Source: an uncultured virus (IMG/VR IMGVR_UViG_3300014205_009245)
Lineage: Duplodnaviria; Heunggongvirae; Uroviricota; Caudoviricetes
Length of the DNA: 46,383 nt
Reading direction: 5' to 3' (one strand)
Virus record (IMG/VR): IMGVR_UViG_3300014205_009245
The position numbers and the translations under genes are program-made. Numbering within the stretch: position 1 is the first letter of the stretch; each line of letters starts with the position of its first letter. Under the pieces are notes generated by a model, which ran no database searches, was not told where the DNA came from, and saw nothing but the letters and a program-made list of their open reading frames with translations. This document shows positions 1 to 46,383 of this stretch, one piece after another.

Positions 1-125
1 ACTGTATGTCCAGCATTAGCGCCACCCGAGTATCTAACTACAATATCGTAGTCGGATGAGAGTAAATCAGTAATTTTCCCTTTGGCCTCGTCGCCGAAAA
101 ACAAGCCCACTATAGATGTGTTCAA
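1..125 (-). CDS. purA: Adenylosuccinate synthetase, 5' part (runs off window edge)
   Basis: Hand translation from TTG at 125 (GGGAG RBS upstream): [41 protein letters not shown], matching the PurA GDEGKGK and GGxNAGHT motifs. Not in the ORF track. Confidence 0.88.
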
Positions 126-138
126 TTTATTCTCCCTT

Positions 139-1005
139 TTATTTTAAGCATAGTGCTCCCTCTCGTATCCATGAGTAAGCAACCGTTCCATCGCCAAATA
201 CAACTAATTGCCTAACAAAATCCTTGTGCCTATTATGTTTAGTTACGTAATCAGTAAACCTTAATATATTTCCTTTGTAATCAAATACTCCACCGCCCCA
301 CGAATGGCTATGACACAATTTGGCGTTTCTATTCAACCACCATTTAATCCCCCACATACCCAATCTCGATGGAGTATATTTGTTGCGAGTCCCATCTGGA
401 TTTCCAATCGCCCATGATGTGATATTGTCAACTCCATATCGAATCAGTCGTTCAACAGCACATGCGTATTCATCGGCGCAATCAATTCCGCCTTTCCTTA
501 AAAGAAGAGTGCACCTAACACCTAACCCATACGCACTAATATTACTAAATATATGGCTAAATTCTGGATATTCAAAAATATTATATGCCTCTGCCTGTCT
601 ATACCGAATAGGGCTATGGATAGAAACTGCGATATTTGTCATACCTAATTCTTTCCAAATTGGTAAATAACTTCTGCAGAAGACATCATCGCCTATTAAT
701 ATTCCATTTGTAAACAAGTTTACATTGGGGAAATAAGCGCCTTGATATGCGCATTTTTGGTATACTTTTAACGCATTAGTGACCGCATCTGGCTCACACG
801 TAGGTTCTCCGGAACTAGTAAGGGATAGTGACCATCCACCATATCTTGCAGATAATTTTATAGCGGATTCGAGGTTTTTATTATATTTCATCACGTCGCA
901 AAACTGCGACCGCAGATATTTTCCGGCACAGAATGAACAATTTGCATTGCATTTGCCAGTTCCCACAACTGCTGAAACGCTATAAATCTTTTCAATGCAT
1001 GCCAT
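139..1005 (-). CDS. Radical SAM protein
   Basis: CNANCSFC (CX3CX2C) motif, SSGEPT (GGEP-like) and FTNG motifs. Start reassigned to ATG 1005 behind GGAG. Confidence 0.85.
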
Positions 1006-1006
1006 T

Positions 1007-1813
1007 TCAAAACTCCATCTGAATGTCTTCTTTTTCAGTCGATTGAAGTATCCAATTATCATTTTGGCAGCAATATCCACAAAGGTAGTCGTTACTGCAT
1101 GCGCCGGTATCTATTAATCGCAATTTTCCGGATGCGATTGGCGTCGGCGAATTATAGCATTTTACCGGTGAGTGACCGAATACTCCAATTTTGTCCCAAA
1201 CGTGATCTTGTATAAGCAAATTCCCAGACACATCTTGCATAAACCTATCCCATAAAGATGCGTATAATAATTGTAAATTAGGGCTAGTAGTATTCAGACT
1301 ATTATTTTCCAATCCCCAATGAGGGGGATAGTAACCATGACACGCAAAATGGGTTTTATTCTCCCACCATAATACAAGATCATCCTTTACGAATTTTTTA
1401 TGAGAATCTGGAATATTTTTACGAAATTCAATCCCTACTTGATCTAAATTTGCACCTAAAGACAAATGTGATTTCATGCCATAACTTATGGCCGTCTCGT
1501 CGAAGCCATTACATTTCCACCATTCAATTAATTGTTGCATTTCTGGTGGTTTTTGTGGAAAATAAACAGCAACCGTGCAAGATCCGCCGTTTATTATTTC
1601 ATCAATCACATCATCGTGGTTGCCCCTGAGGCAGACCGCACCGCCAGATTGTAATTGAATTAATAAATCAACGACTTTGTTAGAGTGCAGTCCTCTATCA
1701 AAATAATCACCCAGAAAAATAAATCGAGCACTTGAATCGACTTTACTTATTCTATCGATTAATCTTTGTAGAGTATAAAAACATCCGTGAATGTCGCCGA
1801 TGCACCAATCCAA
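1007..1813 (-). CDS. Ser/Thr protein phosphatase family metallophosphoesterase
   Basis: GDIHG, GDYFDRG, RGNHD, HG, GHSP and IDTG motifs. TTG start behind GAGAGG. Confidence 0.9.
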   Translation of the reverse strand: MDWCIGDIHGCFYTLQRLIDRISKVDSSARFIFLGDYFDRGLHSNKVVDLLIQLQSGGAVCLRGNHDDVIDEIINGGSCTVAVYFPQKPPEMQQLIEWWKCNGFDETAISYGMKSHLSLGANLDQVGIEFRKNIPDSHKKFVKDDLVLWWENKTHFACHGYYPPHWGLENNSLNTTSPNLQLLYASLWDRFMQDVSGNLLIQDHVWDKIGVFGHSPVKCYNSPTPIASGKLRLIDTGACSNDYLCGYCCQNDNWILQSTEKEDIQMEF

Positions 1814-1865
1814 TCATTACCTCTCTGATTCCGACAATAGAAATCTGCGTCTTTAGTAGATGATA

Positions 1866-2276
1866 TTATGCTCTTATTCTTATCTTAATTTTTCCATCTT
1901 CTGTTGTTTTCTGAACTTTAATTTTTTTGAATCCCATTTTTGCACATTGCTTAATAGCTTTATGCTTGCCATAAATCTGCTTTAACTTTTTCATAAAATC
2001 AACAGCTTGTTTTTTATTTCCACCTTTATCAAACTCGGAAATTATCATTTCATAATTGCCATTGGGCTTTTTAAGAAATCCAATATCATTTGACGCGTTT
2101 CCAACATTTCGCCTTCGCACGATAATATTGGCCACTTGTTCTCTTTGGTCCCCCATATATCCATTCAAATGCGATGCTTCTTTGTGTTCTTCATAGACAT
2201 ACCCTAGCTCCTCAAGTGCAGCTTTGATGCAATCACCATCATTCATAGCAAGTTCAATTAATGAATATTCTGAAAT
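1866..2276 (-). CDS. DUF1257 (Ycf35-like) protein, probable ATT start
   Basis: NDIGF..NGNYEMI and C-terminal GKIKIRI pattern. AGGAGG (2283-2288) lies 6 nt before an in-frame ATT at 2276, giving (M)SEYSLIELAMND. Confidence 0.72.
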   Translation of the reverse strand: MSEYSLIELAMNDGDCIKAALEELGYVYEEHKEASHLNGYMGDQREQVANIIVRRRNVGNASNDIGFLKKPNGNYEMIISEFDKGGNKKQAVDFMKKLKQIYGKHKAIKQCAKMGFKKIKVQKTTEDGKIKIRIRA

Positions 2277-2338
2277 TCTACGCCTCCTTTCGGTGTCTTA
2301 TCTAATTTTGCGCCACATTTATTACAAATTTTACTCAT
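2258..2338 (-). CDS. Putative 26-aa CxxC peptide (MSKICNKCGAKLDKTPKGGVEFQNIH)
   Basis: ATG overlaps the upstream TGA (ATGA coupling) and the ORF overlaps the next gene start. Very short. Confidence 0.3.
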   Translation of the reverse strand: MSKICNKCGAKLDKTPKGGVEFQNIH

Positions 2339-2498
2339 ATTTTCAGGCTTTTGATTATGTTAATTCTATTTTCAACAGATTCACGAGCAGATTCAAGGAG
2401 TCCTATGGGTATGCCGTCGGAATCAGAGTATGTTCGTTCCACCAAATCATTTCAGACGTTTGTAATTTCATCGGATCTATTATCTATTGGGATTCGAA
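2335..2498 (-). pseudogene. 3' fragment of the hypothetical gene interrupted by the tnpB element
   Basis: Joining 3868 to 2498 restores the frame: ...HKLSFRIPIDNRSDEITNV*NDLVERTYSDSDGIPIGLLESARESVENRINIIKSLKI*, with one internal TGA at 2452-2454. Confidence 0.6.
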
Positions 2499-2506
2499 AT
2501 CAACTA

Positions 2507-2529
2507 CCCAACCGCTAAAGACGGTCGGG
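2507..2529 (-). repeat. IS right-end hairpin (likely 3' part of the TnpB omegaRNA scaffold)
   Basis: Minus strand CCCGACCGTCTTTAGCGGTTGGG followed by TAGTTGAT, overlapping the tnpB stop codon. Confidence 0.7.
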
Positions 2530-3732
2530 TTTGCTCCTTAACAGGAACGATTGGCTGGTTGATAGCAGCCTGCCTGTAACGTTTAACCTGCCGCGTAGCG
2601 GCAAATTAAAGGAGACAGGGTGTTTAGCTCCTTTCGCTTCTTGAGTCTGAACATACTTACGAGCTATATTAATAGCTGCATTCCAATCTGCATCAAATAT
2701 AACTCCATCAGAAGATATAAACCCACATCCCTTACGCTCTCCTCCAGCCAAACCTCTATGATCTCTTTGACTGGTATAAGCAGGGTTAACCGTTTTAATC
2801 CTCTTCCCTCGAAGAGGTGCCTTGTAGGTCAGGATGCTCAACAGCATCCCAAAGGGGACCTGACTAAGTCTATTCTTGGACGACTTGCTCTTCTTGTAAT
2901 TATCCTTCTTCAATTTCTTTTTCTTCAAATTGGACAAGTCTTCCAGAACAATTGTATTGGAACTAGTTTCAAGAATTTTGTTAGCTAGATGGTGAGACAA
3001 GTTCTTATTTTTGTTTCTCTCTTGTCTACGAAGCTTGTGCAGTTTTCTCTTTGATGAGTGTGAGTTAGTCTTTTGCTTTTTGGAGTTTAAGACTCGTTTG
3101 AGATAACGGAGAGAACGTTTCTGTCTGAGGAAATCTTTATCAGTGAGAGCCAGACCTTCTGATGTCACGGCGAAACGCCTTTCGCCAAGGTCTACCCCGA
3201 GACAGGTGTTTTCTACAAAAGTTGGTTCTGGAACTTCAAATGACACAGAGAGCCAAAACTCGTTGTCCCTCATAAAGATGAGAGGATCACAAGCAGAATA
3301 CTTTGAGAATAGTTCCTCGAACTTATCATAAGGCTGGTAGGAACAGATGATACGTTTTCCAGTTGTGGTCAGTTTAATTCTGTTACCGTCAAGAAAGGTG
3401 TAGAGCCGCTTGTCTAGCCGAATGCTTAAGTTGGTTTGCTGACACGGTTCTTCTAGTTGGTTGAGCATTTTTGTGGTTTTTAGAGCTTTGTAGGTGGCGT
3501 AGACAGAGTCTTTTGCTCGTATAATAACTTGAGAGGGAGCATCAGGAAAGAGTTTTCTGCACTTATGGTAGTTGCGGTCATACATAATCTTCTTATTAAA
3601 CATCTGGTGTTGAAAGGTATCTTTAGAGATATGGTTCCAGATTTTTTGATGTTCGACAAGAGTTTGCAGAAGGAGAACATGGTCTTCTGCTGATTGAGTG
3701 TGTAACTGAATGTTGTAGGTTAAGTTACTCAT
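2515..3732 (-). CDS. tnpB: TnpB RNA-guided endonuclease
   Basis: RuvC-I GVDLG, RuvC-II VLEDL, VNPAYTSQ, RuvC-III DADWNAAINI; 405 aa. Confidence 0.93.
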   Translation of the reverse strand: MSNLTYNIQLHTQSAEDHVLLLQTLVEHQKIWNHISKDTFQHQMFNKKIMYDRNYHKCRKLFPDAPSQVIIRAKDSVYATYKALKTTKMLNQLEEPCQQTNLSIRLDKRLYTFLDGNRIKLTTTGKRIICSYQPYDKFEELFSKYSACDPLIFMRDNEFWLSVSFEVPEPTFVENTCLGVDLGERRFAVTSEGLALTDKDFLRQKRSLRYLKRVLNSKKQKTNSHSSKRKLHKLRRQERNKNKNLSHHLANKILETSSNTIVLEDLSNLKKKKLKKDNYKKSKSSKNRLSQVPFGMLLSILTYKAPLRGKRIKTVNPAYTSQRDHRGLAGGERKGCGFISSDGVIFDADWNAAINIARKYVQTQEAKGAKHPVSFNLPLRGRLNVTGRLLSTSQSFLLRSKPDRL

Positions 3733-3813
3733 AATTACTACATACGGAGAAATTATACAAGTTCCTTTGTGGAATTTGAGAAAAGTTCAAAATATTTTGA
3801 GAGAAAGGAGAGA

Positions 3814-3860
3814 CAGTCAATTCCTCCGCTTGGCTGAAGACCAAGCGGTTTCCTTGACTG
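3814..3860 (-). repeat. IS left-end hairpin
   Basis: Nested inverted repeats cagtcaa/ttgactg (3814-3820/3854-3860) and ccgcttgg/ccaagcgg (3826-3833/3841-3848). Confidence 0.8.
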
Positions 3861-3867
3861 CAGCGAA

Positions 3868-4000
3868 ATGAAAGTTTATGAATTTGTTCTCCATATTTTA
3901 TCTTCACTTTATATTCTACCCCCATGCCCACTTTAGAGATATTCCCCCTGTGAATATCAATCCAGCACTCTCTGTCTTCAAATACAAACGGCTCAATCAC
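3868..4000 (-). pseudogene. 5' fragment of the interrupted hypothetical gene
   Basis: GTG start behind AGAGG. The tail of ORF-track 3725..4000 (QGNRLVFSQ...) is read-through into the IS left end. Confidence 0.62.
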
Positions 4001-4016
4001 GAAACACCTCTTCTTA

Positions 4017-4535
4017 TTATTCCCACTTCGCTGGAATATTGCAAATACTTCTTACATAATCAGCAAAATCCCTAACCACGCTCTCGCCGCCTCTTAGCAT
4101 TGAAACATACCCATCTTTGTGCGATCTTACAGTTTGCTGCACTTCTGGCACAGCATTAACCGGGCAGGCCGGCAAACCAACTAATTTCAATAAATCAATA
4201 TCATTGATATCGTCTCCTATAAAAGCCACATCACTCCATTCTGCAATACCTTTATCGATATATACTTCTTTAATTATCTTATCTTTGTGTCTTTGCCCAC
4301 TTAATATTGTAGCATACGGGCAAGATCGTGAAAATTGATTCTGGCACACATTAACTGAGGTTGTTATAATTCCTATTTTAATCCCTGATCTATATAGTAG
4401 TTCCAATCCCATCATATCTCTAGAATTAAATTTTTTGAGAAATAAGTCAAAATTATTAGAAGAAGGAACATAAAACCCGCCATCAGTAAGACATCCATCA
4501 AGATCTGTCAAAAATAGCTTAATACATTTCGTCAC
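4017..4535 (-). CDS. KdsC-like HAD phosphatase (KDO8P/KDN9P phosphatase)
   Basis: LTDLDGCLTDG, F..RD..G, IGDDIND and GG..VVRDF motifs. Confidence 0.88.
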   Translation of the reverse strand: MTKCIKLFLTDLDGCLTDGGFYVPSSNNFDLFLKKFNSRDMMGLELLYRSGIKIGIITTSVNVCQNQFSRSCPYATILSGQRHKDKIIKEVYIDKGIAEWSDVAFIGDDINDIDLLKLVGLPACPVNAVPEVQQTVRSHKDGYVSMLRGGESVVRDFADYVRSICNIPAKWE

Positions 4536-5428
4536 TAGTTTATCCTCAATTTCTTTCTTTGGTTCATTTCTTCTTCAGTAATAGCAGATTTATAAGAAAG
4601 CGCCAATCGAACTGCTTTTATATCTCGACATAATCGTCTCATCCCATCTGGTTCCAGAGATGCCGCAGCATCTGAATGCCTAAATGTCCTGTCGTCAATA
4701 AAATGTCGTTCAATCCATTCCGCACCTAAAATATAAGCAGCAATATCTGATGCAATCCCGTAACCATGATTACTGAATCCTATACAGACTTCGTCTGAGG
4801 GTCTGTTCCATGTAAACGCTGCTTTTTCCCGTAGATTACTTACTTCTAACAAATACAACCTATCAAACGGACAGGGGTATTCTGATGTGCAATGATACAT
4901 CACAATACGATTCAAATTATCACAATTACAAGCGATAAAGTGCAGAAGAGAAGAAATTTCATCAGAACTCGACATCCCTGTAGAAATATGCACTTGCCCA
5001 GAATAATTACATAGTAAAAATTTAATAACATCAAAATTGCCGTTAGTAGGGGAACCAATTTTAATAAAGTCTGGATTTAAACTCACTATTTCTTTGGCAG
5101 AAGTCATATCCCAAACAGATGAACTATATCCTATGCCTATATTTTCACAAAACTGTTTCAGTTCTTTGTGCTGTTCAATCGATAGTTCCAGATTAATTCG
5201 ATGTTCTAAATATGTATTGCCGTAAGCAAAAAGATTGTTGGGATGAGGATTATGTCGTAAATCTGGCGGGACGCACTCAATGGGATTTCTTTTCTGAAGC
5301 TTTACATAGTCAGCACCAGCCAGGGCGGCCAATTTTATAAGTATCTTAGCACGTTCTATCTGCCCAGCGTGAGATGCTCCTATCTCAGCGACAATTTTGC
5401 ATTCATGCAGTGTCACTATATCTCCCAC
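4535..5428 (-). CDS. neuB: N-acetylneuraminate/KDN(-9-P) synthase (NeuB/SpsE family), no C-terminal AFP-like domain
   Basis: IVAEIG.SH.G, GADYVKLQKR, ISTGMS, HCTSEYP, GFSNH, IERHF and D..ASLEP motifs; 297 aa. Confidence 0.9.
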   Translation of the reverse strand: MGDIVTLHECKIVAEIGASHAGQIERAKILIKLAALAGADYVKLQKRNPIECVPPDLRHNPHPNNLFAYGNTYLEHRINLELSIEQHKELKQFCENIGIGYSSSVWDMTSAKEIVSLNPDFIKIGSPTNGNFDVIKFLLCNYSGQVHISTGMSSSDEISSLLHFIACNCDNLNRIVMYHCTSEYPCPFDRLYLLEVSNLREKAAFTWNRPSDEVCIGFSNHGYGIASDIAAYILGAEWIERHFIDDRTFRHSDAAASLEPDGMRRLCRDIKAVRLALSYKSAITEEEMNQRKKLRIN

Positions 5429-6150
5429 TCAAACCGCATGTCATCTAGGTTTATTGATCGTAGTATTGCATCGCACATATACAGTTGTTGCATTGTATCG
5501 ATTTGAATTCCCTCTAATTCAGATATGACAAAAACACGGGGATTATCTCCCAGTCTACACTTAGTTTCTAATAGCATCTCAACATTCGATATGTAAACAT
5601 TCCCATTATCAAAATAATTCCAATTTTCACGACTTAATTGTTGTTTCATTGGTCTGTCGTGCACATTATAAGTTGAATACCACATATAAGAATTTTCGTG
5701 AAATCTTTCTATCCAGTAAAAATCATTTAGTTTTGTTGTGGTAACAAGGCAATTGTATCCTCCATCGGCGTATTCACGCATACACCTTTTTATGAGCCCT
5801 TTAAATCTAATAGGACTCGTTGGCTGTAGGCAAATTATTGAATGAATATTATGTTTTAATGGGTAAGAATAATATGCATCAATTAGGCATGCTTCAGTAG
5901 ACGATGTATCTGTTGATATTTCAGCAGGACGATCCCGAGTCATAACGCCAAGGCTGAGAGCTAAATCTAGAATTTCCTGGCTGTCTGATGATACAACGAT
6001 ATTTTTCTTGGATATTCCATCCCGAATGGCTTGTGTAATTGAATGTTCTACTAATGGTTTGCCGGCAACAATTTGCATGTTTTTTCTGGCTATACCCTTA
6101 GACCCACATCTAGCAGGAATGACACATAAAAATTTATCAATATCGATCAT
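5416..6150 (-). CDS. neuA: Acylneuraminate cytidylyltransferase (CMP-nonulosonate synthetase)
   Basis: IPARCGSKGI..KN, LQPTSPIR, NGNVY and IDT motifs. Confidence 0.9.
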   Translation of the reverse strand: MIDIDKFLCVIPARCGSKGIARKNMQIVAGKPLVEHSITQAIRDGISKKNIVVSSDSQEILDLALSLGVMTRDRPAEISTDTSSTEACLIDAYYSYPLKHNIHSIICLQPTSPIRFKGLIKRCMREYADGGYNCLVTTTKLNDFYWIERFHENSYMWYSTYNVHDRPMKQQLSRENWNYFDNGNVYISNVEMLLETKCRLGDNPRVFVISELEGIQIDTMQQLYMCDAILRSINLDDMRFEWEI

Positions 6151-6875
6151 GTAATATTATACATTCGAAAAACATCATCCAGAGACATTCGGTCAAAACA
6201 GTCGATTGTGCTTACTGGGGAAGCGTTGATGATACGGCATTTCTTTTTCATTTCATCAGATCTGATATTCCAATAATCTAAAATATCTGCGAGGTCCATA
6301 TCAGATATTACATTTTTACGCCTAATTTTCTTATATCTATCAATCGGATATTTGTCCAACCTTTTAGGATGCATGGTTTTGGGGAGCAACTGCCAGAACC
6401 AACGAACACCATCCGATGTTCTACAGCAATCAAGGCCCAATATAACAATAGGGTCGCACCCCATTATATGCGCGACATGAATAGCACTGCCAAGACTTGT
6501 TCGGGCCTGGCAAATATGATTTTTATAATTATCGTGCTCATACTCATCGGTTAAATTATATCCTGTACGATGCCGGAATACTACCGACCGACCTCCAAAC
6601 CAATTTACAACATGCGATAGTTTGTTTTCGTAAAGCAAAACCGTAGTTGAAATATTATTTCGTAAATTTTCCGCAAAAAATGACCAATTGGCAACATCGT
6701 GGTCATCAGACAGAAAATATGTTGCATTTGGCATGGCAACGTAAGATGAATTCACAGCTATCGTGACATGTTTTTGCAGAGGTTCAAGATTCTGAAATGC
6801 AAGGGAGGGACCGCTACCCAAAACAAAGGCACATTCTCCCCGATGTATTTGATTAAATTCCTCTAAATTTCGCAT
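6147..6875 (-). CDS. DUF115/Maf-like (MptE-like) putative nonulosonate transferase, copy 1
   Basis: F...HRGECAFVLGSGPSL, IAVN, A.IMGC.PIVILGLD and IINAS pattern. Confidence 0.72.
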   Translation of the reverse strand: MRNLEEFNQIHRGECAFVLGSGPSLAFQNLEPLQKHVTIAVNSSYVAMPNATYFLSDDHDVANWSFFAENLRNNISTTVLLYENKLSHVVNWFGGRSVVFRHRTGYNLTDEYEHDNYKNHICQARTSLGSAIHVAHIMGCDPIVILGLDCCRTSDGVRWFWQLLPKTMHPKRLDKYPIDRYKKIRRKNVISDMDLADILDYWNIRSDEMKKKCRIINASPVSTIDCFDRMSLDDVFRMYNIT

Positions 6876-7654
6876 TCATCTATATCATCCATGAATCCAG
6901 TAAATCTACTGCACTGAGGTATTATATCATCCGGATTTTCGTTCAATGCGTTTATTTCATCTATTATTCCATCATAATCATGCTTATCGCTATTATTGCT
7001 AGATGTATTGACCCCAAGATTCGAATATTTATAGTTAGGGCAAAAGTCCCCAAGATTCGAATATTTATAGTTAGAGGGTTCTTTATCAAACAAAATTTTA
7101 TTTGCCATTTTAATGGAGCTAATAATTTTACACGAAGATTTTAAATCATATAAAGTAGAGAAATCAATACTCGAAGATACTTCCGGATGTGCGAAATGGA
7201 GAATATATTTACTCGGTAAATGTTTATAACCCAATTGCGCCATTGAATATCTTCGAGCGATACCTTCTCCTGCCACCAGGATTTGCCATACTGGAGCTTC
7301 GAATCCTCCCGGATCTCGATTCGTACTAACTGACCATGTAGCCAGGGGAGAAAAAATAGACTTTCCTCCTTCAAGCACTTTTAATTGGTCATTTGACATA
7401 TCAATTGCATTAATTGCATACCTCCGGTTCGGAGCTAAATGTATAGAAATTTTTTGAGCGGATGTAACAATTTCATCCGTGATCGATTTATCAACACATA
7501 TTGTTCTTGGCGAAAAATCATGAGGTAGGAAAAACCTGTCAAATTCGATAGCAGGACCAACTGGCCTAATTTCATACATTCCCTGGTAAAACCGAAAAAA
7601 CGTCGGTGCTGGTGCTAACTTGCCTTTCACGGAATTCCAATCAATTTCACTCAT
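6863..7654 (-). CDS. Phage SSB-like protein, paralog of 17392..18027
   Basis: Shares EIDWNSV, RPvG, RYA.N.ID, LK.LEGG.SIF and GEG.ARRY with 17392..18027; acidic tail. Confidence 0.6.
   Translation of the reverse strand: MSEIDWNSVKGKLAPAPTFFRFYQGMYEIRPVGPAIEFDRFFLPHDFSPRTICVDKSITDEIVTSAQKISIHLAPNRRYAINAIDMSNDQLKVLEGGKSIFSPLATWSVSTNRDPGGFEAPVWQILVAGEGIARRYSMAQLGYKHLPSKYILHFAHPEVSSSIDFSTLYDLKSSCKIISSIKMANKILFDKEPSNYKYSNLGDFCPNYKYSNLGVNTSSNNSDKHDYDGIIDEINALNENPDDIIPQCSRFTGFMDDIDECEI
7012..7074. repeat. 27-bp direct repeat x2, 36-bp period (in-frame NYKYSNLG duplication)
   Basis: ccccaagattcgaatatttatagttag at 7012-7038 and 7048-7074. Confidence 0.9.
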
Positions 7655-8399
7655 TTTCAGTTAAAGCCTTTTCCAGAGAAATTTTTTCGAACACATCAAC
7701 GGCGGACCTATAGCTACAATTATAAATATTTGAACCAGATCTTTTGGATAATTCCTGCAGTGATCTATAGACAGGAATATTTTCACTGAACGTTTGCAAT
7801 TGCTGATAAACATCAGGAACGTAATAAACACCCATTTTATCTATCCTTTGTGGCATTTGAGAGGCCGAAAAGAATTGCCAAAAATGAGATTTTCCTTGAA
7901 GCAATTTATGATCTACACCTAGCAAATAGATGTTCTTACATCCCATCAAAATAGCCAGGTCAATTGCCGTTGGAACAGAACTCACCTTACATAGACGGCT
8001 ACCATCATTAGATAGCGGCGGATTCTGCGAAAGCCGAGGTTTAAAATACCGAAAATTATGTCCTCGCAATCTATCATCCTGCCGATACCAACTTGTTCTC
8101 ACTATTTTATTACACTTAGACCGTAATACATACTTCCAAAAATAGTCCCACTTCATGCACAAGGAATCGTTCGATACCCAATATCTATTTTTTGTATCTC
8201 CATTTTTCCAGGACATTAATAGTATTGATGAATTTACGGAGATAACCACATGTTTATGAATCTCATCTAGTTTCAAAAATCCAATCGAAGGACCTGCACC
8301 ACAAATAAAGCACTTGCTTCCCGCGTGAACATTTTTCAGGTCAAACAGATCGTACTCTGGTTGCAAATCCCTAGATTTTCGAGTAGCTGATTTCTGCAT
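7647..8399 (-). CDS. DUF115/Maf-like putative nonulosonate transferase, copy 2
   Basis: LKNVHAGSKCFICGAGPS, ISVN, AILMGCKNIYLLGVD and IYNCS pattern. Confidence 0.72.
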   Translation of the reverse strand: MQKSATRKSRDLQPEYDLFDLKNVHAGSKCFICGAGPSIGFLKLDEIHKHVVISVNSSILLMSWKNGDTKNRYWVSNDSLCMKWDYFWKYVLRSKCNKIVRTSWYRQDDRLRGHNFRYFKPRLSQNPPLSNDGSRLCKVSSVPTAIDLAILMGCKNIYLLGVDHKLLQGKSHFWQFFSASQMPQRIDKMGVYYVPDVYQQLQTFSENIPVYRSLQELSKRSGSNIYNCSYRSAVDVFEKISLEKALTENE

Positions 8400-10309
8400 T
8401 AATCAACATCAATTTCCGACAAGAACTCGCTTGGTCGGCATCTCATCATACTGTTCTTTTGGGCGTTTTTATTAAATACACTTCTACATGTGCAGTAATT
8501 TATAGATAAAATACGACGTGCCCTCGTCATTCCCACATATAGGAGTCTTCTTTCTTCATCTGGACCACGTTCCTGAAGAGCCATTTTATGAGGTATTATT
8601 CCGGATTCTGCACCAATGATGAATACAACCGGGAATTCTAATCCTTTTGCGGAGTGCATAGTCAGCATAGTGACTGCATCCTCATCAGATTCACTACCAA
8701 AATCGTTTAGTATTTGTATACTTTGTAAGTAATCTCCCAATTTAGCATTTGGCTTTTGCTTTTCGAATTCACATACACCTTTCAAAAACTCATCTAAATT
8801 TTCTATTCGTTTTGATTCCAGGGCATCATTTAGGCTTGCCTTTTGGATATCGCCATAATATCCTGTATCTGACAAAAATCCGGTCGTAATCTCAGACATA
8901 CCCATATCTGGCATTTTATCTCGGTAGTATTTTACAAAATGATTAAAATCGTTCAAATTTTTAAGAGCAGACGCACCAAGTTTAATTTCACTGGCACGAT
9001 TACAGGATTCAATCATGTCAACCTTATCTTTGTGACATATTCTTTCTAGCTTGCCAATTGCCACATCCCCGATCCCACGGCGGGGCGAAGAAATGGCCCT
9101 TGCAAATGCCACAGTATCATGCGGGTTAGATAAGTACGACAGATACGACATTGCGGTTTTTATTTCTTTTCGGTCAAAAAATGAGAATCCACCTACTATT
9201 TTATATGGGATGCCCGCACTTCTCAAAAACATTTCCGGAGTTTTACTAAAACTGTTCACTCTATATAATATCGCAAAATCACTCCAATTAAATTTATATT
9301 GTTCTCTCAACATCTTTATGTTTTGTATAACATATTTAATTTCATCCTCTGGAAAGGTATGGCTATTAATATTAACTTTATGTCCCTCATCTTTATCTGA
9401 AATTAGTTCGACCGACTCGGCACCTGGATTATTCCTAATTAGAGACTGAGCAGCTCTTAAAATGCGCTTAGTGGATCTGTAGTTTCTCGGCAAGATTATT
9501 TCCAATACATTTTTAAAGTCCTTTTTGAACAAATTAATGTTTTCTGGCTTTGCTCCCCTCCAAGAAAAAATTGCCTGGCAGAAATCTCCGACACAAAATA
9601 TATTTCCAGCGCCTTCAGATTTAGGATCAGCAATTATCTTGACGATCTCATATTGAATTGTATTAGTATCCTGCATCTCATCGATCATTATAAATTGGAA
9701 CTTAGAGTGTAATCTTTCCACTACATCTAAGTTCTTCGATAGCAGTGTCCATGTTTTATATAATATTCCACTAAAATCTACAGCATTAAATTCATCTAAA
9801 AGATGCAAATATTCTTTTAGTATCCCTTTTTCAATAATAGATAGGGGTTCTACATATTTATCAAAATCTTCTATATCTTCTCGGAAGTCATTTGATATTT
9901 TGGCTAACTGCTTAATTTGGTATGGCTGGCAGGTATACTCATGCATACGAGCAACTTTGGTCATTAACTCTATTTGGTCGTTCTCCGAATAGACCGAGAA
10001 TGATGGTGTCAGATTAACACGATCTGCATATTTACGCAAAACAGCTAAGCACAGAGAGTGAAATGTACTAATCCATATCTTTTCCGATAGTCGGCCGACA
10101 GTATCCGCAACTCTTGACTTCATCTCGTTGGCGGCTTTGTTGGTAAAAGTCAAACACAACAGATGTCCCGGGTTAATGTTTTTGTTTTTAACAAGCTCAA
10201 TAACCCTGGATGTCAGAGTGGCCGTTTTGCCGCTTCCAGGGACCGCTGTTACCAAACATGGCCCGTAAAAATGGTCCACTGCACTTTGTTGTTCGGGATT
10301 TAAATCCAC
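8399..10309 (-). CDS. uvrD: UvrD/PcrA-family SF1 helicase
   Basis: LNPEQ, PGSGKT, TFTNKAA, STFHS, IDEMQDTN, NYRST, TMHSAKGLEF and EERRLLYVGMTRA motifs. Confidence 0.95.
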   Translation of the reverse strand: MDLNPEQQSAVDHFYGPCLVTAVPGSGKTATLTSRVIELVKNKNINPGHLLCLTFTNKAANEMKSRVADTVGRLSEKIWISTFHSLCLAVLRKYADRVNLTPSFSVYSENDQIELMTKVARMHEYTCQPYQIKQLAKISNDFREDIEDFDKYVEPLSIIEKGILKEYLHLLDEFNAVDFSGILYKTWTLLSKNLDVVERLHSKFQFIMIDEMQDTNTIQYEIVKIIADPKSEGAGNIFCVGDFCQAIFSWRGAKPENINLFKKDFKNVLEIILPRNYRSTKRILRAAQSLIRNNPGAESVELISDKDEGHKVNINSHTFPEDEIKYVIQNIKMLREQYKFNWSDFAILYRVNSFSKTPEMFLRSAGIPYKIVGGFSFFDRKEIKTAMSYLSYLSNPHDTVAFARAISSPRRGIGDVAIGKLERICHKDKVDMIESCNRASEIKLGASALKNLNDFNHFVKYYRDKMPDMGMSEITTGFLSDTGYYGDIQKASLNDALESKRIENLDEFLKGVCEFEKQKPNAKLGDYLQSIQILNDFGSESDEDAVTMLTMHSAKGLEFPVVFIIGAESGIIPHKMALQERGPDEERRLLYVGMTRARRILSINYCTCRSVFNKNAQKNSMMRCRPSEFLSEIDVD

Positions 10310-10570
10310 TTATTTCCCCTGACACTTAGAACACGGATATTCCCTGGCAGATGTGAGAAGCTGAACTTTTTCAATGCCGGTTCCATTGCACTGTGAACAA
10401 ACAGCTGCTGTTTCCATTGCCGGAGCGAAAACAAAACCTGGCTCAAATCCCCAAGTGCTAAGATAAGAATCAGAAGATATGTATCCTATATAATATAACT
10501 TATCAAACAACTCTTGTGCTTCAGCCATTAATAGCCCGTCCGTTGGGCACTTGATTTTAATTTTGTTCAT
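10310..10570 (-). CDS. Small protein with DnaJ-type zinc finger
   Basis: CSQCNGTG...CSKCQGK. Confidence 0.6.
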   Translation of the reverse strand: MNKIKIKCPTDGLLMAEAQELFDKLYYIGYISSDSYLSTWGFEPGFVFAPAMETAAVCSQCNGTGIEKVQLLTSAREYPCSKCQGK

Positions 10571-10832
10571 TTCTTCTCTCCTTTAATTCGTCTATTTTTG
10601 CGTTGATAAATCTAGTGGAATACGTCCCAGCTGGAAACGGATATGCAACGTTTCCACCATCATCAACAATTTGGATAACAGGTAGGTCGGTTATTCTCCA
10701 TTCATCTAATTGTTTCTTGTTCGCAGGGTCGTCAGAATCATAAACCTGATATTTAAATCCCTGTTTATCTAGTCGAGAAAGATACCCCTTACATTTTGAG
10801 CAATTCTTCGAGCTTATAATACGGACTATCAT
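10557..10832 (-). CDS. Glutaredoxin/thioredoxin-fold protein
   Basis: N-terminal CSKC, later LPVIQI cis-Pro motif; 91 aa. Confidence 0.75.
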   Translation of the reverse strand: MIVRIISSKNCSKCKGYLSRLDKQGFKYQVYDSDDPANKKQLDEWRITDLPVIQIVDDGGNVAYPFPAGTYSTRFINAKIDELKERRNEQN

Positions 10833-10835
10833 ATA

Positions 10836-11018
10836 TTATTCAAAAGTTTGATCTTTAATATTAAGAAATCGAAAAATTTTCTCAATTAACTCGGAAGAAA
10901 CAAAACATTTGCCCTTCTCATCTTCATAATCTGCACGAGCATCTTCCAAAACGCATCTCAATAGATCCTCTAATTCGTTGCATCTCTCAATCAAAGCATC
11001 GTCATCTTGGCTTATCAT
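10836..11018 (-). CDS. Hypothetical protein
   Basis: Tiles with neighbours (ATGA overlap). Confidence 0.55.
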   Translation of the reverse strand: MISQDDDALIERCNELEDLLRCVLEDARADYEDEKGKCFVSSELIEKIFRFLNIKDQTFE

Positions 11019-11461
11019 ATATTACCCAACTTAGCTCTAATAGCTATCTCTTTACCCAAAAGAGTCCCTGCATCTAATTTTAGTTTGCCGGCATCCATAA
11101 GTCTACCCAATTTCCGCTGAATTTGGCCTTCCTCGCTAGATAACCCCTCCTGCACATCTTTCATTTCTTGCGCAATTCTGCTGTTGAATGTCGCCGCATA
11201 CTCTTGTTGTTTCTCGGGAGTAAGAGATTCCAGTTCAGGATCATTTTCAACTACTAAATTAAATCGCTTTCCTTTAAAAAGGGATGCGGTCTTGTGCATC
11301 TCATTGTCAGGCACTGGATTCCCATGATAATGAAAATCATCCCTGCAAAAATAAACAATTCTCCGAATATTCTGGTGCTCAAACAGGCAGTCCAATACGA
11401 GCATACCATTGTCTGGATCAAATTTCGACTGAAGACATTTTACTAGATACGGCTCACTCAT
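11015..11461 (-). CDS. Hypothetical protein
   Basis: 148-aa ORF tiling with neighbours. Confidence 0.7.
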   Translation of the reverse strand: MSEPYLVKCLQSKFDPDNGMLVLDCLFEHQNIRRIVYFCRDDFHYHGNPVPDNEMHKTASLFKGKRFNLVVENDPELESLTPEKQQEYAATFNSRIAQEMKDVQEGLSSEEGQIQRKLGRLMDAGKLKLDAGTLLGKEIAIRAKLGNI

Positions 11462-12236
11462 TGTTCAGCATCCCGACTAAAATATTAGCAAATTTATCTA
11501 TATCATCGTCGCTTGGCATAGACATTTTAAATTGAGTTAATTTATTCAGAGACTCATTTTCAAAAAATTCTAGCATAATATGGTCGTGGAATGTTCTGTA
11601 AGAACCCTTGGGACCATCGTGCTCTAATATGGTCTTAGGATTAACTCCTATTCTGGCCTCACATTTCGCAGCGTGGATAAACCATTTATTCTCATTTTGT
11701 ATTGATATACAATCATCTTCACCTTTGCATTTTACTAAATTACATTGAACTAATTTAGCCCTAAATTCTTCAGACATATTTTCGACATCATATTGCTTCT
11801 TTATAGACTCCGACCTTTTGTTCCAGCTCTCTTCGGATATAACACCGTAAAACCTACATTGCAAAGGTCTAGATTTGTAGACCAAACATTTTGAATCGTA
11901 AAAAATACATCCTTTGCTGTCATTATTACTTAAATAGTTTTTAATCGCACGCAAAATTATCTGGAGTCGTTTTTCTTTGCTCCATTTTTGGACTTCTTTC
12001 CAAACATTTAAAAATTCAACGTAGTACATACTGGGATTAATATGAAGGCAACACCAATCCTTTTCTGAATGACAAGATAGACAATTTTCACACCCTTCCG
12101 TTGCCGGGAGTGATTCGTACAAAATATTAAGGGATACAACAGGCGCACCTATATTATCGTCGGTTGTAGGTATGCCATATGGATTCTTGCTGGGGGTATC
12201 TTTTTTCTCTCCACCAAAAATATGGACGTTACTCAT
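11454..12236 (-). CDS. YkgJ/CxxCxxCC Fe-S cluster protein
   Basis: CENC..C....WCC and CIFYD.KCLVY.SRPLQCRFYG motifs. Confidence 0.75.
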   Translation of the reverse strand: MSNVHIFGGEKKDTPSKNPYGIPTTDDNIGAPVVSLNILYESLPATEGCENCLSCHSEKDWCCLHINPSMYYVEFLNVWKEVQKWSKEKRLQIILRAIKNYLSNNDSKGCIFYDSKCLVYKSRPLQCRFYGVISEESWNKRSESIKKQYDVENMSEEFRAKLVQCNLVKCKGEDDCISIQNENKWFIHAAKCEARIGVNPKTILEHDGPKGSYRTFHDHIMLEFFENESLNKLTQFKMSMPSDDDIDKFANILVGMLNNE

Positions 12237-12829
12237 AGTTCAGACTCGTTGAATTCTACCGCATCAACCGCAGCCTTGTTTTTTGGTTTTACTGATAACT
12301 TAGGTTGCGGCTTCGCATCTTCTTTTTCAAATGATATGCTAATACTTTCACTTTCTGGGATTTCCGCCACACCAGGAACTGTAACACCAGACTCGATATA
12401 TGTTTCAGCTAATTTCTTTGCAATTCGAACATCTAACACTTCTTTGACTTTGACAATCGAGCCCTTTTCTCCTCGGCTATCAAAAAATGCGATTAAATCA
12501 TTTTCATTTTCAATAGACCATCCAGCGCCAACTTTTCTTCTACTGACTTTGCCAACATCTGGGAATTGAAGAGTTTTTTCATTGGCCTTTTGCATTGTTC
12601 GCAAAATAATATTTCTAAAATAGTCCACGTCGGACTCAATCGTATGAATTTGCTGATCAATCGTCTGTGCTCGGTATTTCTTGAGCCCCTTTAAGTGCTC
12701 AAGCCTCTTCCCAAGTTCCTCCAAATGTAGCATTACATTCTCGATTTCAAATACGGAACTTAAAACATAATCAACGGGCAAATCCGGCTGCAAAAATTCT
12801 GGTATTTTATCCATATATTCCATCATCAC
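12233..12829 (-). CDS. Mu Gam/Gp157-like DNA end-protection protein
   Basis: Coiled-coil followed by KTL.FP.VGKVSRRK, VKVKE.LD and VPGV pattern. Confidence 0.55.
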   Translation of the reverse strand: MMMEYMDKIPEFLQPDLPVDYVLSSVFEIENVMLHLEELGKRLEHLKGLKKYRAQTIDQQIHTIESDVDYFRNIILRTMQKANEKTLQFPDVGKVSRRKVGAGWSIENENDLIAFFDSRGEKGSIVKVKEVLDVRIAKKLAETYIESGVTVPGVAEIPESESISISFEKEDAKPQPKLSVKPKNKAAVDAVEFNESEL

Positions 12830-13341
12830 TCTCCTGTTATATTAGTTACAGCGCGTTTACGTCGAGCAAGTTCATCCTCTAGATTATTAGTGGGAATATT
12901 AGATAGGTCCGTTTCTTTCCAGTCCTTCCAATCTTTAACTGTATAGCAAGTAGCACTCACTGAATCAACATGCCCTTCTTTTCGGAGTCTTCCGAGATTC
13001 CCTGTAGACTCGGATGATGTCCAACATAACTCTATGCCCCTAGAAACGCAATATCCAGTTGCCAATGTCAGTGCTTTTACAGCATTGTCGTTCGCAAATG
13101 GTCCGACAGCCCGAATTGTCGCATAACCATGATTTGTCATTGCCATAAAAATGGCTGACGCAAGTTTTTTAACATGCTTTCTGCGCATTTCCTGTCGCTC
13201 ATCGTCGTTGCTGGCATCAAATCGACCCTTGGCCACCAAAAAACCTGGATCAGATTTGTGGTCCCTAAAAGACTCAAAATTTTTCTGAATTTCCTCGTTT
13301 TCATTCACTATATCTGGCATACTTTGTTCTTCGGTTTTCAT
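12826..13341 (-). CDS. SpoVS-family (Alba-like) protein
   Basis: KLASAI...GYATIRAVG..A..NAVKALTLA.GY matches the SpoVS core. ATG 13341 behind AGGAG. Confidence 0.7.
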   Translation of the reverse strand: MKTEEQSMPDIVNENEEIQKNFESFRDHKSDPGFLVAKGRFDASNDDERQEMRRKHVKKLASAIFMAMTNHGYATIRAVGPFANDNAVKALTLATGYCVSRGIELCWTSSESTGNLGRLRKEGHVDSVSATCYTVKDWKDWKETDLSNIPTNNLEDELARRKRAVTNITGE

Positions 13342-13355
13342 AAATTTCTCCTCTG

Positions 13356-14462
13356 TTATATTATACAACAAGATTCAATCAGCATTTGCTTCATTTCATC
13401 GAGGCTTTTTGCGGTTTTCATTGAATCCTTAATTGATTTTTTGTCGATATTTAAAGTGTCAGCTATGTCATCTACAGTATAACCAATTGCAAGTAGCTTG
13501 AATATATCTCTGTCAGATTCATCTACATATCTATCAATAATTTTAAACACATGGTCGTATTTTGTATTACTTACTCCATTCCTAATCATTTGCCAGTCCA
13601 TATAGGAATTCCCTTGATCTACCCTTAAATCTGTAGACACATAGTCAGCAAGAGATATATCATTAGACGATGATAAATGGTCTAAACTATATATATCTGC
13701 GTGAAGTAAAGTTCCAGGATACTTTTCAATAAATGATGACCATTCTATGTGTTCTGAATATCGGTTATATTCATTTGGCAAAGATTGAATATACTCATCA
13801 TCAATTTGTTTGACCATCTTGCGAGTAAACGGACATATGACCCGCGGGTCACCATTGGAATCATGCCAAGGCCACAATACCTTGTGTTTGTCATTTAAAT
13901 AAGGTTTCGAAATGCCTTTATTCAGATTCCTCATTTTGGTTATGGCATAATCGCCCCAGCATGTTATGACATTTTTAGGGATCGGGCATACCTCGTATAT
14001 TTTATTTTTCCATGTTACAAATTTAGGTAAATCGCCAATTGTTTTGTAGTGCTTTAAATGATCCTCAGTGATATTTGTCACCATTCGACCGCAAATTGGG
14101 CATGAAACAGATGGCCTTTTTTTCATACGATACGATGATGTAATTATATTGTTGCTCCAATTTGAAAGACATGAGTAAAACCATCCGTTAAACGCGGCCA
14201 AAGAACCATATCCCTTTTTATCTGCAATAAGTTTGGCTTTTGACATACTAAAGCTGTCAACCGCTTTTACAAGACGATAATCATAATCAGAATCAAAAGA
14301 AACCCGATCAATATGGTCTTTAATTTTGTTATACCACTTGTCTTTATACCTCTCATAATACAACTGTATGGGCAAATAATCCCTGTTATCATGGGTCTTT
14401 TGGTATTTTACAACCTGTTGAGTTACAGGAACTCCATTCATACAATAGTGCATTCTGGACAT
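13356..14462 (-). CDS. Sigma-70-like factor (region 2 + region 4) with large zinc-finger insertion
   Basis: LVKAVDSF...FNGWFYSCLSN (region 2-like), C-terminal DRDIFKLLAIGYTVDDIADTLNI HTH, internal CPICG..HLKH. ATG 14462 behind GGAG. Confidence 0.5.
   Translation of the reverse strand: MSRMHYCMNGVPVTQQVVKYQKTHDNRDYLPIQLYYERYKDKWYNKIKDHIDRVSFDSDYDYRLVKAVDSFSMSKAKLIADKKGYGSLAAFNGWFYSCLSNWSNNIITSSYRMKKRPSVSCPICGRMVTNITEDHLKHYKTIGDLPKFVTWKNKIYEVCPIPKNVITCWGDYAITKMRNLNKGISKPYLNDKHKVLWPWHDSNGDPRVICPFTRKMVKQIDDEYIQSLPNEYNRYSEHIEWSSFIEKYPGTLLHADIYSLDHLSSSNDISLADYVSTDLRVDQGNSYMDWQMIRNGVSNTKYDHVFKIIDRYVDESDRDIFKLLAIGYTVDDIADTLNIDKKSIKDSMKTAKSLDEMKQMLIESCCII
13360..13368 (-). promoter_or_regulatory. Candidate -10 element (TTGTATAAT) upstream of the SpoVS-like gene
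   Basis: TGTTGTATAATA is identical to the motif at 19638-19649 and lies just upstream of the AGGAG RBS. Confidence 0.45.
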
Positions 14463-14476
14463 ATAAATTCTCCATA

Positions 14477-15394
14477 TCATTTCCAGCAATGTCCTCGATA
14501 TTTGCATCGAAGGCATTTTTTATGGCTTTTTTCTCGGTATCCTCTATCGGGAAGTGCTCTTTTCCCAGATGATTTCATGTTCAATACGACATATTTTAAC
14601 TCCTTGGCTTCGTTTATTTTAACTTGCAGAAGATTATCATCTCTCTCTACAAGAAACTCTTTTACTGACTGATTCGATTTATCTTCATATATGAATTTTG
14701 AGTATTTCAGCCCAGACAAATACATGTATATTTGTATTTGGGTTATATGTTCACTTTTTGGCTTATCTAGCTTTTTAAAATCAAATGGATTCATCGATTT
14801 ATAATCAAGAATTGCTATACTATCATCTTCATCTGGGTATTGGAAAACATTAACTGCAATCATCTCGTCTGCAATCTCGTCTGCAATCTCGTCTGAATTC
14901 TGCGGATTCAGTCGCCCGACTATGGCCTCATTCCACTTACGAACATCTACAATGGCATCGACGTGCCCTCCCCACATTGTTTCTTCGTCAAAAAATCCTA
15001 CCTCTTGATATTTAAATTCCGGACTATCGCATGTAGTACATTTCTGGGGCCTAGGAATGCCCAATTTGCTATTAGTGCCATATACCAAACCACATAAAGG
15101 ATTGGCGCATAACCACCTACCATATACAGCCTGCGGAGCAGCACAAGACAAATACTGTTGCCAACGAGCATGAACAAAATGCCCATTATCAAAAATACGC
15201 TCCAATTGCGGACTTACTTTTATGGCATTATCTTGGACACTAATATATCCTTTTGCTTCGTAAAACTGATAAGCAATTTTGCGTTTACAATCATCCCAGG
15301 AAGACGGATGAAAATGAGAATTATCACGAGGATTGTTTTTTGCTTTCTCAGTGAGGTATTTTTCGACACCCTTCAATAAACTAATTTTCGGCAT
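14477..15394 (-). CDS. Cas4-like PD-(D/E)XK exonuclease
   Basis: HPS...C, GHFVH, GHVD, LDYKS, QIQIY and C-terminal CLRCKYRGHC (split 4-Cys Fe-S motif). Confidence 0.8.
   Translation of the reverse strand: MPKISLLKGVEKYLTEKAKNNPRDNSHFHPSSWDDCKRKIAYQFYEAKGYISVQDNAIKVSPQLERIFDNGHFVHARWQQYLSCAAPQAVYGRWLCANPLCGLVYGTNSKLGIPRPQKCTTCDSPEFKYQEVGFFDEETMWGGHVDAIVDVRKWNEAIVGRLNPQNSDEIADEIADEMIAVNVFQYPDEDDSIAILDYKSMNPFDFKKLDKPKSEHITQIQIYMYLSGLKYSKFIYEDKSNQSVKEFLVERDDNLLQVKINEAKELKYVVLNMKSSGKRALPDRGYREKSHKKCLRCKYRGHCWK
14862..14895. repeat. 12-bp tandem repeat (~3x) encoding DEIA DEIA DE
   Basis: atctcgtctgca repeated in frame. Confidence 0.8.
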
Positions 15395-16079
15395 TGTACC
15401 TTAACTCTTTAACTTTGTTATTAATTATTTTTTTCAAATCACGATCGCCAAATTCTTTAAGGAAGTCATCTGGGTCATATCCCTTGATTATCTCAGCAGA
15501 TATAATCTTGTATCCTCTCGGAACTAGGTGGGATATTATTTTTTCGGATGCCAATTGTCCGGCTTCATTTTCATCACAATCTAACAAAACGACGATTTCA
15601 TCACAATACCTGAGTATTACAGATAATTGTATATCAGAAAATTTGTTGGAACAAAGGCCAACCGTATTTCTAATTCCGTTCTTGTGCATTTGCATAACAT
15701 CAAATTGCCCTTCGCACAACACAGCTACGTTCCATTTCCGCATCCAATTTTTAGCTAAATTACACCCATATAGATAATAACTTTTTTCATAGCTTTCATG
15801 CCAATATACTGGCAGATCAGATGGTTCATCATTTATCATCCTTGACGCAAGAACGATCAAATTTCCACTTGGATCGTATAGTGGAATAACGATCCGCCCG
15901 GCTAATTGATGTTTTACATTTGATGGGATATATCCAAGTCCAAAAGATTGTATAGTCTCCAAATCCAATTTACGGTGCTCCGTAAGATACTCCATCCCCG
16001 GGGCACCTTCCTTTGTCAGTAGACAGTTTTGGGATTTCAATAGCAATTCTTCGCGGTGAGCTTCGCTAAACCGTTTCAT
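15381..16079 (-). CDS. DnaG primase catalytic core (TOPRIM), no zinc-binding domain
   Basis: FGLGY, RIVIPLYD..G, LCEGQFDV, LDCD..EAGQ.A and DPDDF motifs. Confidence 0.88.
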   Translation of the reverse strand: MKRFSEAHREELLLKSQNCLLTKEGAPGMEYLTEHRKLDLETIQSFGLGYIPSNVKHQLAGRIVIPLYDPSGNLIVLASRMINDEPSDLPVYWHESYEKSYYLYGCNLAKNWMRKWNVAVLCEGQFDVMQMHKNGIRNTVGLCSNKFSDIQLSVILRYCDEIVVLLDCDENEAGQLASEKIISHLVPRGYKIISAEIIKGYDPDDFLKEFGDRDLKKIINNKVKELRYNAEN

Positions 16080-17317
16080 AGATCGTCGTCGTGTTCGGAA
16101 ACCTCTGTTTCGTCTGGCTGTGGAACATCGCTTTTAATTGATATTTTTTCTCCAGTATCCACATACGTCCCAGCCAAATCTTGAACTGATTTTGGTATCT
16201 TAACCGGATTTTTAGACTTTTTACCTTCTGCTGCGGCGACGACACATACTGATGCTAATCGAGGTTCAAGACCATTGTCTCTAATTAGTTTAAGCATAGA
16301 ACCTTCGCCCTCTACCTGAAGAATTATATTGCGATTGTCATCTTTCCATGTTAAAATGCCATTACGAATCGTAATTACTTTCAACAATCTGGCTGCATCA
16401 TAGCACTTCTTTGCGTTATCCGGATCATAGTGCCGATAATAAATCGGAATCTCAATATTCACATCGGGAGGAACTGGAGGAGCCATCCGGTTCTTGATTA
16501 CAGATGCCCGAGCATAATGTCCAATTAATATTGACGACCCGTCCTCATCTGGTGCCCATATCTTACCAGCGTCACCACCCTTTTGTATTAATCCCACTCT
16601 TTGATGTGCGAAGAACTTGAGAGCACGTCCACCAGGGGAGTGAAATCTCGCCGCCATAGAATGCTTATTGTATTCTCCGATTTTGTCTCGGAGCTGATTA
16701 ATAAAAATAACAGTTGTAGACGTAGCTTTGCAGGCTTGGGCTATTTTACCCAAATGCCTTGACATGCTATTGGCTACTTCGCCTGGTTTTTGCTTATTGG
16801 GATCGGGATCCTTTATCGCCATATCTGGAAGTAATCCTGCAACCGAATCAAGAACAATAATTCCGAAAGCATTCGACACAACTGCCATATAAATCATATT
16901 CAACACTTCCGATGAATTAAAAAATGCGCCATCATCGGCTTTTTCGGTAGCAGTGGACATGCTCGGCATTAATAATTCTTCCGGTTTAACACCATTAATT
17001 ATGGCAAGGTCATTGCTAAATGATGCCTCAGCATCAAACCAAACACATTGGTTCCCTTCTTTTTGGGCCAACCCCACAGTTCGTAAAGCCACAGAAGATT
17101 TTCCAGCAGCCTCACCACCAATAAGCTCAACAATGGCACCCTTGGCAAACCCCATTGCACCCTTAGTGAGAACCTCATCAAGATCATCGCTTCCGGTTGG
17201 CCAGGCCTCTAGTTTTCGGTTGGGTATTCCTGTTTCAATGAATCCCTCTCCAAATTTTTGTACCAACTTTTTGAGAACTTCATCCCTAGCTTTTTTGGAC
17301 AGATTTCTGGTAGACAT
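16076..17317 (-). CDS. recA: RecA recombinase
   Basis: ELIGGEAAGKS, FDAE, VLDSVA, IFINQLRDKIG, PGGRALKF and KNRMAPP motifs. Confidence 0.93.
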   Translation of the reverse strand: MSTRNLSKKARDEVLKKLVQKFGEGFIETGIPNRKLEAWPTGSDDLDEVLTKGAMGFAKGAIVELIGGEAAGKSSVALRTVGLAQKEGNQCVWFDAEASFSNDLAIINGVKPEELLMPSMSTATEKADDGAFFNSSEVLNMIYMAVVSNAFGIIVLDSVAGLLPDMAIKDPDPNKQKPGEVANSMSRHLGKIAQACKATSTTVIFINQLRDKIGEYNKHSMAARFHSPGGRALKFFAHQRVGLIQKGGDAGKIWAPDEDGSSILIGHYARASVIKNRMAPPVPPDVNIEIPIYYRHYDPDNAKKCYDAARLLKVITIRNGILTWKDDNRNIILQVEGEGSMLKLIRDNGLEPRLASVCVVAAAEGKKSKNPVKIPKSVQDLAGTYVDTGEKISIKSDVPQPDETEVSEHDDDL

Positions 17318-17391
17318 ATCTTTCTCCTAAATATTCATAGTAACAGAGATGCCAACCATTTAAGACTGGCATCTCTGCACAGCAATCAGAA

Positions 17392-18027
17392 TCAGAAGTC
17401 AATCGGATCGTCGTCGATTCCGCCGACAGTTTTACCAGCATCTTTTGTTGAATTACTGGTGTTTTTCTCCCCAAATACAGTCTCAATTAAATCTTCCAAA
17501 GGAACAGACTTGTAAACCTCATCTAGAACCCATCCATTCGTTTTAAGAGCTTTAAAATCGGCTTCTTCTTTCTCGGTAATAGGAGAAAGTTTTACGAGCG
17601 AAGTTGTATATCTTCGGGCCTTTCCTTCGCCATCGGCTGTAATGGCCCAATCCCCACCAGCTCGATGTCCAAGATGTACTTTGTTGGCCACAACCCAATT
17701 CCGGAAATGCTTAAAGATAGATGACCCACCTTCAAGAATTTTAAGAACGCCATCGGCGCGGTCAATTACATTGGTTGCATACCGTGGCTGTGATGTGTAT
17801 TCTTGCCCAGTATGTTCGGTGAGCATAGCTGCGGCCTGTTCTCCATCGGCAGGGTTGACGCAAACTGACCTGGAACCTGACGGTGTTTTAACGAAGAACT
17901 TAACAAATTCTACGCCTTTGCCAATCGGGCGAAATACAACCAGTTTCCCACTAGCGAATTTGATGAATCGGACTTTGGACTTGGACTCTTTTCCTCCTAC
18001 GGAATTCCAATCAATTTCAGTAGCCAT
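17392..18027 (-). CDS. Phage single-stranded DNA-binding protein-like
   Basis: Adjacent to recA. RYATNVIDR..LKILE...DWAIT..G..RRY pattern; acidic aromatic tail DDDPIDF. Confidence 0.6.
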   Translation of the reverse strand: MATEIDWNSVGGKESKSKVRFIKFASGKLVVFRPIGKGVEFVKFFVKTPSGSRSVCVNPADGEQAAAMLTEHTGQEYTSQPRYATNVIDRADGVLKILEGGSSIFKHFRNWVVANKVHLGHRAGGDWAITADGEGKARRYTTSLVKLSPITEKEEADFKALKTNGWVLDEVYKSVPLEDLIETVFGEKNTSNSTKDAGKTVGGIDDDPIDF

Positions 18028-18040
18028 AATTTTTCTCCAT

Positions 18041-19237
18041 TTAACCTAGTTGTGAAAGATCATCGACCTCAATATCGCTGCCAAATGCTATTGTATCTGG
18101 CTTCCTGTCTGTTTTAGGTGCGCTAATTGATGTTCCGGTTTCTATATCATCAAAACCGTCCAATTTATTTGAGGTATTTTTCTTCTTAGAATGAACAGGT
18201 TCATCTATGAATCCTGTTGCCTGTTTAATCTGCAAACAAGTTAGCTGTCTGCTGAGACTTTCAGACGCAGCTTTTAACATTGTATCAGCATGTTTTGCGG
18301 ACTCTAAAACACCCTGCATAACCGATACATAATCCTCTACATCTCCCATGTGCTCAATAGTTAATCCATCTCTACGATGCGCCCCTTTTAAGTCGTGGTC
18401 TTTCCACAACTTCGATCGTAGCATCTCGCACCATCTAACCCATGCGGGTTGCTGCTCAAATATCGAAATTAAAAGAGATGACAAACGTACTCTTGCTTGA
18501 TAAGTCTGGTCTATTTTACGCTGTAGAATTTCAGGGGAAATGTAGTCATCGCCAACGTAGTGATCTAGATTTATCTCACACACTTCATCTTTAATAGACT
18601 TCAAATCTAAAAGTCTAAATCTATTGAGTAAGGATTTCAATGTAATAAATTTATAATGATAAAATTCTCTGAAAGTCACGGACCCATCATAAAGAGGAAA
18701 CATTGGATAGTCTTTCTTAATTCTATCATATTCTTTCAGTTCTGAAGGAAAAAGTCCTAGCGGATTTGAATCACTCTCACCTGAATTTGAATCTGGAATA
18801 TCTTCATCTAGATCGTTTGAATCATCCGGAATAATAACTTCGGGATCAGGGATATCTTCATCGCTACCGGGTCCATCTAGTATTTCCGGAGATGCATCTT
18901 GAAAACTGCTGTCATCACTAACTTCAAACTCTTTCATGTCTTTACGTATTTCATCTGTAAAGTCTTCAGTTACAATATTTCCGTCGCTTTCAATCTCCTC
19001 TACCTGACGCTTTGGTTTTTTAGCGGCAGGATTATCAGCTTGTTCAATTGCTTTATTGATTATATCATTATCTGTTTCTGGTTCCATAAATACTCTCATA
19101 TCTTTAATTTTTTCGCCGAATTCTTGCACGGCCTTGTCTTCTGCGGTTGTTGAATAATCCGATGATTCATCCTTTTTTTCATTTGGTGAATCACTAATAT
19201 CGATATCAAACAACAACGCCATTTGGTCTTTGTCCAT
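18041..19237 (-). CDS. Hypothetical protein, acidic disordered N-half and helical C-half
   Basis: 398-aa ORF; D/E-rich first ~160 aa. Confidence 0.75.
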   Translation of the reverse strand: MDKDQMALLFDIDISDSPNEKKDESSDYSTTAEDKAVQEFGEKIKDMRVFMEPETDNDIINKAIEQADNPAAKKPKRQVEEIESDGNIVTEDFTDEIRKDMKEFEVSDDSSFQDASPEILDGPGSDEDIPDPEVIIPDDSNDLDEDIPDSNSGESDSNPLGLFPSELKEYDRIKKDYPMFPLYDGSVTFREFYHYKFITLKSLLNRFRLLDLKSIKDEVCEINLDHYVGDDYISPEILQRKIDQTYQARVRLSSLLISIFEQQPAWVRWCEMLRSKLWKDHDLKGAHRRDGLTIEHMGDVEDYVSVMQGVLESAKHADTMLKAASESLSRQLTCLQIKQATGFIDEPVHSKKKNTSNKLDGFDDIETGTSISAPKTDRKPDTIAFGSDIEVDDLSQLG

Positions 19238-19245
19238 GTTATATC

Positions 19246-19608
19246 CTAGTCTAGTGAATCAAGATCGTCAAGTCTATTCTCTGGATAAGGTTCTGGTCTG
19301 TTGTCTTTGAAGTAGGCTCTCTTGTGTGTCAATTCCAGTTCTTCCAATACCTTATCATGAATCACTTTGAATTCTTTGGCCAAAACTGCCTCCCAATTCA
19401 TTACTTTACTGTATCGTTCTTCTGTCTTATCCCAAGCAATTTCTTCATCAATTTCATAATGGATAACAACGCTTTCAAAACGAGCAGTAGGCAGGGTGCG
19501 CTGAATACCCATCCTGATTCTACCTTGTCGTTTTTTTGTTGTTTCGATTACTTGAGAGGTGTGATCTACGTCAGTATCTTTTTCAGTCTGCAATCCTTCA
19601 TTACCCAC
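19246..19608 (-). CDS. Hypothetical protein
   Basis: GTG start behind AGGAG. Confidence 0.75.
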   Translation of the reverse strand: MGNEGLQTEKDTDVDHTSQVIETTKKRQGRIRMGIQRTLPTARFESVVIHYEIDEEIAWDKTEERYSKVMNWEAVLAKEFKVIHDKVLEELELTHKRAYFKDNRPEPYPENRLDDLDSLD

Positions 19609-19638
19609 GGAATATCTCCTATTTACTTAATACTTTCT

Positions 19639-19668
19639 ATTATACAACAGAATTTTACGATTTGGCGA
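19639..19668 (-). promoter_or_regulatory. Sigma70-like promoter
   Basis: Intergenic TCGCCA (19663-19668), 18-nt spacer, TATAAT (19639-19644), then AGGAG RBS. Confidence 0.6.
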
Positions 19669-19689
19669 AAAATCTGAAAATTTTTGAAA

Positions 19690-22600
19690 TTATTTTTTCC
19701 GGGATACACGGTTAGAGCCAAAAATATCCCCAGTTTGCCTGCCCACTGATTTCTTTCTATCGTTCTTGATATCATCGAAATCTTTCAAAGCTTTAGCTTT
19801 CTTTATGTCACCGAATAATTTGGCATCACATAATGCCTCAATAACTCTGGTGTTAACAGCGGGACCAACCACAGAAGCAAACGAATAAAACAAGTCCTGA
19901 ACATCATAAGGTTGGTGTTTAATTATCTCTTCAGCAGCCTTATCACCAATATCTTTAATAATCAAAGGTCTACGCAACTCTTTGTCCCCTGTTATTGTAT
20001 ATGACATCTTGGACTTATTCAAATCTATAGGGAGTATTTTAATGCCAAAATGACTAGTGGCATCTCTTTCGCACTTCTCTACATAATCAAATTTTCTGCG
20101 TTTAGCTTCAACAGTCATACGGGCCGAAACAAATTCAACAGGAAAGTGGGCCTTTAGATACGCAGTTTTCCAACTTTCATATGCATAAGCGCAGGCATGA
20201 GAATTGCTATTAATAATACCCGATGACAAACAATAAAGATGCTCTGGACTGTCCACTTCCAAATCATAACATTGTTCCATCCCTACGTATTTTATACCTA
20301 TGATTTGTACTTCTTTCCAATTGTTTTGACTATACTTCTTTCTGAGCAATTGCAAATCAGGTTGAAAAGAATTCCTAAAGCTTCGTTTTTGAACTCTTTT
20401 TTGGAATACCTCCATACATCGTAAGACATTCGTATCACTAGATATCCTCTGCTGCAAAGAACCTGATTTACCTCCAAATCCTTTTGTTTCTCTTGGTTGA
20501 ATCTGAGAGCATCTCTGTTCGAGAAATGATACTGTCCATCGTATTCTACTACTATTTTGCGGGATTGATCCATAAAATCTATTTGTCTTCTTTTTGACTT
20601 GGATGTAAACTTTTGACTTTTCACTATTTGAGAATGTTTGAATCCCATTGGCAACAATATAGTTTTGAGCATGCATTCCGGGGCTGATTGCCAACTGCTG
20701 ATTATTTTCATAAACTTCTCGGGATTCTCTTCTCTCCATTTCTTCAATCGCATGGCTCTTTGCTTTTGTATGTCCGGTCTTGCGGATGTTTTTGCTGCTG
20801 TGTCGGATCGATTTTTTTGAAATAGATCGTAATAATTCTGGTTTAATTTGGACATCAATATTGACCTGCGCTGTCTCTCTGTTTGATTTGCAAGAATCGA
20901 CAACGATACCGATATCGACACCTTGTTTTTGTATGCCTCCATTTGTGTAGGATCCTGGTGTATTTGATCCCAAAATTTTCTTGAATTTATTGAGTTTGGT
21001 TGTGAGTAGTGGTCTGATTTGAGAGATTTCCACAGAGCACATTCTCTCTTGTGCTTCCACAGTCCCCTTTTTGTAAACTTCTGATAGCAACCCTGGCATT
21101 CGAAGTGTTTTTTGCTTAGATGGTACTTCTTGCATTCCCGTTTGTGGACATCGAAAAGCCGGCGGTTCGTCAAAAGAGCCTGGCATCCTGAACAAATCCA
21201 ATCTTTCCTTTTGGGCATGTAATATCTCCGCATTCTGTATAACTGATACTTTATGTTTTAAAATATCATGCAGAGGCAGAACGCCGCTAGTGGTTAAAAA
21301 TCTGTGATTCATCGAGCATTTATGAATACTTCCGTCACTAAATATAACCTCCCAAACAGGAATTACACCATGATCGTATACATCTGCAATTCTAATTGAT
21401 TTTCCGTCTGGACTATATACATTCGGCAGTTTTTCTCCTCTGGTCTTTCTATTATACAATTCTTGGATAGAGAGGTCCTTTTCGGAGGTTATGATTTTCT
21501 CGTTGTGGGACAGTGACTTGTTGAAGGCATATCCACCGAATTTTTCCATGTCCCCCCATATTTTTTGAACTGTCTGTTTAGGCACACCACGGGCAACAGC
21601 TCCTTTAATAAATTTATCCTTAGCATCTTGAATTAATTTCTTTTTCTTCTTAGCACAACCTTTCATGAAAGTGTATCCCTCTGATGGTGGTAGATCAGCA
21701 AGTGACATAAAAACTTGCATAACCTCCTCTTGATAAGACATAATACCGTAGGTTTCTTTGGTTATTTTTTCCATAAGAGGATGGGGATAATCAATCTTTT
21801 TCTGCCCCTTTTTACGACTGGCAATCTCTGGTATATAGTCTTTGGGCCCCGGTCTATACATTGCTATTGCTATCATTAAATCGCCGAAAGAGTCTATGTC
21901 AATTTGTTGGATAGTTTGCTTCATGCCAACTTCTTCTAATTGGAAGCATCCATCGGTGTGTCCTGATTTCAGCAAATTGATAGTCAATTTGTCATCCAAT
22001 GGAATATTAGCGACATCTACATCGATGCTGTGGTTTTGTTTGATTAACTCTACAGCTAAATTAATAGCAGTCTTGGTAGATAAACCGAGGATATCCATTT
22101 TAATAAGTCCGACAGATTCCACATCGCTCATTGAGAACTGAGTAGCAACCATTTTTTCTGGCTGGTATTCGGTCTTTTCTGCCGTGTCATCATCTGCCAT
22201 TCCTTTTGTGACATGCAACGGACATATTTCAGACAGGGGTATTGGAGATATTACAATTCCGGCTGCATGTGCGCCCCATGCAGAAATGCCACCTTCTAAA
22301 TTTTTTGCCATTTCGAATACTTGTGGATATTTGTCCATATATCTTCGAAATTCTGAGAACTCATCATATGCTTGCTGTAGATCTTCTATGATTGTTCCAT
22401 CCGCTCTTTTCATGATACTGGATTTGGGAAGAGTATTAAGAATTTCATTTTGAAATTGAAAATTTCTACTCGGATCACCCTGGGCCACAGACCCTTCCGG
22501 ATCTACTGCCCGGATGACACGACGCAAAGCAGATTTAGTTTTTAGAGTTTGCACGGTTCCTATATTTGCAACTTTATCTCGACCATATTTCTCAATTAAA

Positions 22601-22944
22601 TACTCTATAACCTCATGCCTGCGTTCATAACAGAAATCCATATCAATATCTGGCCATCCATCTCTGCCATAAACTCGTCGTTTTTCAAGAGTAAATTCCC
22701 CATCCGGATGTTTTGATGTGATACCCATACAATATACTAGAAGCGAATTAGGGACGTTTGTGTTTCCTTTTAGATTTGGATTCTTTTTAATATCGTCGTA
22801 TATTGATAGCAGATTAGGCAGAACCCCCATATCATCCATTCTGGATAATTCAGAATTTAATCTATCTTTCTGAGATATCAGCTCGGGTGGATTTATTTCT
22901 TTTACTATAGATACTACCCTATCTCGTTCTTTAGACATATTCAC
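19690..22944 (-). CDS. dnaE: DNA polymerase III alpha, catalytic (palm/fingers/HhH) part, intein-containing
   Basis: PDIDMDF, HAAGIVI, KMDILGL, FQLE, YRPGP, YQEE, GYAFNK|intein|SHACAY and YLKAHFP motifs. No PHP domain and no C-terminal OB fold. Confidence 0.95.
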   Translation of the reverse strand: MNMSKERDRVVSIVKEINPPELISQKDRLNSELSRMDDMGVLPNLLSIYDDIKKNPNLKGNTNVPNSLLVYCMGITSKHPDGEFTLEKRRVYGRDGWPDIDMDFCYERRHEVIEYLIEKYGRDKVANIGTVQTLKTKSALRRVIRAVDPEGSVAQGDPSRNFQFQNEILNTLPKSSIMKRADGTIIEDLQQAYDEFSEFRRYMDKYPQVFEMAKNLEGGISAWGAHAAGIVISPIPLSEICPLHVTKGMADDDTAEKTEYQPEKMVATQFSMSDVESVGLIKMDILGLSTKTAINLAVELIKQNHSIDVDVANIPLDDKLTINLLKSGHTDGCFQLEEVGMKQTIQQIDIDSFGDLMIAIAMYRPGPKDYIPEIASRKKGQKKIDYPHPLMEKITKETYGIMSYQEEVMQVFMSLADLPPSEGYTFMKGCAKKKKKLIQDAKDKFIKGAVARGVPKQTVQKIWGDMEKFGGYAFNKSLSHNEKIITSEKDLSIQELYNRKTRGEKLPNVYSPDGKSIRIADVYDHGVIPVWEVIFSDGSIHKCSMNHRFLTTSGVLPLHDILKHKVSVIQNAEILHAQKERLDLFRMPGSFDEPPAFRCPQTGMQEVPSKQKTLRMPGLLSEVYKKGTVEAQERMCSVEISQIRPLLTTKLNKFKKILGSNTPGSYTNGGIQKQGVDIGIVVDSCKSNRETAQVNIDVQIKPELLRSISKKSIRHSSKNIRKTGHTKAKSHAIEEMERRESREVYENNQQLAISPGMHAQNYIVANGIQTFSNSEKSKVYIQVKKKTNRFYGSIPQNSSRIRWTVSFLEQRCSQIQPRETKGFGGKSGSLQQRISSDTNVLRCMEVFQKRVQKRSFRNSFQPDLQLLRKKYSQNNWKEVQIIGIKYVGMEQCYDLEVDSPEHLYCLSSGIINSNSHACAYAYESWKTAYLKAHFPVEFVSARMTVEAKRRKFDYVEKCERDATSHFGIKILPIDLNKSKMSYTITGDKELRRPLIIKDIGDKAAEEIIKHQPYDVQDLFYSFASVVGPAVNTRVIEALCDAKLFGDIKKAKALKDFDDIKNDRKKSVGRQTGDIFGSNRVSRKK
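20298..21218 (-). CDS. Nested +1-frame putative homing endonuclease (2x C2HC zinc finger + DUF559/Vsr-like nuclease)
   Basis: GGAG-7nt-ATG(21218) MPKRKDWICSGC..HKREC, CQGC..HKREC; C-terminal IDF...IVVEYDGQYH...KD...GYLVIR; TAG at 20298-20300. Confidence 0.85.
   Translation of the reverse strand: MPKRKDWICSGCQALLTNRRLFDVHKRECKKYHLSKKHFECQGCYQKFTKRGLWKHKRECALWKSLKSDHYSQPNSINSRKFWDQIHQDPTQMEAYKNKVSISVSLSILANQTERQRRSILMSKLNQNYYDLFQKNRSDTAAKTSARPDIQKQRAMRLKKWREENPEKFMKIISSWQSAPECMLKTILLPMGFKHSQIVKSQKFTSKSKRRQIDFMDQSRKIVVEYDGQYHFSNRDALRFNQEKQKDLEVNQVLCSRGYLVIRMSYDVWRYSKKEFKNEALGILFNLICNCSERSIVKTIGKKYKS
21445..21459 (-). promoter_or_regulatory. Candidate internal promoter for the nested endonuclease
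   Basis: TTGTATAATAGAAAG is identical to 19633-19647 and lies about 230 nt upstream of the nested ATG. No clear -35. Confidence 0.4.
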
Positions 22945-23333
22945 TCCGGTTTAGGATCTTTCCATCCCCCAACAATCTCAACTTCTACATTATTTAAATA
23001 TCTCCAGCCCTGAAACCCCTTCATTGGAATCGGTTTAATCCATTTCCACGAATCAGCCGGGATGGTAACATATGTGCCGGGACGCCACTTAGTCCCCGTT
23101 GTAGAACATTCCATACCGTCTGATTTGTCTTCAATATCACTTATGACACCAAACCCGCGAATATACCCATCCTCCACATAGAATATTTTGCTCCCAACAT
23201 CTATATTTTTGGGACGCGTTGGTAATCTGCGAAAATAGTATCCACCCCCATTATTGAGACATCGAGTAGCTTCTTGTTTGGAATTTTCTAATTCAGATTT
23301 TGGTGTTGTCACGACTATATTAAGCATGTTCAC
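22941..23333 (-). CDS. ASCH/PUA-like domain protein
   Basis: VGSKIFYVEDGYIRGFGVI...PIPMKGFQGWRY pattern. Confidence 0.55.
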   Translation of the reverse strand: MNMLNIVVTTPKSELENSKQEATRCLNNGGGYYFRRLPTRPKNIDVGSKIFYVEDGYIRGFGVISDIEDKSDGMECSTTGTKWRPGTYVTIPADSWKWIKPIPMKGFQGWRYLNNVEVEIVGGWKDPKPE

Positions 23334-23358
23334 TTTCTAAAAATTTTCTACATTCGTA

Positions 23359-24651
23359 TCAATCTTTTATGCCAAAATCAGATCGAAATAGTTTATAAGC
23401 CCATTCAAATCCCAAAAACCGTTCCCAAAGGAGATTGTATCGCACTGGGTCTACGCCTTCTGATATACCGAGACAGTACAAAAGTAAAGATCCGTATCCC
23501 GAACCTCTAATACCGCCGGGTATTTTCTTTCTGCGAGTAAATTCAATTATATCACGCACTATTAGAAAATATGTATCAAATCCAAATTTTTGTGTATCCC
23601 AAATCAACTTGACATCATCAAGTTCTCTCTGAAGTCTCTCTCGGTGAGGAACTGAATCATTTAATCCTTTCGATTGTAGTCCTTTCCACGCCATGTCTTT
23701 TAGATAATCAAATGAAAGCGCATATCCTTCTGGTAGATCAAATTTAGGCAATAACATTCTCTGCCCGAGATTCATATCAGAGTAATCACATTTTTCAGCA
23801 ATTTCTAATGTATTAGCCATTGACCTTGGCAGATGGCCGAACACCTCAGCCATTTCGTCGCCAGATTTGAAATAAAATTCATCGTATGGAAACTTAATAT
23901 GTTTAGGGTCTTTAATGGATCGTCCCGAACTCATACACATAAGCGTTTCATGATACTTAGCATGCGATTTTTCAACATAATGACAGTCATTTGTCACAAT
24001 AGATTTGACATTGAGTTCTTTGGAAATTTTTTGTATACCTGGCAATACTTTTGCTTCCAAATCTAGTCCATGATACATCATTTCAAGATAAAAATCATCT
24101 CCAAAAATATCCTTGTAGATTGCTGCTGCTGCTTTTGCTTTTTCGTATCTGTCTATGGATAGATTCCAGTTAACAACATTTGATAAACATGCGGTCGAAA
24201 CAATCAGCCCCTCTTTATATTTATCGAGCAGATCGATATCAATACGAGGATCATAATGGTATCCTTCGAGGGATGCTATCTGAGATAATGTGCACAGATT
24301 GGCATATCCCTGAGAGTTCTTCGCCAAGATAATTACATGCCTGTTGCCTCGCCGTTTATCTGGTTGCCCTTCCGTAGAATGGCACGCGTGATCTCTGGAT
24401 TGGTATGCTTCCATTCCCAGAATGGGTTTGATACCTACATCACCCTTACGACAAGCTTTTAAGAATGTAATTGCTCCGGCAACGGTGCCGTGGTCTGTTA
24501 GCGCGACTGCTGGCATGCCCATTCGCTTGGCTGTGCCAACTATGCCAGGCATGACGATGTTATCATCTTTGTCTAGGGTATCATCTATCTTAGAAAAGCC
24601 ATCGAATTTTGAAAATGACGAATGCGAATGTATATGTACAAAATCTACCAT
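23359..24651 (-). CDS. dnaE: DNA polymerase III alpha, N-terminal part (PHP domain + start of palm)
   Basis: HIHSHS, ALTDHG, GMEAY, PRID, TACL, TNDCHY, RGSGYGSLLLYCLGI and WERFL motifs. Stops before PDIDxDF. Confidence 0.93.
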   Translation of the reverse strand: MVDFVHIHSHSSFSKFDGFSKIDDTLDKDDNIVMPGIVGTAKRMGMPAVALTDHGTVAGAITFLKACRKGDVGIKPILGMEAYQSRDHACHSTEGQPDKRRGNRHVIILAKNSQGYANLCTLSQIASLEGYHYDPRIDIDLLDKYKEGLIVSTACLSNVVNWNLSIDRYEKAKAAAAIYKDIFGDDFYLEMMYHGLDLEAKVLPGIQKISKELNVKSIVTNDCHYVEKSHAKYHETLMCMSSGRSIKDPKHIKFPYDEFYFKSGDEMAEVFGHLPRSMANTLEIAEKCDYSDMNLGQRMLLPKFDLPEGYALSFDYLKDMAWKGLQSKGLNDSVPHRERLQRELDDVKLIWDTQKFGFDTYFLIVRDIIEFTRRKKIPGGIRGSGYGSLLLYCLGISEGVDPVRYNLLWERFLGFEWAYKLFRSDFGIKD

Positions 24652-25001
24652 TAAATTCCTGTTTCATCTATATCACTAGCACTCAATAAATTCCATCTAG
24701 TGGTGCCTGGTTTAAAGTTATTCAATATCCTATCTTCGGTTGTTAATTCTAAATATGCTATATCAGAAATTTTTATGTGTTTTTTTAAACAGGCACTGGA
24801 TTTAATAATATGACAAGTAATATCGTCTCCATCGATATTTACAATTCTAACTTTATTAAATAAGTTTTGCTCTAGGAGCCTTACAGCACAATCTAGCTCT
24901 TTTTCTTTAATAAATACCAGAATATCCCGAATTAGATCAATATCGGTAATTTGTTGATCCACAATTTTAACCACTGTTATTTTATTTGCCACATATCGCA
25001 T
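24651..25001 (-). CDS. Hypothetical protein
   Basis: Tiles with neighbours (TAATG overlap). Confidence 0.65.
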   Translation of the reverse strand: MRYVANKITVVKIVDQQITDIDLIRDILVFIKEKELDCAVRLLEQNLFNKVRIVNIDGDDITCHIIKSSACLKKHIKISDIAYLELTTEDRILNNFKPGTTRWNLLSASDIDETGI

Positions 25002-25389
25002 TCTTTGCCCGATTATAGGATTCTATTCGCCTCTTTCGTTTATCCTTTGCTGCATCTATCATCTTACGCCGTTTGATCGTTTCCTGCGGTGCTGAATTCC
25101 TATTTGAAATTGTCGGCGACTTAGAACTGCCATCACTATTTGTGACTTTATGTCTCACTCCGTTGCTGTCTCTCCAATACTTTGCACCCTTCACATCGCT
25201 GTATTGATTTATTTCTTTGCCACTCATAATAACACCGCCGATAAGAGACATAATTTTGACAATGTCAGCTCCGCATTGTGGACATTTCTCTAGTGTATTA
25301 TCTGACATTTTTTGTTGAATTTCAAATATATTTATGCAAAATTCACAACCTTTGTCCGCATCTATCGATTTATATTCATATATTGGCAT
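24982..25389 (-). CDS. FmdB-family zinc-ribbon protein
   Basis: MPIYEY..CEFC..FE..QKMSD..LEKCPQCG. Confidence 0.82.
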   Translation of the reverse strand: MPIYEYKSIDADKGCEFCINIFEIQQKMSDNTLEKCPQCGADIVKIMSLIGGVIMSGKEINQYSDVKGAKYWRDSNGVRHKVTNSDGSSKSPTISNRNSAPQETIKRRKMIDAAKDKRKRRIESYNRAKNAICGK

Positions 25390-25398
25390 TTTGTTTCC

Positions 25399-26223
25399 CT
25401 AGATATCGCAATCGTCTATGTCCAAAAATTGTATCCTTAGTGATGCGCCATCGTCTGGTGCAACATTGGCATTCACGGATTGTCTGCCATACTGTTCGTA
25501 AAGTTTAATCATTTTTGCTGCTCTGTCTTTGGCAGCATCAATAATACGATGGACTAGAGCGACAGGGTGCCTGTTGGCTATCTCTGTTATCTTTTTTGCT
25601 GGTAATGAGTATATCTTCGGATATCCAATGTCTTCCCATATTTTTATCATCGCTGATTTATCCTTCATAATATCATTCACACAGAATGGCAGCATAGTTC
25701 CGGACACAATCGCATCTTCTGACATTTTTTTTCTATAAAAGTCCACGCAATTAGTATACACGAATTCCTCTTCATTAAATGTAAACTTTCTGCCGGGACG
25801 ATTGATTTTATGGGAAATAGCATGAAGCATTTCATGCACGACAACATCCTCGACATCTACTTGTATCTTCATCTCGTCTTGAAGCAATTGACTGAACTTG
25901 TCACTCAATTTGTATTTTGTTGTGATAATATTCTGCATTACAATAACTTTTAAATTGGTGACATAACATCCCATACACCCATACATCCCATACTTTCTCA
26001 TAATCCCAGGTGTGGTCAAATATATGGGAATATCAGACACATCAACATCGGGAAATACTCCATGTAAATATTGCTGAACTGCCGGAAAATCAACAATGTG
26101 TCTTCTGACTGTAGATTTGCTTTTGATTATTTTATCAACATTGCTATTTAATTCCGATACATATTCATTATACTGTTTTATCAGGTTCTTCTTCAAATTC
26201 ATCCTCTGGGTCCAAAACGACAT
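25399..26223 (-). CDS. HExxH zinc metallopeptidase-like protein
   Basis: VVHEMLHA...EEE motif. ATG 26223 behind GGAG. Confidence 0.6.
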   Translation of the reverse strand: MSFWTQRMNLKKNLIKQYNEYVSELNSNVDKIIKSKSTVRRHIVDFPAVQQYLHGVFPDVDVSDIPIYLTTPGIMRKYGMYGCMGCYVTNLKVIVMQNIITTKYKLSDKFSQLLQDEMKIQVDVEDVVVHEMLHAISHKINRPGRKFTFNEEEFVYTNCVDFYRKKMSEDAIVSGTMLPFCVNDIMKDKSAMIKIWEDIGYPKIYSLPAKKITEIANRHPVALVHRIIDAAKDRAAKMIKLYEQYGRQSVNANVAPDDGASLRIQFLDIDDCDI

Positions 26224-26443
26224 CTTTTTCTCCAACATATCCTTTGCATGAAACGACCTGCCTGATTTGATTGTTCACAACCCACAGTCGCATCTTTCGG
26301 GGAATTCCAAAAACAGAAATGGTAAATTCTCTTATAGGATTGGTGCAGTCCGGCGTTTTACAGTCATTGCATAATGGGGGTATTGTCCCAATTGCTCCAA
26401 CTGGTAGTTTGTCAATTATGGCCAGTTGACAATCGTAATCCAT
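26168..26443 (-). CDS. Small Cys-rich hypothetical protein
   Basis: CNDCKTPDC...C; tiles with neighbours. Confidence 0.62.
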   Translation of the reverse strand: MDYDCQLAIIDKLPVGAIGTIPPLCNDCKTPDCTNPIREFTISVFGIPRKMRLWVVNNQIRQVVSCKGYVGEKDVVLDPEDEFEEEPDKTV

Positions 26444-27019
26444 TTATATTAGATCCCCTGCGCCCACTCTTTTAATTTCTGATTCTGGATTAATCTGAAT
26501 TTTTTTGTGTTTTCTGTCTATAACATCTTTTTTCCATTGGACCCCTTCGTTTTCTTTTATTTCGTATTCTGGTGGTGTTTCTGGAACGTCTCCTCTGTTC
26601 TCTATATCAAGTCCGGTTCTAAACTTAGCATACTCTGCCTTCTCATTAGAAAGAGTTTGAAAAGGTTTAACATCCGGATCTTGGTTTTTCATGGTTTCAT
26701 CAACACTAGATTGTATTGCTGCCGACAATCGATGATCTTGTATAACAGGGGTTCTCAAACCCGCCACTGCTGCCGGATTTGATGTCAAAGACGATGAGAT
26801 CATAGAAAATACCTTCCTGTAAGCATCTGCCATGTCTAATAGCATATTGCCATCAATGGTAGTTGGATCGGGGCGATTTTGCGGATCATCCGCTATTTTT
26901 TGAAATTGAACAAATTTGTTGCCGAGATACTCTACAATAACAAAATCCCATTTGTCCCCATCTGGACTGGAATATTCAAACTCATGTTTCACAAATTTAG
27001 ACTTCTCTTTGATGGACAT
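26444..27019 (-). CDS. Hypothetical protein
   Basis: 191 aa, AGGAG RBS. Confidence 0.72.
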   Translation of the reverse strand: MSIKEKSKFVKHEFEYSSPDGDKWDFVIVEYLGNKFVQFQKIADDPQNRPDPTTIDGNMLLDMADAYRKVFSMISSSLTSNPAAVAGLRTPVIQDHRLSAAIQSSVDETMKNQDPDVKPFQTLSNEKAEYAKFRTGLDIENRGDVPETPPEYEIKENEGVQWKKDVIDRKHKKIQINPESEIKRVGAGDLI

Positions 27020-27431
27020 CTTCTGTCTCCTTGTTTATATCAGACAATCTTTTCATATCATCATCATCGTATTTTTGTAATTTATCATTACGAATAATTC
27101 CAGATTGATACATTCTCAGCCAAAAATCAAAACCCTGCTGATCATCTATTAAATAATTACTAATTAATGGTAGATTCCATCCATTGATTTCACACCACTC
27201 TCTAATGCGGCGCAAGTCACTATCCGGAGCATCGATTATTATTGGATGATCTGTATTCATTATCATAACCGTACCATTTTCCCACAGATGCAAAACGTAA
27301 TTCCCGATTATATCCGACTCTATTACTGTAGCATTTGTCTCTAGCATCCACTGTGGAGCATTCATGATTTCTTTTATTAAAAGATAATTTCCATGTCCTT
27401 CAATAACAGTTGGATCACTAAACTCAATCAT
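26997..27431 (-). CDS. Hypothetical protein
   Basis: 144 aa, ATGA overlap. Confidence 0.7.
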   Translation of the reverse strand: MIEFSDPTVIEGHGNYLLIKEIMNAPQWMLETNATVIESDIIGNYVLHLWENGTVMIMNTDHPIIIDAPDSDLRRIREWCEINGWNLPLISNYLIDDQQGFDFWLRMYQSGIIRNDKLQKYDDDDMKRLSDINKETEDVHQREV

Positions 27432-28159
27432 ACTATCGACTTCTCAAGCTCCCAGTCCTGTGGAGACATTTTTATACACGGATCATTATTGACCGTCAAA
27501 AACCACGTTTCGGATATTGTTTTAAAATCATCTTCGAACTGCTCTACGACGTATTCTTTGTTTGGGTCGTTGCTACAACGCAGAACATATGATGGGTGAT
27601 AAGTAGCAAAAGACCATGCTTTATATTCGGGTAAAAACTTCCAAGCACCACGATTAGACGTAATTCCGGAATCCCCTCTAACATATTCTAGAGACTTAGA
27701 CCCAAGTGTAATAATAACCTTGGGATTCAACATTTTGATTTCTTTACGCAGCCACTTGGTTGCACAGAAGTTTACCAATTCTCGTCCTTTGACTGTATAT
27801 TTGGCTCCACATCTAATTTCGAAGCATTCAGAGATACGCGGAAATTCATTATTTTCCGGCCTACATGCCATAACATTTGTAATTAAACAAGTCTTCCGGT
27901 TAAAAGTTTTTGAGTACTTACGGAGTTCCTCCCTTAGTCGCTGTCCGGCACGACCTATGAATGGCCTAACAGCATCGCTTTCATCCTTGCCGGGGCATTC
28001 GCCTACTATAACAAAAATTGGGTTATTCCCATTGCCCTCTGAGATGACAGGCTGTTTTGCACAATCAAATATTTGGCAACACTGACATTTGAGTTTCTCT
28101 TCGCAGAATTTATAATACTCATCTGACGGGTTGTTAATATTTCTGCGGATATAGTCCAT
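27428..28159 (-). CDS. Uracil-DNA glycosylase family 4
   Basis: C..C...C, VGECPG..E..PFIGRAG, TNVMACRP and TYHPSY motifs. Confidence 0.9.
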   Translation of the reverse strand: MDYIRRNINNPSDEYYKFCEEKLKCQCCQIFDCAKQPVISEGNGNNPIFVIVGECPGKDESDAVRPFIGRAGQRLREELRKYSKTFNRKTCLITNVMACRPENNEFPRISECFEIRCGAKYTVKGRELVNFCATKWLRKEIKMLNPKVIITLGSKSLEYVRGDSGITSNRGAWKFLPEYKAWSFATYHPSYVLRCSNDPNKEYVVEQFEDDFKTISETWFLTVNNDPCIKMSPQDWELEKSIV

Positions 28160-28165
28160 GCCATA

Positions 28166-28462
28166 TTATACTTCGGAGTTTTCCTGAAAACAATAGTGTT
28201 CCTTTTGCTCTGATGAGAAATAATCTACCATTGACCTACACCAAGGTAGCGCCATTTTTGTACCTAACTCCAGAAATGCCTGCTGTGCCTCTTTCATTGA
28301 CTGAAATCTATGGGTTTTTCCTGTTATATGGTGATACTCATATATTATTGGAGATGAAATATACAAGGACCACAACCCATCAGTGGGCCTGTGAAATATG
28401 GTTGCCAATACAACATTATTATGTTTTAATTCCCATTTTCTATCTTTTATTTTCATCCACAT
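28166..28462 (-). CDS. Hypothetical protein
   Basis: ATG 28462 behind GGAG. Confidence 0.6.
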   Translation of the reverse strand: MWMKIKDRKWELKHNNVVLATIFHRPTDGLWSLYISSPIIYEYHHITGKTHRFQSMKEAQQAFLELGTKMALPWCRSMVDYFSSEQKEHYCFQENSEV

Positions 28463-28463
28463 T

Positions 28464-29342
28464 TTATACTCCAAAAATATCCCCAACCTGGTATCCGTTC
28501 TTCGCTTTAATGCGACGGTGTTTACCCTTAACAAGTAGAATCTCCGTGGCCGATGTTTTTTTGTCAGATTTAGCTAGGTGTTTTTTAACTGCTAGTCTAA
28601 TATCCCTACATCCAGATTCGATATATTTTCTAACCACATCTGTATCATGGTTTTCATCGTCGCCGCCATAATAACTCACAGCATATGATCCTCGAATCTG
28701 CTGTAATGCCTTGAACATTTCAATATGATCAAACCCGTGGTCTTTGTTAACATCATAATATGATTTTTCCACCCCCTCATATGGAGGATCTAAATAAAAT
28801 ACTGTCCTTTCACTATCCCATTTATCAAGGATTTGTTTATAGTCCAAGCATTCTAAATATACTGATTTCCATTTCTTTGCAGTTTCAACTATTATATCAG
28901 GCATTTGATCCCAGGTTTTGTAATTAATCTCCCCATCTTTGGTTATACTCCAGGGTTTGGACATTGTGGCACCAAAGCTCTGGCGGTTGGCGATTACGAA
29001 AATTCTTGCCCTTTCAATGTCATCAAGCAACCGGTATTGAGAGCTGCTCAAAATACCTATTGCAGCATTGAATTCTTTACGACTATAGGGTGTTGATAAT
29101 ATTTGATATGCCAATTTTAGCGGATTATCCCGTAGTACTTTGAACAAATTGTAAATCTTGTCGTCAAGATCATTAAACACAAACCTCATATCCTGACGAG
29201 GAACGTTTTGGAACCTACTCATTACAGAATCCAAAACAACACCAGATCCTCCGAAAACATCCACAAAAATATTTCCGGATGGAATATTGTCACAAATCCA
29301 ATCAGTGATTTTGTATTTACCTCCTACACGTTTTATAATCAT
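28464..29342 (-). CDS. Dam/D12-class DNA adenine methyltransferase
   Basis: GGKY, VDVFGGSG, FNDLD and FYLDPPY motifs. Start reassigned to ATG 29342. Confidence 0.9.
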   Translation of the reverse strand: MIIKRVGGKYKITDWICDNIPSGNIFVDVFGGSGVVLDSVMSRFQNVPRQDMRFVFNDLDDKIYNLFKVLRDNPLKLAYQILSTPYSRKEFNAAIGILSSSQYRLLDDIERARIFVIANRQSFGATMSKPWSITKDGEINYKTWDQMPDIIVETAKKWKSVYLECLDYKQILDKWDSERTVFYLDPPYEGVEKSYYDVNKDHGFDHIEMFKALQQIRGSYAVSYYGGDDENHDTDVVRKYIESGCRDIRLAVKKHLAKSDKKTSATEILLVKGKHRRIKAKNGYQVGDIFGV

Positions 29343-29913
29343 ACGGAACTTTCTCTGGCTGCTTGAATTTGATCCATTTCTCATCGACAAACTTATATAA
29401 TGACAAGTATTTATAAGGAATGCACATAAAAGTGTCGTTACCCCTGTCTTTTACTTTTCCGTCCGGGTCCACTTGCTTGCACTTTCTGCAATGTAACCAG
29501 CATCCATTTTTGTTCTTATCAAATCCCATCCCGTAAAACGCCAACTGTGTTGTTATATATATTTCCTTTTCATCACTACAAACCATGCAATGGACAAATA
29601 ATTTTTCTCCACTCCCTGGAATATAATCCATTTTTCTTGCTGGAATCTGGATATATCCATCGTTTTCTATTTTGCTCCAGTTTCTTTTGTTTTTCATTTC
29701 TGCTTCTATATAAACTTGGCGATTATTTTTGATAGCCAAAATATCTGGCTGCTGGCAGTCGATCAAATCGTTGTCCTTAACATCCCATCCATAAGATTCC
29801 GCGAATCGTCTTACAACAGACCGTGCTTTATGGTCGTATTTGTCATACGAATCCTTATCGAACTTACTTCTGGTAATGCCATATTTCGTATAATTATCTA
29901 TCTTCTGGCACAT
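29317..29913 (-). CDS. PD-(D/E)XK endonuclease-like protein
   Basis: QPDILA...YIEAEMK motif. Start reassigned to ATG 29913. Confidence 0.6.
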   Translation of the reverse strand: MCQKIDNYTKYGITRSKFDKDSYDKYDHKARSVVRRFAESYGWDVKDNDLIDCQQPDILAIKNNRQVYIEAEMKNKRNWSKIENDGYIQIPARKMDYIPGSGEKLFVHCMVCSDEKEIYITTQLAFYGMGFDKNKNGCWLHCRKCKQVDPDGKVKDRGNDTFMCIPYKYLSLYKFVDEKWIKFKQPEKVPYDYKTCRR

Positions 29914-30505
29914 AGTTAGATTTCTTTTCGCGATAGAACTTCTGTTGCTTCTTATATAACACGGACGGGAGATTAATAAGCGTTTGAGATACTTCATCAA
30001 ATTTAAATTCTCTAACATCGCTGTCTATTACAGAAAACAGTTTGTCTATCAGATTTTGCTCTTCTGGATCGTTTTTTACTCCGTCTAAATAAGATCGGCA
30101 CAAATTACTAATCGAAAGTAGAGTTTCTGGCATGCCCATATCCCTGTCTATGTTGCCCGTATGTTTTGATATACGTTCTAATTCTATTTCGATGCTTTCA
30201 TGTATGCCTATTTCCATGCCGTCGCCCAAGATTTCAACGGCGTCTCTAAAAGATATTCCTTCTAATCCAGCAACCAGATTAATTATATTATAGTTTCTCT
30301 GGCATCCGAAGCAATAGAATTTTTCAAATTCATCATTAGTCCAAACCACAAAAGATGGCTTGTTTTCTTTATGGTCTGGAAATGGGCACAAATATTGTAG
30401 TTTTCCGCCGCTAAGTGACTTATATGGCTGATGACCTCTTTTCTCTAGATACTCAACTATCGATTTCTTTTTAAGGATCGCATGTATTAGAGATTGTTCA
30501 CTCAT
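29894..30505 (-). CDS. Primase CHC2 zinc-binding domain protein
   Basis: CPFPDHKENKPSF...FYCFGC...ISFRDAVEIL, followed by a helical tail. Confidence 0.87.
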   Translation of the reverse strand: MSEQSLIHAILKKKSIVEYLEKRGHQPYKSLSGGKLQYLCPFPDHKENKPSFVVWTNDEFEKFYCFGCQRNYNIINLVAGLEGISFRDAVEILGDGMEIGIHESIEIELERISKHTGNIDRDMGMPETLLSISNLCRSYLDGVKNDPEEQNLIDKLFSVIDSDVREFKFDEVSQTLINLPSVLYKKQQKFYREKKSNYVPEDR

Positions 30506-31128
30506 GGGTTAACTCTCTTCTCGTGTTGCACTATATTATATGACTTCTCAAGATTCCATGTCGAATCACTATAGTCAAAAAACGCACAGGAACCTTTAAG
30601 TTTCCAAAAACCAGATACATAACTCGGGTCTTTGTTCGTAAGTGAATTAAATAAGATTTGGCACAAATGTGGATGAGACACAAATACTATATTCTTATCG
30701 ATATATTTGTCACAATAAGAATCGATACAATTGCGCACTCGTATCCGACATTGTTCAACCGACTCGCCACCCTCTGCACATACTCTCGTATGCGTAAATA
30801 TACTGGATTCTGATTGAATATTTGTTCCGTTAAGAACTCCGAAGCTTCTCTCTTTAAGGTCAGAGCTAATATAAACAGGAATTGATGAACTCGTTCGGGC
30901 TAATACGGGCGAGTCCTCACGTTGCCGCAGATTATGTAGAAGCTTGATTAATCTATCAGCAGGACTAGACACAACTAAATGAATTGTCTCTGTTGACAAG
31001 TGTTTGCCAATAATTATCGATTCTTGTCTCCCGACATCATTCACTGGAACATCAATATCACCTAGCACAATGCTACTATTAAATTGTTCCAAATCGGTAC
31101 TTACATCGTTTAATAATATAATTCTCAT
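30502..31128 (-). CDS. Histidine phosphatase (PGM) fold protein lacking the RHG motif
   Basis: D.P.ND.G..E, VSSP..R, LKERSFG, GGES...R and VSH motifs present. N-terminus reads IILLNDV instead of xxxxRHG. Confidence 0.72.
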   Translation of the reverse strand: MRIILLNDVSTDLEQFNSSIVLGDIDVPVNDVGRQESIIIGKHLSTETIHLVVSSPADRLIKLLHNLRQREDSPVLARTSSSIPVYISSDLKERSFGVLNGTNIQSESSIFTHTRVCAEGGESVEQCRIRVRNCIDSYCDKYIDKNIVFVSHPHLCQILFNSLTNKDPSYVSGFWKLKGSCAFFDYSDSTWNLEKSYNIVQHEKRVNP

Positions 31129-32579
31129 GACAATTCATCATCTAAGTCTAGTATGTTGTTAAAACTTATCTCCTCAGAAGTACCAGATTTTATCTCTGAC
31201 TCCGAAATATCCATTGACGAAACAATATCTATGCCCGTATCAACCAAACTATCCACCGCATATTTGGTACTATATATTCTAAATTTTGTTGGATCTACTT
31301 TTAATTCCTGAGTTTGACCCGACGGACCATGTCTGGCTTTAATGGTATATACTTTTATTCTGTTTATTTCGTTAGGAACTTTCATTAATGCAAATATGGT
31401 ATCGGAATCCGCCGAATATTGATGTGACCCATGTATTGACGTAGAATCAACCGCATCTGATTTGCCCTCACGCAAAGCCTTGATTGCTGCCCGTCCCATT
31501 TGGGCGGCGCTAATAGTATGAAACTTGTGTTTTTTACCAAGAAATCGTAATGATTTGAGTATTTCACCTATTTCTATGTGTTTTTGACCATACAATATAT
31601 CAGATTGCAGATTATCAACGTAATCTATTATTACAACCTTTGGTTTAACAATCATAGCTTTATTTTCTATTTCTCTTTTTAGTGCAGAAACAGTAGTTCG
31701 CTCATCGGCATCCAAAATGTGGAAATATTGCATATACCCGTTCCACATTTCGTGAGAATCTATCAGATGCATATCTTCGGCAGACATTTTTTCTGGATGA
31801 AATAATAAAGAGTTGTCAATCCCGGTTTCATTACATATTATTCTGTTCATTAAATCAAATCGATTCATTTCTAGTGGAACAAATAATACATCGTGTTTTA
31901 ATTTAGCGAGATTTATTGCAATATTAATCATCATATTGCTTTTGTGACCACCAACATCGGCCACGAACAAAGTTAAATGCTGTGGTTTAAATCCAATATT
32001 TACAACATCATCTATTTCTGGTATACCACACCTAATCAACGCAGATGGATTTTCTTTCATTTCGTTTATTTCCTTAATATACTCGGATTTTAAATCTTTA
32101 ACAGATGAGTACACCACTCTTCTTGTCTCGGTTATCCCAAGAGACGTTTGCATTCTATCCATGAGATTTTGAGATGCGGCGAGAAACCCTTTGTCTTTTG
32201 ATTCATCGGCAAATTGCTGGATATATTTTTGTCCATTTCTAGCCATGAACGCTTCTACTAATTGTTTTTTAAGCATCCCCAAATCGTTTGAGTCAGTGTA
32301 TACTCCTACGCTACATTTATCATGAATACTCAATCTTGCAATCGAGTCACCTAAAATATTATCATCTTTCAATTTCTGCCGATATGCGTCTCTTGTCAAT
32401 AGTCTCTTGTGCCCACTTGAATCATACTCATCAAAAATAGCACGGACAAGATATTGATGGATTGGATCAAAAAACTCTGGACCGAATCCGCCTTCAAGCA
32501 TTTCATCTATAGATGGAAGGTTATGTAGCATTAGATGAATTATTTGTCTTTCTATATTTAAATAATTATCCTTTGACAT
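31125..32579 (-). CDS. dnaB: Replicative DnaB-like helicase
   Basis: GIPEID, LEM, IIDY, AQMGR, S..YSADSD and KARHG motifs; variant Walker A ADVGGHKS. Confidence 0.85.
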   Translation of the reverse strand: MSKDNYLNIERQIIHLMLHNLPSIDEMLEGGFGPEFFDPIHQYLVRAIFDEYDSSGHKRLLTRDAYRQKLKDDNILGDSIARLSIHDKCSVGVYTDSNDLGMLKKQLVEAFMARNGQKYIQQFADESKDKGFLAASQNLMDRMQTSLGITETRRVVYSSVKDLKSEYIKEINEMKENPSALIRCGIPEIDDVVNIGFKPQHLTLFVADVGGHKSNMMINIAINLAKLKHDVLFVPLEMNRFDLMNRIICNETGIDNSLLFHPEKMSAEDMHLIDSHEMWNGYMQYFHILDADERTTVSALKREIENKAMIVKPKVVIIDYVDNLQSDILYGQKHIEIGEILKSLRFLGKKHKFHTISAAQMGRAAIKALREGKSDAVDSTSIHGSHQYSADSDTIFALMKVPNEINRIKVYTIKARHGPSGQTQELKVDPTKFRIYSTKYAVDSLVDTGIDIVSSMDISESEIKSGTSEEISFNNILDLDDELS

Positions 32580-33393
32580 CTAATTCTGCCTCTTTCTTGT
32601 GTAAGTCTATAAAAACATTATCAGAGTATACCATCGATCTCAAAATTCCGTTGCCCCAAAATTTAGATATCGTTTGGGATATATACTTGTCTGTGAACTT
32701 GAATGATGATGAACATATAAAAATAGTCGGATGACCAGACATTCGACGGGCTTCAAAAATCATATCCATCGCAATGGCATCAGGAGGTGTGGTATGTCCC
32801 TTTGCAAACGACATGTCCAGTCCATCTAGAACTAAAAATTCTACCTCCGATATTTCATTTAGAAAATCATGATCGACGCCAGACGTGTTATCCCACCTCC
32901 CAGCATGGGCCAATTCTGTACTTTGTGTCCACTTAAATTTAATATTACTCTTATGAATAATAGAGGTGTATATAACTTCTTTTATTATCAGCAGGGCTAT
33001 TAATGATTTTCCTGTGTTTGAACTACCAGAAATGACCACATTCTGACCGGAAGTGATTTTGTTTTGAATTATCAGATTATCTGGTCTGTTTTTGGGGCCA
33101 TCGTAGCAGGCATCCCCAAAACAATATCGCATGGATTTTTCTTTTGCTTGAACAAAGGAGTTTTCTTCTAATATGCCAAATTTTTTCCCTTTGATAGCAC
33201 CTGTAAAATCGTCCCATGTTAAGCACTTTAACGATGGAGGGTCAACTTTGATTTGGTCGTATTCCCACTTAGTAGATGCTATGTGCTGGCACGCACAGCA
33301 TCTCCAAAACCCATCAATATTTATTCTTTTTTCGCCTTTACAGGTTTTACATTTATTTGCAAAATAGTTACAATATTGTTCGTATGATACCAT
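32566..33393 (-). CDS. DnaC/IstB-like AAA+ helicase loader
   Basis: N-terminal CKTC..CCAC, ISGSSNTGKS, LVLDGLD and R...PTIF motifs; directly upstream of dnaB. Confidence 0.68.
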   Translation of the reverse strand: MVSYEQYCNYFANKCKTCKGEKRINIDGFWRCCACQHIASTKWEYDQIKVDPPSLKCLTWDDFTGAIKGKKFGILEENSFVQAKEKSMRYCFGDACYDGPKNRPDNLIIQNKITSGQNVVISGSSNTGKSLIALLIIKEVIYTSIIHKSNIKFKWTQSTELAHAGRWDNTSGVDHDFLNEISEVEFLVLDGLDMSFAKGHTTPPDAIAMDMIFEARRMSGHPTIFICSSSFKFTDKYISQTISKFWGNGILRSMVYSDNVFIDLHKKEAELDVKG

Positions 33394-33414
33394 AGTTGTT
33401 CGCTTATATTTCGA

Positions 33415-35130
33415 TTAGAGATCCTCTGCCGTTAAATCTATTTGTCGGCCAATCTCTTTAGTTGTATATGGTTTATTTTTACCTATCTCATTGGCCAACC
33501 TGGCCCTGCCACCCTTCCCACCTTCTCCCAGCGCCCATGCCCTCATCGCTTCAATTTCCTCGCGCCTAGAATTATACAGCGGCTGAAACTTATGTATTTC
33601 AGAAACTATATCTTCGGTGGTGACCTCTCTGGAATTATCGGCGAATGCCACGAACAAGGCATTGTTAATGCCCTTCTCTAATTCGGCAGGAGAATAATTG
33701 GGTGCAGATTCAGAAATTTTTCCAAGATCAAATTTTTCTGGATCTCTTTTTTTTCTTCTAAGAAGACAGGTCAAAACGTCGATTCTCTGATCTTTATCGG
33801 GTAGATCTAGGAAGAATATTTCATCAAATCTTCCTGCTCTCATAAACTCCGGTGGAATAGATTCCACATTGTTTGCAGTAGCAATAACAAATACGGGATC
33901 AGTTTTTTCTTGCATCCATGTCAATATAGTTCCGAAAACCCTGTTAGTAACACCGCCATCCGTATAATTACTACTTTGAACTCCCCCTAGCCCTTTTTCG
34001 ATTTCGTCGATCCAAAGAAGGCACGGGGATACGGCGGAAGCTATCTGAATAGCGGTGCGAGTATTCATCTCGCTTTCTCCGATATGAGCTGAAAATATAG
34101 ACCCAATATCTAATCGAAGTAATGGCATTTGGTATAAATTAGCGACAGCATCGGCAACCATGCTCTTACCGCTTCCAGGAATTCCAACGAGAAGCACACC
34201 TTTTGGCGAGTCAATGCCAAAAGCCGCAGCATCTTCTTTGAATGCCAAACGCCTGGTAGCCAACCATTCTTTTAAAGACTCCAAACCACCGACCTGATCA
34301 AAGTTAAATTTAGAGTCCCTACACTCTAATATTCCACCCTTACGAATAATCTGTTTTTTCTCATCAAGGATGGTTGGAACATCGAATGTTTTCTTTTTAA
34401 TAAGAGATTTAGCATATGCGTTCTCAGCCTCTGGCAGTGTCAAACCAGCAGTTGCTTTTAAGAGTTCTTCTCGATGATGCTTGGCAGCTAATTTTGCATC
34501 GGGGAAATTAGCGGGAATTTCACTGCATATTTCATCAAACTTAGCTGCAATTTCCACTTGTGATGGTGGAGGAAAATCTATTAGCGTAAACTCTTTATTA
34601 AGTGACGGCGGGCAAATAAATACCGGAGATACGATTATTATGTGCGAAATAGAAGAAAAGGACGCAAATTCTTTGAACTTGCGCTCAATAACTGGTTGCC
34701 CCTCTAGAAAATAATGATAGTCTAGCAAAAGATAAATGTGACCACCACTGCTCTTAATTTGTTGTTTATTGGCCTTTTGTTTATTCATTTTCTCATTATC
34801 GCTCTTGGCCTGCTGAATGATGTAATCAAGAACAGCTTCTTCGCTAGTATTTACCTCATTTCCATCTGATGTGACACTCTCCATTGTGAAGGAATTTAAC
34901 ATTCCTCTGCTGGTATCCCATTGGAACAGATCATAACCTTCGGATTTGGATATAATCTTAAACGTTTCGATAATTCTTTTCTCTTCAGGGGACCTGATAT
35001 ACAGTATTCTATATCGACTCTTGATAAAATGAAATAAATCTCGACCTATATTTCCATCTCCTATTGTCAACAAGTGTTGTCGAAGACTCTTCTGTTCCTC
35101 TTTGGAGATGATGGTTTGTTTTTCTTGCAT
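33415..35130 (-). CDS. Ycf46-like AAA+ ATPase
   Basis: EKKQII, VGGLESLKEWL, GIPGSGKS, WIDEIEK, TWMQEK, ATAN and GRFDEIFF motifs. ATG 35130 behind AGGA. Confidence 0.88.
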   Translation of the reverse strand: MQEKQTIISKEEQKSLRQHLLTIGDGNIGRDLFHFIKSRYRILYIRSPEEKRIIETFKIISKSEGYDLFQWDTSRGMLNSFTMESVTSDGNEVNTSEEAVLDYIIQQAKSDNEKMNKQKANKQQIKSSGGHIYLLLDYHYFLEGQPVIERKFKEFASFSSISHIIIVSPVFICPPSLNKEFTLIDFPPPSQVEIAAKFDEICSEIPANFPDAKLAAKHHREELLKATAGLTLPEAENAYAKSLIKKKTFDVPTILDEKKQIIRKGGILECRDSKFNFDQVGGLESLKEWLATRRLAFKEDAAAFGIDSPKGVLLVGIPGSGKSMVADAVANLYQMPLLRLDIGSIFSAHIGESEMNTRTAIQIASAVSPCLLWIDEIEKGLGGVQSSNYTDGGVTNRVFGTILTWMQEKTDPVFVIATANNVESIPPEFMRAGRFDEIFFLDLPDKDQRIDVLTCLLRRKKRDPEKFDLGKISESAPNYSPAELEKGINNALFVAFADNSREVTTEDIVSEIHKFQPLYNSRREEIEAMRAWALGEGGKGGRARLANEIGKNKPYTTKEIGRQIDLTAEDL

Positions 35131-35147
35131 TTCAATCCTTGCAATTA

Positions 35148-35648
35148 CTAATGTTTGTTTGGATATACAATAACACTGCAACCGTTGTTGCTCTTAGATT
35201 TGGACACGTTATCAATTCTGATCCTTCCTTCAAAACTAGACAATATTTCTTGCAGTTTTATGTCTGCGTTTTCCGGAGAAGATTTTTCCCGACCTTTTAG
35301 ATACACTAATATTTTTACACCATATCCTTTTTCGAGAAACTTTTCAATCTGTTTTACTTTTGTTTGTTGATCGTGCGATTCAATAACTGGTCGGAATTTA
35401 ATTTCCTTTATGGTTTGTGCGCTGTTGTGGTGCCTGTCTTTTTTCTCTTTTTTTCTCTTTTCAAATTCCCATTTTCCCTTGTCCATAATTCGCAGGACTC
35501 GGGTTTCGCCTTTTTTGCTCACTTCAACCAAATCAAGTCCCAATTGATCTGACAGTACTTTTGCCTGTGAATAAGACATGGCCCCCAAATTTAAACCATT
35601 ATGGTCTATAACTAGCACATTATTTTCAATCACTTCGTAACACCTCAT
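35148..35648 (-). CDS. infC: Translation initiation factor IF-3
   Basis: VID.NG.NLG, GLDLVEV, RIMD.GK, KEIKFRP.I..HD, FLEKG..VK and KGRE motifs. Confidence 0.92.
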   Translation of the reverse strand: MRCYEVIENNVLVIDHNGLNLGAMSYSQAKVLSDQLGLDLVEVSKKGETRVLRIMDKGKWEFEKRKKEKKDRHHNSAQTIKEIKFRPVIESHDQQTKVKQIEKFLEKGYGVKILVYLKGREKSSPENADIKLQEILSSFEGRIRIDNVSKSKSNNGCSVIVYPNKH

Positions 35649-36495
35649 TGTTCCCTTCTTTTTGATTTACAAACATGTTTTTATATTCTATGAAACTATA
35701 TTTCTTTATCCCGTGATATTCAAGAGATTGCCTTGCGATGGACATAAAATCAACAATATCTGTAGTATCATAAGGTGCATTCCCAACGGTCGCGTCCATT
35801 GATGTTTGAATCATTTCTTTTGAAAACGACCGCAACGATGCTGATATTCTGTTTATTATATCTCGCTCCTGCCTTGATTTCAACAGATTATAGCAAATAA
35901 CAATTCCCTTGGATAATAGCACGGCACTTATTCCGCCTGCTTTATAAAGATCTAACACATTAACAGAACCAATAGGCGGCTGCACAACGCACGTTTCATT
36001 TCCAACTATATCCGTGATATATTCGTCTATAAAACTGTCTCGCAAAAGACTTTGCATATAAATATCCTTGTGTTGATATTTACGAGATTTAGATGCAATC
36101 CACCATTCAATATATTCTTTGAGAATCTTATTATTCATAGATTCTCCCACTTTTATTAGCAAACAGTCGTATAGTTTATTTACTAAATCCTGATCATGAA
36201 TGCCAGAAGTTTTTAGTTCCAAACCGTGTTGAGATAAAAGAGAATCAATATATACTAGAAAATCACGATTGCCCCATTTATCTATCACTTTATACTTAAA
36301 ATCTTTTCTGTTTCTCTTAGATGCAACAGCCTTATCTGCCATTCTCGTAATGGCGTCACCACTACCGCAATCATTGCTTATTGGGTCTATCTCGTTGATC
36401 TTGAGTTTCTTCCGTTTGTTCTTTCCACCATGCTTATCGCCCAATAAGCACCCCAAAATAATTCGAGTCTCATCCATACGTTTCTCCACAGGCAT
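35626..36495 (-). CDS. Hypothetical protein
   Basis: ATG 36495 behind AGGAG; about 289 aa. Confidence 0.72.
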   Translation of the reverse strand: MPVEKRMDETRIILGCLLGDKHGGKNKRKKLKINEIDPISNDCGSGDAITRMADKAVASKRNRKDFKYKVIDKWGNRDFLVYIDSLLSQHGLELKTSGIHDQDLVNKLYDCLLIKVGESMNNKILKEYIEWWIASKSRKYQHKDIYMQSLLRDSFIDEYITDIVGNETCVVQPPIGSVNVLDLYKAGGISAVLLSKGIVICYNLLKSRQERDIINRISASLRSFSKEMIQTSMDATVGNAPYDTTDIVDFMSIARQSLEYHGIKKYSFIEYKNMFVNQKEGNNEVLRSD

Positions 36496-36592
36496 TATAC
36501 TACTCCTAAGAGCAATAATCAACGCCAAGTTCGCGTACAACGTCCCTTGTGGTCATAACCTTCTTCGCCTGGCTGATCGCACAATCTCGTTT

Positions 36593-36700
36593 TTACACGT
36601 AAGGGATTATCTCAACCACTTTGGACCAGGACGTCGTTGTTGTTGGCAGATCTACTACTGCCCCGTAGCCTGGATTTAGAGCCCGTGTTCCTATGGTCAT
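36593..36700 (-). CDS. Putative 35-aa peptide (MTIGTRALNPGYGAVVDLPTTTTSWSKVVEIIPYV)
   Basis: AGGAG RBS 7 nt upstream of ATG; below the ORF-track size cutoff. Confidence 0.3.
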   Translation of the reverse strand: MTIGTRALNPGYGAVVDLPTTTTSWSKVVEIIPYV

Positions 36701-36816
36701 ATAGGTGCTCCTATATCTCCCTTGTTTTTTATGGGTTTTCTCCCACATAGTTACAGTACTACAAACTCCTCGACATTGGTTCGGGGAACGAGGACCAAGA
36801 CCCGGATTGTGATATA

Positions 36817-38247
36817 TTAATATGCTACTATCAAATACTCTATACTGCGTTTTTCTCTACCTTGTTTCTTACGATAGTTGTATCTATATGAATCATTTAG
36901 TGTTTCTACTTTTACATTTGTTTTAAACTGCCGTATCATATCCCATATGTATTCGATACTTTTCCAAGATGAGTCATTATAACTAAACAACCATATAGGT
37001 ATGTATTTTGCACATGTCAGCATTTCGATGAAATTATCCTCATAGTTTGCTCTTTTGGAGAATCTACTGGCAGATTGTATATGCGGCAAGTTTTCCAATT
37101 GCTCACTATATATATACTCCTCCAGGAATCTGTATATAGTTGCATAATCGGAACTTTGCCCACCGTATGGAGGATCAAAGTATATGCAGTCGGCTTTGAT
37201 ATTCATTCTCAAGAGGTCTATGACATCCATGTTCGTAGATACGCAGGATCCATCCGTATTGATGTCTGAAAACGTCCACCATTTTAACCCTTGCCCCGGC
37301 GCTCCACCGGTGCCGCCCGATGCACATTTTCCTGATTTAGTGTGGAAATCCATCTCGGTAGACTTCCTGTCCCAATTGTTTTTCGACTGATTCTTAGGAT
37401 GAGATAACCTGACATCCAACTCCGCAAGGGATTGTCCGTTATTAAGTCTTCCTTGAACCATGCAATCTCGTAATATATGTTGTTGAAGATTTACGAGAAA
37501 AGACGCTCTTTTGATTTTTTCTGGGGCACACTCTGAGTTAATCCCAGATGTAAAATCATCTAGATATTTAACGAACCACTTACTGAATAGTAAATTTAAC
37601 TTATCATCATAGTAGATGCCAATTCTTCTGTCGTGGTTTTTTGATAACTTACCGTAATGCTCTTCTTGTTTTACTCTGTGCTTTAGGACATCCACGCTTG
37701 CGTCTACATTTCCAAAGGGCAGCCGCATTATTACCGCAGCATTTGCGCTCATCCCTATGCTTTGTCTATATAGCCCACATAGTTCATCTATATTGGCTCT
37801 AAAATTATCAAGATGTCTACACTCTTTCAGGGTAAATTTACTAAACCTACTCGTAGAAGATCCGCCCAGATAATTATCCTCTACGAAGGTTGATTTGTTG
37901 GGGTTGTTGTTATTTAATAGAAAGGATTTCTCATCATCTGATAATTTAATGCCCGGATTTTCGACAAATGCCACTGAGTTTAAGTAGGAACTGGTGAGAA
38001 TATCGTTAGATATTACTCTTTTTCCCATTAGTTTCATGAGCATGGAAAAACAAGAACTGCCAGAAAATGCATCTATAATTGTATTAAATTCCATGTCGAT
38101 GTTTGATATGACTTTATATATCTGAAATAATATTTTCTTTTTATTTCCAGTGTAAGGAAGAGGAAGTTTGGACACTCTTCTGATGTGGGTTTCTATGTTA
38201 GGGTTATATTTGCCCGCAATATTAGTAAATTCTTGCAGCCTTTTCAT
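36817..38247 (-). CDS. DNA adenine methyltransferase (D12/alpha class, large TRD region)
   Basis: PYTGNK, IDAFSGS, ISND, YFDPPY and FSYN motifs. Confidence 0.85.
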   Translation of the reverse strand: MKRLQEFTNIAGKYNPNIETHIRRVSKLPLPYTGNKKKILFQIYKVISNIDMEFNTIIDAFSGSSCFSMLMKLMGKRVISNDILTSSYLNSVAFVENPGIKLSDDEKSFLLNNNNPNKSTFVEDNYLGGSSTSRFSKFTLKECRHLDNFRANIDELCGLYRQSIGMSANAAVIMRLPFGNVDASVDVLKHRVKQEEHYGKLSKNHDRRIGIYYDDKLNLLFSKWFVKYLDDFTSGINSECAPEKIKRASFLVNLQQHILRDCMVQGRLNNGQSLAELDVRLSHPKNQSKNNWDRKSTEMDFHTKSGKCASGGTGGAPGQGLKWWTFSDINTDGSCVSTNMDVIDLLRMNIKADCIYFDPPYGGQSSDYATIYRFLEEYIYSEQLENLPHIQSASRFSKRANYEDNFIEMLTCAKYIPIWLFSYNDSSWKSIEYIWDMIRQFKTNVKVETLNDSYRYNYRKKQGREKRSIEYLIVAY

Positions 38248-41228
38248 AGGTGGATTGCCTTGTTGTCTATGTTCTCAACCACAAACTCGGGTTCTGTTGA
38301 ATACATTTTTTCCCTAGCTTTGGCGTGATCTTCCAGATATTTCTGATGAATACAAAAATCAATGGCTGTAGCAGTGGTTTTTTCTCGTCCATTGGTATCC
38401 TTAAATGGCCTTAATATTCTCCCGATTCTCTGCATAGCACGAACTCTGCTTTTTCCCTGTCCGGCCAGCAATAATGTATCAAGCGGCTTAACATCAATCC
38501 CCTCATCAAAGATCGAATTATGTGCTAAAACTCCACATCCTGCGATAAAATTATGACATTTATCAACCGAAATATCATACACAAATTCAGGCGTACTGTT
38601 TATAAACTCCACTGTTTTCTGATAACGATTTGAATCGTTATAGTTTAATTTATCTCGACCAGTTCTGTCTATTTTAACATCACAGGTAGACCTTACGATA
38701 CTTATGTTGTATACTCTTTTTCGTTTAGGATTATAACAATAACTGGTATTGACATAAAAAGGAAGTCGCAACATTCTTAGAACATATTGTATTCCGGTTA
38801 CTAAAGGGCGACTAGTGTTATGAATAATAAAAGCTGATGTTTTTCTAGATTTACTATTATAGTCTATTTTTAGACTTCCATCACTTAAGTACATCCCCCA
38901 TAAAAATTTCTCTTGTATCGAAGGTGCCGAGTTGTATACATAGTCTGGAACTCTTTTTTGCCCATATGTATCAATGTGCCCCAGTTTCCAAAATAAATAG
39001 TACATTAATTTACTCCTAAACAAAATTAATGTATCTGTTTCTCTTAATTTCGTGTCACCAAAAACACCGTGAAAACATCTTTTAAATATATCCCGAACCG
39101 CTAGTTTGTTGGGATCATTGTGCCCCTCCGGAGATGTTGACATATCTTTTAATCCTGCAAATTCAAAGGAATATATTGATTTGCAGGATTTTCCTCTAGT
39201 GTGATTTTTAATATGACCGTCACCACACATTAGTCCAGAAAGAGTTGCCAAATCATCTGTTATGGGAATCAGCACGGGTAATGAGAATTCTTTTCGGCTT
39301 CGTCTAATATAAATACGACATTTAAATTCATTAAAAAGCTCCTTACACCACCAAACATCGGATAACCTTGCTCTGTACTTATATTTATAATACTTGAAGT
39401 TGTTAATCAATTGATATATTGCAGTAAAATACTCCTGGTTTTTATTATGAATACGATTTTTTACCAACCATCGAGTTGATTTTGATATCTTATGATTTCC
39501 GCCATAAACATAAGTGTACTCACTTTTAATCTTTCTAATCATAGGCTGTGTAATACCTAGAACCTCTACCTCTATTGATGGATCGTTTATATCTTTAAGC
39601 AATTCGGCAACGTTAATTATATTAACAGGATAATCAAGAGGTGGCACATTGATTGGTACGCATGCGCCCCCTGATATTTGGGGGAGGACGGGAGATAAAT
39701 CTGATTTAATTAGCGAGTGATTCTCGGTTACGTATATGTCCTCTCCTCGATTCGTTTCGACTCGAACAATGTTGTTTGATCTTCGATGTATATGAATGTC
39801 TGTTACTTTACTCCAAGATGCATTTTTACCATCAAAAGAACAGCAAACATCTATTTCATTATTTTTCACTTGGGGAGCGAAATTGTGACATAAGTCACCA
39901 ATCTCTATTTGTTTTATAACTCCATTTTGTTTAATTAACAATAATTCATTATAGGGTAAGCTGCTCGATATAATACAACTTATTTCTTTATTTCGTAGTT
40001 TATTAAGCGTGTTTATTCTTTTTTGTTTGGGACTTTTCCCTGATAAAAACATTGATCCAGGTATCATACTTTCCAATAATTTCCCGTGATTGATTTGTTG
40101 GACTAAAATTAAAACTAACCTATCCTGCTCAATGTAGGCATTAGCTATATTTGATATTACGTTGTTGTAGTAGTCATTATTTGTTACGCATTCTTTGTAA
40201 ATTGAATGCCACTGTCTGAACTTGGTCTTAGGTTGTCGAATATGAACCATTTTTATAGATGGTTTTATCAGCCAATTCTTTTGTATCAGTTCACTGGCTG
40301 TAATTTCGGCAATTTTTTTACCAAAGCAAGACTGAATCATCAAGTCATCGCTTTCATCTCGATAAGGTGTGGCGCTTGTGCCGTAAATATAATAGCACTC
40401 AACCAATTCCTTTGCTATAATTTGACATGTGTCACACCTCCAATGCTGGGTTTCGTCACAAACCCCACCCTTTGCGTGTCGAATAAGTGATTTTATTTCT
40501 TCTGATCTAGATTCTATGGGAGTTGGGTCGTCTGTGTCATCATCATCGAATTTAGTTTTATTGTCCCACTTTTTGCCCAGCGCCCGCACAGCGGTTTGGA
40601 CCGTAATAACATTAATATCTCTAATTTCGACACTTCCACCACCGATCTGACCGACCTCAAATGGTTTTCCGTCTATTCGGAGGAATTTTTCAAGCTCCGA
40701 CTTGGCTTGTGTTAATAAGTCGATAGATGTGACAAAAAATAAAAACGGGGAGACCTTCAAACTAGCAATAACTATCGCCGATATTGCGGTTTTGCCACTT
40801 CCAGTTGCCGCCTGAATTATTCCTCTTTCCTTTATAACAGAATCTAACCCAACTTTGTTTTGGTAATCTCTGGGTATCAAATATTCTGAAAGAGATAAAT
40901 TTAAATTGGGACAAGGTTTTACTCTAGTATCGACCACTTTATATGGTATTAATTCTTCTTTAAAAAAAGAAGATGCTATAGAATAAAGTCCAGTTGGAAA
41001 ATAGGTTCGCTTAGTGTTTTTGTGTATTAATCTTTTCCATCCATCCCACATTCTAAATCTTCGACCATCCTTTGTGTGGATGATTTTATTATACGATGGA
41101 GTGAAAATATAGTTCTGGGGGCGAAATGACATTCTTTTCTCTATCTCTTTCCAATGGATAGGAGATAGATCACCCAGAATATCTGAAACAACATTTCCTA
41201 TTCTAATTTCTATTGGATTTTTTGTCAT
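38244..41228 (-). CDS. SF2 (UvsW/XPB-like) helicase with intein
   Basis: PRDYQ, ATGSGKT, DETQH, SATPYR, IISS|intein|SIFDEGID and QRIGRILR motifs. Confidence 0.92.
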   Translation of the reverse strand: MTKNPIEIRIGNVVSDILGDLSPIHWKEIEKRMSFRPQNYIFTPSYNKIIHTKDGRRFRMWDGWKRLIHKNTKRTYFPTGLYSIASSFFKEELIPYKVVDTRVKPCPNLNLSLSEYLIPRDYQNKVGLDSVIKERGIIQAATGSGKTAISAIVIASLKVSPFLFFVTSIDLLTQAKSELEKFLRIDGKPFEVGQIGGGSVEIRDINVITVQTAVRALGKKWDNKTKFDDDDTDDPTPIESRSEEIKSLIRHAKGGVCDETQHWRCDTCQIIAKELVECYYIYGTSATPYRDESDDLMIQSCFGKKIAEITASELIQKNWLIKPSIKMVHIRQPKTKFRQWHSIYKECVTNNDYYNNVISNIANAYIEQDRLVLILVQQINHGKLLESMIPGSMFLSGKSPKQKRINTLNKLRNKEISCIISSSLPYNELLLIKQNGVIKQIEIGDLCHNFAPQVKNNEIDVCCSFDGKNASWSKVTDIHIHRRSNNIVRVETNRGEDIYVTENHSLIKSDLSPVLPQISGGACVPINVPPLDYPVNIINVAELLKDINDPSIEVEVLGITQPMIRKIKSEYTYVYGGNHKISKSTRWLVKNRIHNKNQEYFTAIYQLINNFKYYKYKYRARLSDVWWCKELFNEFKCRIYIRRSRKEFSLPVLIPITDDLATLSGLMCGDGHIKNHTRGKSCKSIYSFEFAGLKDMSTSPEGHNDPNKLAVRDIFKRCFHGVFGDTKLRETDTLILFRSKLMYYLFWKLGHIDTYGQKRVPDYVYNSAPSIQEKFLWGMYLSDGSLKIDYNSKSRKTSAFIIHNTSRPLVTGIQYVLRMLRLPFYVNTSYCYNPKRKRVYNISIVRSTCDVKIDRTGRDKLNYNDSNRYQKTVEFINSTPEFVYDISVDKCHNFIAGCGVLAHNSIFDEGIDVKPLDTLLLAGQGKSRVRAMQRIGRILRPFKDTNGREKTTATAIDFCIHQKYLEDHAKAREKMYSTEPEFVVENIDNKAIHL
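38517..39962 (-). mobile_element. Intein with in-frame LAGLIDADG endonuclease (482 aa)
   Basis: SLPYNE start, VTENHSL block B, LSGLMCGDG and FLWGMYLSDGS, VYDISV...HNF...LAHN/S end. Confidence 0.92.
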
Positions 41229-41367
41229 TGTCCCTGTTCAAGCATTCATCGCAGATGGTTTCAGTTTCAGCATCACTAGCCATTGGTTTACCGCACTTGC
41301 AACATTTTTTTAATTTCCGGCTCACCTTGACGTTTGTCTGTTTTGGGTTTGATCTTTTTATTAACAT
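41203..41367 (-). CDS. Small zinc-finger protein
   Basis: CCKCGK...ICDEC; ATG 41367. Confidence 0.5.
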   Translation of the reverse strand: MLIKRSNPKQTNVKVSRKLKKCCKCGKPMASDAETETICDECLNRDNDKKSNRN

Positions 41368-41518
41368 ATCTATTCTTTCTTTTTTCAGGAACAGTAAACA
41401 TACCACCAACACCACTGCTCTCTCCGGTGTAGCTTATGTTAGCACCCCCATCCTGTAGACCTGTTTCAGTCCTAGGGCTTATCTTCGATATTCGGCTCAG
41501 CCACGATGTTGGTTGCAC
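41288..41518 (-). CDS. Hypothetical protein
   Basis: GTG start; fills the gap but overlaps both neighbours. Confidence 0.35.
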   Translation of the reverse strand: MQPTSWLSRISKISPRTETGLQDGGANISYTGESSGVGGMFTVPEKRKNRYVNKKIKPKTDKRQGEPEIKKMLQVR

Positions 41519-41684
41519 TCTCTATTTCCTCTTTGACTGTGATATAAAGGTTTCTACATTTTGTAAATGAACCTTGTAAACGATTTGAGCACAAAACCTC
41601 TTTCCCATCATCGACAAGATTTTTTGCTCTTTGAATTTCTATTAAGAGTTCATACAGCGCATTGCACAATTTTACTGCTTCCAT
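41472..41684 (-). CDS. Hypothetical protein
   Basis: AGGAG RBS; 70 aa. Confidence 0.6.
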   Translation of the reverse strand: MEAVKLCNALYELLIEIQRAKNLVDDGKEVLCSNRLQGSFTKCRNLYITVKEEIESATNIVAEPNIEDKP

Positions 41685-42799
41685 ACTCTATTCTCCTTCA
41701 ACATCATCTCAATTAGATGTCCAGGTTCGACTGCATTATGATTATACGTGTCCCTGGCACATTGAAGCATTTCCTCAAAATTCGCCTGGTTCTTTCCTTT
41801 TTGGTCAGACCTCTCTTTAATTATGGCCCTTAATTTATCTTCATGTGGTTTTATATTCTCAGATGCCGGCCACATAGATCCTCTCATCGGCTCCAGTTGT
41901 TTTTCAATTAGTCCCATTAACATCGACCACTGCGACCATTGCTTGTTTATCTGAATAGACTGACCTGTTTGGTCCGCGACCTTAACATATTTTCTAAGGT
42001 AATCATCAGATGAAAAAATATTAAATTTTACATCTGATATGCTCGATAAATCTTCTGACTGGATATCTATATTACTCTCTAAATACTCCATAAAATCCAC
42101 TATAAAACCAGGATCTCCATTAAGCATTTTTAGAATAGATATTAGATGAGACATTATGCTGTCATTCAATAGAATACTTCTGATCATCCCGTTGGATTTT
42201 TCTGACCCAAATGAGCAATCCATAATTTTTTTGAACAAATGAGATTGAACTGCAGCGTGATTGTCAATTTTATCATTAACTAAAATAACTGGGAATAAGT
42301 CTCTCCTTAACCTATAATTGTCGTATTCGCTACTCAGTTGGCTAGACGAATCAATTATACGAGCAGCATCGGTAAAATTACAAGGAGAAAACAATATTTG
42401 ACAAACATTTATTTTACCAACTATTGGCTCAACAATTTCTCTGATTATAATTGACGGAATGGGTAGTTTGTCCATGCTGACTACCACCGGAGGACGATCT
42501 GCCTTTAATTTGCCGTCGTTATAGATATACTCATGACACATTTGCAACAATCCCAATCCGAGCATATCCCTGGTTGTTCCATTTATTGCCCGAGGGGAGA
42601 GAATATTATAAAGAAGAGTAAACAAAAACATTGTAATCGAAGATGGGCTACAATAAGAAATAGAACCATCTCTAACTACAACAGAGTCTGTCTCTCCGCT
42701 TTGTATATCAATTTTTTTATCTAACACATTACACAACTCTTCGCTGGGTAGCATCGGTGATAAAAAATACTTTGCAAACTGTATATCACTAAGTTTCAT
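41672..42799 (-). CDS. Hypothetical protein
   Basis: 375-aa ORF, GAGG RBS. Confidence 0.75.
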   Translation of the reverse strand: MKLSDIQFAKYFLSPMLPSEELCNVLDKKIDIQSGETDSVVVRDGSISYCSPSSITMFLFTLLYNILSPRAINGTTRDMLGLGLLQMCHEYIYNDGKLKADRPPVVVSMDKLPIPSIIIREIVEPIVGKINVCQILFSPCNFTDAARIIDSSSQLSSEYDNYRLRRDLFPVILVNDKIDNHAAVQSHLFKKIMDCSFGSEKSNGMIRSILLNDSIMSHLISILKMLNGDPGFIVDFMEYLESNIDIQSEDLSSISDVKFNIFSSDDYLRKYVKVADQTGQSIQINKQWSQWSMLMGLIEKQLEPMRGSMWPASENIKPHEDKLRAIIKERSDQKGKNQANFEEMLQCARDTYNHNAVEPGHLIEMMLKENRVWKQ

Positions 42800-43220
42800 C
42801 TATATCCTCGTTGGGTATGTCCTGTGCTCCAATGAAATTCATAAACTCCTGGTAGTCGTCGTTATTGTATAAAAATTTAAGGAAATCGTCAACCTCATCG
42901 TCTCCAATCGGGCTCTTGTTCTTGCCCTTATCTATTTGCTTGGATTTTTCTGACTTTCTATACTGTTGAAGATTTTCAATCAAAAGATAACAAAGATCCT
43001 CTGGGCTACCCTGCTTTTCTTTTGAAAAACAGGTAATCACCCTTTTTTCACAATTTGAGCAGCAGTGCTCAACATAAAATGAATACATACCATCCTTAAC
43101 TTTTCTAACACCTACGGCGATAATCTCCGATTTATTAGCGAGGTGATGGCATTGAGAGCACAACTTGCTGTTGATTATATTTGTCATCCATTTTGGTAAA
43201 TACTTCCACAATGGTAACAT
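42789..43220 (-). CDS. Hypothetical zinc-ribbon protein
   Basis: CSQC...CSNC; GAGGAG RBS. Confidence 0.68.
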   Translation of the reverse strand: MLPLWKYLPKWMTNIINSKLCSQCHHLANKSEIIAVGVRKVKDGMYSFYVEHCCSNCEKRVITCFSKEKQGSPEDLCYLLIENLQQYRKSEKSKQIDKGKNKSPIGDDEVDDFLKFLYNNDDYQEFMNFIGAQDIPNEDIDET

Positions 43221-44474
43221 TTATTGCTCCTCTTTATTTAAATGAATATTATATGTCCATGTAATACCCATCTTTTCATGAATACCAAACAGCTTCTGTT
43301 CTGCTTTATCTTTTCGTTTTAGGTCATTGAGCGAATAAATGTCTCCGCCGATGAAACTCCCATTCATAATAATTCTGCCGCTATTGGTTTGTATTTCAGC
43401 AGGCGAATGGAAATGTCCCAAGATTAAATAGTCTGGCTTGCTCGGCATGAGGCCTAATATACTTCTTTCTGCTCTTTCGACACCGTAATATGGTATTCCC
43501 ATTGATCCTTTAATCCCGTCGCCATGTGTCAAATAAAAGTTATGGTTTTGTATCTTTTCCATTAACCACCACGACTGAGGAATTTTCCAGTCAATGTTGT
43601 CATACTCTGATAGAGATATTCTTACAAATTCGTAACATATACGATCCCAGTTGGTCGAATTTTTCACCAACCCCCTTTTACCGATACGGCCATGATTGCC
43701 AAATATACCATAGAACGTAACCCTGTCAAACGCACGGGACCATTTGGCTAATGTATCCCTTAGAGATGATACACCAGCAAACATTTGATCATAGATATCT
43801 AAGTCAATATAATTACTTGACCACGCGCCCGCATCAGGCATTCCAGCGACAATATCTCCCAAACAAAACACATGTAAATGCGGAATGTCACACACATGCC
43901 TGTGCCTTTCGGCAATCTCAAGCACCGCGTCTTCAAGTATACCAAGTCGCTTGCGAAAAATATCTAAATTATATTCAGATAGTCCTCCCGTATCTTCCTT
44001 GGTATAAGACGCTCCAATATGAATATCGCTCAACGCAATACCCATGTGCTCTTCTCTGTATTTGGGGTTAAGTCGTTCCCTGTATTCAAGGCTTACAGGT
44101 CTAGGTCTGGGTAATCTCCATATTGAGCTTTTAATAGCGTCTATAATTAAATCGGTTCTTATGTGTTCCCTTTTTACTAACTTCTCTTGATTGGCTAATG
44201 TATTCTCTATTATTTTTTGTTTTTCTTCGTCTCTATCCTGAATTGCCTGAAGTTGGGATTCCTTCTCTCCGAATTTTTCTAGGAACTCCACCCAATCCGT
44301 ATTCTGCCATTTTTTATAGCATAGATTTGCGCTATACTCTCTTCGTGCTAAATTTTGAGACATTATATCAGAAATCTCTTGATATTTATGTCCCGCTGTC
44401 TTGAGATGATAAAGCATCATCATTTCATCAGACATCCACTTGGACCCTGTGCCGGAATCTTTTGGTTCAATCAT
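43221..44474 (-). CDS. Calcineurin-like metallophosphoesterase/nuclease with N-terminal HTH-like region
   Basis: SDIH, LGD, GNHGR, THGD and GHFH motifs. Confidence 0.82.
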   Translation of the reverse strand: MIEPKDSGTGSKWMSDEMMMLYHLKTAGHKYQEISDIMSQNLARREYSANLCYKKWQNTDWVEFLEKFGEKESQLQAIQDRDEEKQKIIENTLANQEKLVKREHIRTDLIIDAIKSSIWRLPRPRPVSLEYRERLNPKYREEHMGIALSDIHIGASYTKEDTGGLSEYNLDIFRKRLGILEDAVLEIAERHRHVCDIPHLHVFCLGDIVAGMPDAGAWSSNYIDLDIYDQMFAGVSSLRDTLAKWSRAFDRVTFYGIFGNHGRIGKRGLVKNSTNWDRICYEFVRISLSEYDNIDWKIPQSWWLMEKIQNHNFYLTHGDGIKGSMGIPYYGVERAERSILGLMPSKPDYLILGHFHSPAEIQTNSGRIIMNGSFIGGDIYSLNDLKRKDKAEQKLFGIHEKMGITWTYNIHLNKEEQ

Positions 44475-45269
44475 TTAATTCTCCTGTTTACTTTTCGGCA
44501 ATTTCGTAAAACAATCCTGCCGGAATATGTCGCTATTCAGTTGTGTTTCTGAGAAGCCCTGTCTTCTAACAAAAGCAGACCAAACAATATCAGTAGCTTG
44601 CAGCATATTTGATGTTTCTCTCCTGGTTACACCATCGGGGTTTATTCGATATTTTATAAGCGGCTCTTGAATGTTGTGCAGTTTTTGTCCAGACAACAAC
44701 ATTCTGCACCATAAGTGAAAGTCTAATACAGTTCTCATACTAGGGTCCATCGAATATCCCCCTCTTACAAGAACCGAACTCCTGCGATAAACACACGATG
44801 GGTCAATAATAGGATTTAATTTAAACCTACTAATTACAACAAATGCCTTTGATGTAGACTCCGGAGGATAGCTCATATATCCAATGTGTTCTCCTGCGGC
44901 ATTTATTTTTAATGCATGTCCTCCAACAACATCAATATCGGGGTGCTCGTCTAAAAACAATACTTCCTTCTCAAGCCTATGTTGAAGGCTTACATCATCA
45001 GCATCATGTATTGCAATATATTCTGATTGAGATTCTAATAATGCTCTATTTCTGGCAACAGGAATACCCTCATTATGCTTGTTTTCTAGCATAATTACAT
45101 TGTCTTTTTTTGCATATTCAATCATTATTTCTCTGCTGCCATCTGTGGATCCATCGTTGACCAAGATAGTGTTAAAATCCTGAAAAGATTGTCCAAATAA
45201 AGAATCCAAGCTTTCGCAAAGATACGGCTTGGCATTGAACACAGTCACAATGACACTTAATTTATGCAC
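44475..45269 (-). CDS. Glycosyltransferase family 2
   Basis: SVIVTVFN, VNDGSTDGS, ARN and HDADD motifs. Confidence 0.92.
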   Translation of the reverse strand: MHKLSVIVTVFNAKPYLCESLDSLFGQSFQDFNTILVNDGSTDGSREIMIEYAKKDNVIMLENKHNEGIPVARNRALLESQSEYIAIHDADDVSLQHRLEKEVLFLDEHPDIDVVGGHALKINAAGEHIGYMSYPPESTSKAFVVISRFKLNPIIDPSCVYRRSSVLVRGGYSMDPSMRTVLDFHLWCRMLLSGQKLHNIQEPLIKYRINPDGVTRRETSNMLQATDIVWSAFVRRQGFSETQLNSDIFRQDCFTKLPKSKQEN

Positions 45270-46383
45270 AGCAACTTTCTACTACATCTTTATACCTGGG
45301 CAATATATTCTTCCAATTTAAATCTTTCTCAACTTGCATCCTCCCATCATTGGCAATCGATGGGGATTCCCATATGTTTTGTATAAAATTAGAGAACGCT
45401 CCGCAGACTCTCTCACTAAATATGCTCTGATAATTCGAATTTTTCGCAGATGGAATACATTTTCCGCCACTTAATTCAATAGCATTCCCAACATCCATCG
45501 ACACCCACGGCAGACAAGCAGCCATACACTCAAGTAATACCAATGGGGCTACCTCTTTTTCTGACGGGAAAACAAAAACATTGCTATTCTTAAACAACCC
45601 CACCGTAATCTGACGACTGATATTTTTAAGAAGAACAGTATTTACTGTTGTTAGTTTCATTTTTTTATACCAGTCGTTTTCTATTTGTTCTCCGATTGGA
45701 AAAGACATCTGACTACACACCTGAATGTAAACAAATTTATGCGGATCTGGAATCATTGACAAAATATGTGGCATATGATTATGTCCCTTTCCAGGAAAGA
45801 AATTAGACACGTTTAATACCCATCGAAGATTTATAAATCTCTCATCAATGTTGGCAGAATGTACTATCTCTTCTCTGGAAAGTTTATTTTCATCAAATTC
45901 ATCAATATCAATTCCATTGGGTATTATTATCATTTTTTCTGGTGTTATATTTGAGTTAAATATTTTATAGTCTCTGTCGGATTTGGAATGACAGATAATT
46001 CTTTGTATCACAGGTCCAGAACAAACTCTATTAACCATTGTCCTGTTATTGTACAGAAAATTTGCACCACAAGGAGCTAATATTAATTTCCATGTAGGAT
46101 TTTGATTATAAATGAAGTATCTGAAAAAATCAAACACATCACTATATACTAATACTACATTAGGATTAATAGATTTAATTTGTTTTTCAAATCCAACAGA
46201 ATTATTTGGAATGTATTCCAAAACTTTTACTGGACCAGAGTTATTACGAGATATGCCAGGAACTCGTCTGGTTATGACGAAAACCTCGTGATATTGCGAC
46301 AAGTACTCCGATATATGTTGAGTGACTATTTCACATCCACCTAAAAGCGGAGCATAATGATTTACACAAATAACTATTTTCAC
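45262..46383 (-). CDS. Glycosyltransferase family 4 (GT-B)
   Basis: GGCE, IPNGID, FVFPS.KE.APLVLLE.MA motifs. GTG start at the window edge. Confidence 0.9.
   Translation of the reverse strand: MKIVICVNHYAPLLGGCEIVTQHISEYLSQYHEVFVITRRVPGISRNNSGPVKVLEYIPNNSVGFEKQIKSINPNVVLVYSDVFDFFRYFIYNQNPTWKLILAPCGANFLYNNRTMVNRVCSGPVIQRIICHSKSDRDYKIFNSNITPEKMIIIPNGIDIDEFDENKLSREEIVHSANIDERFINLRWVLNVSNFFPGKGHNHMPHILSMIPDPHKFVYIQVCSQMSFPIGEQIENDWYKKMKLTTVNTVLLKNISRQITVGLFKNSNVFVFPSEKEVAPLVLLECMAACLPWVSMDVGNAIELSGGKCIPSAKNSNYQSIFSERVCGAFSNFIQNIWESPSIANDGRMQVEKDLNWKNILPRYKDVVESCCA

Follow-up and report, generated by a model that had tools for sequence, protein, structure and literature searches.

A DnaE intein from an uncultured tailed phage whose linker is overlapped in the +1 frame by a gene for a Vsr-like nuclease

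Fractured genes, in which a split intein is accompanied by a free-standing Vsr-like endonuclease, have been known since 2009, and a hairpin upstream of the nuclease was reported for them as well (Dassa et al., 2009, PMC2677866). Inteins of actinobacteriophages whose endonuclease lies in another frame or on the other strand were described more recently (Gosselin, Arsenault & Gogarten, bioRxiv 10.1101/2025.01.02.630785); the parts of that preprint drawn on here propose that they originated by invasion of a free-standing nuclease gene, point out that annotation pipelines overlook such cases, and state that VSR-like nucleases are otherwise known from split inteins only. In addition, an out-of-frame LAGLIDADG endonuclease was described in a cyanobacterial dnaX intein (Phillips, DeSimone & Gogarten, bioRxiv 10.64898/2026.09.14.751524), and I-Bth0305I is a characterised homing endonuclease of the Vsr-like type (Taylor et al., 2011, PMC3239194). 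With the split form this old and out-of-frame and antisense endonucleases in inteins described in 2025-2026, the novelty that an initial annotation attached to the locus presented here has to be rated lower than it first was. A sense-strand, +1-frame Vsr-like case, or its direct homology to fractured genes, was not found in the literature searched.

The window, i.e. the whole stretch of 46,383 nucleotides that was analysed, comes from an uncultured virus of the Caudoviricetes (IMG/VR record IMGVR_UViG_3300014205_009245) and carries on its minus strand a DnaE gene interrupted by an intein, within which a second gene is nested (Table 1). The initial annotation, made from the sequence alone, had placed a 438-aa intein in DnaE and a complete +1-frame gene with GGAG, ATG and TAG inside it, and these coordinates and frames were reproduced exactly, with the ATG at 21218-21216 and the TAG at 20300-20298. 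Within the DnaE gene the +1 frame has an open stretch of 319 codons (21257->20301). We consider it very probable that the locus encodes a cis-splicing DnaE intein and that a homing endonuclease gene, translated independently, overprints its linker.

Table 1. Coordinates of the DnaE gene, its intein and the nested nuclease gene (window positions)
Feature	Position	Strand	Support
DnaE (Pol III alpha) gene, C-terminal 1084-aa part (palm/fingers/HhH), intein included	19690..22944	-	ORF, 1084 codons open; Pfam DNA_pol3_alpha, DNA_pol3_finger, HHH_6; NCBIfam Pol III alpha models
N-extein, 476 aa, C-terminal end ...GGYAFNK	21517..22944	-	junction abuts C-extein in intein-less homolog L003
Intein, 438 aa, host frame, Ser1...Asn438	20203..21516	-	boundaries; invariant columns only at residues 49-85 and 412-438; ends have HINT fold
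N-terminal splicing domain, intein residues 1-100, block B His71	21217..21516	-	pLDDT 83-94; H49, G50, H71, F73, T75 invariant in 10/10 loci
Host-frame linker, intein residues 101-399, stop-free	20320..21216	-	pLDDT <50 at residues 106-396; no invariant column; no Pfam family
C-terminal splicing domain, intein residues 400-438, blocks F/G, ...YDLEV...GIINSN	20203..20319	-	pLDDT 86-91; G412, D418-V421, H426, N438 invariant; TIGR01443 intein_Cterm 12.9 bits vs 15.6 cutoff
C-extein, 170 aa, N-terminal SHACAYAY, plus stop	19690..20202	-	
Homing-endonuclease gene, +1 frame, 306 aa plus TAG	20298..21218	-	ORF; Pfam DUF559; homologs; invariant residues; pN/pS; AF2
Shine-Dalgarno GGAG, 7-nt spacer to nuclease ATG	21226..21229	-	sequence
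Two CxxC...HxxxC zinc fingers, nuclease residues 9-29 and 41-60	21039..21194	-	C9, C12, H25, C29, C41, C44, H56, C60 invariant among relatives (A2); weak Foldseek matches to C2H2 fingers
Vsr-like catalytic domain of nuclease	20310..20693	-	fold alignment (VIA-align, Foldseek)
Predicted RNA hairpin, outer stem pairs SD, inside intein coding sequence	21226..21275	-	MFE -16.3 kcal/mol, z -2.68, 1/200 shuffles as stable

The intein sits at the conserved DnaE site GYAFNK|SHA, which reads continuously as YGFNKSHA in the intein-less DnaE of locus L003; the insert is also absent from all 1346 matching cultured-phage DnaE records, whose coverage of the query stays below 80% throughout. Its splicing residues are Ser1, His71, Asn438 and Ser+1, with H71 and N438 invariant in ten of ten loci and position 1 occupied by Ser in nine and Thr in one. 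The penultimate residue is Ser437 rather than His, and S, R or A in the relatives; the penultimate His of block G is not universal in inteins. Modelled with AF2, the intein ends match HINT structures (8ubs_A, Z 17.9, rmsd 2.0, 134 residues aligned; 4o1r_A, Z 17.6), with Z values of 16-18 to the NrdJ-1, NpuDnaB and gp41-1 inteins, and of the 31 chains at Z>=8 those listed were all inteins, BIL, Hedgehog or Vint domains. No Pfam intein match was obtained for the window intein, and its TIGR01443 score falls below the cutoff (Table 1), while the cutoff of Pfam Intein_splicing (35.8) is exceeded in the relatives L054 (40.4) and L058 (36.9). The splicing blocks first noticed at both ends are backed by conserved residues and by the HINT fold. 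We infer a contiguous class-1 cis-splicing intein, the splicing itself being suggested by selection for an open frame in an essential host gene.

The +1 protein is a conserved Vsr-like nuclease (DUF559, I-Bth0305I-type 'EDxHD') with two zinc fingers, as had been proposed from its motifs, which proved invariant in the relatives. Pfam DUF559 scores 24.3-24.5 bits against a cutoff of 20.6, and all 13 family-invariant residues are present in the window protein. Across 40 sequences no substitution occurs at D219, E230, D232, G233 or D252, conservation at H236 reaches at least 90%, and the window nuclease retains all six; in line with the family literature, these are putative catalytic residues. The E..D..H...D nuclease motif is likewise present. 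The AF2 model (pLDDT 88.4) aligns by VIA-align with Vsr (1cw0_A, Z 12.2, rmsd 2.6, 115 residues aligned; 1vsr, Z 11.5), with 3hrl (Z 10.7), and with I-Bth0305I (3r3p_B, Z 10.0, 96/98 residues aligned), and the best Foldseek match is again Vsr (E 4.8e-4). Compared with PDB sequences, the family profile matched only the Ros/MucR zinc finger 2jsp_A, and I-Bth0305I was found by fold only.

An exhaustive search yielded 188 nuclease homologs at E<=1e-3, of which 153 reached E<=1e-10; most of the homologs are free-standing and about 300 aa long. The word-indexed protein search had returned no homolog, which therefore reflects a limit of sensitivity. No match was obtained by tblastn of the nuclease against 50,697 cultured-phage records, single-sequence scans of IMG/VR gave almost none, so that alignments were needed as queries, and the genome-contig scan gave just two, both partial and distant. 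A Shine-Dalgarno-like motif lies 6-9 nt upstream of the ATG in ten of ten dual loci examined. Some distant dual loci (L054, L058, L060) are without an ATG near the conserved N-terminus, where a GTG or TTG start would be needed.

The two frames differ sharply in the selection acting on them. In the nuclease frame pN/pS is 0.20-0.33 in clade A and 0.20-0.47 over 21 pairs, against 1.38-1.82 in clade A and 0.92-1.82 overall in the host frame, where the amino-acid identity of the linker is no higher than that of the unused third frame. AF2 gives a pLDDT <50 at host-frame residues 106-396, and linker residues 101-399 contain no invariant column and match no Pfam family, in agreement with the earlier remark that the middle of the intein has no recognisable domain. 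A functional domain in the host-frame linker is ruled out by pN/pS, identity, conservation, Pfam and AF2, and the linker is without constraint at the protein level. Structure prediction on both frames, and homolog and per-frame selection analyses, had both been proposed at the outset; the former found the nuclease fold in the +1 frame only, and by the latter the +1 protein is conserved and the intein-frame linker is not. Selection is on the protein sequence of the nuclease, and in the host frame on the absence of stops only.

The absence of stops from the DnaE frame is far from expectation, as had first been supposed from a rough estimate. When the codons of the nuclease gene were redrawn from the usage of the window with the protein held fixed, the DnaE frame acquired 28.2 stops on average and never fewer than 14, so that none of 20,000 redraws was stop-free, and a synonymous shuffle of the gene's own codons gave a mean of 15.6 (minimum 8) where 0 is observed. 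No other off-frame stretch in the DnaE gene reaches 60 codons, and when the remaining 39 presumptive genes in the window are considered, the sense off-frame stretch that stays open longest has 79 codons. The C-ending codons previously noticed before AA, AG and GA proved to be the rule: among Y-ending codons, T is used in 0/35 cases before AA/AG/GA codons in the window nuclease gene versus 58/83 elsewhere, and in 0/278 such risky contexts (T/(T+C)) over the dual loci, whereas the fractured relatives use it in 599/824 risky contexts versus 961/1293 elsewhere. Since no T-ending codon precedes an AA, AG or GA codon, the host frame becomes stop-free almost for free. Chance or compositional openness of the host frame is ruled out by codon resampling, permutation and the dicodon avoidance of T. 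Both frames are held open by selection.

Counts across loci are all or nothing. The host frame contains no stop in ten of ten dual loci, whereas each of the 13 fractured relatives has 22-59 in the frame that corresponds to it; a further 20 loci divide into 15 with none and five with 19-30, and none with few host-frame stops was seen, the count being either 0 or at least 19. These figures bear on the idea that DnaE is synthesised as two polypeptides, in the manner of fractured genes and without splicing in cis, and that composition alone happens to leave the frame open. The close homology to split-intein loci speaks for such an arrangement, but permuting synonymous codons within each gene, with composition kept, still predicts 15-20 stops (minimum 7), and T-ending codons are avoided in the stop-creating context only. 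Besides, the fractured IntC begins with M(T/S)NIK, whereas none of the ten dual loci compared has a visible host-frame Met just before block F. We therefore regard a two-piece DnaE as highly improbable.

Programmed frameshifting, +1 into the nuclease and possibly -1 back, would instead produce an intein-nuclease fusion within the precursor, and a natural precedent exists in the family, since in P0010 the DnaE N-part, IntN and nuclease are fused in one frame. Such a mechanism needs no open host frame of about 300 codons, yet the host frame is clearly selected to be open, and a conserved Shine-Dalgarno motif and start codon precede the nuclease in all ten loci, leaving frameshifting with very little likelihood. 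Less credible still, and indeed next to impossible, is an assembly or sequencing artefact in which two compensating indels mask an ordinary in-frame nuclease intein. In its favour, the sequence is metagenome-derived, but indels are unable to erase the 15-28 expected host-frame stops, the nuclease has its own Shine-Dalgarno sequence, ATG and stop, and the +1 relation with both frames open recurs at 20 more loci, all distinct and independently assembled. In addition, all sampled words are present in two DNA sequencing runs from two studies (a possible source), no RNA run being among those listed, and one 245-nt contig covering 20878-21122 within the gene overlap differs by two substitutions and no gaps, although this is no real indel test. 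Family, fold, per-frame selection, stop statistics and the 20 further independent loci together sustain the original proposal that a free-standing nuclease is nested out of frame and that synonymous recoding keeps the polymerase frame open, allowing the off-frame peptide to be spliced out.

In total, 21 distinct loci have both frames open, the nuclease always lying in the +1 frame relative to the host; they are spread over several DnaE lineages and at least two other host genes, for which (L054/L056 and L058/L060) Pfam and PHROGs gave no identity. Fractured DnaE relatives, with a split intein and a free-standing nuclease, number 16 loci with 19-59 stops in the equivalent frame. At all eight of the IMG/VR loci L005-L012, the break in DnaE lies at the site seen in the window, and both intein and nuclease belong to the families found there. 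Short or truncated contigs (L032-L034, L036) and weak or partial matches (L001, L013-L024, L044-L047) are excluded from these dual and fractured counts. The trees gave no direction of evolution, be it invasion of a mini-intein followed by recoding or another order.

The nuclease might no longer be a homing enzyme and have been kept for another role, such as phage-genome exclusion, regulation or benefit to the host gene; the strong purifying selection over deep divergence and the persistence of the arrangement in many lineages would suit such a role, and free-standing phage nucleases are known to act in marker exclusion. On the other hand, at least two host genes other than DnaE have received the intein jointly with the nuclease, their IntN sharing 40-57% identity with its counterpart in DnaE clade B, as one would expect if the unit were actively homing; moreover, the nuclease is most closely related to I-Bth0305I and to the putative homing nucleases that accompany fractured genes. 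We hold a non-homing role to be unlikely, if somewhat less so than the alternatives above. As a tentative broader reading, which we think possible rather than probable, the overlapping genes may form an old self-contained mobile module, as opposed to a short-lived accident, that has kept its host frame stop-free down to about 30% nuclease identity, has spread among DnaE lineages and reached two or more further phage genes, and is the direct evolutionary partner of fractured genes, with switches between the two states.

For the homing intein with an overprinted linker that we favour, we infer splicing, nuclease expression, cleavage specificity, homing and a role of the upstream hairpin along the following lines. 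The canonical endonuclease-insertion loop of the intein would house the complete free-standing nuclease gene, whose Shine-Dalgarno sequence and ATG would direct translation in the +1 frame, while ribosomes in the DnaE frame would traverse it and produce an unstructured linker of about 300 residues. The halves of the splicing domain would dock despite this linker, which could slow or impair splicing, and the whole insert would be spliced out to leave an active polymerase. Presumed targets of the nuclease are DnaE alleles that lack the intein in co-infecting phages, into which repair would copy intein and passenger nuclease together (homing).

The hairpin pairing with the Shine-Dalgarno sequence may limit translation of the nuclease or tie it to the passage of DnaE-frame ribosomes. 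A hairpin sequestering this sequence is predicted at seven of ten loci, among them all six of clade B, but at none of three close relatives (z of -0.16 in L004, +0.18 in L026 and -0.33 in L027, i.e. absent or not significant). RNAalifold detected no consensus structure in the six clade-B upstream regions, because the clade-B hairpins are out of register, and gave no covariation support. A role of the hairpin in nuclease translation is thus weakly supported; host-frame ribosomes might open the stem over the ribosome binding site and in this way gate translation. The initial annotation had supposed nuclease expression to be uncoupled from DnaE; such a hairpin could rather couple the two, and if gating is true, the dose of a selfish gene would be tied to the expression of the gene it parasitises. 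A scan of 19600-23400 for sigma-70-type promoters and terminators gave counts no higher than those of shuffles.

The locus provides a natural case in which one frame is selected just for its lack of stops while the overlapping frame encodes a real enzyme, with the selection visible as a single dicodon rule. It also places a contiguous cis-splicing form beside long-known fractured loci, and as both forms occur at the same site with the same intein and nuclease families, the entry of endonucleases into inteins and the origin of split inteins become testable by comparison. Gene callers and intein surveys that allow one frame per stretch would score such inteins as decaying or 'mini' and overlook the nuclease. 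Protein engineers may furthermore take an interest in inteins that tolerate an unstructured linker of 300 residues.

The closest described systems resemble the window locus in different respects. Like the fractured genes of PMC2677866, it has a nuclease of the same family at the endonuclease-insertion point of the intein, and phage DnaE is among the hosts reported there; L005-L012 represent that arrangement at the identical DnaE site with homologous intein halves. The fractured genes reported in that source consist of two ORFs with overlaps of 6-69 bp, whereas in the window the host gene does not fall into two ORFs with split-intein halves but runs continuously through the nuclease, and as the host frame is uninterrupted (0 versus 19-59 stops), splicing must be in cis. 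I-Bth0305I, for its part, is encoded in a group I intron of phage recA, unlike the window nuclease (PMC3239194). A case published in 2025 (PMC11855218) likewise hides a nuclease ORF in another frame of an insertion whose host frame is without stops, but that insert, as described, has no detectable splicing domain and is thought to be retained in the protein, and its nuclease is an HNH enzyme.

The features that define out-of-frame-endonuclease inteins in the work of the Gogarten laboratory, namely an ORF in another frame, an unfolded linker and purifying selection in the nuclease frame only, are all found at the window locus. As in the dnaX intein (10.64898/2026.09.14.751524), an overlapping ORF lies between the splicing domains and is accompanied by Shine-Dalgarno motifs, omega is low in the nuclease frame and raised in the extein frame, and the linker is predicted with low confidence; that nuclease is, in contrast, a LAGLIDADG enzyme in frame +2 of a cellular dnaX. 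As in the actinophage inteins (10.1101/2025.01.02.630785), the linker reads as a disordered peptide and another frame as the endonuclease. The portion of that preprint drawn on here describes actinophage genes for terminase, capsid, polymerase and ThyX, with LAGLIDADG and VSR-like endonucleases in antisense and endonuclease VII-like ones in frame 3, whereas the window nuclease is a sense-strand, +1-frame Vsr-like enzyme of environmental phages that has direct homologs among fractured genes.

The coordinates that the initial annotation had given for the intein and the nuclease ORF were all reproduced on recomputation, as were the GGAG motif, ATG and TAG of the latter (see the table below). The insertion site is uninterrupted in the intein-less DnaE of contig L003 (YGFNKSHA), and the window carries a phage replication module with a DnaB-like helicase, a primase, a UvsX-like recombinase, a Cas4-like exonuclease and methyltransferases, within which a transposase-like gene also lies. 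DnaE is broken a second time, where a 130-aa ORF separates a 430-aa PHP-domain gene from the 1084-aa gene at 19690-22944. The sequences suggest a partial duplication at this second break: the two DnaE parts align to overlapping stretches of the DNA_pol3_alpha profile (positions 2-97 and 24-260) and share an SLL(L/V)YC(L/M)GI(S/T) motif.

Features of the DnaE region and its surroundings in the window
Feature	Position	Strand	Remarks
DnaE (Pol III alpha), palm/fingers/HhH part, intein included	19690-22944	-	Pfam DNA_pol3_alpha, DNA_pol3_finger, HHH_6
Intein insert (ORF residues 477-914)	20203-21516	-	Ser after GGYAFNK; ends GIINSN, then SHACAY
Nested nuclease ORF	ATG 21218 to TAG 20298-20300	-	DnaE DNA read one base further on; GGAG, 7-nt spacer
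Second DnaE split	22941-24651	-	without intein
PHP-domain gene (430 aa)	23359-24651		part of second split
130-aa ORF	22941-23333		DUF1489, 28.4 bits (cutoff 25)
Transposase-like gene (405 aa)	2515-3732	-	phrog_506, E 2e-35

In the host frame, i.e. the frame of DnaE, the 438-aa insert matches no Pfam family, and its alignment with nine relatives confines the invariant columns to residues 49-85 and 412-438. AlphaFold2 modeled residues 1-100 and 400-438 with a pLDDT of 83-94, while residues 106-396 remained below 50. In structure comparison of this predicted model, the confident ends together resemble inteins (NrdJ-1 split-intein fusion, Z 17.9; NpuDnaB, Z 17.6; gp41-1, Z 16.6), in agreement with the initial description of splicing blocks flanking a middle part (hereafter the linker) without a recognisable domain.

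The +1 frame, which is stop-free for 319 codons within the intein DNA, encodes a protein matching Pfam DUF559 with 24.3 bits against a curated cutoff of 20.6. By exhaustive search, 188 homologs were recovered at E<=1e-3 (153 at E<=1e-10), the majority being free-standing proteins of ~300 aa, and all 13 residues invariant in a 40-member family alignment are kept, including the E..D..H...D motif. The AlphaFold2 model built with this alignment, numbered from an upstream ATG at 21233, reached a pLDDT of 88.4, and its residues 181-308 resemble the E. coli protein Vsr (1cw0_A, Z 12.2, rmsd 2.6, 115 aligned), as well as the DUF559-type structure 3hrl (Z 10.7) and the homing endonuclease I-Bth0305I in its catalytic domain (3r3p_B, Z 10.0). 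Two CxxC...HxxxC fingers are present at the N-terminus, so that the proposed DUF559/Vsr-type nuclease with two zinc fingers is borne out. In contrast, the corresponding region of many fractured-type family members (see below) resembles a Ros/MucR finger (2jsp_A, E 3e-4, with the N-terminal part of the family alignment).

The double openness was said to exceed chance, and this held in each comparison. Off-frame open stretches on the sense strand reach at most 79 codons in the window's 39 other presumptive genes. When the nuclease protein was fixed and its codons were redrawn from window usage, none of 20,000 draws left the DnaE frame stop-free (mean 28.2 stops, minimum 14), and the stricter permutation of the gene's own synonymous codons still gave a mean of 15.6 stops (minimum 8). 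A host-frame stop can arise only where a T-ending nuclease codon precedes one beginning with AA, AG or GA. T was found in 0/35 Y-ending codons in this context compared with 58/83 elsewhere, whereas fractured relatives showed no such difference (599/824 and 961/1293). The stop-avoiding use of C-ending codons pointed out earlier is confirmed and clear-cut.

Selection was likewise resolved by frame. Pairwise pN/pS in the nuclease frame was 0.20-0.33 in clade A (the window with L004, L026 and L027; 6 pairs) and 0.23-0.47 in the distant clade B (L037 and L039-L043; 15 pairs), compared with 1.38-1.82 and 0.92-1.29 for the host frame over the same columns. Nine pairs of fractured controls gave 0.16-0.38 and, for the host-equivalent frame, which is not translated there, 1.37-2.22. 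The window nuclease is 55-59% identical to those of its three close relatives, while the host-frame peptide (23-27%) is no better conserved than the unused third frame (25-33%), so that the linker is constrained solely to stay open. Frames, fold, selection and the recurrence described below all confirm the core observation of two open frames with a nuclease inside an intein.

Scanning IMG/VR with the family alignment identified eight fractured loci (L005-L012), all with DnaE broken at GYGFN(R/K/H/A)|(S/C), the same site as the window intein. An N-terminal ORF ending in the intein N-half is followed by a free-standing family nuclease ORF and a C-terminal ORF starting with the intein C-half, which is the 'fractured gene' arrangement described by Dassa et al. 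2009 (PMC2677866). The nearest relatives of the window nuclease (L004, L026 and L027, 55-58% identity) are dual loci, with the DnaE frame open across a +1-frame nuclease. Clade B is also dual, with 29-45% nuclease identity to the window over the best-matching segment and a different full-length DnaE lineage. A second scan with the clade-B alignment yielded 20 loci, 15 with 0 host-frame stops and five with 19-30. After near-identical pairs were merged (the L004 nuclease recurs in L025; L037 and L038 are equal across the middle that they share; L049=L040, L055~L054, L057=L056, L062~L060, L064=L035, L065=L011), 21 dual-frame loci, window included, and 16 fractured ones were distinct. Host-frame stop counts are bimodal (0 or >=19), and the nuclease lies in the host frame +1 in 18/18 dual loci with a computed offset.

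Several variations were observed besides. P0010 (779 aa) represents a third arrangement, in which a DnaE fragment with the intein N-half at the same site (GYGFNR|T) is fused in frame to a family nuclease, followed by a stop. In clade B the nuclease ORF extends across intein blocks F and G to end 4-8 codons before the splice junction, leaving ~35 codons constrained in both frames. L004, L026 and L027 carry an extra ordinary mini-intein further upstream in DnaE (L004:861-4532, ...YG|CLAKDT...VHN|CHAAG), which is absent from the window (GISAWGAHAAG at that position). The DnaE of L061 (722-5755) has an additional canonical LAGLIDADG intein (Pfam Intein_splicing and LAGLIDADG_3). In L063 (836-5260), DnaE carries a fused uracil-DNA glycosylase domain, and the intein at the same site is of another type (Cys1, HN end).

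Both trees require at least two changes between the dual and fractured states, and neither fixes the direction. In the larger tree, clades A and B are adjacent and 17 fractured rows form one group, with fractured L051 nested in clade B (weak support, 81); the smaller, more careful tree places fractured L008 as the sister of clade A plus the family protein P0001 (96/95). A single mutation suffices to lose the open host frame, and regaining it means purging 20-50 stops. We infer a possible stepwise route, in which only the first host-frame stop would matter in a fractured locus, and stops purged 5' to 3' would shift termination towards the point where the C-terminal ORF begins.

In all ten dual loci examined in detail, an SD-like motif lies 6-9 nt 5' of the nuclease ATG, which is located ~100 host codons into the intein, the canonical endonuclease-insertion point. 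In the window and in 6/6 clade-B loci, base pairing of the SD within a stable hairpin is predicted (z -2.7 to -4.2, at most 2/200 shuffles as stable); no outstanding hairpin was seen in L004, L026 and L027, and the clade-B upstream regions gave no covariation support. Similar hairpins are described ahead of the nucleases in fractured genes (Dassa et al. 2009, PMC2677866). Because DnaE-frame ribosomes must melt the predicted hairpin, it may link nuclease initiation to translation of the host gene instead of uncoupling them.

DnaE hosts most dual loci. The other hosts are proteins of ~760 aa (L054-L057) and 1450-1680 aa (L058 and L060/L062), in which Intein_splicing, spread over ~400 residues, is the sole Pfam family (L054 and L058 exceed its cutoff). 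The intein N-domains of these loci share 40-57% identity with those of DnaE clade B, and the nucleases nest among DnaE-hosted ones in the tree, which indicates that intein and passenger moved together between host genes. Since L053 and L060 share one IMG/VR viral contig, a single phage carries dual-frame inteins in both DnaE and a ~1680-aa protein. Judged from these sequences, the arrangement occurs more widely and is more mobile than the window locus alone suggested. The initial interpretation of a nuclease gene nested +1 in a DnaE intein is supported; splicing, expression of the nuclease, cleavage and homing are predicted.

Precedents for out-of-frame nucleases in insertion elements, which the initial annotation had anticipated, are found in the parts of the literature consulted. 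The split form of Dassa et al. 2009 (PMC2677866) has ORF overlaps of only 6-69 bp. A 2025 actinophage preprint (bioRxiv 10.1101/2025.01.02.630785) describes intein endonucleases encoded in another frame or on the other strand, namely antisense LAGLIDADG, antisense VSR-like and frame-3 endonuclease VII-like cases. Out-of-frame nucleases are also reported from cyanobacterial dnaX (LAGLIDADG; 2026 preprint, bioRxiv 10.64898/2026.09.14.751524) and from the insert of a methylase (HNH; 2025, PMC11855218). A Vsr-like nuclease that overprints a contiguous intein on the sense strand, and its homology to fractured loci, were both absent from the portions of published work consulted. The arrangement in the window belongs to this recently described kind, that of an out-of-frame endonuclease in an intein.
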